A DNA stretch of 64,000 nucleotides from Mytilus edulis (lineage: Eukaryota): positions 13,578,001-13,642,000 of the forward strand of contig NC_092348.1 in NCBI RefSeq assembly GCF_963676685.1. The letters are read 5' to 3'. The position numbers and the translations under genes are program-made. This document shows positions 1 through 64,000 of the stretch, piece by piece (position 1 is the first letter of the stretch; the number at the start of each line of letters is the position of its first letter). The notes beneath the pieces were generated by a model. That model searched no databases. It saw nothing but the letters and a program-made list of their open reading frames with translations, and was not told the origin of the DNA.

Positions 1-488
1 TATAGTTGCTCCAGAACTCTTCAGACTCAGTTCATTGGTGTTTTTTAAAGCATTTCATGTATGAATAGTAATTTTCTACCTTTTCATTTAAACAAAATGG
101 TTCTTTAGTTTATTGTTTGGTGGTGTCAAACATGTACAGCTTACTAGATCTGTTTGCATCATTCTCACAGCCAGATGTAAACAACATAAATGCTTGATCA
201 CTGTTTAATTTACTGCTATGTTAAAACGCACTAATGACTTTCAATACATATGTTAGAGTTGTATCCCATATACTAAGTCTACCCCCTTCAATAGACAATC
301 AGACAACGAAGCTAATGATGACCATTAAAATCCATTCATAAAACAAATTTAAAGCTAACACGTTGTTATATATAAATATATATTGTTGGCATTTATTTTT
401 TGTATAGACAAATGGAAGTAGCTTCTTATATGGACTAGGTTTCGAATATGCGTCTTGACAAACAAACCAAGGTCTCAAAACAGAACAG

Positions 489-700
489 ATAGAACTGTCA
501 AAATGTGTTCTTGTATAGAACTGTCAATGTGTTTTTGTATATAACTGTCAAAATATGTGTTTGTATAGAACTTTCAAAAGATGTTCTTGATAGAACTGTC
601 AAAATGTGTTCTTATATAGAACTGTCAAGATCTGTTCTTGGATAGAACAGTCAAAATCTGTTTTTAGAATGAACTGTCAGAATAAGTTCTTGGTTAGGAC
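489..700 (+). repeat. Degenerate ~26-27 bp minisatellite (ATAGAACTGTCAAAATGTGTTCTTGT-like), about 8 copies
   Basis: The core agaactgtcaa recurs every ~25-27 bp; the ORF at 606..788 is a by-product. Confidence 0.85.
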
Positions 701-1626
701 AGTTCTAAATGACGTTGAACAGAAAAATTCTCTTGTCCGTAAAGTATGTGATAGCTGGTTATTCTTAATAGTAAAATATATAGTTTAGGATTTATGTTTT
801 AGTTCTGTCATTTTCTGTCTTTGCTATGTAATTATTATCAATTTAAAATAAGAGCTATAATTGTAAATTCAATTGTGAAGAATATACTTTTCTATTTACA
901 AATATTATTAGTAAATTCTTATTCGACCCACAATAATACAGCTGGTGTTATACAGCCACAATAACATTTTCTCAGGAAGTGTTTTATACCAAGTTTACTA
1001 GTCAAAGATCAAATATTCATGTTATATAGAGAATTCAAACTGGTGTCAGATAGTTATAACTAATGATGCCATTGTGATAGGCTAAATACTATCTTATAAA
1101 ACAACGATATTAATTTAGGATTTACCAGGAACATTTGGTTTTTTTAACCCATTAAGTCACGTTTAACAAATTTGATTTCAAATATATTCCTACTCCTTTT
1201 AAAACGTTGTCTTACCGGTTGAACTTAGTCTTTCTGGCCTTCATTCTTTTGATATTTAGTTTCGAGATTTATAATGTTCACGTATACCATGTGGTACACT
1301 AACAGACCAAACCTTTGTTTATATCCTGCTTCCATATACACGAATACAAAATAAATAAAAGATAAGTGGTATCATTCCATGACACAATATTAGTATATGC
1401 ACAACAAAACAACAGACAAAAAGCAAAGGAACATTACTTAAAAACTAAGACAGCCGTGAGCACCAACTTTATGGAATTTTTTTTTAAATAATGTAAAGTT
1501 GCACCACCAAATTAGTCGCGGTAAAATGAGGTCATAGTGAAAAAACGTTCATATTATAAAGAAACTTGTTCCTATGCATATCTGTAAATAAATAAATAAG
1601 TATAAATCTATGAAGACTATGTTTTC

Positions 1627-1821
1627 TACATTGATGCAGATATAAAAAATGTTGTTAATTATTCATAATCAAATTACAAATCCTTGATTCTTCTTTCTGG
1701 ATATATGATACTGGATATTGATATACATTGATGCACATATAAAACATGTTGTTAAATCATTTCTCATCAAATCACAAATCCTTGATTCTTGTTTCTGGAT
1801 ATATGATACTGGATATTGATA
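1627..1821 (+). repeat. Local tandem duplication of a ~98-bp unit (2 copies)
   Basis: tacattgatgc...atcaaat(t/c)acaaatccttgattctt(c/g)tttctggatatatgatactggatattgata occurs at ~1627-1722 and ~1724-1821. Confidence 0.85.
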
Positions 1822-3129
1822 AACTATGTCGTATGACATCCTTCGTCCCAACTCGGTGGATTCCATACCTCCAAGAGAAAAAGAATTAACCGAGGTTAGC
1901 TGGTTGCGTATGACACATTTGCAAATATGCCACTTATCTGCGTATTTACTTTATGTGTGTATTATCTTGACTTTGTATCATATATAAAAAAAATTATGCA
2001 ATTTTCTAGTCAGCATCTTCAAATAATAGCTTTTTGACAAATGGTAAAATCCTGTGCTTATTTACTCTCTATGTCCTGCTTTCACGTGCACATTGTGCGG
2101 TTACTGTTTTTTCGTTCCCTCACTAGAGTGGATATAATGTAGCTAGAAATAGTTAAACTACTAAAACATGTTATCTTGAAATTGATTGTTCTAAAATAAT
2201 AATAGGATATGACATAAATTGTTTTACCAGTGATATTATTCAAAAAGGGTTTATTACCTTTTTTTTTATTTTTGAAAGTCTAATGTTGGTAAAATCGTTT
2301 ATTCATGACAGCCACTAACTTTTAAATCATTGTCTAGGCCTACGCAAAATAAATAGTCAGAAAATCACTGAACAAATAACAAATAAAAAAGATTTGACAA
2401 TTGACAACAAAATATTAGTTTAAAATATAAATAAGAAACAATTACTCACTGCATTTTACCAATTTTGTTTGATAAAGGCTATCATTGTAGTGTTTTGTTC
2501 GGATAAGTAAGTCAAGCGGAAGCTTAAATCGATGTATCTGTACTATTTTAAGAGATAGTTATTTATCTTCTTTATGCTTAACATTTGAAAGAATAGATAA
2601 CGGAAACCATATTGAAACTAGTATTAGATTTTATATAATAGTCTGCAATTTAATCGCCTTTGTATTGATGTTCTATATTAACTGGTTCTGTACGCAGTCT
2701 GTGAAATAATAGCAAAATAAGTATCTAAATACACATGGCCGTTGTAAACATTTGTAAATTATTTAAGTTTAGATTTTTTTTTTATTAAATTATAGATTTT
2801 GAGCATTTGTTTATATATCTTGGCTTTCATGATCTTTTCGAAAATGCCTCAACGAAGTCAGGAATATGAAAGTTGTTCATCATTTGATTTTGCCTTTTGA
2901 TTAGGGACTTTCCTTTTTGAATTTTCCTCGGAGTTCAGTAGTTTTGTAATTTCACTTGTTTCGATCTTTCGATATAGATATTGATTCATCACCTGAAGTT
3001 TATTTCATAATATTTGTAAATCTTATATTTTGATAATCATTCTACACTGCCGTCTTAATAGATGAAATATAGTAAGTCTATGCAATAAAAGTCAAAGTAG
3101 AACGTCGTTAGACTGTGAAGTATATCTTA

Positions 3130-3820
3130 ATGTTAACTGCTAGTAGACTGTTTTAATTTATGCATTATTGTCATTTTGTTTAATTACATCTACTGACATC
3201 AGACTCGGACTTCTTTTGAGCTGAATTTAAATGTGCGTATTGTTATGCATTTACTTACCTACATTGGCTAGAGGTATAGGGGGAAGGTTGATATCTCATA
3301 AACATGATTAACCCCACCGCATTTTTGCGCCTGTCCCAAGTCAGGAGCCTCTGGCCTTTGGTAGTCTTGTATTATTTTAATTTTAGTTTCTTGTGTACAA
3401 TTTGGAAATTAGTATGGCGTTCATTATCACTGGACTAGTATATATTTGTTTAGGGGCCAGCTGAAGGACGACTCCGGGTGCGGGAATTTCTCGCTACATT
3501 GAAGACCTGTTGGTGACCCTCTGCTGTTGTTGTTTTTTATTTGGTCGGGTTGTTGTCTCTTTGACACATTCCCCATTTCCATTCTCAATTTTATTGTATT
3601 ATTTTTAATTTCATTTTTTTGTGTACAATTTGGAGTTTAGTATGACGTTCATTATCACTGAACTAGTATATATATTTGTCTAGGAGCCAGCTGAAGGGCG
3701 CCTCCGGATGCGGAAATTTCTCGCTGCATTGCAGACTTGTTGGTGACCTTCTGCTGTTGTCTGTTCTATGGTCGGGTTGTTGTCTCTTGACAAATTCCCC
3801 ATTTCCATTCTCAATTTTAC
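3130..3820 (+). mobile_element. 3' tail of a Penelope-like retroelement family, with a partial tandem duplication of its 3' end
   Basis: Matches the reverse complement of the tail that follows the RT C-terminus at 32880-33476. Segment ~3370-3590 is repeated at ~3595-3820, and both end in ccccatttccattctcaatttt. Confidence 0.6.
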
Positions 3821-4396
3821 TTGATACTTTCTCAGTAGTCATTACATATACATGTTATACATAAAAGCTATATGTCTGCTACGAAGAATTAAGGATTGAT
3901 ATTTAAATAAAAAGTATTGTCAAATCTACTTTAAACTTTTGTAAAACTCTTATGATAACATATATAATACTTAATGGAATTAAAACAGATTCATTTAGTA
4001 TGAAATTCATAACAGTGTAGCTATGGCCATTCATTGACTGGGGAAAATTAGGTGAACGTTCGTCTGTAATGCCCACTGCTCACGACGTACTTATCATAGA
4101 AATTTAAACTGTGAGGTCACCAAAGGTTCTAAACGCCTAAATAAAATAATTAAAAATACTTATCAGGAATAACCTTTGTAATTTGAAAATAAATAAAAAT
4201 GGCCTTCAACACGGAGTCTTGGCTCACACCGAACAGCAAGCTATAAAGGTTGAATACTTAAAATTCTTTACTTGATTTTTTGTTATGGTTTGACCATCAA
4301 TTTTCCTAATATGATATCGCACGTTCTTTCAGATTATTTTTTTTACTTAATTGGCTTTAAAAGTTACAATGCATGATGTCGTCTGTTTATGTAGTT

Positions 4397-4579
4397 CATA
4401 TCTATCACTTCTGTGCATGTCTCACCTAGTTTCGAGTGTTTTAAACGACCCAGAGAAAATACCCAATTTTACTATCCATACTAGTTTCTTTATAATATGG
4501 AAAGTAAAATTGGGTATTTTCTCTGGGTCGTTTAAAACACTCGAAACTAGGTGAAACATGCACAGAAGTGATAGATATG
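4397..4579. repeat. Near-perfect 183-bp inverted repeat (84-bp arms, 2 mismatches, 15-nt spacer)
   Basis: 4397-4480 is the reverse complement of 4496-4579. Confidence 0.95.
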
Positions 4580-5504
4580 TATTATAAATATAGAAAATTG
4601 AATATTTTAATCAGCAAAAAAAAAAAAAAAAAAAAAATCTGTATCATACACCCAAGCGCCTGTGTTCGGTGTGAGCCAAGGCTCCGTGTTGCAGGTCGTA
4701 CCTTGACCTATAATGGTTTACTTTTATGAATTATTACTTGGGAGGAGAGTTGTCTCATTGGCACTCATACCACATCTTCCTATATCTATCTATATCTATA
4801 CATTTTTTTTTCAACAAAAGAATACATCACAAGAATATAAGTTTTGTAAGAAACGTGAGAAATTGTGTTGGACTTGAAGATAAGGCAAAGTGACAAATCT
4901 CTGAAAGAATGAATCGTTTTATGGTATTAAACAAAGAAATCAAATGATTTTTTAATTATCCAGAACTCTTCACAAACAAAACCCACATGTATACGCATTG
5001 AATAAATAGTAGGCCATTCTTAAATGATCACACCGTAGAAGTAGTTGTGCTCTTAATCAATGAGATATTTTGTTAATTAACCCCACCAACTTAATAGTTT
5101 TTTTTACAATGGATAAACCTATTTTTTTTTTATTATTATTAAATAATATCATCTCTGAACATTATTATTCTTATAAATGACACGGTTGTATGTGATGATT
5201 ATAATAAATATTTAAAACAAATTCCTTTCAAGCTTTGTAAAAAGAAAGTTTCATTTTATGTATCGGAATGTGTAACAAGTGAATATTTCAATCCCCACTG
5301 GAAGGCCTCTGACAGACTAGGTGAGCATAAAATCATAGCCGTTGACAAACAAGTTACAACCTACAAACGTTTTACTGTCGACCACACTGTTATGCAATTA
5401 GTTCTATTCTCACGAAAATGAATTAATGCAATGACACAGAAAAAAAGGTAAAAAGAAAAGAACAAAAGATATGGCAAGGTTTTTAAAAAAGTAGAAGTTT
5501 AAAC

Positions 5505-6045
5505 CAAAACTAAAGGTAAAATCACAAAAATACTGAACATCGTAGGAAATTCTAAACGGAAGCGTCTCATTAAATGGCAAAATGAAAAGCTTAAACACAT
5601 CAAACGAATGGATAACAACCGTTATATTGCGGACATGGTAGAGACATTTTCTGACGTGGAAAACTGTAGGTTAAACATGGTTTTAAAGCTATCTAAACCT
5701 CTCACTTCTCACTTGTATGACTTCGCGTAAAATCCCATCATATTGACAACGATATGTGAACAAAACAAACTGACATAAGGTAAAACAAATGTCAAAAAGG
5801 GGTACAGCAGTTCACATTGTGTTATAATCTAAATAAATTTAAAACAAACATATACGTCAACAAAGAAATAAAAGACATATACACCATCACATAAGCAAAA
5901 ACGAAAGAGAAGAAGACAAATAAAATACTATTTCGCATTATCTCAATGATGGGTTGTATAAGTACCGAGCATTGTCAAATGGACATTACCACAAATAGAC
6001 TACAGAGTAAAAGTATTTTTTTACAAGGACAAATAAAAGATTACT
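5505..6045 (-). mobile_element. Interspersed repeat copy (family with gtcaggaatatgacagttgtt...gagttcagtatttttgtgattttac)
   Basis: Homologous copies at ~2855-2960, 16720-16960, 22180-22560, 41380-41970 and 52845-52970 (+), and ~58610-58740 and 60360-60610 (-). Confidence 0.65.
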
Positions 6046-8294
6046 TTAACACGTTATTAAAGACGGGGTGAAAGATACCAGACATAAATTCAAACTCATA
6101 AAACGAACATAACAGACACGCCATGGCTAAACAAGAAAAAGACAAACAATAGTACGCAAAACACAACATAGACAAATAAAGACTATGAACCACGAACCCC
6201 ACCAACAAGTATTGAGATGACAAACAACGTCAGTTCCTAGAATCTATACTTCAAAGCCATCCTGTTTTATTTGTGAAGTTGATACGGAATATTAATTGAC
6301 AAGGTCTTGGTATTTTTCAAAGAACATTTTTAGAAAAAGGACAAGTTATTCTTTGACATATTCCTGGCTCATCAACATTCTGGCATCTTCATTTCAATAA
6401 CTCAAAGTGCCGATGATGTATTTGAACTAGTTTTAGAAGGTTTGGCGTCTGCTGTACAAATTATCGTTTAATTATTGTCATTAATTACCAATAAAATGTA
6501 CATATGCATTCAAGTAGACATACAATGAAGTATTACTATCTTCAATTACATCACGTCCTTAAGATTATGTCATTTAAGAGATGTCTGACAGTTAAAGCTG
6601 CTGTTGTCTTGTATTGTCTGGTAATAAAGAGACAAAGCAAACTCTGTTAAAATCAGGATCATGATCTTTTATAGGATCTAATAAAACTATGAGATACATG
6701 ATCCTTAATTAACAAATTCTGACATAACAACTGTAGACTATATACTATATAGTGTTTGTTTTCGTCATCATTATTAAATCATAAATAATGTTAAGACCGT
6801 TGTAATAATTATTTGTTAGGAATCTGGCTACATCAGAATAATAAAAAAAAAGCTTTAGAATTATTCAAAAAACTTGTTTATTATTTCGAAAGGATCCAAT
6901 TATATTGACATTAAACCATCTCCTAATTTGAGTAATATAATATTGCTTTTCTCTCAAAATCTTTTCTTTGGAACGTTTACTGCCAACTTTTTGATAATAA
7001 GAAAAGCATTTAAAAAGATGTTTTAAAAAAAAGAAAACAGGACATAAATTTGTTCCTCTCTCAGTATTATTCAACACTACATAAAATAAATGCAATCTTT
7101 TCAATCAAACGTTAATTTATCAATTAAGAAAAAAACGATTAATGAATATATGTTTCTAAATAATTATTTCAAGCGGTAACCAGAAAAAAGTTTTTAGCAA
7201 CTAAGAAGATACATAGTGAATGGATGTTCTTACTGTAAATGTATAATTGCAAAGCTTGCAGGATCGGTTGTCTTTGATACTGTCATTTAATCTGTTTCCC
7301 ATACGTTAGAAGAACTATACATTTTTGAAGTTACATCAGTTGCATTATATTGTTAATAATACATGCTACAACTAATACGTAATTACATATAAACACCACT
7401 CAAACAAATGCATAATAACTTGAATATAATATTCATATTATCATCAATAGAACGGTGACCAGACACAATATTTTTCAGATTTCATCGTCAAACATACTAT
7501 ATGGCTATATTATATATCATTAGATTCGGAAAAAAGAAATGTGGTAACAATTTTGCCGAAAATAAGGTCAAAAATCAAATTCTGTTATTATTTATTTTCA
7601 AAATTTTAAGATATATACAACACTTTTAGGTTAACATTCAGATACAGACATTTTTTAAAAATTAATAAGCAAAGAAATATCTCGAGCATGTAAAAGAAAA
7701 AAAATCGTCGTCCATTCGTTACACTGCTTATGTTCCCTATATGCACCCACAACTCGCTTATATGTGTCATATGTTTTTAATAGTGAACACACAGAACAAT
7801 CACATTTGTATTAGAGGTCAGTATGATTGTTCTTCTGCTTTCCCATTTCTCTAAACTTCGTGTCAAAGTTTAAGGCATTGAGTATCATATGAGTATCGAC
7901 CGCCTCTTGAGTGCTTAACAAGCTATGACAGTTTTTTTTTTAAAGTGTTTGTATAAATAACTTTGACAATTTCGGGATTTACAATTGTGCCGGCTAAGTG
8001 AAGCTCACATCAGGTGGAATCAAAGTGGATTTTTAAAGAATAAAACTACAAAGGAAATTAAGGAGAGCCTTTTTTTTCTATTTTTCGAAACAGGAATACT
8101 TCTCTCTCAATAATCTGATACACTTTGGTGGAAGCTACAGTCTTTGTGCGTTGTTCCCTTTCGGTAGATTTTAGATTAGAGTTGTTCATGTCGTAGCGGT
8201 CAAACACATCTGCTTCTGTGTGCGCTATATAAATTCTTTGGAACATATCTTTATAGGACCGCAAAATTTTTGAAGATATATACAAACTCTTTTA

Positions 8295-8770
8295 GGTTAA
8301 ATATTTATAAAGCCAAACAAGTACAATTTGAAGAGCATCGAGTATCCAAAATTCCCCAAATTTGTGCCAAATACGGCTAAAGTAATCTATGCCTGGGATA
8401 AGAAAATCCTTAGTTTTAAAAAAATAAAAAGTTTTGTCAACAGGGATTTTATAAAAGACCACATTATTGATATTCATGTCAACAGTTAATCTCTTAAGTG
8501 TTGACTACTGGGCTGGTGATACCCTTTGGGACAAAACATCCAACAGCATTGGCATGGAGCAAGTGGTGTAAATAGTTGTCAAAGGTACATGGATTATAAT
8601 TTAGTACACCAGACGCGCTTTTCGTCTACATAAGATTCATTAGTGACGCTCATATCAAAATATTTAAAAAGCCAAACATATACAAATTTGAAGAGCATTG
8701 AGGATTCAAAATTCCAAAAAGTTGTTCCGAATACGGTTAATGTAATCTATGCCTGGGATAAGAAAATCCA
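8295..8770 (-). mobile_element. Degenerate retrozyme-like tandem repeat (~360-bp period) containing a type I hammerhead relic
   Basis: gaagagcat...gtaatctatgcctgggataagaaaatcc recurs at 8330 and 8690 (period 360 bp). The minus strand carries a hammerhead-like motif at 8605-8651. Confidence 0.7.
8605..8651 (-). ncRNA. Degenerate minimal type I hammerhead ribozyme
   Basis: Minus strand reads GAGCGTCA-CTAATGA-ATC-TTATGTA-GAC-GAAA-AGCGCG-TC-TGGTGTA. The CUGAUGA core is mutated (G5>A); GAAA, a GCGC palindromic helix III loop and the UC cleavage site are retained. Confidence 0.65.
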
Positions 8771-8912
8771 AAAAAAGGGCTCAAATGAGCATTTGTCTTG
8801 GATTTCGCACAATAACTTAAGTTCAGGAAATAAAAATTTATGAAATTTTATCACAAGGTTAATGACCACAAGAAGGTTGTGATATTTTTTTTTGGAATTA
8901 AGGGCCCAAATA
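8770..8912 (+). repeat. Single monomer of a ~160-170 bp GGGCCC-containing satellite-like repeat (second monomer at ~9520-9675)
   Basis: aaaaagggc(t/c)caaat...tttcgc...taactt...atgaaattt...caaggtt(a/t)atgacc is shared between 8770 and 9520. Confidence 0.55.
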
Positions 8913-9350
8913 AAGGCAACAGTAGTATACCGATGTTCAGAACTCATAAATCGATGAAAAAAAACCAAATCCGGATCATAAACCAAAACCGAGGGAAACG
9001 CATTAAATACAAGAAAATGACGACACACCATTAAAATGTAACACACACAGACACGAACTAAACATTAGACAAAATGCGATGCGAATAACAAATATAACAT
9101 CAAAACTAAATACATGAATTTGGGATAGAAAATTACCGTGACACGTCTTATAATATTGTGAATTCACACTCAAATATAAGAGGAAACAAACGACTCAAAA
9201 GAAACATAACGTTAATATGTAACATGGCCATGTGAAATATAACATTAAAATGACAACACAACATTACACGACTACAATACAAATAAATAGGAGAACACAA
9301 TTGACAAAGAAACACGCGAAAAATAGCTAACAAAAGACAACAGGTTTAAT
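8909..9350 (+). mobile_element. Interspersed repeat copy (family starting aataaaggcaacagtagtataccg)
   Basis: Other copies at ~17690-18055, 24915-25230, 45222-45990 (interrupted) and 61625-61990; reverse copy at ~12780-12865. Confidence 0.65.
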
Positions 9351-9356
9351 ATTTAA

Positions 9357-9402
9357 TACGCCAGAAGTGCATTTTGTCCATACAAGACTTACTAGTGACG
9401 TC
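9357..9402 (-). ncRNA. Highly degenerate hammerhead relic
   Basis: Minus strand reads GACGTCA-CTAGTAA-GTC-TTGTATG-GAC-AAAA-TGCACT-TC-TGGCGTA; same scaffold as 8605-8651 but with a damaged core. Confidence 0.45.
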
Positions 9403-9669
9403 CAGATACAAAAGTTTGAAAGCCGAAACAAGTACAAAGTTGAACAGCATTGAGGACAAAAAGTTCAAAAAAGTTGTGCCAAAAATGGCCAGGGGTTTCT
9501 GTTAGGCACCAGAACATCCAAAAAGGGCCCAAATAAGCCTTTTTCTTGGTTTTCGCGCAATAACTTTAGTATAAGAAAATATAAATGTATGAAATTTTAA
9601 AACAAGGTTTATGACCTTAAAAGGTTTGGATTAATTTTGGGAAGTTTATTTCTAACAGTTTAGGAATGA

Positions 9670-10290
9670 GGGGTTTTAGTTTTAACTTTGGTATTGGACT
9701 GTAAAAACTCCTTGACTGACCTAAAGAAAGAGCACTAGTGATGAAATGTCTAGACATGTTCACGCCATCTTCGACAGCTGTGATCAAAGAATTTTGAACA
9801 TCTCTTTTAGCATGCATTTCAAAAGAGATATTGATAAGAGATGAAGAATGGAATCCACATTAAAGGGATGAGTCATAGTTCACAATGTCAATAGCATGTT
9901 CCTCATCTCTTTTTATTGTTGGTGGTTCTGTTTCCTTGTGTGAATTTGAACTATTTGTAGCAATTCCAGTCCTTTCCAGCATAATACAACAAATGGAATT
10001 AAGGAAATGTCTTGTAAGGGTCCATCCAACAAAGGAGGGACGAAAGATACCAAAGGGACAGTCAAACTCATAAATCTAAAACAAACTGACAACGCCATGG
10101 CTAAAAATGAAAAAGACAAACAGAAAAACAATAGTACACATGACACAACATAGAAAACTAAAGAATAAACAACAAGTGCAGACCTTTGATTTGTTATGCC
10201 TACAATTCCGCCTGATCCCCTTAGGGCTTTTATAACGGTCTTATCTGTTTCCATTTCGGTCCAAATACCGTTAATAATTGGCAGCCCCCT
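9670..10290 (-). pseudogene. Remnant of a large DNA-transposon protein (Academ-like), interrupted by a retroelement tail at ~10032-10173
   Basis: Minus-strand fragments join across the insert: NGIWTEMETDKTVIKALRGSGGIVGITNQRSALV / GWTLTRH ... SHKETEPPTIKRDEEH ... HPFNV ... LINIS ... FYSPIPKLKLK. Family assignment is from motif recall. Confidence 0.55.
10032..10173 (-). mobile_element. Short 3'-terminal fragment of the Penelope-like family seen at 29513-30154
   Basis: Reverse complement of ~30012-30152; flanked by a CAACAA duplication. Confidence 0.75.
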
Positions 10291-11740
10291 TCAGTGATTG
10301 GTACAATTGATTGCAAAAAAAGTAAGGTTACATTTGAGGTGACGATCTCATAGAAGTGACAAATTATCCTCTTATTCTGCACTTACATTTGACAGCAAAA
10401 TATCTACTGCTTAAAGAAATGTCCCAGTATTTTAATGTAAGTGATATAGATTGCTTATGTGTATCTATAATAGGCAGTAAATTGGCTTCGAATAGCTCCG
10501 ACATATGAGCGTGAGTACTTGTGTCTGGCTTGAATTGCTTAAATAATGTTTCTGAGATAAATAAATTTGAAATGATTGATTATTAAAGGTCTGAAATATC
10601 ATATAAATGTTGATTATTTTACAAATATGTCGAAATTGAATTGAAACGTATTATGAATACAAACTATTCGTAGTGCTAGTCTTTTACAAAAAACTCTTTC
10701 ATGACGGATTTTTTTTGGTAAACGTTATTTTTAATTGTTAAAATAAGGTGTAACAACAATGTATATAATAACAGAAATCATATCATGAATGTGTTTTTAC
10801 AATTTAGACCTCAAAACGTATCAAAGACGATTTTACTTTCAAATAAATAAGCGTTCTTCAAAGGCCATTTTACAAAAATTGCACCGTACGATTTTTTTAC
10901 GACAAGTCAAAATGTTAAGTTTAATCTTTGAACTAACAATACTGCGATTTATAGCCGTATAGTCCGAATGACAATTAAACCCCTTCAATAAGCGACTTTT
11001 CCTTACTTGGTCTCCGTACCTCAAGGCGTGTACTATATCTCAAACAATAGATATATTGTATCAGCTATTTATCCTAGGGAAACTCTCATGGATCTCAGCT
11101 CTTTATTTATGATCAAGCATTAAAATACAAACTGTATATTCAGATATAAACTTATATACGTATGACTGTGTGACCATTTTTTATCATCTGTGTCACAGAT
11201 TACCACGGAAGTATCACTTTGTTGTAACAATATTCAAAAAGTGTATTCACTCTTTTTTATTAAACGCAATGGGTATTAGAAGTAGAGAAGCAATTACTAA
11301 TACGTTTGATGTGCCTGCATATATCCCATGCATGGGTCTGTTATGATGTATAAATATGGCACCTAATTAATTGTCGTGTTTTGAAGCCTTACTTTACCGA
11401 TTATAACATTAAAGCAAACAATCAACAAAGAATCATGAATATTGAGCACGTGCATAACATGTACAAAAAGATAATGGTTTATTTCAATGATAGATCCGAT
11501 ACATCCGTATAACGACCACCAAATTATTAAGAGAGAGGTCACACTGAGTTCACTGCAATCGGAAAACATATCGGCGAAATTGAAGAATTTTTCTTGAGAT
11601 AAATTATTGATGTTACAACAAAAACTTTCATATCTATGTTTTGTATATCTCGTAAGTTATGTCCTTATAACAAACAAATGTATATTTTAGAATGATCACT
11701 TTGCAATAGTACTCACTGATATGCTCATCAGTATAACTCT

Positions 11741-12052
11741 AAAAAGAGGGACGAAAGATACCAAAGAGGCAGTCAAACTCATAAGTTGAAAATAAACTGA
11801 CAACGCCATGGCTAAAAATGAAGCAAAAAAATACCAGACAAACAATAGCACACATGACACAACATAGAAAACTAAAGAATAAACAACACGAAGCCCACCA
11901 AAAACTAGGGGTGATCTAAAAGAGGAACGAAAGATATCAAAGGGACAATCAAACTCATAAATCTAAAGCAAACTGACAACGCCAATGCTAAAAATGAAAA
12001 AGACAAACACACACCAGCATACATGACACAACATAGAAAACTAAAGAATAAC
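11741..12052 (-). mobile_element. Two tandem 3'-terminal fragments of the same Penelope-like family
   Basis: aaagag(g)gacgaaagata(c/t)caaag...acatagaaaactaaagaataa at ~11741-11917 and ~11918-12052. Confidence 0.75.
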
Positions 12053-13825
12053 ATGTTTCAAAATTGTTTCAACAGTTGGTAAATAGGTGTATAAAACGCT
12101 TGATATATACAAACCTCTAAAGATTACAATCCAACAACAATTGTATCGTAGCACAACTTGACAAAGAATTTGAAAACAATAAACTAAATCCTTCGAAACG
12201 TAAATTTACTTTTTTTCCTTGTCATTTGATTGTTAAACTAAAATAAGTAGTCTATTGTTTTCAATTGAAACTTGTTGTTGTCTTTTAATTACATGTTCGT
12301 ATTACTGTCTGATTGACGTATAACAAACAAATCAATTTATTCTTATTTCTAGTTACTTCATTTGTTGCAAACCTAAATCAATTTCTAAAGGAAGTTTGTG
12401 TGTTTGTTAAAGAATTTTCCGCAGTGGCCCAATGAAAATTTATTGTATATTTACTGCGTACATAAAATCTGACTAGAGATAGAAAAAAGTAGTGGACATT
12501 TTCATATTAATAGAAACATGGATAACAAACATCTTTGTTTTTTTATCTATAAAACGAATTGAATTGGATTGTTTTTGTTGTGTTCCTTTTGTACAACATT
12601 GTATAAATTGTCCAATATCTTAAAACCTTCCCAATTATTCGGCGTCAGTGAATTAGACAACTGAGACAGCAATTTCATTGAGGAACGTCTATAATCTTTC
12701 TTTAATTGATATATTCAGACCTATAATCTAACCTTGACCACTACTTACAATGTTTATGAAGAGATCGGTTATTCACTCTCCCTCAGTTTTAGTTTATAAC
12801 CCGAATTTTTTTTTCTCAATCGATTTATGAATTTCGAACAGCTTTGTAATACTGTTGCCTTTATATAGGGTTCACAAAATATCAAAGATCAAGAATCTGC
12901 ATCATCTACGACCTTAACGAGTGAAATATCGATTGTTATTTCATATATATTGTTTGGTATTGACATTTACTGTGTATAATAACAGAGAAACAGGATGGTT
13001 TAGAAACTTAAATGTTATAAATTTGGAAGTTAAATTATGTATGATGATCACAGATTTTCGTAAATTTAACAAATACAAAGTCAACTCTGATTTCTAAATT
13101 TATAAACAAACAATCTCAATCCCATTATTATATAAGCCAACATTTTGGAAACAACTCCTTACTAACGCAATAAATAAGTGTTCATTCAGGTAGCATACCA
13201 TTTAAACACTTTGAATTTATCACAAAATGTTTTCAAAACAAGAAGATGTTTTTTCTACTTGTTTGAAAATCCTTACCTTTGATATAACTATATCGTATTA
13301 GGACAATTTAATTAAGTATTCTTGATACAGAGGTTTCTTTGTGAAGAATTGAATGTTTTCTATGTTAATTATTGGCTGGTTACATGATTAATATGAATAA
13401 CCCTATCTAAGCAACTTATATATTTTTTTCTTAAGTGTAGGTAAAAGGACATTTCATTATTGAAACACGTAAATTCATTAGTTCTGAGGTTTATGAAACG
13501 TATCCATAATGTATTTTTAATATATTACTGATCAATCGACAAACTAAATTTCTTTCAAATTATATGCAGTTCAATACTTCTAATGTAAACCTCTAATTCG
13601 CTTAGAATTGCGTTCGTTTTTATGCTAAATTCAACAACACACGTATTTGGTGTATTTAAATTTGCACCGTTTTTGTTATTTCATAAGTTGTAAATAAAAT
13701 GAATCAAAAAGTCCAATCTTTTGTCAAACTCAAATCTTTTCAAACATTTTATATTGGAAATCTGAATTGATTCTTTTTCTTTGTTTTAGGAAATTTCTGT
13801 TATTTGTCTTTTTCAAACCAAAACG

Positions 13826-13875
13826 AAACCTGATGAAGGCAGAGGTGTATATTAGTGTCGAAACATGCTGACCAC
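13826..13875 (+). ncRNA. Possible minimal hammerhead relic of a second type
   Basis: CTGATGA-A-GGCA...TGTC-GAAA-CATG-CT; helix II pairs, but the cleavage site and helix I are imperfect. Confidence 0.4.
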
Positions 13876-16105
13876 AATACAATAATGGCAATGCTGCAAC
13901 CAGGATGTTACTACCATTTTAAAGCCTGGATTTATGATTTTTGAAGGCAACCGCATCATACTTCGGTATACATCAAGATTACTCTACCTGTTTGTAAAAT
14001 CAGACGGTGTTTGTTCACTTGAATCAGTCATTCATTAAATGTTTTTTTATCTAATCTAATAAGTATTAATAGATTTACATACAGTCCTGTATTGCTTTTT
14101 ATCCTATTCTATTCCTTTTTTTACCACAATACAGAATTTACAAATAGTCATGTATAGTAACAGTTATTTTTCAGGCAATTTTGCCACAAGTTTGATAATA
14201 TATGCACAATTAACTTTTTACAAAATTTCGATTGGAATACCTGCAAGAACTTTAAGGCGACTTTATATTCATAGAGGCCATGTTTTAAAAGTTTTTTTTT
14301 TTTAATTAACACGGTTTCAAATATATTTTTCAAAGTTTGTTCGAAATGAACTATCAAATCAGATTAAAGTATTCAAAATAATACAAAACCATCATTCTGA
14401 ATGAAGGATGTAAAGATTGGATATCAGGGTTATGTAATGGAAAAAAAGACTGATAATACGTGATAATGAATGTTATCGGTAATGTACATTGTCCACGACT
14501 TTGAAATGCAACATAATTTTGCAATTTCCTCTTAAAATGCAGTTTTAAATATTAATACTCTGATAATTATCTATGGGGATATCTTTTAATTTATTAACTA
14601 TTAGATAAATTATATTACTAACTTTCGTAACGCTTTGGTAATTAAATACACCAAGAATTTAGAAAGAACCTTAACAAATTATATTTTACTTTACGATAAA
14701 GAAGGGGATGAAACATTTCATTTTGGCAAATCTCCTTAAAGTTTTTATCAACACAATTTGTGTAGAGATAATAAACAAATAAAGGATAATATTAAATTAA
14801 TTGATAACATTAACGGTTCCCATTGTACTGCCCAAAACCCATTGTACAACAGAAATGTCTCACACGTTCTTTGAAATGTTAAAAATGAACACTTAAAGCA
14901 TGTGGGTAAATCGATTTTATTAACACATTTTTAATTATTTAATTAATAGATGTTATGTAAAACATTTTCTTTTAGACATAATGTTCTTTGACTGAGTACA
15001 TCTTTTATCAATTAGTGCTCTGTCAAACAATCGGCATGTTAACTTATAGATACTAAAATAATCTTGATGAGGTAAATGTTGCATCAAACAAAGAGTATAT
15101 CAATAAATTTTTATTCAATGTTAGGTTGTAAAAACAATTTGAAGGTCACAAAAACATATTGATAATATTCTTATTCTTCTAAATCAAAGGAAATTTATCT
15201 CTGAAAATATCTTAATTTTGTTTACTCGTTATAGCATCAATATAAATTAGAACTGATTAGTATCTCTAACTATTGTGAGAACAGTGACGTAATACATATT
15301 AATATATAAACTATTCTTCTTATTTTGATAAGCTTTTTAGAGGGTTAGGATGTTTCGTTCAATCATAGAAGTTCACTTTATCTTGATATAGACAATTAGA
15401 CTTTTACATATTTCTTGTCACGAGAACATATGTTTGAATATGTTAACTTTTGGTATAACTATTGCAACGATAAAGTTTGATGGCTTACTCAAAACTGTGG
15501 GTAAAAGTTTTGGCTTTATGCATTATAAATAAGCACAGACATATATGCACTGCTTGTAAGCTAAATCACCAAAACATTTTTTCAACATATACGTGTCTTC
15601 ATTTCGACATTCATTATATAAATAATGAGAAATAATTATGTGTGTATCAATTCAGAAAAAAATGATACAGACAAAATAAAGAAACTGGACATCTTGCTAT
15701 ATTGAAAAATAGTGTAAAAATGAATTTTCATTTTTCGAATTAATTTCGTGTTTATTTGTATTTACGGTTAAGTGACTTACGTTAATTACTGAAAACGGTA
15801 GCAGTGGGACAATGATCTTTAATTGCCATATTAATACTAATCAACATTGAATCTGAATCGAGTCTTTAAGTTGCAAGACAAATATTGTCCTGACAATTAT
15901 AAATCCAAGCATTCATTTTCGCACACGACTGTTCCAATAACAACCACTTTCATGCGTGATTATAACGGCGAAATTCGTTGCATTTTCATGACAGACTGAT
16001 GTAAATGTCAAAAGGTATATGCAGAGAATAGGATCTTTATCAGTGTTTTGTGTTTTGTCGCCATGCCTTTTTGTTTTTCTTCGTTTACAATTTATTATTT
16101 GTTTT

Positions 16106-16396
16106 TATAATTAAGGAATGACTGTAATATGTTTCTGTCTACGCAGAAATAACATTAAAAAAAACGTGGTGCACACTGAATAACCCGTGTGCACCACATT
16201 TTTATCTTATTTCGAATAGACAGAAATAATATTACAATTATTTCTTATAATTTAATTCTAAATTCCATTTAAAACTTTAGTAAACCATGAAAATAGTTGA
16301 TGACGTCCCGGCCCATGACAAAAGTATGTCTTAGAGGTGATAAACCAAAAAACGTCAGCCAATCAGAAGACGCGTTTCATCTAAAATTAAATTATA
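16106..16396. mobile_element. Non-autonomous element with a long terminal hairpin (16111-16248) plus a body bounded by a short inverted repeat
   Basis: Hairpin arms taaggaatgactgtaatat...gtggtgcacac / gtgtgcaccac...atattacaattatttctta; body bounded by tataatttaatt / aattaaattata. Confidence 0.6.
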
Positions 16397-18587
16397 GATT
16401 AATGTTACAACACAGTATTTGCTGCTTAACTCCTATTTATGACTTTTTTTTACCTATAATGAAATTAAGTTTTGAAATTGGGAATATGTCACAGAGACAA
16501 CATCCAGACTAAAAGACAGATACCAGCCGAAGGACACCAATGGGTCTTCACCGCAGCGAGAAATTCCACACCCAGAGGAAGCATCATGTGGCCCCCGAAA
16601 AAAAAATTGTACTAGTTCAGTGAAAATGGAAGTCATACTTACCTTTGATAACTATTAATTCCAAAACATGAACTAAAATTAAAAATCTTACAAGACTAAC
16701 AAAGGCCAGATGGCCATCGGTCTGTTTTGTTCACATATTGCTGTCAATACAATGCCATTTTAGTCGACTTTCATACAAATGAGAGGCTGAGCAAACTATA
16801 AAATAATTTTCTTCATCGAGGAATGTTTGTACCAAGTCAGGAATATGACACTTGTGTTTCGTTCGTTTGATGTGTTTCAGCTTTATCGTTTGCAATTTGA
16901 TAAGGACTTACCAATTTGAATTTTTACCGGAGTTCGGTATTTTTGTTATTCTACTTTTAATGAAGGTTGGATAAGGCTTCTAATGATATTGACCTTGACT
17001 TTCAAATTTTGAATCGCAAATATCACAATATATTCTAAATTATTCATATTTTTGATATTGAGTTCTGTTAATGTTATATTATTCCTTCGTGCTATCTATT
17101 ATATGACTTGGATAAATAGTCAGTAACTTCTGCGTTCTAATTAATTTCCTTGCCAGAGTATTCACATCATTCAATGGTAGTGAAATGATGTTGTAACATG
17201 GGTATTGTAGTCGTATTAATCAGTGTATGGATACAATTACAATGCCCGGTTGTTGTAAAGATGTCTGATTTCCATTTGTTTTTATTGCTAGAGTTAAACG
17301 ACTTTTATTATTTTAGAACATTGATAGCTTCTGTTGTAATTGAACTCCCTTATATTTAAGGAAGTTAACGTAGCTTTATTTATAGTATCACTCACTTCTA
17401 TTGGACAATATCACGTCATTTTAAATGAATTAAAAGTCAAACACAGAAATAAACGATTGAACAAAAATTGAACAGGATCTGCTGTGTTTAGTACTTCGAA
17501 GAGCTTTCATTGAAAATTTTCAAAATTGTAAGCAGAGCTAAAAGGACTCGGATGCTTCAATATTAATTTTATTTTTGAACGTCTATATTTATTCTTGAAT
17601 TTTAAGTATTTTAACACCTTCAACTAGAAATGCTGAACCTGTATAAGCAGAGCTAAAATGACTCATATATTGATCAAACTTCTAAATAAAATCAACAGCA
17701 GTATATACCGCTGTTCGAAATTCACAAATCGATTGAGAAAAAAAAACAAATCCGGTGCACAAACCAAAACTGAAGGAAACATCAAATATAAGAGGAGAAC
17801 TACAACTACAACAGAAACACAACACTAAAATGTAACACACATAGAAACGAGCTATAATATAAAATTGGTCATTTTCCTGACTTGGTACAGGACATTTTTA
17901 GGAATAAAAATGGTGGGTTGTACCTAGTTTTATGGCTAGCCAAACCTCCCGATGTTATGACTATGTTTAATATAACATTAAAATGACAACATTACATTAC
18001 AGGACTACAAAACAAATAAATTGGAGAACATATAGGACAGAAAAACACACGAATAATACTGTGGATTAATAATTATTCGTTAGATACCAATTTTCGTTGA
18101 TTTCTTTGCGACCGCCAAACCACGAAAATAAATAACAAACATTTTCTTCAGGCTTGTATGCAGACTTTGGCAAAACCACGAAATTAAATACCCACGAACA
18201 TGTAAGATTTTCTTGATCCACGAAGTAGATACCAATCAATTAATTACTAATAAATATTCACTCATCCGTAAGTATAAAGGTCAGCAATGGCATTTTACGT
18301 TTAGTAATCCTCAGTTCTACGACTTTCCTAGAAGCAGTATATCAAGTACAAAGATCCTGATTTGAAACCCATACTATGACATTCTGTATTAACTAGGATA
18401 TATAAACGCGTGATCTTATGGTTTTGAATGCAGACAACCTTTAACTTTGAAATATTATAGCAGCAGTAAATAATAATGCTAACTATTTATCCCTTCTCGC
18501 TTGTTTGCTGGTAACTTTGTTTCAATGTTTTCCTTACTAATCAATATTGAATACTGGGCCTATTGAGCCCACAATCGTGCACTTTAA

Positions 18588-18811
18588 GGATGTACATAGG
18601 TGAGGTTTTGGAGTTTGTGTCAAATGTTCGGACTCCTTGTTTTTTTCCATACATTGTAAGCTTAAATAGTTTGCCCCATAACATCCATTTATATGTTCAT
18701 ATAAGACTTAATAGCTCATAAAAGGTCATTTTTTTCCTTAACTATTTCCTATTCTCATTTATAGTATCAATTTTGTTTCCTGGTTTTTTTCAATTTCATC
18801 TTAGTACGTCC
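18588..18811. mobile_element. Possible short MITE (Kolobok-like GG..CC termini, TTAA/TTAC flanks)
   Basis: TTAA|GGATGTAC ... GTACGTCC|TTAC; 7/8 TIR match. Confidence 0.4.
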
Positions 18812-19703
18812 TTACATTTTGTTAGTCTTAAAGGGCAGATTTGGCTGGAATCATAATCAATAACATAAAAAAACACAGATACAATTGATTGAGTCAGTCG
18901 ATGAATATATCCGGCAACCCTCAAACTAGTACTTGAAAAAGAACACGTAGATACAAATACGGAAGTAAGGCGATAACAATATATTTTATTTTCTCGATTA
19001 ATAAGAATTAACAAAAGAAAAAATGGGTCTGGTATTAAATGCATGGTTTTTTTTTTAGTTGTTATTGGCTTTCAACTAACTGTAAATAACTGCAAGTACT
19101 CTCAAGTCTGTATTAAGTGTCTTTTTAGTTGTTGGGACGTACAAGTACGCGGTCACGTACACTCATTGCATGTTTTTTTTGTATTTGTATTTCTATTTGT
19201 ATCCATCTGCTGAGTAAAGCCGTTTTCAATGGAATTTTATAGTTCGTTCTTATGTTGTTCTGTTACACCACTGTCCCAAATTAGGGAAGGGTTTGGATCC
19301 CGCAAACATGTTCAACCCCGCAACATTCTGTACGTATGTATATAAATGAAGATGTGGTATGATTGCCAATGAGACAACTCTCCACAAACAACTATTGGTC
19401 ACCGTACGGCCTTTAACAATGAGCAAAGCCCATACCGCATAGTCAGCCATACACTGTCTGGAGAGTAGAATTCTGAAAAAGTCGTTTTGATTTTCTTCAG
19501 AATTGCAACTAGATATGAAAAACTAATTCGCTTTTCACTCGTCTGGATATCCAAACTATATAAGTTTTTTAAAAACAATTGTTTATTACTAGATCTGCAA
19601 AATGCTCAACGAATTATCTTTCAAATTTTTATTAATGTATATCAAAACTGGGCGTCAGACTGATTCAAACAAAACCCTCAATGAAAGCTAAATCTTCTTG
19701 ATA

Positions 19704-20796
19704 TCTATACTATTAAACGAGAGAACTCATTTTGTGTGTCGCTTCTCTTCTTTACACAATAAATTAATCATCATGCCTCTGTGTCCTATAGGTACAGTGT
19801 ACAGTCGCATTTGTTATCCATTGATATGATTATTCAGATTGAGTTATTTTGGGAGAAAAACGAGAAAATAGGCATCCGGATATTGTTTCCGTCATTGGGT
19901 GAAATTTGAAGTCATATTAGACCTCCGGTTTGCGTTTTTCTGTATTCTTTGAACATACATATACTACGAATAAAGTGTATTTAAGATCTGCTATCTATCT
20001 GCCACCGGCGTGGACCGATTAGTAAACTGAGAATTGAAAAGTAAAAAGCAAGTAAACTTTATTTACAGTAATGAATGTTCATAATATACAGTTAAACGCT
20101 AAAATTATGCATGTGTTGATAAAATTAATAGAAATTAAAAAAAAATGGGAATTTTTGAAAAATATTGCAGGAGCTGGGCTAGAAATATAATTGTCCTGTC
20201 CCAAAGTACCTTTACCTTTTGATACCTTTTCTGAAATTATCCATTCATTAAATCTTTTACAAAAATTCATTGATTACAAAAAAAAAAAAATATGTGGTAT
20301 GATTGCCAATGAGACAACTCTCCACAAGAGACCAAAATGACACAGAAATTAACAACTATAAATCACCGCACGGCCTTCAACAATGAGCAACGCCCATACC
20401 ACATAGTCAGCTATAAAAGGCTCTGAAATGCAATGTTAAACAATTCAAACGAGAAAACAAACGCCGGACCTTATTTATGTACAAAAAATGAACGAAAAAC
20501 AAATATGTAACACATAAACAAACGACAACCACTGAATAACAGGCTCCTGATTTGAATGTTAATAATATACTAAATGTTACTATGTTCATATTAAAATGAA
20601 TAGAAAACAAAAAAAAATGGGAATTTTGGAAATAAAGGAGGGATAAAAAAATATTTTCCTGTCCACAAGTACCTATAACTTTTGATACTTTTCATGAAAT
20701 TCTCCAGTCATTAAATCTTTTACAAAAATTTTCCTACAACACTTTACATAATTCAACCACGCTCTGAATGCCCGCGATTTCGCGGGTGTGTTCTAG
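19704..20796 (+). mobile_element. Non-autonomous Helitron
   Basis: 5' A|TCTATACTATTAAA; 3' GC-rich hairpin CCCGCGA-TT-TCGCGGG (20771-20786) followed by CTAG|T. Inserted between A and T with no TSD. Contains an internal ~190-bp duplicated unit and a nested repeat fragment at ~20291-20551. Confidence 0.85.
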
Positions 20797-21059
20797 TGAT
20801 ATTTATTAATACAAAATCGTTTAATTTATTTTTGCAAATGTTTTGGTAGTTACAATCAATGTTCCTACCAGTAAACAAATAGTGCAACTGTTTTCGAAAC
20901 TTCTCTTTATTCTTCTTTTAAAAAAAATATATTAAGATGATGACCTTCCATAAATGATTGAGTAACTGTTGACAGGATCCAACCAAATGAACTTGACACA
21001 ATGACATAAGGAATACAGTTCAGTCAACTCCAGACCTTGATTTAATCTTTTAATTAACA

Positions 21060-21530
21060 ATAGGGCTTATTTTAAAAACTAGGATCTATTTCAGTTTTTA
21101 ATTTGTGCCCTTTAATTTTTATGTGGATGTACATTCCAGAAGCACCTGCAAATGTAGTATATTTCACCCAGTTGATATGTTATCCATGTGTTGCTTTTCA
21201 TATCCTGATTTCCCTGATAGTATTCTAACAATGAAGCTGTCGAAGGAAGGGTTTCAAATAGTTGACTTGAAGTCACTTCTTCGAAAGTTTTACAGATGCT
21301 GTCGTATTTTCTTATGCCTGGTTTGAAACACATGTGCTGCAGATGGCCATGGACACAATCCATGTGTCGTATTCATCATCACGTTCTTTACTCTGTAATT
21401 TTGATATAACCGGATGTGCCTTATTGCCGGCTTAAATTAAAATTGCTAACGCAACGGCCGCAACAAGTGGGGCGTACCATTCAAACCCCCCGAAATACAA
21501 CTTTATGGGATTTGTGGTGCTCAATCAAAT
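21060..21530 (+). pseudogene. Highly degraded Penelope-like RT C-terminal fragment and tail
   Basis: Translates to IPEAPANVVYFTQL...PDFPD...LTMKLSKEGFQIVDLKSLLRKFY, homologous to 29532-29852. Confidence 0.6.
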
Positions 21531-24500
21531 ACTTGCTGTTGGTGTCTTTTCTTTGTTGTTTTCATGTGTGTGCTATATACATATAGCTATTTTAATTTAT
21601 GCCTGCATTTTTCTATCGGTGAAAGTGTAGTCTATTATTTGTCCTAAAGGCAGTGTTATCATTCCCAACGTTAACATTCGCCGACTTTCATTGTCAGGAT
21701 AATTTTAATATGATGAAGGATAATCAAATCTGTAATGTTTCATATTACCCACAGTTTTATAAGATTCTGTTTGCAAATTCCGTTATTTCAAATAGGAATT
21801 ACACCACGGTTACGCTTCCAATTTTCAAGTTTAAATGACAGCAAGTCTTACAAATTCGCATGATTTATTTCTATACGAACTTAAAAAATGTAAAATTCAG
21901 ATAAATGCGGACAGAATGTTGATGCATACATCTACAGTGTCTAAGTAGAAGGTTGAGAACCAGGATTATGTCAAAGCACGTTTAATTTTCCTTTCGAAAA
22001 ATACATCATCAGAAGATATCAAGACCTAATTAATATATATGCTGTATCAACATCACAAATTATATATGATGGTTATGAGTAGATATTCTGGATACTGACG
22101 TTGTTATCATAATAAATACGTGTTATAGTTCTCTGTTTTCGTCTATATAAATATTATTTTTTACTGTTAAGTCCATTTTGGGGAAATGTTTTAGGCAAAT
22201 TCTATGCATACCGTCAATGTGTTTTTGTGCTGTGGTCATTGTGTGTCTTCTTGTCTTTCATTTTTTACTTATGTGCTTAGTCTATATGCCATTTGATTTT
22301 CTAAGCTGACATTTGTGTTTGTTTTCATAGTGATAAAGACTATAACACAATGTTGACTGCTTTACCACTTTTTTTCAACATTTTTACCTACTGCGTTAAT
22401 GGAACTATCGGGATGGCTATGAAACAGATTTGAACCACATTTTCCACACAAGTCGGGGATATGCTAGTTGTTTCCATTCGTTTGATGCGTTTGAGGTTTT
22501 GATATTGCCATTTGATAACGGACTTTGAAGTAAAGATGTTTTGTAATTTCACTTATTTATTTAAGAGGCCTGTACAATCCAAATGGAATGACTTTCTTCA
22601 TGAGAGACAATATGGCCGCTCTGAAGATTAGAAAATTACACAACATTTTGACATATGATAAGGTGTGTTAATTACATAAAAGGTTTAAATCCATCTTCCT
22701 TTCGTTTATGTTTTAGACAAAAGTTCCCAAATACCTGCAACTTATATTTGACTGAAACTTAGCAACAAAAAAAACAGACCAGAGATTTTACTTACACATT
22801 GCTTCTTATAAAAGCAATAATATATAAAAAAAAAACATGTTTTTTCTAAGTAAGATTTTGATACCAGCTGTCGAAAAAAATCATAATATTTGTTTACTTT
22901 GGCATGCGATTATAGTGATGATTTATCTCCCAGACAAGTACTTATATTTATTTTCTTGCAAATTGCACGTCTATGGTTTCCGTGAAATATGTTACATCGG
23001 ATACTGTCGAATCATTTGAATGAAAAAACAGATAGCACTCGACTCTTGCAGTATCTAGTATATGTAAGTTCTAGTGGTACGAACGTTCTCATAATAAAAA
23101 GCGAACAAATTAAATGTAAAATGATGTTTGCCTTTCTGCTTCTTAAATAATAGTCTTTAATTCTGTGTTCATTTTTAATTACTTTAATTAATCATGATGC
23201 TATTTTTATCTCGTACATACATTGTGTGTCGAAAGCACATGGTTTGCTGTTGTATAATGCTTGATCACTAGCTTGGTCTTATCAGTATGCTTCATGTGGA
23301 GTAACGTGACGAATATGACAAGTGGAGACGTATATGCTGCCCTTTCAGGAGCGGACCTCCTCAATTCACCATCGGTTTATTGTTGTTTTTTTTTTTTGTA
23401 GATTAGCCTAGCTTATAGGTAACATTATACTATAAGATTTTGAAGGCGCAACGATTTAAGGAATATAACATGGTATTCAGAATTAAGCGTGTGCCCAGCA
23501 GGCAGAGCAACGTTGATTCAACATTGAATAAACGTCAGCTTTCAGCGTTGAATCAATATTCAAGAGTTAATGTAAATTGAAACTCGAAATGTGTTGATAA
23601 TAGGATGTTGAACATTTGTTAACACCTTAATTCATTACCCCTTATTACATCCACCAAAGCCATGTTATATGTTGTAAAACTTTCGCAAAACTATATGTAC
23701 TGAGTAGAAGTATTTTTGTGCGGTGGTTGATGGCTAATCCTGATTGGTCGACATGTGCGCCCGTTATTTTTGTTTTATTAAATAAAGAGACTTCGGGCAC
23801 TCTGCATTATACCAAAGGCAAAATAAATAATTTCCTTATCCCTAACGGAACTGAGATGTCTTGCTAACGCTAGGATGATTGATACACGTGTTTTAAGTTC
23901 AAAATTGATAGGCATGGTAGATATGTACAAATTACGTTAAGAAAAGCAACGGGACCTACATTTTTGGACCAAAAAATACTGATCGAATATTTATTCTTAA
24001 ATTCTATTAAGGTTTCGTGAAAAAAATCAACTTTCTAAACAAAAACTCGAAAAAAGCTACCATTACAGCCTATGGGGAAATTAGTTGTTTATTACAATCT
24101 GGATGTCTGTTTTGGGTGGATCATCTTTGTATGTGTGATGTTGTGTGGGTGCTTTTGTGTAGATCAGCCTGATATTTGTGATCTTTTGTTGTTTGCCTTT
24201 ATGTTTGTTGTTCTCTGTGTCCGTAGTAATATTTTTCCTACTGTTTCTGTTTTTATCACCCCTTATGTATTTTATGTCTTTCTATCTTCATTCTATTGAT
24301 TTAACTGTAATAAAAAGTGTTTTTCAAAAGCCTCACCAATCTTAAAACAGTTAGTTATAAAAAAAAACTCATTACGAGATGCAAATATTGTTTTAAATGC
24401 CCTGACGTATTAGAGCTGTAAACATAATTAAAAGAAAACATAAAATAAAACCACATCAGATAAAATAATCATTTGCAATGCAACGGTTTTTACCAGAAAA

Positions 24501-25429
24501 TAATTGCTAAAACATTCTAATGGTTTTGAAAAGTGAAGTCAAATCAACATATTCTACAGATAAGCACGTTCAATTGACACATTATTTGATTGAATTTAAT
24601 GAAGTGAAAGTACTATATCAATTTACACTTTTTTCAATCATTTTAATTTTCAATCTTAAAACTTTTTAAAAATCTATTAGGTCCGTAAAATGGATTGTTC
24701 TATGCGTCTGCCATTTAACGGCTGGTAAAATCTTTTTAATGTTAGTGATAACGAAAAATCGCTACCTTCATAATGTTTATCAGAAAATGTAGATTTGAAA
24801 ATTAATTTCCATTTGCAAATCTGTCTCTTCTGTTACGTGTTTTTTTTTTAAAGTAACTCAATTTTCTCGTTTGCCTGTTTTTCTCTAGTAAAAGTTCTTG
24901 CAACCTCTGTTACAAATAAAGGTCACAGTAGTTTACCGCTGTTCAAAAGTCATCAATTGATTGAGAGAAAACTAATCAGGGTTACAAACTAAAACCGAGG
25001 GAAACACATCAACCTTAAGAGGAAAACAACCACGAACACCAGAAACACTGAAGTGCAACAATACAAACGCCAACATACATTAAAAAATCATATTGTTGAC
25101 TTGTTATAGTACATTTTAAGATAAAATGGTGGGTATCTAGCCAAACCTCCCGCTTATATGACAACGTAAATAATTATTGCTAAACAAACGCGAGAACACT
25201 CAGCACAGAGAAACGTAAAAATAAATAATATAATAGTACATTATTGCATGTTAACCGCAGAATAACAATAACCAAATTTCATTAACGGCAGCACAGGACA
25301 CCACAAACACCGATGTATGTTTTGTGATGTATAGACAATCTTAAGATTCATACAATTAAATGGGGCGAAATCCAAAACAATATGAGTCTTAATAATTATT
25401 ATGAGTATTACGGTATGAAAATATGAATA

Positions 25430-25805
25430 AGGAAAAGTGGTATGATTGTCAATGAGACAACTCTCCACAAGAGACAAAATGACAGAAATTAACAAATATA
25501 GGTCACCGTAAGGCTTCTACACTGAACAAAGCCCATAACGCATAGTCAGCTATAAATTAAAAGTCATCAAAATGACAAATGTAAAACAATTCAAACGAGA
25601 AAACTAACGGCCTAATTTATGTACAAAAAATTAACGAACAACACATATGTAACACATCAACAAACAACAACCACTGAATTACAGACTCCTGACTTGGGAC
25701 AGCTAAATATCTACATACAGAATGTGGCGGGGCTAATTATGTAACCGGGATCCCAACCTTTCCCCTAACATGGGACAGTGATGTAACAGTTCAGCATAAT
25801 AACGA
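25430..25805 (+). mobile_element. Interspersed repeat copy (family gatgtggtatgattgccaatgagacaactctcc)
   Basis: Homologous to 50925-51340, 20291-20551, 19347-19450, 31840-32200 and 43850-43950; reverse copies at ~4660-4790 and 19060-19340. Confidence 0.7.
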
Positions 25806-26104
25806 AGGCACAATACCTTATCTATGGAAAATGTAATTTACTCGACTATACTGACAATTAAGTAGTAACGTGAAATGTACAACAGTATTAAAACTACAAA
25901 TGATAACACATAACACAATATCAAACAGTATCAACAAAAGAACATTATAACTAAATACATGAATGGTGGATGTTTAAATACCAAGACACGTATAAGACGT
26001 GGTAAAAATGTCATAAGTTAGTTTAGACACATACACATCGTATATATCAACTAATTCGTGACGATGTCTATACAATTTTTAACCCCCCCCCCCCTAATAC
26101 TGAT

Positions 26105-26300
26105 GAAGCAGTTAAGCAGCACACTCCTGTAAATGAAATGCGTATAGTTTGAACATGAACGAGCTTTACGTTATTAATTGAGATATTATAACACCATATA
26201 CGACGGAGAAGAAGGTATGTTTCTGCTGAGAAATGGTCAATTGTTAATTGGGGAGTTGAAATCATCCCGTGTGTCATAGATTTTAGTTTGAAGTGGTTCA
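26105..26300 (-). pseudogene. Degraded Penelope-like RT C-terminal fragment
   Basis: Minus strand reads QTKIYDTRDDFNSPINN*PFLSRNIPSSPSY, homologous to KTKLYDKRDDFSFPIVNFPFLSSNIPAAPAY. Confidence 0.65.
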
Positions 26301-27037
26301 TCTGTGTCAATGTTGAAGAAATGATCACGGTATGAAGCCGGCAGTTCTTCTTGTACAAGCCACACAATTGCACCCAAAAGTAATCAGTTGCTTATTAAGA
26401 TTTTCTTATAGCTAAGACCAATTATAGTCTAAATATGCACAATAAACATTTAAATGTGGGCATGTTTTATCTAGGAATAATTTAACATCGTTCTATGTAT
26501 CAATTAAACGAATTACGTTTTTCATGTAAACATCATCATCTATTTCAGTAAATGTTAAACATTTTACAAATGAAATTAGATATCTTTTATATTTTTCAAA
26601 TTACTTAATAACGAAATAACCACCCCCACAGTAATACATGGTAAAGTTTTATTATTCCTCTGTGATTTCATTATCTGCATTAGCGTATTCTAAAGTTCAT
26701 TAGAGTGCTATTATTAAACCGATTTTTATTTCGGTTACATAATGCAACAGAGAATAACATACTTGACCTATTTCATAACTTTCAATTCAATTCATTGTCG
26801 TCATAAATTTATTGAAAATAATTTTATTCTGGCTTTTCCATAATTTCCATAACTTAATGTCAATGTCAATGTGATTTTTATTGGGCTAACGTTGTAGCTC
26901 TCCCGTGCATTATTAACCGTTAATAGTTTTATTTAGTTTGTTGCTGTGCTCTCCATAAAGGTTCAAAAATTATCTTTGACTCTCCAATTGTATTTCCAGT
27001 ACACTTTAGACATCTTGGACACGGGTATATCATATCC

Positions 27038-27327
27038 TTTTTATGCCCTTTTTATGGGCATAATGTTTTCGGTTTTTGAGTCCGTTCGTTTGTCCTTCCG
27101 TTCGTTCGTCCATTCGTCTGTCCCGTTTTAATTTACAGTTTTAGTTCCATGTAGTTTTTTATGAAGTTCTATCAATTTGACACTTAGTAGACATGTTCCC
27201 TGTGATCTTTGTAATTTAATTCCAACATATAGATCTAGAGTTTTGATTCCAATTACATGGTCCATTAAACAAAGTAATGCGAGTTGGTCATCCATGACAT
27301 GATGAACTATCGACACGTTCTTGTTTT
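27038..27327 (+). mobile_element. Degenerate short Helentron-type non-autonomous element (HINE/DINE-like)
   Basis: 5' palindrome ttatgccc-tttttat-gggcataa followed by a (GTCC/GTTC)n microsatellite; same layout as the head of 48677-50513; ends in cttgtttt. Confidence 0.5.
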
Positions 27328-28080
27328 ATGATACATTATTACTGTTTAAATTCATAATTTAAACGGGTTCGATGATTTGGTGTCGTCCTGTTTTGCCCAC
27401 TTTTAATTACATGCATATATAAACATGGAGGGAATTGGTGTTTTAATAATTATAGTTTATTTTTTACCTTTTATTTTACTGGAAAATTTTTAAAAGAATA
27501 TTATATTCTGCTATGAAATCAAGGAAATATTTGAAAAAACTTTTCTATATTTTATATATCTCTGGCAGGAAAATATATATTTATTTTTATCATATGTTTA
27601 GTAGTAAATACAGTAGTTTTGAATATTTTGATAAATAGCCTGCTGTTATATCCATATCGCGCAACTTTGATGAGCACCCTTTATCGCATACCCTTTATCA
27701 CACTCCTACTTTTTTTTTTATTTTTACATAAAGTCAGTTTTTATTTATGTAGGCTTAAGAAATATTTTCCCTCAAAATAGGTCCAATAGAATAGTCATTC
27801 GGGCGTGACGAAATCTATTGAATGATCGTCAAGTTTTCATGCAGTTTTTTGGCACACTAAATGCAACTATAAAAAATACAAAACACACAAAAAAATACAA
27901 TAATAAACAAAATATTTTTAAAACAACAGCACGCAATTTATAAGGTAACCCAGGTGCTTCGGATAAGTAATTGAGCAGTTCTTTTAAGGCTTTTAAAACA
28001 AGACAAAAGTAGACCTGAAGGTAACCCAGTGCTGTGGATCAGAAAGCAGTTCATATAATATATTTACTCTCCTGTTGAAA

Positions 28081-28239
28081 TATATGATAAAGCGTATAAA
28101 ACATGGCAAAATCCGTACCACATGCCGTATCACCCTCGACCTATATCATCCTCGGGCCTAAAGGCCCTTGGGCTGATATTGGTGTCTCGGGATGATACGA
28201 CATATGATACGGATTTTGCCATGTATTATTCTCTATATA
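28081..28239. repeat. ~160-bp imperfect hairpin (solo end of a hairpin-type element)
   Basis: acatggcaaaatccgta...gggcc-taaa-ggccc...tacggattttgccatgt. Confidence 0.8.
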
Positions 28240-28579
28240 AAAAAAATAGGAAAAAATGTGCGCTTACAATGAATTGTTATTCCAATTTATCAACAAAAGT
28301 AAAAGAATGAAACTAAAGATTTATTAGAATAAACCTCATTTGAATATCTTTGACTGACTTTATTTAACTTAATTGTTTTTTAAATTTTAATAAAAAACAC
28401 TGTTCTAAAATTTAATATAAAAAAGTATCCAGTTTATTCTAACAAGTAGAAAATAAATGCATCTGTTCAGTAGCTAAGCTATAAATATGACACAATTTGA
28501 ACAGTAATCTGCATCCAAGCTGGCATTTTCTTTTAAAAAAAAAAGCCAAACAAATATCTTTCAATTAATAATCATGATT

Positions 28580-29230
28580 GCTAACAACACCAGTTAGAAC
28601 TTCAACCAGAAAGACTATTCACTTACTATGTGACAGCAACCAACAATGCAGCATGAACAGTGTGGCCAAGGGTAAATGAGAAAGGCTGCTTCTTCCATTT
28701 CACCCAGTGTATTTGGCGATAGGCTCAGAAATATGGACTACAGTCCTATTATAAATAAACTGATACGATGAGCCGCAGTACTACTCCTTGTTCCAACCCA
28801 CCAGGTTGAGGATGTTTGGCTAAACACTTAAGAAGACATTGCAGGAGTTGAAAACATACCCGCTTCAACTTCATTTACAGAATACATGACAGAGCTCTTG
28901 GTTGAAAGCTACCGCTTTCTATGGAATCACTATTACACAGAAGGACCCCGCACCACAAATCATATGGAAGGATGGCACAACAAACTTAAGAAGAGACTCA
29001 AACATACCCACGCTAACATCTACGGGATCATTGAGCTACTGAAGGAAGACAACTTGAAGGCACTAACAGAATGCAACATTACCCTGTATGCAGCAGGAGT
29101 CCGTCCAGCAAAATGATGACGATACAGAGTAATAGACACCAGACTCCAACTACTGAAAGACCGATACCAACAAAGACTCAACGTGGTAGATTACTCCGAC
29201 GCAGCATCCCATCTTCTCCATTTGAACTGA
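28580..29230 (+). pseudogene. MULE (Mutator-like) transposase remnant
   Basis: VWPRVNEKGCFFHFTQCIWR*AQKYGL (CxFH motif) and FLWNHY...GPRTTNHMEGWHNKLK (RTNNxxEGWH motif); several stops and frameshifts. Confidence 0.8.
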
Positions 29231-29512
29231 ATAATGAAGTGAAATATTGTAAATTGTGACTTTGTAAATATAAATTGTTTTGTGACTTTTGATGTATGTA
29301 TAACAGATTGTATTTCTCATTATTTTACATATTTCCTTATGCAATGCATTTATACAATTGATTAATTTATTAAAATTAGGTTTGCAATAAAAGAGATCTT
29401 GTATTAATGTATTTGTATCATGAAAATCGTTCACAAACTAATGAAATATAAAGACACTTTTGTAACTGAATATATTTTTTTTGTTATTTGTTGTGTAAAT
29501 GTATACATGTTG

Positions 29513-30154
29513 AATTGACAATGAGGGTCGGTTGAAAACAAAACTTTACGACAAAAGAGATGATTTCAGCTTTCCAATTGTGAACTTTCCATTTCTAAGT
29601 AGCAACATTCCAGCAGCACCTGCATACGGGGTATATATCTCCCAATCGATACGATATTCCCGTGCTTGCATTTCCGATCATGATTTTCTTGATAGAGGGT
29701 TGCTGCTCACAAGGAAGCTATTAAACCAAGAGTTCCAAATGGTGAAGTTGAAATCATTCCTTCTTAAATTTTACGGACGCCATCCCGAGTTGGTTGACCG
29801 TTATGGAATAACCCTTTCACAAATTATATCGGATATGTTCCTTACGTCGTAACTACAATCTCCTTCCCTTTCATGAATGTAACCTACCGAATTAGACTAT
29901 TTACCGGATTTGTAATCACATAAGCAACACGACAGGTGCCACATGTGGAGCAGGATCTGCTTACCCTTCCAGAACACCTGAGATCACCCCTAGTTTTTGG
30001 TGGGGTCCGTGTTGTTTATTCTTTAGTTTTCTATGTTGTGTCTTGTGTACTATTGTTTTTCTGTTTGTCTTTTTCATTTTTAGCCATGGCGTTGTCAGTT
30101 TGTTTTAGATTTATGAGTTTGACTGTCCCTTTGGTATCTTTCGTCCCTCTTTTT
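29513..30154 (+). mobile_element. 5'-truncated Penelope-like retroelement (RT C-terminus 29532-29852 plus 3' tail)
   Basis: KTKLYDKRDDFSFPIVNFPFLSSNIPAAPAYGVYISQSIRYSRAC is typical of the PLE RT C-terminal/thumb region. The ORF stops without a C-terminal GIY-YIG, as in N-terminal-endonuclease (Naiad-type) PLEs. Possible TTGAAT duplication at the flanks. Confidence 0.8.
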
Positions 30155-32879
30155 GAATAGGTTAAATGAATTTAATAATACATTAAATTATTGAGAAAAA
30201 ATATTTGATTTGTTTGATAATTTTTCTATACAAAAAAAACCAACCTGAATATATACGGAAAACACTTAGAAACTTATACCAAAGTTGAAACAGACAATAC
30301 AATTGTATGCTCATTAAACCTTTTGTCTTTTTTGTTTTCTTTACTAATAGATAATTGGTAGAATTAAAAGTGGGCAAACCAGGTGTAAACCGAAACGAAA
30401 TCGTTCATGAAAATAAACTGACTGGCTCTATCAATTTGATAGTCTGAAGCGCTGGATCAAACTACACCAGGTATCCTCAAACCCTAAGATTTCATAGCCA
30501 ATGACCTTTGGTGTTACATTTCCAGCTTCAAATTTATCAAAGACGAATTAAAGAAAGGTATGTTATCAGTTATGTCAGTGCATGTACCGAGCGTTGACTA
30601 CTAAGCTGATGATACCAATACAATCTATGTATATCTAAGGTTACATAACTGTTCTGTGTGCGAATCAAGCCTCTTTATTAAAAGAGCTGCCTGAAATATA
30701 ATCAAATGCATCTATTATGTGTGTGCTTACCATTAAAGGAAATAGAAGACTAAAACACAGGGTGTTATTTGTTGTTATTGCGCCAATGCACATGAAACGT
30801 ATATATTGTGCATATATTAAAATCGTTGAACAAATATTGTATTAATCTTTAGGAGGCATTTAATCAAAAGTAAATAACATATCGTTTTTAGAAAAATGAT
30901 GATACACTTATGTGTATAAATGTTGTGTCCAGCATGACTGATAAAGTTGAGTCTGTTCCATACCTCTGGACTCACAAACCAGAGAGAGAGAAAAATCAAC
31001 ATCAAGAGCAAGTATTATTTAAACAATCATAAAAAATTACTAATAGTGTTAAGTTTGTAGTAATACTAGATTTAACAGATACTTTCTATTTTCCTAACAG
31101 TCAAAGTCTCATAACTCTGGGAATCTCAAATCGGATTTTTTTTTATAAATCGTACGGTTTGTTATGTTCACCATGCAATCCAACATTTATCTACCTAAAA
31201 AAACATATTCAAGTTATGACAATTTCCCGAAAACGCTGGAACAACTTACCAGAAAATTTCAAAAATCAAAATGAATTTCCTTTTTCAATTTGCGAAAACG
31301 AATCATTACAGAGCGATATGTTTTAATTGCCTCAATGTCTTTTGTGTTAGTTGTTTGTGTGCCACCCGTCAATCATTTGATTGAAGCCAATACCAATCAT
31401 TTTCAAAGTTGATGATTATGCTGTTACACCACTGTCTAAAGTTAGAGAGGGTTAACACTCAAAATAACGTTTAACCCCGCTACACACTTAATGTGTCAGG
31501 AGCCTCTTGTTCAGGGGCTCATTTCAGTTTTTTGTAAATATAAGTAGTCGTCAGATGTATGCACAATGCAAAGATAAATCCAACGACAAAATAAAATATA
31601 CAGACATGCGGTTTGTAGCAATAGACTTATATATTTTAGTACTTATGTATGGTTCTGATAACAAGGAAGTCTTTCTTGCTTGATTTTCATTTCAGTTACT
31701 CCCTCTGTAAGTTTAAAAAAAAAAAATTGGAAGGATGTGCATTTTACTTATAAAGCAACATTTTTTATAACTTATTTGATATTTCAAAGGCGTGGTCTTA
31801 ATGCAACAGCTGTCAGTCAAGCTCTTGATAATAAAAAAACGGTGTGGTATAATAACTCATGAGACAACTCTCCAGCCAAGTCTCAATGTATAAAAAAGTT
31901 AACAAATATAGGTCAAAGTACGGCCTTATCATGGATTCTTGTCTTACACCGTAAATCAACCTCTGAAGGACCGCAAAATGACCATTGTAAAACAATAATT
32001 CAAATAGGAAAACCAACAGTCTTATCTCTATAATTAAAGAGGAACACATACAAACCACACTAAAAAAAAACGACAACCACTGAACAACTGGTCTTGACTG
32101 ACAGCTGTTGCATTAAACTCAGCGTGTTTTAACATTTTGTAAAATAAACGCCAACCTTCACCCTAATCTTAAACAGAACAATACAATATAAAAAAGATAC
32201 GATATATCAACTCGACAACAAAGACATACAAACACAAAAACAAGTAATAAAATTGAGAATGCAAAAGAGGAATTTGTCAAAGAGACACAAACCAAACCAA
32301 AGAGAAAAAAACAGCTGAAGGCCTCCAATGGGTCTTCAACACAGCGAGAAAAATCCCAATGCTAAAGAAGGGCATTAGGTGGCCCCTAAACATAGCGCAC
32401 TGTAAAACACAGTTTATAAAAAATGTCCGAGTCCGATGTCAGAATAGGTAATACAAGTAACTAAACAAAATAGCAATGATGCATAAATTAACGAAGGACT
32501 ACTATCAGATCTGAAGCAGACTCTTTGAAAGAAACATACACTGATCGAATAAGTGACACAATATACATACAATATTAGAAAGAAGGTACCAATATAACAT
32601 AGACGTTATAGGTAGTAATAAGTATCATATATAATGAATTGATAATCGTCCGTATATAATCTACTTTTATAATGAGTCATCTCTTTTGACGTCCGACAAA
32701 TCCAAATCACCTTAGCATCAATAGCATTTTAAAAAAAATTCATTATACATACCAGTATTAAAAACATGAGACGCCATTTTGCCCTCACAAGCCTCACGAT
32801 GACACCAAAATCTAAAGTTTAACCCCCCCCCCCCCCCCCAAATGAACGAATCTTAAGAGCCATAACCCAAATTTATAAG

Positions 32880-33476
32880 GATCGGTCTCCATCTCTCAAC
32901 CCTCCCCCTATACCTCTAACCAATGTAGTAAAGTAAACGCATATCAATACGCACATTAAAATTTAGTTCAAGAGAAATCCGAGTCTGATGTCAGAAGATG
33001 TAACCAAAGAAAATAAACAAAATGACAATAATACATAAATAACAACAGACTACTAGCAGTTAACTGACATGCCAGCTCCAGACTTCAATTAAACTGACTG
33101 AAAGATTATGATTTCATCATATGAACATCAGGCACAATTCTTCCCGTTAGGGGTTTAGTATCATACCATCATAACATATATGAGAAGAACATAACCCGTG
33201 TCATGCCAACAACTGTTTTTAGAATAAATGTGTTTAGTTCCGATGCAAAGACCTTATCAGTGACTCAATATTAACGCCAAAATATGCAATCTTTAATGAC
33301 TTGACAACAGTATCGTAATTATATCCCTTCTGAATAAGTCTATTCAAAGGTTTTGTAAGTTTCTGAGGTGAATACTGACACTTTTGTGCTTTATAAAGAA
33401 TATTACCATAAAAAATTGGATGTGAAATACCTGAACGTATTAGAAGTCTGCATGTTGAGCTATATTTACGATGCAT
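32880..33476 (-). mobile_element. 5'-truncated retroelement fragment (ORF C-terminus 33234-33476 plus 3' tail), probably Penelope-like
   Basis: ORF end HRKYSSTCRLLIRSGISHPIFYGNILYK...LNRLIQKGYNYDTVVKSL; the tail matches 3130-3300; further tail pieces at 32245-32500. Confidence 0.6.
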
Positions 33477-33574
33477 TGATACTGTTATAAAAATAAATTA
33501 AATTAAGAGACAGATGATACTAATTATGAAATGTTAGTCAGTACTTCAATTTTTAACCTATTTCGTTTATACAA

Positions 33575-34691
33575 ATGCCTAGAATTGGTCGACGGAGAAA
33601 TGGGAATGGGCGCGCACGAGTGTCCGTTGTTGAAGCTCAACCACCAGAGAGACGACGCGGAAGGAGGAACCGTGCAGTTGCTGCACCAGGAATTCAAGAT
33701 GTGGGGGCAGTTGTTGGTGAAGTACAAGCACCTCTTTCTCTACCAATCCAGACTCCTTTGCCTTTTGAAAGACAACCTGCCTTGCAAGGTCCCGTAACAC
33801 CAGCGCTGAACGTACAAGCGCCATTTGCGCAAGTTGAAATTCCAGCTCCTGTTCCAATGCCTAATCAAAATGGTGAGATAAATAATGATCATATGCTTAT
33901 ACCTAATCAGTCAGAATGTGATGTTTACGTATCTCAAAATTTAAAAGAAAAATATCGAATAGAGAATACATAGATTTGTCATTACTTCTTTATCAAAACT
34001 TTATTAGTCAAATTGACAGACCTCAAAATGTTATAAGTTATGATAATGCAGCCGGTTCACTTGTAATCACATCAAACAAAAACAGCAAAGTTAAATATAT
34101 TCAAAACATTGAGTCATGGACTAATGCATTTATAAACTATATGAAAATATTTATTCAACGTTTTCCAAATTTAGCTAATGAATTGACCACTTATATGTCA
34201 ATCATTAGATGTACACAAGTGTCTTTTGAGAAGATTTATTGTTATGACCAGCAATTTAGATTAAGAATGGCAAACAATCTTACAAGATCTTGGTCTTCCA
34301 TTGATGGCATTTTATGGTACACCGTCATAGCTAATGGGGAACCGGAGGGTAATACAATTCAACTGACAAGTGTAGGTAATCGACCATGCTATGAATACAA
34401 TTTTAAGGGAGCTTGTCATCGACAAAATTGTTTTACATCCATTTATGTATGAAATGCGGAATGGCCCACCCTTTCGCTGGCTGTCCACAACAAGCAAACA
34501 GCAACCAGGCATATGCTCGTGCTCAAAATGCAGCCCGAGGCACATATCAAAATACAGTAAGAGTTGCTAGAAATTTTGCACCAAGAACTCAAACACATTT
34601 TCAAAGAGCAGCGAATTCGAATCAAGGATTTAGACCTCGAGGAAGCAGATTCCCTGCCCTTCGAATGGCCGCACACACATTTAACAATTAA
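33575..34691 (+). pseudogene. Gag-like ORF1 of the YR retrotransposon (frameshifts near 33950 and 34432)
   Basis: Arg/Pro-rich N-terminus; IESWTNAFINYMKI and YDQQFRLRMA core; zinc-finger cluster CYEYNFKGACHRQNCFYIHLCMKCGMAHPFAGC; basic tail. Confidence 0.8.
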
Positions 34692-34706
34692 ATTATATAT
34701 TTTTCA

Positions 34707-36340
34707 GAATCTTTAATTAATCCGCTGGACATATGGTGTCTTGGCTTTACTCCGAGCAATGTCACAGAATTAAATAAACTCCTTTTCAATTACCCAAATC
34801 AACATGATGCAATGATATTATATAAAGGATTTTCTGAAGGTTTTAGGTTAAATTATTTTGGACCACGATGTAGGATTGAATCAAAAAATTTACATTCAAT
34901 CATCCAAAATCCTTGGGTGGCATGGGAAAAAGTCATGAGTGAAGTAAAAAATGGTCGCATAGCTGGTCCTTTTTTGACTAGACCTATAACTAATCTAAGG
35001 TGTTCGTCTATCGGTGTAATTCCTAAGAAAACTGGTGGATTTAGATTGATTACGCACTTATCTTTTCCGCCAAATTTGAGTGTAAATGACTTTATTGATG
35101 AAAAGTTTACTACAGTAAAGTATTCGTCTTTCGACAATGCTATGGATTTGATTAAAAGATTGGGTTCAAATGTGGAAATTGGAAATAAGGACATTAAATC
35201 CGCCTTCAGATTGCTAAACATTTATCCAGGGGACTTTGATCTATTAGGGTTTAAACTTAATGAATATTATTTCATAGATAAATCATTGCCTATGGGGTAC
35301 TCAGAATCAAATTGCTTATTCGAAAAAATTTCAACTTTTATTCAATGGGCTGTCATGAATGAGTCCAATTCAGAAAATCTTGATCATTATTTGGATGATT
35401 TTTTATTTGCCGGTAAAAGCAATACTGAGGATTGTAAAAATCTGATGAATAGTTTTGATAGAGTATGTTGTCGTCTTGGAGTCCCAATTGCTCATGAAAA
35501 AAACAGAAGGCCTAACAACAAAACTTAGTTATTTAGGTTTACGTATAGACACAGAAAAAATGCTAAAACAAATTCCGGAGGACAAAGTATTGGAGTTAAA
35601 GTCGAAAATTAAATGGGTATTGGGTAGGAAAAAGATCACTTTAAGGGACCTACAATCTTTGTGTGGGTCATTAGCTTTTTGTGGTCGATCTACCTGCCGG
35701 CATAGCATTTAGCAGACGAATTTGTTTGACAAGTAGTCACGCAAAGAAACCGCATCATTATGTCAGAATCACAGAAGGCATGTATCAAGACTTATTGGTA
35801 TGGGAATTGTTTTTAGACAAATTTAACGGCATTAGTTACATGCTTGACATTAATTGGACTTCAAATTCAGTTTTACAACTATTTACTGACAGCGCTGGTG
35901 GTTCAACAAAATGGTGTGGCTGCTTTTTCCAAGGTAAATGGGCTTTTCTTAAATGGCCTGTAGAATGGTCTGGTACTGAAGTTCTCAGGGATAAATCATA
36001 TTTAGAAATGATACCTATTGCACTATCTGTTTATTTATGGGGTAATCTATTTCAAAAAAAGAAAATTTTATTTAATTCGGATAATAATGCCGTGGTTGGA
36101 ATTTTAAATAAGAAGACTTCAAAATCTATACGAATTATGAACCTTGTTAGACACATAGTATATTGGTCGTTATTAGGCAATTTTCACATAAAAGCACAGT
36201 TCATTCCTGGTTATACAAATATAATTGCAGATTGTATTTCTCGTAAAATATTTCAGAAATTCAAAAGTCTGGCTCTGACAGCAGATACACATCCAGCTAC
36301 AATTCCGGAGGAATTTTGGATCATTTTAGGCCAGAAATAG
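34707..36340 (+). pseudogene. Pol: reverse transcriptase + RNase H (frameshifts near 35500 and 35686)
   Basis: RT motifs FRLITHLS, DIKSAFR, LPMG, HYLDDFLF and YLG; RNase H motifs LFTDSAG, YLEMIPI, FNSDN and NIIADCISR. The frame stays open upstream of ATG 34812 back to the acceptor at 34707. Confidence 0.92.
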
Positions 36341-37197
36341 CAAAGCTATTGGACGCATCGAATTCTCAGAACACATGGAAATCGTATAACAATGGACTGA
36401 CTTCATTTGTTTCATTTAGATTAGAAGAAGGTTTAGGAAATACATGGCCGCCCAGTATTTCGCATTTAGTAATTATGTTGCTTATTTATCAAAATTAGGG
36501 TATGCTCCTGCAACGGTTCAGGTGTACTTATCAGGTTTAAGCTATTATTTACGAATAAATGAGCTCACAGATTTGACTTCATCGTTCATTATACAAAAAA
36601 TGTTGAAAGGAATGGACAAATTATATGGTGTAGTAGATAGTGGCAAACCTATAACTTTAGAAATATTAGCTCGATTAATAAACTCGTTGCAATTTGTCTG
36701 TTCTTCAGTATATGAATGTACGTTATTTAGATCCATGAGAATTGGTGACATTACAATTAATAGAAATACGCAACATGTCATTAACAATGACGATGTCAAT
36801 GTTTCACATCATTCACAATCTGCATATATCACAATTCCCTTTTCGAAAACAGACCAAAAAGGTTTATCTACAACATTAACAGTTGAAAGGTTTAATCAAG
36901 TAGATATTTGCCCGGTGAGATTGTTATTAAACTTTATTTCAATCAGACACAAAAACAATGGACCACTTTTTTGTCATTTTAACAAAACCGGTGTAACACG
37001 ATATCAATTTTCTAGTGTACTATGCAAAACCATGAAATTTATTGATTGTAATCCAAATGAGTACAACACATTCATTTCGAATAGGTGCAGCTACACATTT
37101 TGCTATAAATGGCCATACTGATGAAGACATTATGACTTTAGGTCGTTGGAAATCTGCATCCTTTAAACATTATATAAGAATTGAGCTAACCAAATAA
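36316..37197 (+). pseudogene. Tyrosine recombinase (frameshifts near 36470 and 37070, plus a short internal deletion)
   Basis: Catalytic set MRIGD (R), SKTDQ (K), then after the frameshift HSFRIGAAT (HxxR), LGRWKS (W) and HYIR (Y); stop TAA at 37195-37197. Confidence 0.9.
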
Positions 37198-37209
37198 CTT
37201 ATAATTTCA

Positions 37210-37835
37210 GCTTGTCTTAGTAATGAAATATGGATTATTGGTTCTTCAATAATATGCAGTGCTCGTGATCACTCAGAGAACAGACCTTCAGGTAGTAATT
37301 TAGGTCTTTTAAAAAATAATAATTGTTTTTTGCGATGGGCAGGTAAATCTAGTATGAAATGGGACGATGTTGTTGTCACCGTTAACAGCATAATTAATTT
37401 ATGCAGCAAAATTCCACATGCGTTGATATTGCATTGTGGTGGAAATGACATAAGAAATGTACCATGTGTTGCTCTGCTATATCACATTAAATTCACAATA
37501 GCAATTCTGTCTCAAATGCTCCAAAATTGCTCTCTTATATATGGTCAAGCATTCTTCCCAGGCGTTCATGGCGTTACTCAAGCGATGACCATGCCATGGA
37601 AGTTACAAGAAAGAGAATAAATAGGGGAGCGAGATCTTATATACTCAAACATGGAGGATACGTTATCAAATATCCAGATTTTGACGACCGTCATCCAGCG
37701 CTATATTCGGACGATGGAGTACATCTATCATTTATTGGAAATGATATTTTCTTGAATCAAATTCAATCAGCACTTGAAACGTTCATAAAGTATCCACAAT
37801 TGTGTTGTATTTCCTCACGATCACCTTTAATTTAA
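37210..37835 (+). pseudogene. SGNH/GDSL hydrolase ORF carried by the retrotransposon (frameshift near 37540)
   Basis: Block I IWIIGSSI, block II RWAGKSSM, block III LHCGGND, block V DGVHLS. No upstream ATG; preceded by the acceptor-like ataatttcag. Confidence 0.8.
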
Positions 37836-39454
37836 AATAAACATAGTTCATATTGACAATGGATGGAATTACATTTATTTTGTGAAATTTGATTGTTATA
37901 TAAATGTTGAATTCGCAATATCTTTTATTATTTTGACTGTTTAAATGTTGTTAAGTTGATTATAGAATTGGAGATAACTGAATTGTCATGGGTAAATTTT
38001 GTGGCGGATTATCATTCTGTACTAAAGTCCGAATTATAATTTTGGCGAAATTTACTTCATTTTATGCAGACTATGGATAACCCAGCTGCTAATTCTGAAA
38101 TATTGCTGAATGGACCGCCCTTCAGTACACCAGCTTTGGATCGCCCAGCTGTGATACAATGGTTAGTTCAATCGTCATCAACATTTTATTGATTGACAAA
38201 TATTTTGGTTGTGTACTGTTGTTGTAACAGTTGTTGTTGTTTTATGAATGAATTTTGATTAAATGTTGCCATGACAATTCAATATCCAAACAAAATCAGT
38301 GTTTGTTATTTGTTGTAGTGAAATTCAAATCAAGGCATCAATGGCGTCTGTTAGTCAATTCTGATAATTGGTTAATTTACACCAAGTGATATTTTTTTAT
38401 CAAACAATATATTCAATAATATCTCGTTACTTTAGCGAATGTGAAGATCTTATCTATTCATAAAATAGTATAAAAGTTGAGATGATGATAGTCAGGTAGA
38501 CAAAGTCAAGACGACAGTGATAAGTTATAGTTATTAGTAAAATTAAGTGATATCTCTTCTTCCTCGTGATTTCAAAAGTTCATTGGTATATATAAGCATT
38601 AGGACGTAGAATTGTTATCTAGTTGGGAAATTATTTTTTTCTCAACTATTCTACAAATTTATCATTTTTAATGTTGTTTTGTATGTTTTTATATTTAAAC
38701 ATCATAAATTATCATATTTATGTGAAACCTAAATAAGTGTGATAAATGTGTCTGATCCTTTTTGTAAAACGTAATAGTAAATAAAATATGAAATGAAATA
38801 ATAAGTTTGTATGTTTTGCATGTGTACAAAGTACGGACTTTCAAACACCAAAAAAAAAACACCATTAGACATAAAAATCTATCTTGATTTTCATAATATC
38901 ATATAAAGGCATGTTGACGCTAAATTATTTTTTAGCTATTTAAAAATTAATTTAATTGCACATTTGTCATAACTAAAAAAATCATCGGGATCTCCTATCG
39001 TCGCATTGCTACATTACGGTTGAGCGGGCACAGGCTTGTAATAATCATGATTTTCTGAGTCGTGTTCTCTCTTACTTAAATTCAAACACAGCGTGATGAC
39101 ATTTCGTATAAATATTCAAAATCTTAGCATTAAATTCTAAAATTTACAGCGTCATGTAAACAACATTTGAATCTGTATGTTAAGCTTTTAATACAAAACT
39201 TCAAAAGAAAATGTCTAGTTAGACAAAAGTGAGTATCATTCCTCGTGAAGTAAGTTATACATCATAGCTGATTATGGAGTTGAATATTAAAATAACAAGA
39301 GGTTGCATTGTTGCCAGTGAGACAACTTTCCACCAGATATGTTCTTCTGAAAATTTTAAAAACGAAATTAAGCAAGTAATCGTCATATTTTGCTTGAAAC
39401 GCAAAAGCGCTTCTTGATTTTAAAGTATTGTCGCCATCATGAGCTGACTGACAA

Positions 39455-39720
39455 TTATGACAAAAGTGTGTCGGAAATCATATCTGATATTCTTCATCAG
39501 TCATAATAACCTTTCATCATTATCAAATTGACAAAGAAATAACACGACGGATGCCGTATACGGTGCCGGAAATGCTTACCCTTCCGGAGCACCTGATTTC
39601 ACTCCCGGTTTTTAGTGGAGTTGGAGTTGTTTCTTATTTATTATTTATAAGTGTTGATGTAAAATGTCCTTTGGTTTTTTGAGTCTTTGGTTTACTCCTT
39701 GGTTTTGCTTGTTATTGTCA
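39455..39720 (+). mobile_element. 3' end of a second Penelope-like family
   Basis: YDKSVSEIISDILHQS* resembles YGITLSQIISDMFLTS*; followed by a variant of the aacacgac...tgcttacccttccggagcacct motif and a distinct tail also seen at 48655-48676/50514-50588. Confidence 0.65.
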
Positions 39721-40831
39721 TTAGTCACTGGCTTTCTTCTCGTATACATTTTCAGTACCACAGCCCTCAATGCTTATATTTTCAGATTCTGCAAGTTAAA
39801 TTGAAACAAAACTTCGGCAAAACAGTGTAGTGAAATTAAAGCTGATATTTTCAGGTGACACTGTTTCAGCTATAATATGTCATATATATATCGAGTATTG
39901 GCGTATGAAGATGTCTTTTCCAAACTAGACATCTCGCAACATGTTAATAATTTGATTATGAATTTAAAAAAAAAATAAGAGTACTTTTCTTTAACAGAAG
40001 AATTCCCAATACTTTTTTTCGGACAAATTATCTATTAAGTATATCAATTTTTATTTCAGTTAGCATCAAAATTTAGGTTTTTTTTTATTTTGTAATTGAA
40101 TTCTACAATAAACCTTTAGATACAATGCATGCTCGAATTTCGGTGTTCGATTGGTTTTAATTGGTTTGCGTATACCAATGTTTATTTTTTGTTAAAGTTC
40201 ATGAATTATAGGTTTCATGGCGTCAAAATCTATAAATACAAATATTGCTTAAGTTTATTCAATTTTCATAATCAAGGCCAACCAACCCACATTGGATATA
40301 AATCAGATTAATAATATATCGACATTTTATAGTTTTAACTGCAATCAGCTTATGCAAACTGTTTAATTTGAAATAAGTAAACGAAAAATAAAAATTTCAT
40401 TATAATTATGCTGTTAAATTTCTTTCAGTCTTAGGTATTTTTGTTCAAACCTTGAACTATTTCGTGATGGAGGTTATATAAGTACATGAAATGAATAAAT
40501 AATTTTCAATTTATTTTCAGACCTTATAATGTACTTGATTAATAACGAATATTTTATTAATTTTACAGTTTTCAAATATCGCTTTAAATATTTAAAAGTT
40601 TGAACAGCTCAGCAATTTAAAACCTTTCCTTGAAATTAATTTAAGGCTAATTTTGAAAAGTGATCAATACGATTGTAAATTGAGGTAGTTAGGACGCCAC
40701 GAAACAGACTTTGAGAGTACAATTTTACAAAGAACTCTATCTAGAATGATATATCCTGGCATACAAGACAACTTATATCCATTAACAAATAATACACGAT
40801 GGTCTCGAAGCGTAGATTCTTAGTAGATTCT

Positions 40832-41352
40832 TCCAATTGATACGATATTCCCGTGCTTGCATTTCCTATCATGATTTTCTTGATAGAGGGTTGCTGCTCA
40901 CAAGGAAGCTATTAAACCAAGAGTTCCAAATGGTGAAGTTGAAATCATCCCTTCGTAAATTTTACGGACGCCATCACGAGTTGGTTGACCGCTATGGAAA
41001 TTCAATAACCGTTTCTCAAATGATATCGGATATGTTTCTTACGTCGTAACTACGTATACAATCCCCTTCCCTTTTATGAGTGTGACCTACCGAATTAGAT
41101 TATTTACCGGATTTGTAATCACATAAGCAACACGACGAAAGCCACACGAGGAGCAGGATCTGCTTACCCTTCCGGAGCACCTGAGATCACCTCTATTTTT
41201 TGGTGGGGTTCGTGTTGTTTATTCTTTAGTTTTCTATGTTGTGTCATGTGTGCTGTTGTTTGTTTGTCATTTTCATTTTTAGCCATGGTGTTGTCAGTTT
41301 GTTTTAGATTTATGAGGTTGACTGTCCCTTTGGTATCCTTCGTCCATATTTT
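40832..41352 (+). mobile_element. 5'-truncated Penelope-like element, same family as 29513-30154
   Basis: IRYSRACISYHDFLDRGLLLTRKLLNQEFQMVKLKSSLRKFYGRHHELVDRYG plus a near-identical tail. Confidence 0.8.
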
Positions 41353-42055
41353 AGTACTGACGTTGTTTATCTCTTAAAATCGTATTATAGTATACTTTAA
41401 TTTGTCTTTATGAATATTATTGTTACTGATTTGTCTGTTGTTTACGAGATTTCCATTTGACGTGGCTCTGTACTAATACATTCCCTCATTGTGTTATTGT
41501 ACTATGACAACTTTTGTTTTCTTGTTTTTCGTTTTGTTTTGTGTGCTTTGTCTGTATGCCTTTTAGTGTTTCTTTCTGGCAAGTAACGTGGCTCTGAACT
41601 TATACATCCCGTGTTATTGTGTCATTATAAATGTTGTTTATATATCTGTTTGTTATCATAGCGGTTAAGACAATAACACAACGCTGACTGTTATTCTCCT
41701 ATATTTGACATCTGTACCTTTCATGTCGGTTTCTTTTGTTCACGCATCGTTGTCAATATAGTAGAATTTTACACAACTTTAATACAAAGTGATATGTTTT
41801 TCTAGCCATCAAATCACGTTTAATCCATCATGGTTTACATTAGAAAATGTCTGTTCCAAGTCAGGAATATGACAGTTGTTGTCCATTCGTTCGATGTATT
41901 TGATTTTGCCATTTGATTAGGGACTTTCTGTTTTGAATTTGCGCAGGGTTCACTATTTGTGTGAACTTTAATTCAAATTCGAGGTTCTTATAACCTTTTG
42001 TCAAACAAATTCCTTCTACGCCTAAACATTATATTTTTTAAATACTACACCATGT

Positions 42056-43232
42056 TACGGAAGCGTATTAGGGACATAGAAAAAATAAAATTGACAGTGA
42101 ACTTTTTTTTCAATGTCGAAATTTTGACTAACTTGAAATTTTGACTTTTCAAATCCCGACATTTTGACTTAAACTTGAAATTGTGACTTTCTAAAATCTC
42201 GACTTATTGAAAAGTCGAAATTTTGACTTTTTTGAAACTCGAAATGCCAACTTATTTTAAACTCAAAATTTCGACTTTGATCTCAAAATTTCGGCTGTTG
42301 AAATCTCGAAATTTTTACTTTTTCCAAGTACTTTGATGTTAGTATTAAAACACAGTTATTACAATATTAGCTGGAGTAGACGCAAATTATAAAAGCGTCA
42401 TCCACACATTTTGGCAATTTATATTTTGAAATTGGTTTTGTTCTTAATTTAAGATATGGATTAGCATTTAATATTGAATTCTGAAAGAACATGCATAATG
42501 ACAGAAAAACAATGTTTTCCCATATTCCATGTTTTAGTTCCCACGACACTGTCATAGAATTGTCAGATCTGAGAACATTTAGCATCGCAGTTTCAAAGGC
42601 CTGTTTGGTTTCCCAATAGCAAGTCACTGACTTTGCCTTGTTTAAACAATGGTTAATCAAGTAGCCAAAATGCCATGCATATTCAGGATGACAAATGAGC
42701 TGCTCGGTTTTCTAGTTTTGGAATTTTGAAATAATGGTTCTTTTTCCTCGAACAATGATTAAACTCTACAAGTTGACATTCTTATGACACAACTATTAAC
42801 CCTTGTCTTTATATATTAGACTGATGAATAAAAGTATGTCGTAATATAGGTGTGTCTAAATAACGGGGTTGTCTTGATACACATATCTGAAGTCCAGACT
42901 TGAATTATATATTTGAACGTGAAACATATTTTATTTCTCCTTAGGCAAGAACATAATTTTCTATTTAGAATAACCTCTTTAAAATGGTTTAGTTTACTTA
43001 AATATGCTTGAGTTTAAACAAAGTCGAAATTTTGAGTTTAAAAAAAGTCGAAATTTCGAGTTTAGAAAGAGCCGAAATTTCGAGTTGAGAAAAAGTCGAA
43101 ATTTCAAGATAAGAAAAGTTAAAATTTCGAGTTAAAGTCGAAATTTTAAGATTTGAAATTTCAAAATTTCGACTTTGAAAAAAAAGTTCATTGCTAATAT
43201 TATTTTTTCTATGTCCCTAATACGCTTCCGTA
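42056..43232. mobile_element. Non-autonomous DNA transposon (MITE), IS3EU-like
   Basis: TIR TACGGAAGCGTATTAGGGACATAGAAAAAATAA / TTATTTTTTCTATGTCCCTAATACGCTTCCGTA; perfect 6-bp TSD CCATGT (42050-42055, 43233-43238); inverted subterminal arrays of ~21-bp tcgaaattttgacttt repeats. Confidence 0.9.
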
Positions 43233-45456
43233 CCATGTTATATGTTTATTATTCATATTGTTACGTTTATCGCATCTCCATTAGAATTGTGTCTGTACTA
43301 AAACGCAAATACTAGTACGTCATCTGTATATAATGATAGCATTTCATAATTGATTCGCCGTTTAAAGGTTCAGGTAAAATGATTTGACAATTTTTTTTTA
43401 TACACTTACTGAAAGTTAAACACACAAATATTCTTTCGGTATCACAATAATCCAGTGGTATTACAAGAAATCATAGACTGGCACTCTGTCCTATATCTGG
43501 ATTCCTATGGCAACAAGGATTACTTTTTTATAATTAGATATGTGTGTGCTGAAAGGGAGAGAACCTGTCTGATTGAACCACAAAGTCATATTTAAGGTTT
43601 AGAATAGTTTTATTATGGTACTAAATTATATTGTAGTATGATAAAGAGACCCTCACACTGTGGTCAGAAGGTAATACTTGCAGATAATACTGAACAGCAA
43701 TTCAATATATGGTACCAAACACCACCATTCAGTTAAAGATTATAATATCTGAAATAAAAAATATAGTGACAAAGAAAACAATTAAGATACTAAGCATAAT
43801 TAAAGCTCCAAATAGACATTATAGTTGTATAAGATAATGTTGAAATCAAATAGATGTGGTGTGAGTGCCAATGAGACACCTCTCCATCCAAGTCACACTT
43901 TATAAAAGTGAACCATTATAGGTCAAGGTTTTCAACACGGAGCCTATGCTCAAATGTCTGCCTTCATACAGAATACAATGAAAATGTTGTAAAAATAAAA
44001 AAAAATAAAAGGTATGTTCTTCCACTGGCACATATAGGTTTTCATGAAAATGACAAAATTTACTTAAATATATAATAGACAATAAAAGGGATTGATTAAC
44101 TAGAACTCGTGTTATCGCATACAGTAAATCATATGAATATAAATTCTGCGGTAGTTTCATTCATTTCATAATCGAAATAAAATTACATGCTATGAGTAAA
44201 AATAGAGAACTGAACACTTGAAGGCCAGGGAATAATAAATATGTAGAAATAAAAGACGCTTGATGACCAAAACCTGTCGTAAAGCATGGTTATCTTTATC
44301 TAATGGCAACTTTGACTGAATGAGTTTGAACTTTAGTTTCTGAAGAATTTCTGATTTGATCAGCATGAAATATAAGAAAATCATGTTAATTATCATTTCA
44401 TTTCCAAAGCCTTGGACACTGACCTGATGATAACCCCTATAGAATTACAGTCTACTCAATAAAATGAGGAACTTTGAAAAAGAAAATCATATTTTTGTTG
44501 ATTTTTTACACCAAATCATTATTTATCTCCCCAAACAAAACCTCACTTATTACTGATGTCATTGGACATACAGGATTATTACCAACGGGGCGAATGTCTT
44601 GATGCTAGGTGTTGAATCGAAAGTTGCATTGTTTCTTTTTCTTTCCGCCGAGAAATATTTCTTTGAATCCCTACCAAATCAGTTCCACAATGTTGCGTTC
44701 CCTGTTGGAATGACTGAGAAATAGAAATTATATCAAGCAACAATGACCGGCCGACCTGAGGTGACAATGTCATGTCAATCATACAGCTTTCTGCAACGAC
44801 ATTCGCAAATCAGATTTACAACTGCAGTGTCCGTCACAAACGAAGTCGTCGTAGTAGACAGATTTATGCCAAACGTTACATTTAAACTGAAATGCAGCAG
44901 AATCCACTACATAGAACCATATTATTGTATTCTAGTTAAACCATATATTTGCAAAACACACTAAAACGGATGGGACAGAACCGAATGAGGAAACACAAAC
45001 TTCTCGAACGGAATTGTCAGAATGGTGATCACCATTTCGACTTTGTTGACCCTATGTAAGATGAATATCTTAAAAATGACATATTAACCCCACAAGTACT
45101 TCATTTATTAACATTCATTATTATACCTTTCATTATATAGAAAATACTTGTTCACGTGATACGGAATCACGTGTCAGAGTTTAATTTCGATTTTTTTTCC
45201 AAAAATTGACAGGATCAATGAATAAATAAAGGCAACAGTAGTATATCGCTGTTCGAAAGTCATCGAGATTAAGAGAAAACAAATCCGGGTTACAATCTAA
45301 AACGAAGGTAAACAAATCAACTATAAGAAGAAAACAACGAAACAACAGAAACACAGAAGGACAACAAAAAACCAAATCGACAATGCAACATACACAGAAT
45401 CGAACTATAAGATAACAACTGCCATTTTCCTGACTTTATACAGGACATTTTAAGAA

Positions 45457-45841
45457 TAATTACACCTTACTGGGTTATGATTGGTTGGTAGCCAGTGTAT
45501 TTTTCACCAATTTACTGTTATCAAATGAATATCGCTCATTTTTAACGCCGCCGGGGTATTTTCAAAAAGGATATGCCTTTTTTTACCCGCTCTGCGGTGG
45601 TATTTGCCCGAAATAAAATTACTCTATCCGACTGGACGGTTGTAACGTCACGATCATCAATGCGTTTCTGAACATTAACCTTCGGTGTAAATTAAACATA
45701 TATAGCATGTTCTTGGGGGGTATTTGCGAAAAATACCAGTATTGAGAATGAATTTCCCTCGCCTTACGGCTCACGAAATTAAACATTCTGTCACTGGTAT
45801 TTTTCGCAAATACCCCTCCTTAACATGATATATCTGTTTAA
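45457..45841. mobile_element. Hairpin-ended non-autonomous element inserted into an older repeat
   Basis: Body bounded by ttacacc/ggtgtaa, then a 150-bp hairpin at 45692-45841; the host repeat resumes at aaatggtg. Confidence 0.7.
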
Positions 45842-45999
45842 AAATGGTGAGTTGAAATTGGTTTTGTTGCTAGCCAAATCTCTCGCTTTAATGGCAATGT
45901 TTAATGTAACACTTAAATGACAACATTACATGACAGAACTACATTACAAATAAATGCAAAAACATTCAAGACAGGGAAATACACAAAACCCGAAGTCTC

Positions 46000-46544
46000 T
46001 ATCGTACAACCAACCCTATTATTCCCCGGTGAATAACCCCGATTAATTGAAGCATCTCTCGAACAACCCTATTCTTCACCGGTGAATACAAAATGATCAA
46101 GATTTGATTCCCTTTAACGTATGATGTCAGAGAAACAAAAATAAAATGGCAACGACCAAGTTAAAAGTCGATCAAATAACGACGTAATAACACCATACAA
46201 TACTAGGAAACTCATCAAGTGTCGATGATATCTAGTGTAAACAGCATTTTTTCGGGGCCATCTAAATTTTACAGAAAGAGTCGACCTTTGTTGTACATTC
46301 ACATGCCAATAGACACAGAATTGTTTTCAAACGTAAGTGTTTTGACAATCTGTTACAACATTTTACTTTTATTAGAAAAATGTTTGTTCGGTATAATAAA
46401 ACAATTATGGCCCATTGATTCGGTGAATATCCAAAACGGTCAACCCGAGTGAGGGTTATTTCCCTCGGGCTAAACCCCTCGTCGAATAACCCTTCCTCGG
46501 GTTGACCATTTTGAATATTCACCTTAGCGGGCCATAATTGTATA
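46000..46544. mobile_element. Hairpin-ended non-autonomous element (hairpin 46401-46541)
   Basis: acaattatggccc...ggtcaacccgag...ctcgggttgacc...gggccataattgt; left boundary approximate. Confidence 0.6.
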
Positions 46545-47639
46545 CTGATTCAACTACATTGTAGTTATCTATTTGTGGTTATCTTAACTTAATGTTCGGG
46601 GTTATTTAAACTAAGTCAGACGGAGCATTGTCAAGCGTAAAACAGAAAACTAATTAATCTTAACGGTAGTATTTATTATGACTTTTAATGCAATTGTTGT
46701 TTCTTTTACAGATCAACAAAAACGTAATAGCTATTTTATAACATGTAGTCGCTATGAAATTATGGAAAAATATATCAAATTGCCAACATGTTTTTTTTTC
46801 TGTTTCCTTGTCATTGACCGCTAAGATGTGTTGTGTCAGGCAATGACTTAAAAAGTTTATTATTTGATTTATACAAATGTCAAGGGCTGAGGGTCTTAAT
46901 TCGTGTTTTCTCCGAAAAAGTACTAAGCATTTACAATGAGCAAAAGGATATTTGGGGTACAAGATCATGAGAGTGTAACCCAATAAGAATAAAACCAGAA
47001 GGACATCAATAGATTACTCTCAATTTTCAAACAGACACGTGGCTTTACTTTTGTTTCACTATATATTGATTCGAGTTTAGACGGTTAGATTTTGCTTGAA
47101 ACAAACATATTAGTCTACTTAAGATCTGTTATTTCTTCTTTGAAGGACAAAACTGTGGATACAATTCATTAACAAACGGGGTTCAGGATTTAGAATAACC
47201 ACATTATTGTGTGTAACTATAGCTTGCGTAGCAATACGCAGTTTGGTTTCACACTTAAACCCGATGATTTTTTCGGCATGTTTTATAAGACTTTTTTTCA
47301 GTTTCCCGGTCTGCATTTTTACATCCGTACTTGCTTAAATAGATCGTTAGTTACGGCAATGTTTTCATACATATAAATTTAAGCTCCAACTTCAGAAAAG
47401 GTTTATAACAAAAAAATGAAATTCTACTTTGGACCAAAATTGAGTGCATTTGTAACATATTTACTGTTTTCGCAATGCTTTGTATCAAATAAATGCAGAG
47501 CTTGTTGCCATGAGTTTACCACACAGAGAATTGATTTCCCCATTCTAAATTTGGAAAATCATATCTTTGGAAGATAGATTTTCCGTACATTTGCACATAC
47601 ATGACTTTAACAGGAAACCTTATTTGTAAGAAAGCAAGT

Positions 47640-48168
47640 AGTAATATGATTAGTTACATAGTGTATCAGTGACCTAATATGATATATATAGGGTCAGTAA
47701 ATTCCATATGGGATGAGAGCAAACTTCGAATCCCCATATGGAATTTACTGACCCGATATATAGCGTATTAAGTCACTAGCACACTATGTGACGAATTTAT
47801 CTTACCGACTATCTTAACATGTGGTATTTAGACTAGTGTACCATAAAAGTGATCAAGTCTTCAATACTGTTAGTATCAATAACCTACTTCCATTGGTCTA
47901 TGCAAAAACAAATGCCAACAATAACATTGTGTTAACTTTAAATGTATTTTATGATTTTATATCAATCGTTCATTATCAATTTCATCATCTGTCGAAACCT
48001 TTAAGATTTTTCCTCAACACCGTGTTGCTTGTATAAAGGGACATACGACCACTATTAACCGTGTACTGAAACAAGCACAGCATACTAACCTAATATGGAA
48101 TAAACACGGTCTCCACGGGGGTTGCTTTTAAACAATCATATTCCTAGAAATGTATAGGAGGTAAGATA
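47640..48168. mobile_element. Hairpin-ended non-autonomous element (hairpin ~47640-47805; body bounded by tatcttacc/ggtaagata)
   Basis: acatagtg...gggtcagtaaattccatatggg / cccatatggaatttactgaccc...cactatgt. Confidence 0.65.
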
Positions 48169-48676
48169 ATGTTAGTTACAGCATGACTTAACTTAGTAAA
48201 TACATTAAATCTAAGTTAGCTTATATCTTTTATATATACCAGTTGTCTCCCCTGATATATTTGAATGTAGAACATATTAGAGACAGCGGGATTTTTTTGG
48301 GGGGATTCAGGTCGTCGATTCTTGAAATATGACCTTTGCTTCTTTTTGTCACTTCTCTGAAATTGTAAGAGAGGTTTGGAACATTACGATAAAGATTTAT
48401 TACATTTGGTTTTAAACCAATCTAATGACATCTATTAGAGTTTACGTCCTAGGTGTATTGAATTATGATTAATTGGGTTACAATGTGATGCATGTTAATG
48501 TTCAAAAAATGAGATCTTTTGCAATCGGTTTGGAGACAACTCACTTAAGTAAACAGTCAACCGGAATACTTTTTCAAGTGTTTCGTCAAATATTTTGAAC
48601 ATCAATATTTTTGTTGACTGATTTGATCCAAAAATGTACATCTTATAATGAAGTTCGTGTTGTTTCTTAATTATTA

Positions 48677-50513
48677 TTATACCCCCGCTTTAAAAAAGGG
48701 GGGGTATACTGTTTTACCTCTGTCTGTCCGTCCATCAGTCCGTCCGTCAGTCAGTCCGTCCCATGAAACTTTCGTCACATTTTTCTCAGGAACTACACAT
48801 CCACCCTTTCTGTAATTTGGTATCAACATTTATATATGTCAGCCATACCGTGTGATGCGTTTTCAGATTCATCACTTGACAACTTCCTGTTTACCGAACA
48901 CTTGTCTGATTTTACACATGATAGCCAAGTTGAAAATTTTCGTCACATTTTTCTCAGGAACTACAATACAAGGATTTCTGAAATTTGGTTTCAGGATTTA
49001 TATAAGTCAGCTATACCGTGTGATGCGTTTTCAGATTCATCACCCGCTTTAAAAAAGGGGGGGTATACTGTTTTACCTCTGTCAGTCAGTCCGTCCCATG
49101 AAACTTTCGTCACATTTTTCTCAGGAACTACACATCCACCCTTTCTGTAATTTGGTATCAACATTTATATATGTCAGCCATACCGTGTGATGCGTTTTCA
49201 GATTCATCACTTGACAACTTCCTGTTTACCGAATACTTGTCTGATTTTACACATGATAGCCAAGTTGAAAATTTTCGTCACATTTTTCTCAGGAACTACA
49301 ATACAAGGATTTCTGAAATTTGGTTTCAGGATTTATATAAGTCAGCTATACCGTGTGATGCGTTTTCAGATTCATCACTCGACATCTTCCTGTTTACCGA
49401 ACACTTGTATGATTTTACACATGATAACCAAGTTGAAAATTTTCGTCACATTTTTCTCAGGAACTACAATACAAGGATTTCTGAAATTTGGTTTCAGGAT
49501 TTATATAAGTCAGCTATACTGTGTGATGCGTTTTCAGATTCATCACTCGACAACTTCCTGTTTACCGAACACTTGTATGATTTTACACATGATAACCAAG
49601 TTGAAAATTTTCGTCACATTTTTCTCAGGAACTACAATACAAGGATTTCTGAAATTTGGTTTCAGGATTTATATAAGTCAGCTATACCGTGTGATGCGTT
49701 TTCAGATTCATCACCCGCTTTAAAAAAGGGGGGGATACTGTTTTACCTCTGTCTGTCCGTCCATCAGTCCGTCTGTCAGTCAGTCCGTCCCATGAAACTT
49801 TCGTCACATTTTTCTCAGGAACTACACATCCACCCTTTCTGTAATTTGGTATCAACATTTATATATGTCAGCCATACCGTGTGATGCGTTTTCAGATTCA
49901 TCACTTGACAACTTCCTGTTTACCGAATACTTGTCTGATTTTACACATGATAGCCAAGTTGAAAATTTTCGTCACATTTTTCTCAGGAACTACAATACAA
50001 GGATTTCTGAAATTTGGTTTCAGGATTTATATAAGTCAGCTATACCGTGTGATGCGTTTTCAGATTCATCACTCGACATCTTCCTGTTTACCGAACACTT
50101 GTATGATTTTACACATGATAACCAAGTTGAAAATTTTCGTCACATTTTTCTCAGGAACTACAATACAAGGATTTCTGAAATTTGGTTTCAGGATTTATAT
50201 AAGTCAGCTATACTGTGTGATGCGTTTTCAGATTCATCACTCGACAACTTCCTGTTTACCGAACACTTGTATGATTTTACACATGATAACCAAGTTAAAA
50301 ATTTTCGTCACATTTTTCTCAGGAACTACAATACAAGGATTTCTGAAATTTGGTTTCAGGATTTTTATAAGTCAGCTATACCGTGTGATGCGTTTTCAGA
50401 TTCATCACTCGACAACTTCCTGTTTACTGAACACTTGCATATTTTTACACTATTAATATTATCCACTTGCGGCGGGGGTATCATCAGTGAGCAGTAGCTC
50501 GCAGTTTCACTTG
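48677..50513 (+). mobile_element. Helentron-associated non-autonomous element (HINE/DINE-1/pearl-like) with an internal 168-bp satellite and three head modules
   Basis: 5' subTIR TTATACCCCCGC with nearby IR GGGGGGTATA, (GTCC/GTCA/GTCT)n microsatellite, ~9 copies of a 168-bp unit, 3' subTIR GCGGGGGTAT (50472-50481), hairpin GTGAGC-AGTA-GCTCGC (50487-50502). Inserted at a T-rich site in a retroelement tail (compare 39626-39720). Confidence 0.88.
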
Positions 50514-50924
50514 TTTACAACTGTTGATGTAAATGTCCTTTGGTTTTGTGAGTCTTTGTTTACTCCTTGGTTTTGATTGTTATTGTCTTATATAAATAAA
50601 AACAATGCTTTACATATTTCTGTAACCTATTGCATGAAATCAGACATACGTAAATAAACACAATTTCATTAGCTCGCTTTTTCTTTAAAAACAATAATTG
50701 ATATCATGTTTATATCAGTTAGGCAGTCCTCGAAGGTCATCTCGACGATTGATTATATAGCGTCTAGACTAAAACACACACGAAATATGAGCATCTGAAC
50801 TGTCATTGTATTTACCTTTATATAAATTTGAGGTACATACTTTTGGAATTTGTGGCAATAAACCTTTATTTGACGCGAAATGGACTTTAACTGAACATCA
50901 CTGATCATCTTCAATCGCATCATA

Positions 50925-51340
50925 TAAAAAAGAAGATGTGGTATGATTGCCAATGACACAACTATCCACAAAAGACCAAAATGACACAGACATTAACAAC
51001 TATAGGTTACCGTACGGCCTTCAACAATGAGCAAAGCCCATACCGCATAGTCAGCTATAATAGGTCCCGATAAGACAATGTAAAACAATTCAAACGAGAA
51101 AACTAACGCCTTATTTATGTAAAAAAATGAACGAAAAACAAATATGTAACACATAAACAAACGACAACCACTGAATTACAGGCTCCTGACTTGGGACAGG
51201 CACATACATAATTAATGTGACGGGGTTAAACATGCTAGCGGGATCCCAGCCCTCCCCTAACCTGGGACAGTGGTATAACAGTACAACATAAGAACGAACT
51301 ATAAAAATCAGTTGAAAAAGGCTTAACTCATCAGATGGAT
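50925..51340 (+). mobile_element. Well-preserved copy of the abundant gatgtggtatgattgccaatgag repeat
   Basis: Multiple homologous copies elsewhere in the window. Confidence 0.75.
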
Positions 51341-52139
51341 CGTTGACGTATACGTAACAGGGATACACTGACTCGGACCCTGTGTGTAAATCAAATGTAT
51401 TTTTCTAACTGTTCACAAGCAATGACAGACATACTTTTTTATTGTTTATTTAATTGGATGATTTTGTAATGTCATTGAGCAAATACCCCGCCTGTGTAAC
51501 CAAGTAACAGAACCCTTCTTTTTCACTAACCGTCTCTATAGCCTTTCTAAATTTAAAAAGAATATCATTATAAGATCATATGAAATTAAGATTTCTGATA
51601 CGCATTAAAGACTCATATATTGTTTTTGATATATATCTTGATACTTATACTCATATATTGATTTTGTATATCTCCTGATACTTAAAAACATTAACGTATA
51701 GATACGTTTGGATACGTTATAATGGTTATAGATTGACAGAACTCTATTAAAGATAAAATGATCAAACACTCGTTAATAATCCACATTGAAACCAATTTGG
51801 ATTAGCAAAATTAGTACTCACAAAACAAGTTGAACTCCGACAGTATTGGTTTCGCAACTTTCGTATTAATATTTTTTTTTTTTTTTTTTTTAACATACTC
51901 AAGTTAACAATAATACTGAGTGTATTTTTTGTCAAGGTTAAAATAAAAAAATACCCTTACGTTTTGAACAAGTTTTTTATAGTAGTGTTATACTTTACCA
52001 TGTTCAGGACAACCTTGACGTAACCCTTGATTGATTCCGTCTTACTTTTGTGGTTGATCCCCTGAACCTTTAATTAACAAAAGCAGGATATTATTTGCGA
52101 AATTTGTGTTTTCCTTAATTTCTGTCATATATTAAAACA

Positions 52140-52377
52140 AAAACTGTGTTACGTTAGGTCAGTGTCCTGGATATATACTATTTCGTACCTGCCAGATTAC
52201 ATGTTCCTCACTGGTAAACATATCATTAAAATGTCACAATAGTATGAATATTTTAGGAATAAATTGGGTACTTTTTTAGACGATTAAAGGCACATGGACC
52301 ACCTTGCGTTTCGTAAAGCTCTTACTATATAAAAGGTTGCAGTGAGCGCTTCCGTGATCACATAACCTGGAAGTGAG
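52140..52377 (+). promoter_or_regulatory. Tyrosinase-1 promoter (TATATAAAAG at 52326-52335) and short non-coding exon 1 ending at 52377
   Basis: Consensus TATA box; block-wise conservation with the paralog promoter at 62860-63102; aligned donors GAG|GTGAAG and AAG|GTAAAT. Confidence 0.7.
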
Positions 52378-53601
52378 GTGAAGTATTAAATAAGATAGAT
52401 ATTTCCTCGTTTTTTTAATATGAAAGTGAAACGGAATTGCATTATGTTTTACGTATTTTTCAAATTGATGTTTTTGAAAAGAGCACTCAGCTCAAGTTAA
52501 ATTGGAATCTACATTTTAATTAGAAAAAATCGTTAGGATTTCGTGATTTCTTGTATGCTAATACACGATTTGTAAAAGATAGCTACTTGTTGGGGGTAAA
52601 TGAGGTTCCTGTAACACTAGCGTCTACGTACATTTCTATTAAACTATTGCATACAGTAGTTCAGCATAATGCCGATGATTGAAATATTTCTTTCGTGGTA
52701 TGCTCCATACTGATGTTAATATTTAGAGATGTTATATATGTCAATTTCTTGATAACGAGGGGGACTGAAGTGTACAATTTGACAAATGTAATACTGTGCT
52801 ATGTTAGAATGAGCAAAAGCATGAAATGAAAAAATAAATCTTAATCTGAATATGACAGTTGTTATCCATTCGTTTGATGTGTTTGGACTTTTGATTTTGC
52901 CTTTTGATTTTGGACTTTCCTTTTTGAATTTTCCTCGGAGTTCAGTATTTTTGTGTTTTTACTTTTTATATAATTCAACTTCATCTTGTAATGGAAGCAA
53001 TTCTTTCTATAAGACAAAAATGTTTAATTTAAAAAAAAAACGTATGTTTAACTTAAGCAAATTAATGCAGACCTCAATATTTCATTGAAATCCATAATCA
53101 TCAACTTCCACATTGTATTCATTAGGATTTTCAACGTCGCCGACAATACAATAGACGTTGAAAAAAATATTTATTATAATGTACCGACGTTTGAATTATA
53201 AAATCTTAGAATGTTCAATTATCATTCGACGATTATTTTGAAATTAAATATTTTGGATTCGATTACGTTTGAACATATTATGTTGATGAAATATTTTTAA
53301 ATTATTAGAAACAAGAAGTAGGGTTTTTTTCTTTGCGACGCATGGATGGCCTAAGCGAGATTTGACACATTGTTGTGACTTTTCGTTTTTTTAAATGATT
53401 TGATTTAACGCCACTGATGACAGGCATGTCTGGAGTACATCTTATTGGTATCCTTGATTAGATTCAAAAGTGAATCCTTTATTTTTAAGGTTATCTTTAT
53501 GATCTATTAAATGTCAATTTATTTTTTAATTTCATAACTAGAAAACATCCAAATATGTATTCAATCGCCGTCCAATGATTTTTTTTATATTTTTTCAGAC
53601 A

Positions 53602-53982
53602 ATGGCGTCTTATTTCCTTTTGACGTTTCTTATTCCGGCGTCAGCAATAATTATGGAGGACACGGTTCCACCAATGTTAGAGGAATGCTACTCTGGACAA
53701 GTTGACAAAAACATAACCCCATATGAGGTTCAAACAAGCTGTTTAGAAAGTTTTTTAGGACAAATGTACAAAAATACTAGTACTTTACGTCTAGGGAAGG
53801 AAGCCTTTGCCTGGTTAGATTCTCTTGGTAGAGATATACACATTCGGCTGAGACGACAGTCAAGAAGGAGGAATAACCAGTATTACACAAACAGAATGCG
53901 CGTACGGAAAGAAATACGAACATTAAGTGCAGACGAAAGGGAAGATTTCTTTGACGCAGTTAGAGCACTGAAGGCAGATAAA
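53602..53982 (+). CDS. tyr: Tyrosinase-like protein 1, coding exon 1 (signal peptide, pro-region, start of tyrosinase domain)
   Basis: Acceptor tttttcag|ACAATG; MASYFLLTFLIPASA signal-like N-terminus; RVRKEIRTLSADEREDFFDAVRALK is a typical tyrosinase domain start; donor AAA|GTAAGT, phase 0. Confidence 0.9.
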
Positions 53983-54395
53983 GTAAGTTTATGACACTGG
54001 GTATAGATGCTTGAACTATGTTAATAATTCTTGTTTAATGATCTGCAAGATTTCGGAAAAAACAATAATTTCAATTTAACCTATTATTGATTGTATTTTT
54101 TTTTTTAATTCAGCAACTAGTATTTATTTGAATTTGACACTAAAAAAAACACACTCTTCGTACAGTACCATCTAATATAAGAATAAATATACGCCCATTT
54201 TTTCCAACGCTATTATCATGATTTGAACTTTGTTTTCAATTTAGACACATTATCCAAAAGACCGAAAAGGTGAAAAAGTATATTTTAGCATAACTATTTA
54301 AATGTAATATACTCTTTGTTATAAACTTAGATTTAACAAATTGGAATAATTACGCGCGTTATAGTTTGCTAACTTTTCTATAATGTATGTTTTAG

Positions 54396-54508
54396 TCGGT
54401 CGCTCCAAACCAATATGATGTGCTTGCATTGATGCACCAAGGAGACGCTGTCGATTCTGCACATGGAGGCCCAAACTTTGTCAGTTGGCATAGATATTAC
54501 CTCTTATT
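54396..54508 (+). CDS. tyr: Tyrosinase-like protein 1, coding exon 2 (CuA site)
   Basis: tttag|SVAPNQYDVLALMHQGDAVDSAHGGPNFVSWHRYYLL|gtaagt with three CuA histidines; phase 0 to phase 2. Not in the supplied ORF track. Confidence 0.92.
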
Positions 54509-54639
54509 GTAAGTTGTACATTATTTCTTATAACATATACTAATAATTCTTATATGATTTGCATATCAAATATTCTGTAATGAGATTGTTCCGTTTAAAT
54601 GCTGTCGCTTAGTTCACACCTCGATAAACGATGTTGCCG

Positions 54640-55223
54640 AAAGGAGTAGGTCCGGTAAAGGCCGATTTCGGCCTCAATTTTCAAGTTCATCTAACGAAAG
54701 ATTTTAAACACTTTCTAAACACGTAAGTGTCTATTTCAATTGATTCAATTCGTTAATGTGGAAGATTTTAACTTAATAAGTCATTTAAAACGCCCCGATT
54801 CAAGCTTAAATATGAAAAATCTATCAAATATGCTAAAAATCGTCACTTTTCAGATGATTTTTGTCAAAAATGAAAGTGGCCGCATTCTTGTTCATCCTCA
54901 ACCTTTATATATATTATGTATTATCATCAAATACAACTTACATTTCAATATTATGAATGAACACGAATGCGGCCACTTTCATTTCAGACGGAAACCGTCT
55001 AAAATTTAACTAAAATGCTACAATTGTGAAGATTTCAGTAATTTAGCATGACTTAATGATGCTAGTACCCGATATATGTGCATTGTGTTGTAAAAAACAG
55101 CCCATATTTATGTAGCAGAGGCATTCTACTTTGCAATGAATATCTAAACGATTACATTTTCACAATTTTCTAAAACTGCTATATTTTGAGGCCAAAAAGG
55201 GGTCTTACTGAACCTAATCCTTT
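54640..55223. mobile_element. MITE in tyrosinase intron (Kolobok-like termini, TSD not evident)
   Basis: Imperfect TIR AAAGGAGTAGGTCCGGTAAAGGCC...GGCCTCAA / TTGAGGCC...GGTCTTACTGAACCTAATCCTTT; internal 28-bp IR at 54868-54895 / 54957-54984. Confidence 0.75.
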
Positions 55224-55922
55224 CTTTCGTAACTTATGTGAATACTACGATCTATTCATGCGCGATATTCATGCATCGGTATAGTTTCGTTTTCGATTGT
55301 ATTGTATGAATGGACTATTTTTGGATTCCGACCAGTCAATATTGTTCTTATGTCACGACATGACAACATTTAGTTTTACGATAATTAAAGCCAATGAAAA
55401 TCAAATTCTGATCGTAAGTTCCAAATATTCGGGTTAAAAAATAAAAGAATCAACACATTATTTCTAGAGGTTATTTGTTTGCAAACTGAGCCGTTGACTC
55501 ACAGAGTTTACATAAAAGCATTGCAATTAATTACGCCAGTTTATACACCATCTGGATATTATGTGTTTAATCTTAAAGTAACTGATTGTCTCAATTAGTA
55601 AATTTCAGTAAAGAATCAACACAAAATAATCACATAGCAAAATATGTCCCAACACTTCGACAAGAGGTCAATTGATGTCCGATCTTTGAGAATTAAATTA
55701 AAAACAAATTCAATATATCAGGGAGGCATTACGTTTACGTGTACAGTACTTGATTACTCAGTCGACAATGCAATAGCAAAACACTAGACCACAAAACCTC
55801 AGAATGAGCAATTCAAACCCCGCCATAAAAAACGAGGAAATCAATCTCGTGGATGTACAACATGTCTTCATATTTATTGAGGCAAAAAACTGGCATTTTG
55901 TGTGTATGAGATACGTAGTGAT

Positions 55923-56280
55923 AGGTCCTCATTATCCTATTTCTAAGGTTCCTCATTATCCTATTTCTAAGGTTCCTCATTATCCTATTTCTAAGGTTCC
56001 TCATTATCCTATTTCTAATTCCTCATTATATTATTTCTAAGGTTCCTCATTATCCTATTTCTAAGGTTCCTCATTATCCTATTTCTAAGGTTCCTCATTA
56101 TCCTATTTCTAAGGTTCCTCATTATCTTATTTCTAAGGTTTCTCCTTATCTTATTTCTAAGGTTCCTCCTTATCTTATTTCTAAGGTTCCTCCTTATCTT
56201 ATTTCTAAGGTTCATCATTATCTTATTTCTAAGGTTCCTCATTATCTTATTTCTAAGGTTCCTCCTTATCTTATTTCTAA
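55923..56280 (+). repeat. 24-bp minisatellite (AAGGTTCCTCATTATCCTATTTCT), about 15 copies, intronic
   Basis: Direct tandem array with no spacers. Confidence 0.95.
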
Positions 56281-56958
56281 CAAATAAACATAAGTTCGAT
56301 AACATAAACTGTACCAATTTTACTGTAGGAGATGCGAATTTCGTTACTTACCGTCTATTCAGTGAAGCAAAGATTTCCAGAAACCTAACACAAATGCCAT
56401 AACGGATAAAACCAATGTGACCAAAACATTAAGCCCAGCCCGAATAAGGAGTCAGAGCTATTAATCAGGGAGACACATTTCATAATAACATCTCGAACTG
56501 TTATAAATTTGATATAGCACTGCCATTGTTATACTTGTTCAAAATTTCATAATATGTCAAACAGATTTCTTATGCCTTGATAAAACGTTATTGTTACTGG
56601 CACGGAACATCATCGTCATCAACAATTATACACGCTTCATCGTCACAGAATTATATGACTTTTCAAACTTTTTTTCTCCTTTTTTCTCTTTCTCCTCTTT
56701 TTACTTATGAAAGCTAGTATTATATTCTAAAAACTGTTTGCTTTATATGCATGTCAATTATATTATACTATTATTGTAATTTTATATTGTATTATGGAAA
56801 AGACTTAATTAGTATTATTTTCTTGTGTCTGATCCACTCTGCTTTAATTCAGCAAATAAAATATGTTTAAACTAAACTATTATATATGATATCTATTAAA
56901 GTTGTTTTGTTATTTTTTAAAGAACTTATCGTTTAAATATAACATTTGGAAAATACAG

Positions 56959-58444
56959 GTTCGAAAATGCTCTCCGGACGAAAAAAAGACGAGTGACTCT
57001 TCCATACTGGGATTCAACTCTAGATTACTTGATGGATAAACCAGAGGATACTATCTTATTTACAGAAATATTTTTGGGGAACCCAGAAGGCGTTGTGTAT
57101 TCAGGTCCATTTGCACTATGGAATACCCCAACAGATCCGCCAACAATTTTGAGACGCGACATTCCAGGAGCCTTCAGTTCTCTTATCAATCCGCAAACAT
57201 TACAACAAGTTTTTAAAAAGAAATATCACAGAGAAATTCTTACACCAACAAATGTAGAGGATGATGCCAATCTTGAGTACCACCATGATGGTGTTCACGT
57301 GTGGGTTGGAGGTGAGGATGGACATATGGGTGGCGTCTATACTAGTCCAATGGACCCCGTTTTCTTTCTCCATCATTGCTATATAGATTATCTTTGGGAA
57401 CAATTCAGACAACGACAAAAAAAGTTTGGAATAAATTCAGAAACTGATTATCCACCAACTACTAACACGTACCATTCGCCAAGTAGAATAATGGATAATT
57501 TGAAACCACCAAAAAAAAATAGTGACGGGTACAGTAACTCATTTACACGTAACATATACAGATATGCACCTGCTCCGACTTGTAAAAACAAATGTGGAAG
57601 AGCGAAAAGAGGATTCTTATTTTGTGATAGAAAGAAAAAGGCATGTGTTTCTAGATCGAGGAATGAATTTAGGAAGGAAGATGGTTTCAAAAGTGTTAAA
57701 AACTGGTATCGGGGAGGGGGAAAGAAAATCATACCACAAGGTGTTAAGAATTCAAGTCCACAAATTGGAGTTAACTCTGTTGCAGCGGATACCTCAGGTT
57801 TTGTTTCAAAAGTAGACGCACAACAAACTAGAGCTAATAAGGCTCCTAAAATGACACGAAAATTCAAAGCACGTATTGTAGATTCTAGAACTAAGAGTCG
57901 TCAACGTAGATCAATTGATCAAAGTTTTGCAAGTAATAATGTCAGAATTGCTTTTGATATAAATATGCATCTGAGACAGGAGAATGGAAATAATAATTCA
58001 TTAAATTGGATCCCATTTAACTTAGACAATTGGGCTGTGGCCCCAATTGCAATTACAAACACACATGACAGACTTCATACCCCAGGCCAAGATCACCTTA
58101 AAAATCAAAGGACATTCAACATAACATTTCAAACTGATGGATTCTCTTATCGTGGTAGACATATGGAATACATTACTGTAGACGAACGTACACTCACTTC
58201 TGAATCAGTTGGTAGTATTGCCTTTGAGAAGCCAGTGTCTGGAGAAACAAAAGCCTATGTTAGAGCATATGACTCCTATGGTAAATTGTGCCAACCCAGT
58301 TGTCTGGTATCACAATCAATGTATAAGGAATGTTCGGGGATGATAAAAGTTACATCTGATTATCCTCGTATGTATCATGAATCATATAACGGTGCTTCTG
58401 ATTCAAATATGAAACCATTTTTAAAGTTTATTTGTGTAAATTAA
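56959..58444 (+). CDS. tyr: Tyrosinase-like protein 1, last exon (CuB site, Cys-rich linker, C-terminal domain)
   Basis: acag|G TTC GAA completes the phase-2 codon: FENALR...LPYWD...LEYHHDGVHVWVGG...DPVFFLHHCYID (CuB). Spliced CDS is 381+113+1486=1980 nt (659 aa). Confidence 0.95.
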
Positions 58445-58548
58445 ATAAATTTTAGACTTTTGTTATATTTCTGTCAGACCATACAAAATATTTCAATATA
58501 ATGTACTAATTATTCCAGTATAAGATAAAATTTCTATCAAAAAATAAA
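58444..58548 (+). terminator. Candidate polyadenylation signals AATAAA (58444-58449 and 58543-58548)
   Basis: Hexamers just downstream of the stop codon; the AT-rich context makes them weak evidence. Confidence 0.35.
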
Positions 58549-61369
58549 AAATGGAAGGGAGAAAGAAACATTATTTCGCTACAGTTAACACTGTTTTTTT
58601 CCTGAAAAATGTAAAGATTAAAACAAATACCGACCTCCGAGGAATATTCAAAACGGAACTTCCGTAGTCAAATGGTAAACTCAAACGCTCACACACTTTA
58701 AACGAATGGAAATGTCACATTTCTGACTCGTACAGGCAAAGATTGAATTCGATTGCCTTATAAAAATTAACAAATTTACGCCACCGTACGTCCTTTAGGA
58801 CAATCACATACAGAATGTTGGGATTAAAGTAAAGTAACTCTATTATAATCCCCAGTTTTCTGTGATTTGAATATAATGAAGGCATTCACTGTTTCATATT
58901 TTTTATTCCAATTTTTGTCTTATGGTTACATAACTAAACTCAGTGCGTTAACAAGAGTTTGGGTAAAACACATGTGTACGACTAAACTTATAAACAATGG
59001 ACAAAGACTTCATTGACCCTCATGCTCAATCCAAAAGGCGAAGATTTTATAAACAAGAGGAGATGTATTGACTATACTAGAGGAAGTTTAAAATGATAGC
59101 CACAAACATCTAACGTCAAGAATGTCTGCGGAAATTTGAACTTAAGTTTCTCATTTTTTTTTATTTATTAAAGGATAATTAACGAATTTATGATATAAAT
59201 TGTATAAGTACCGAATAACTGACTACTGACCGGATGAAATCCACAGTGTGACAGGTGTATAAGTGTATAAGGAGCTAGTCTACGGAGATTTGGAAAATAT
59301 CATCTACTCAAGAAATATTACATTATTTTAATGCAAACACGGTGTTTCGGTTTAATTGTAAATAAGTCAACTATACACAAGACACTAATGGAGTCTATAC
59401 CATTTCATAAAAAAATAATGTAAACAAATGGAAAAGAAAACTAGTCTCAATTACAGAAATTTCCAAAATACTAAATGTCTACTTGAACTGTTTTATTATC
59501 TCCCTTTGGAGGTGATTTGAATGAAATAAAGGCTTTCACTGTTTCATGTTTTATTCTAACATTTTGTTTTATAGTTACACAACTAACAAAAAAGTAAGTG
59601 AACCAACTTAATAAACAACTGAGTTATGTCGCTTGTTCTAAAAAAATCACTTTTTGCAGCTCAACTTATAAACAATAGACAATTACACACATTATGTTGC
59701 CTGCGCCGACAATTATCGTTTGTTAACAACACTTAAACAATACTATTACATAATTAACCATTTAAATGACACAGGAAAACAAAAGGACATCGTACAGTTT
59801 TTATCGTAATGTTTAAATCTTTCTTTATAGAAGGTTGCTTCAAATAATTCAGTTAGTGTTCCATGCAACCCACCATGACTAGGTCAAAGGTAATACGAGT
59901 TACCTTACATTGATGATCATGAATATTTTCAATTTGCAATGACCACAATTACGTCCATCTTACATAATACACTTACTACGACATATCCCGGAAAGTTACA
60001 GCGTGTAGAACAAACATACGATCGTAATGCCTCAAACAAATCTTCTCTTCATTGTAGATATCAGTTCAGTAAAAACCTTGAAATTTAGGACACTTATAAC
60101 AATTTACTTTTGAAAAATATTGGTGGAATTTATTTACATGCAATGATAAAGCTGTCTGTCGTACTGTGTAGATAAAACTGGTTGCCATAACAAAAACGAT
60201 CCTAATTAAACCGTGTCAAAAATGCTTAAAGCATTATAATATTGATAGGATTAATGAAAATATGTCATGACAGTTCCTATGCGAAAGTGTTTGTTTATCA
60301 AAAATGTATCCAGTATCGCAAAACTATTTAAATGAATATCGCCTATATGCATCTTGGAATTGACTTTAAAAAGTAAAATCACAAAACAAATTAACTCCGA
60401 GTATTTCAAAACGAAAAGTCCCTTATCGAATGGCAAAATCAAATACTCAAACACATCGAACGAATGGATAATAACTGTCATATTCTTGACTTGGTACTTG
60501 ATTTTCATATGTAGATAATGGTGGATTCAACCTGATTGTATACAAGTAGTTAGATGTAGCTAAACCTCTCACTTGTATGACAGTCACATCAAATTCCATT
60601 ATATTCCAAACAAGTGCAGATCGAAAATTCTTTGGTATGATTGATGTTTTCCATATTTCTAGCAAAGTACTTGATGTGACCTGAGATGAATGCGTAATCT
60701 GTCGACGCACGTACATTTATATCATTTTTTTGTAATGATGGGCAGCAAATTTACCCGGTATATTGCTCCTGTGTGCCGAATATCAAAAGCCTATGCATAC
60801 TGGTAATGCTATGTGCCAAACCATTTTATACAAAAGTGTAATGAACCCGAAAATCCAACCTAAATGTGCACACACCCTCACACTGGTATCTTATATAATA
60901 TAAACATAAGGATTAAGCATGAAGAAAAAGAAATGATTGTATGTCACAATATTGTTTGTCCATTATTATGTCACGAAGTGTAGCATTCTTTTCAACATAC
61001 TCACAATCTACAATACCTCGTTGTTTCTGTATTTGTCAACTTATAATGATGTGGTGTGATTGCCAATGGGACAACTCTCCACCAGAGCTCAAATGTTTAG
61101 TTTTGCATGTATTTGTATCACATCGATTTCGTTTAGGGAATTTGTTTTCAAAATAACCCCTCAATATCGTACACCAATTTACCTTTTGTCGATCGTCGAA
61201 GTTTTCGGTAAACACATTGAGTAAAAAAAAATTAAACTAACTTAAATTCAAATCAAAATAATATAAGGAAGAGATTAGTAGTTACAAAGCAAGTTTATTC
61301 CGACAATTTATCCATGAGGCATCTTTCGCATATATCATAATAGATTTTATTTATATGTAAAAAAAAAGT

Positions 61370-61586
61370 TATAAATTAACTGTTTACAAAATTTTGAGTT
61401 TTTGAAATACAAAGGCTTTTCTACCTCAGGCATAGATTACCTTAGCTGTATTTGGCAAACACTTTTTGGTCTCAACGCTCTTCAACTTCGTACTTTATTT
61501 GGAACTTTTACTTTTTTGGGGATTCGAGCGTCACTGATGAGTCTTTTGTAGACGAAAGACTCTGGTATCTATGATGAGTTTATTTA
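61370..61586 (+). mobile_element. Retrozyme-like repeat fragment containing a hammerhead with a deleted helix III
   Basis: GAGCGTCA-CTGATGA-GTC-TTTTGTA-GAC-GAAA at 61526-61557 has an intact core and helix II; the flank resembles the reverse complement of 8295-8770. Confidence 0.65.
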
Positions 61587-62859
61587 CACAATAAAGTCTA
61601 CAACGTACTGAATAAACGTACAGAATAAAGGAAGCAGTAGTATACTGCTGTACAATAGACATCAATCGATAAAGCAAATCCTAATCAGAGTCACAAACAC
61701 ATCAATTATAAGAGGAAAATAACGAAACAGAAACACTTATATAAAGGACAACATACATAGACACGGACTATTTATAACAAATGCCATATTTCTGACTGAA
61801 ACGGGACATTTTAAGAAAACATAATTTCTTGAACCTTGTTTTATGGTTACCCAAACCTCCCGCTTATATGGCAATGTTAAAAAATACCACTCAAATGATA
61901 ACCTTACGTTACAGGTATACAGTAAAAATACAAACAAGAACATTCAGGCAAGAAAAACACATCACTAAATAGAATATTAGTACATAGCAGCATGTAAACC
62001 ACAGAAAAGTAATGGACACCGCGCATTAAATTTACAACAGTACACCATACACCTTAATAGAATTATATAAATTGTGCGTCACCCGGATGTATCAAAGCAA
62101 TAAAAAGTGACGTATTATGTGTGGCATTTATTTTATCGAATGTGAATTTCTAAAAACATTGTATAAAATTGGGATAGAGTTTGTAATTGTTTTATTTTAT
62201 TCATTTTCTAACCATTTGAGTAATAATGATATAGAATTGTGCTTGTAATAGTGTAATTTCTATTGTCTCACCACCTGCATGACCATGTCGGTTTTTATTC
62301 TAAATCAAAACTGTGTAATAACAAAACAATCTATTGCATATAGTTGCTGTAATCTGAAAATATCTGATTAATTATCGTAACGTTAGCATACATATAGAAT
62401 ATACAAAAACTAGTTCAAACCACATACGTTAAGATATAACACAATATCCAACCAGACTTACAAAAAATAAAACACCCATTTTGTCAACAAAATCAACATA
62501 AACTTTTTAAAAGTTTTTTTTAAGTAGATATATACACAATAATTCATGTATAGTAGTAGTTAAAACGCAGAAGAAAGATTTATTTAGATACAACATTTTA
62601 GGATATAAGAACACACCAGGATGTTATATAAAGACGAGAACCATTCATTACGAATGAGACAGCTCTACGCAAGAGACCAATGACATGGAAGGTTAGCAAT
62701 CATCGATTAGTTCTGCCTCGGGTTTGTAGTTGAACCCCTGAAATTTTCATCAACCATTTCTATAATTCAAATCTGAATTTATTTTTCTAAATAAGAAACA
62801 GGAAAACATTTTCTAAATTTTTTTCTTTAACTTATATCATATATTTAAACTCTATATAA

Positions 62860-63102
62860 GCAGTGTGTTACGCCTAGACAGCATCCGAGATTCTTAATAA
62901 ACCTACTTTGTACCTGCCATATTACATGTTTCTTACTGGTACGAATATCATATAAATGTCAACAAATAATAAACATTTTCAAGAATAAGTTATGTATTTT
63001 TTTTAACGATTTAAAGCACATGGACCACTTGCGTTTTATATAGCTCTTACTATATAAAAGGTTGCAGTCGGCACTTTCGTGAATAGACAACCTGGAATTA
63101 AG
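62860..63102 (+). promoter_or_regulatory. Tyrosinase-2 promoter (TATATAAAAG at 63051-63060) and short non-coding exon 1
   Basis: Homologous to 52140-52377; donor AAG|GTAAAT at 63103. Confidence 0.7.
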
Positions 63103-63514
63103 GTAAATTATAATAAGAAAACATATATGCTCTTATTTTTTTTCTTTTAAATTTGAAAAGTGATTTTTTTTAAAACAATTATAAACATCCGTGAATATTC
63201 AGTTCCAGTTGAAAACGTTATCTAAAATTTCAATATGTTTTAAGTATTTCCGTGTATAAAGAACTCACCTCTCGTGGTGAATTAAAAAGACGTTTGAAGG
63301 ATACAAACCATGCTTTAGTATTTTGGAATCTATATTGAAATTAAAATGAACACATAAGAATTCACTTCGTAAATTCGTATCGTGGAACTTTTTTTCTAAT
63401 TTGTGAAACAATGTTTGTAAAGTATTTTTTTTCTATAAATTTGGCATAACAGAAAAACATTCAAATGTGTATCCTATTGCCGCCTTGATATATTTTGTTT
63501 ATTTTTTTTTTCAG

Positions 63515-63874
63515 ACAAGGGCGTCTCATTTCCTTTTGATGTTTCTTATTCCGGCGTCAGCAATTATTATGGAGGACACGGTTCCACCAATGTTAGAGGA
63601 ATGCTACTCTGGACAAGTTGACAAAAATGTCACTGCCTATGACGTTCAGACTAGCTGTTTAGAATTTTTTTTAGGACAACTTGATAGTAGCACGATACGT
63701 CTAGGGAAGGAAGCCTTTGCCTGGTTAGATACTATTGGTAGAGAATTACACATTCGGCTGAGACGACAATCTAAGGGAAATCATAGATTATGCGTACGCA
63801 AAGAAATACGAGCATTAAGTGAAAATGAAAGGGAAGATTTTTTAGACGCAGTAAGAGCACTAAAAAACGATAAA
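63515..63874 (+). CDS. tyr: Tyrosinase-like protein 2 (tandem paralog), first coding exon; gene continues beyond the window. Ancestral ATG is AGG, first ATG at 63539
   Basis: High similarity to 53599-53982, with the same acceptor (tcag|ACA) and donor (AAA|GTAAG); open frame. Confidence 0.85.
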
Positions 63875-64000
63875 GTAAGCTTAACACGCTTGTTTTCCAT
63901 ACTTAAAATATTAGCATCAAATATGCACTATTTTATATGATAAATACATATTTATATATTTTATTTTTTATATATATACTTTTTCTGTTAATTTGATGAC

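Follow-up and report, generated by a model that had tools for sequence, protein, structure and literature searches.

Our analysis of a retrotransposon remnant in the mussel Mytilus edulis leads us to propose, with a probability of roughly 0.78, that the family to which this decayed copy belongs makes its downstream proteins through alternative splicing from one shared Gag leader. A single phase-1 donor at the end of a basic leader would be joined to phase-1 acceptors located before the SGNH hydrolase ORF, the tyrosine recombinase (YR) ORF and probably pol, while unspliced RNA would give rise to Gag and also serve as the genome. Each downstream protein would take its start codon and a Lys/Arg-rich peptide from the leader, which may further act in nuclear import, in binding RNA or in loading particles. 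The splice signals themselves are present in the DNA and are conserved among families.

The window, by which we mean the whole stretch of 64,000 nucleotides analysed, contains the Ngaro-like YR retrotransposon remnant at 33469..38421, on the forward strand like all features described here. The copy matches other copies only over this interval, and therefore A1 (together with most of the 5′ UTR), A2 and B2 of the split direct repeats are missing, B1 (38045..38421) alone being retained. The order A1...B1-A2-B2 is seen in copies L002-L006 as well as in many diverged families; in L002, the A repeats lie at 660-857 and 6446-6643, and the B repeats at 6076-6451 and 6770-7142. The order of the ORFs (gag-like, RT/RNase H, tyrosine recombinase) is that of Ngaro-like elements, with Pfam matches that mostly fall under the curated cut-offs. 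The gag ORF (33575..34691), which was called from its position and its Cys/His knuckles, encodes the basic leader, a conserved core, the knuckles and an Arg/Gln tail. It is followed by pol (34708..36340), with RT and RNase H (RVT_1, E 3.4e-6; RVT_3, E 0.0065; both under the cut-off), and by the YR ORF (36257..37197), which in L002 matches Phage_int_SAM_1 over the cut-off and Phage_integrase at E 6.5e-5. The SGNH/GDSL hydrolase ORF (37211..37830) displays G-S-S, G-x-N-D and D-G-x-H blocks in the alignment; its L002 counterpart matches Lipase_GDSL_2 at E 8.7e-6, under the cut-off, and the sole PDB match to SGNH, 4c1b, is weak (E 0.62). An SGNH ORF, an optional feature that amphibian Ngaro elements also show, lies downstream of YR in 17 of 19 families. 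The four L002 ORFs gave no Pfam match to a methyltransferase, protease or DDE integrase at E 0.1, the interval between RNase H and YR leaves no room for another domain, and the hallmarks of retroviruses and foamy viruses (protease, DDE integrase, env, LTRs) were not found in the element. Judged by these features, and with a family tree that comprises families of its own genome only, the element is a decayed copy, truncated at its ends, from a Ngaro-like YR retrotransposon family. Compared to L002, it carries 12 indels, eight of which are frameshifts within ORFs (near 33953 and 34435 in gag, 35497 and 35684 in pol, 37536 and 37798 in SGNH; YR is frameshifted as well), and the window copy itself is probably inactive.

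Conservation was evaluated against chance in 19 diverged families, which have a common ancestry and were chosen by hand for their open frames, using generic splice-site scoring matrices and control windows; in coding DNA, the latter show a preference for phase-1 AG and GT (55-60%). Inside the subfamily of the window copy, the donor GT is kept at 21/21 loci, the Pol AG at 27/28, the SGNH AG at 24/26 and both YR acceptor candidates at 23/23, which proves little, because these loci overlap and are ~87-99% identical.

The predicted shared first coding exon (33575..33872) comprises 99 codons plus 1 nt and includes a Pro-rich linker. Ten Lys/Arg are found among its first 30 residues, and the leader is basic in all 17 families scored (7-11 Lys/Arg among the first 30 residues). 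The main donor GT (33873..33874) comes 298 nt after the gag ATG (33575) and hence is in phase 1, as an earlier note on this DNA had stated; it is located 25 codons upstream of the conserved Gag core. In 16/17 families, the top-scoring donor ahead of the core is in phase 1, as compared to 81/148 control windows (binomial p 5e-4), and donor scores there are higher than in the control windows (p 3e-5). The same donor is a junction in nine RefSeq models, and the leader forms the N-terminus of the RefSeq leader+SGNH models P0001, P0004, P0122 and P0124. The earlier note suggested that the leader would act as a packaging tag; it may simply provide a start codon plus a basic, NLS-like or RNA-binding peptide. 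A second phase-1 donor (34376..34377), just upstream of the first knuckle, is used by three RefSeq models that join the Gag core to SGNH; it was rejected as a general feature, since it is not conserved in other families.

The case for splicing is strongest for SGNH. Its phase-1 acceptor AG (37209..37210) has a CTAAC branch-point-like word ~22 nt upstream, and the exon starts 13 nt past the YR stop. The ORF indeed lacks a start codon at its beginning, the first SGNH-frame ATG being found at 37354, downstream of the W-I-I-G-S-S motif. The acceptor is a junction in 12 RefSeq models, three of which start from the second donor and nine from the first, so that these nine models of the window copy's family join exactly the donor and acceptor that the earlier note had predicted. 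Leader+SGNH is also found in five models of the L034/L061 family and in P0038 and P0129 of the L056 family. In a 30-codon window, the top SGNH acceptor is in phase 1 and 6-13 codons upstream of the anchor in 16/17 families, the sole exception being a copy with a frameshift; one of the 17 has an in-frame ATG ahead of SGNH, and the YR-to-SGNH frame and gap differ among families. In an out-of-sample set of metagenome contigs that are at most ~72% alike, a phase-1 TTTCAG precedes SGNH in 6/6 scored and is the top-scoring site in 4/6. We thus regard leader-to-SGNH splicing, seen as it is in public gene models, as very likely.

For YR, the earlier note had placed the acceptor at 36333..36334. This site exists in the window copy and is in phase 1, but it is not conserved across families and is unused by the models examined, and it is probably not the main YR acceptor. 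The conserved phase-1 acceptor is located 78 nt upstream (36255..36256), where its AG belongs to a CAG (Gln) codon of the C-terminal RNase H motif A-D-x-[LI]-S-R-x(1-3)-Q; the YR ORF shares the last ~27 RNase H codons in the -1 frame. The Gln after S-R is encoded by CAG in 19/19 families, versus 83/230 (36%) of the Gln codons elsewhere in pol, and the RNase H end likewise carries CAG in all four metagenome contigs in which it was found. From this CAG onwards, the YR frame is open across the whole overlap of 23-34 codons in 19/19 families, where 1.1 would be expected, and it closes 1-19 codons upstream of the CAG, as expected by chance. Branch-point words were seen near the YR acceptor in 10/19 families, an observation made without a control and not counted here. 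Leader+YR is present in five RefSeq models of the L037 family from three Mytilus species and in P0288 of the L042 family. No such model was found for the window copy's own family, four M. galloprovincialis models of which use 36255-6 with other donors. Leader-to-YR splicing thus appears likely to almost the same degree as that to SGNH, at 36255-6 in place of the acceptor first proposed. Since the acceptor lies inside the RNase H coding region (S-R-x-Q, CAG), the short -1 overlap could be explained without frameshifting.

The situation is less clear-cut for Pol. The predicted phase-1 acceptor (34706..34707), a T-rich tract followed by CAG, is located just past the gag stop, and the Pol frame is open as had been claimed, the first Pol ATG (34812) lying 35 codons downstream. 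In all six families in which gag and pol are apart, a phase-1 acceptor is found 19-25 codons upstream of the anchor; these families occupy three places of the tree and show frame offsets of 0, 1 and 2. In the other 13 of the 19, pol and the tail of gag overlap, with pol in the +1 frame, and the best acceptor for Pol changes from family to family and is often weak. Overall, the top Pol acceptor is in phase 1 in 15/19 families, barely over the coding control (69/114). A leader+Pol model was found neither among the 10 leader-search matches (205-653 aa) nor among the 150 best Pol representatives. RT-bearing gene models may get filtered out of annotations. Most of the 48 N-terminal Pol extensions inspected resemble gag-tail sequence translated in the frame of Pol, and P0163, in which gag is joined to pol via a change of frame in the gag tail, was put down to a variant copy or to prediction and rejected as evidence.

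The argument for Pol is one of conserved acceptors, which are clear in 6/19 families. Leader-to-Pol splicing would be rather likely in the window copy's family and less so in families with overlapping gag and pol. An alternative view is that SGNH and YR are made from spliced RNAs while Pol is made by an internal ATG, re-initiation or +1 frameshifting, at least where gag and pol overlap. The weak, variable acceptors in the overlap families and the lack of a leader+Pol model or read would agree with this, as would the finding that 12/19 families have an ATG in frame with the Pol anchor and ahead of it. However, such an ATG is absent in 5/6 families with gag and pol apart, and these six, the window copy's family among them, have a phase-1 acceptor at a fixed distance at three places of the tree. 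We consider this alternative unlikely.

Far less probable is that YR is produced by programmed -1 frameshifting, and Pol and SGNH by stop readthrough, the splice sites being cryptic and in use in leaky transcripts only. In L002, gag-TAA-pol and YR-TAA-SGNH are both in frame and separated by a single TAA, and a review (Poulter and Butler 2015), in the passage quoted in section 3.4 of PMC13003380, calls frameshifting probable for YR. Moreover, the contigs seen in sequencing runs are unspliced: a single one over L002 828-6105 in run X1, pieces only in X2. Against our own proposal, the predicted junctions were not seen in the four runs, out of 24, that were aligned to L002, two of which gave almost no usable coverage (X24, raw RNA-seq with almost no coverage, and X21, a small-RNA run). 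X1 and X2 consist of contigs, in which rare forms are dropped, and that they come from RNA is a guess. In X1, a contig whose first base is the last one of the SGNH acceptor (L002 5244) was not counted, because a SNP bubble would look identical. Spliced genomic retrocopies were likewise not detected among 42, 9, 40 (of 49 candidates) and 23 matches in four families; L071, which ends 2 nt short of the donor, runs on into unrelated DNA and was rejected. Against frameshifting and readthrough stand the frame offsets and gaps, which differ among families (the gag-pol gap reaches 326 nt), the canonical slippery heptamer X XXY YYZ, found in the RNase H/YR overlap of 1/19 families only, the synonymous CAG choice in 19/19, which would be left unexplained, and the existence of leader+YR and leader+SGNH models.

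The least probable view is that AT-rich spacers, with their many T-tract AGs, and the S-R-F-Q peptide give rise to the acceptor-like words incidentally, and that the gene models are ab initio artefacts: the coding preference for phase 1 and the odd donors in some models would fit, but phase and distance are kept in spacer DNA in 16/17 SGNH cases, CAG rather than CAA is used in 19/19 families plus 4/4 contigs, and models of three species and several loci share the same donor while skipping kilobases of open frame. Gene models use splice-site statistics similar to ours, and for any ab initio model the agreement is in part circular; we used the models as annotated, and several non-RefSeq models link the same acceptors to other donors.

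Shared-leader splicing in such elements was not found described in the literature searched; the text of PMC3537659 nowhere contains 'splic', and neither does that of bioRxiv 10.1101/2021.08.05.455354, which presents the Xenopus elements DIRS-53_XT and DIRS-54_XT as Ngaro-like elements with an SGNH ORF of no proven function. The mussel element resembles them in the order of gag, RT/RH, YR and SGNH, in its A1...B1-A2-B2 repeats and in that no methyltransferase domain was found. It differs from the quoted assumption in PMC13003380 of frameshifting for Ngaro-like YR, in that the mussel evidence favours splicing from the Gag leader. Foamy viruses, according to PMC7828637, make Pol from a spliced subgenomic RNA whose level is set by a suboptimal splice site, and the mussel element would similarly obtain an enzyme ORF from spliced RNA in place of a Gag-Pol fusion. 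Yet foamy Pol is described as a separate, Gag-independent protein, whereas the mussel products would each start with a Gag piece of 41-161 residues, and the mussel element has no protease, DDE integrase or env, such that the likeness is in expression strategy only. In Drosophila gypsy, env comes from a spliced RNA and pol from a frameshift (PMC4276936); the 3′-most accessory ORF would be reached via a spliced subgenomic RNA in both, but gypsy splices env only, while in the mussel element a single coding donor would be contested by as many as three acceptors. Finally, the combination of an Arg-rich peptide before an SGNH esterase recalls ORF1p of the LINE ZfL2-1 (PDB 4c1b; PMC3905857). That non-LTR element encodes the two in a single uninterrupted ORF, together with a coiled coil, whereas the mussel layout would be spliced together.

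We give even odds to the broader idea that shared-leader splicing is general to Ngaro-like elements, perhaps to most of the DIRS order, with the RNase H end A-D-x-L-S-R-x-Q as the YR 3′ splice site, with Pol, YR and SGNH each tagged for targeting by the basic N-terminus of Gag, and with an arrangement of Arg-rich peptide and esterase like that of LINE ORF1p being rebuilt. For the question of how the start-less, overlapping downstream ORFs of DIRS/Ngaro elements are translated, exact junctions can now be named, among them one whose splice acceptor is encoded within a conserved motif of an enzyme (RNase H S-R-x-Q). If the proposal is true, the true N-termini of Pol, YR and SGNH are absent from consensus annotations, and many bivalve gene models listed as 'uncharacterized' or 'xerD homolog' are subgenomic RNAs of retrotransposons. 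Splice-site strength would then set the ratio of enzyme to Gag and would give the host a control point.

Within the element, matches to Pfam, mostly below the curated cut-offs, mark coding regions for gag, RT/RNase H, YR and SGNH, and all coordinates proposed in the earlier note were borne out when the sequence was re-checked. The copy in the window resembles other copies over 33469-38421 of the forward strand only and is decayed, differing from L002, a fuller reference copy of the same family, by 12 indels, 8 of which are frameshifts. Fuller copies carry split direct repeats in the order A1...B1-A2-B2, which is the Ngaro pattern according to the available part of a Xenopus preprint (bioRxiv 10.1101/2021.08.05.455354), and gene models from Mytilus match the proteins of the family at 95-100% identity, which marks the host as evidently a Mytilus mussel. 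At the 3′ ends of some copies (loci L047 and L070), the B-A repeat unit is reiterated in tandem. In the 5′ UTR of L002 sits a 142-nt insertion derived from a repeat of very high copy number (L002:1057-1198), which is missing from locus L003 and from the contigs of the aligned sequencing runs. The window also contains a perfect, MITE-like 24-nt inverted repeat pair, 271 nt apart (31798-32116).

For comparison, 40 loci were hand-picked among 150 genome Pol matches for long open frames and a spread of identity, and together with L002 they fell into 19 families at 80% RT DNA identity, with Pol proteins 35-61% identical to that of L002. Splice sites were scored with generic matrices. Two basal families (L052-L054) show no SGNH match after YR and have an ORF of ~205 codons upstream of gag.

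Splicing of a Gag leader to SGNH and YR is well supported, if indirectly. SGNH is present in 17 of the 19 families, and in 16 of these the best acceptor within a 30-codon window (AG 37209-10 in the window copy) is in phase 1, lies 6-13 codons before the SGNH anchor and is followed by an open frame; the sole exception is a frameshifted copy. An upstream in-frame ATG for SGNH was found in one family of the 17. In L002, YR and SGNH lie in the same frame, separated by just one TAA, as do gag and pol, such that readthrough of this stop, absent from the earlier note, had to be considered as a route of expression. However, the frame and distance from YR to SGNH differ between families, which excludes readthrough or frameshifting as the general route to SGNH.

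For YR, the acceptor suggested previously (36333-4) is not conserved across families and is entered by no model examined. The site that is conserved lies within the RNase H motif A-D-x-[LI]-S-R-x(1-3)-Q, whose closing Gln is encoded by CAG in 19/19 families, even where this Gln moves by two residues; elsewhere in pol, CAG accounts for 83/230 Gln codons. The AG of this codon (36255-6) is in phase 1 for YR, and from it the YR frame stays open over an overlap of 23-34 codons in 19/19 families, whereas the stop frequency (782 in 8172 codons) predicts 1.1 (L003 replacing L002, whose segment contains a stop). Upstream of the CAG, the YR frame closes within 1-19 codons, and a canonical slippery heptamer occurs in the RNase H/YR overlap of 1/19 families.

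The leader (33575-33872) is the N-terminus of Gag itself; it measures 41-161 codons across families and has 7-11 Lys/Arg in its first 30 residues in 17/17 families. Leaving out two families without an anchor, the best donor within the 75 codons that precede the Gag core (GT 33873-33874 in the window copy) is in phase 1 in 16/17 families, as compared to 81/148 control windows (p 5e-4), and donors at this place outscore those of control windows (p 3e-5), p-values that overstate independence because the families are related. Strong donor-like sites also lie upstream of gag (L002:1291 and 1370), and model P0305 implies a 5′ UTR intron in the L037 family (L037 oriented 1736-2573). One copy of that family, L071 (G000:C5:26309000-26318500), ends 2 nt before the donor and is followed by unrelated DNA.

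Public gene models were consulted only after the splice sites had been predicted. Nine RefSeq models of the window family, 7 from M. trossulus and 2 from M. edulis, place the leader-SGNH junction exactly where the earlier note had put it, with the residue expected of a phase-1 joint (Ala; Ser in P0004). In three more RefSeq models of the family, SGNH is reached from a second donor (34376-7). Leader+SGNH models at the predicted sites are also found in the L034/L061 family (five) and the L056 family (P0038 and P0129). Leader+YR models agree with the S-R-x-Q acceptor in the L037 family (five RefSeq models from three species) and in the L042 family (P0288); four M. galloprovincialis models of the window family enter YR at 36255-6 from other donors. 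Clam and oyster models (P0048, P0106, P0215, P0271), judged from the models themselves, resemble these. RefSeq isoform sets generally require transcript support; ab initio models draw on the same splice signals, and for some of the models the annotated genome may be this one.

In some models the leader continues into a short exon close to the 3′ repeats and only a leader peptide is encoded (P0150 at L061 oriented 7879-7920; P0138 and P0139 in Ruditapes), which is possibly a fourth acceptor. In others (P0155, P0158, P0128), the partner of the Gag leader is a host protein with a NAB domain, or leader+SGNH is preceded by a C-type lectin; host genes may here have taken up parts of these elements as exons.

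An out-of-sample set comprised 14 metagenome loci, one of them from the window family. In the others, the CAG codon was present in 4/4 RNase H ends found. Also among these, a phase-1 TTTCAG preceded SGNH in 6/6 scored loci (top-scoring in 4/6), and the single Pol start found had a phase-1 acceptor; the rest were of insufficient length or did not contain the motifs. No splice joint at the predicted sites was seen in the four of 24 listed runs aligned to L002, which offered contigs only or otherwise poor data: X1 gave one unspliced contig spanning L002 828-6105 and X2 unspliced pieces, contigs showing presence and not absence, X24 had almost no coverage, and X21 consists of short, mostly antisense reads. 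The X21 small-RNA reads of ~30 nt, found in 25/30 bins of L002:660-6445, suggest piRNA-like targeting of the window family. Among matches in four families, no spliced genomic retrocopy was found.

As for Pol, in six families, occupying three places of the tree, gag and pol are separate, with frame offsets of 0, 1 and 2 and gaps of up to 326 nt, and a phase-1 acceptor (AG 34706-7 in the window copy) lies 19-25 codons before the Pol anchor in 6/6. In contrast, the acceptors of the 13 gag/pol-overlap families are variable and often weak, an upstream in-frame ATG for Pol exists in 12/19 families, and the top Pol site is in phase 1 in 15/19, near the coding control (69/114). For these reasons Pol is likely to be spliced in the window family, judging from its sites, and possibly so in the overlap class. 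No leader+Pol gene model occurred among 10 leader-search matches and the best 150 Pol representatives.

In the literature searched, no account of DIRS/Ngaro elements being expressed through splicing came up. Splicing is not mentioned in the available parts of the Xenopus preprint and of PMC3783388, PMC3266345 and PMC3537659, and where splicing is mentioned in the accessible text of other papers, it concerns marker introns (PMC7192593), host trans-splicing (PMC6681497) or host genes (PMC2632668, PMC13003380). The family is known; its spliced-leader expression strategy is likely and was not encountered in print in the literature searched. Analogues, as far as the excerpts available describe them, are the foamy virus pol, which is made from a spliced RNA, the env of Drosophila gypsy and ORF1p of ZfL2-1. 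In the strategy proposed here, the Gag leader would be spliced via its phase-1 donor to the phase-1 acceptors of SGNH, YR and, as we infer, Pol. This likely strategy contradicts the published supposition, quoted from Poulter and Butler 2015 in section 3.4 of the available text of PMC13003380, that YR is probably translated via a programmed frameshift.
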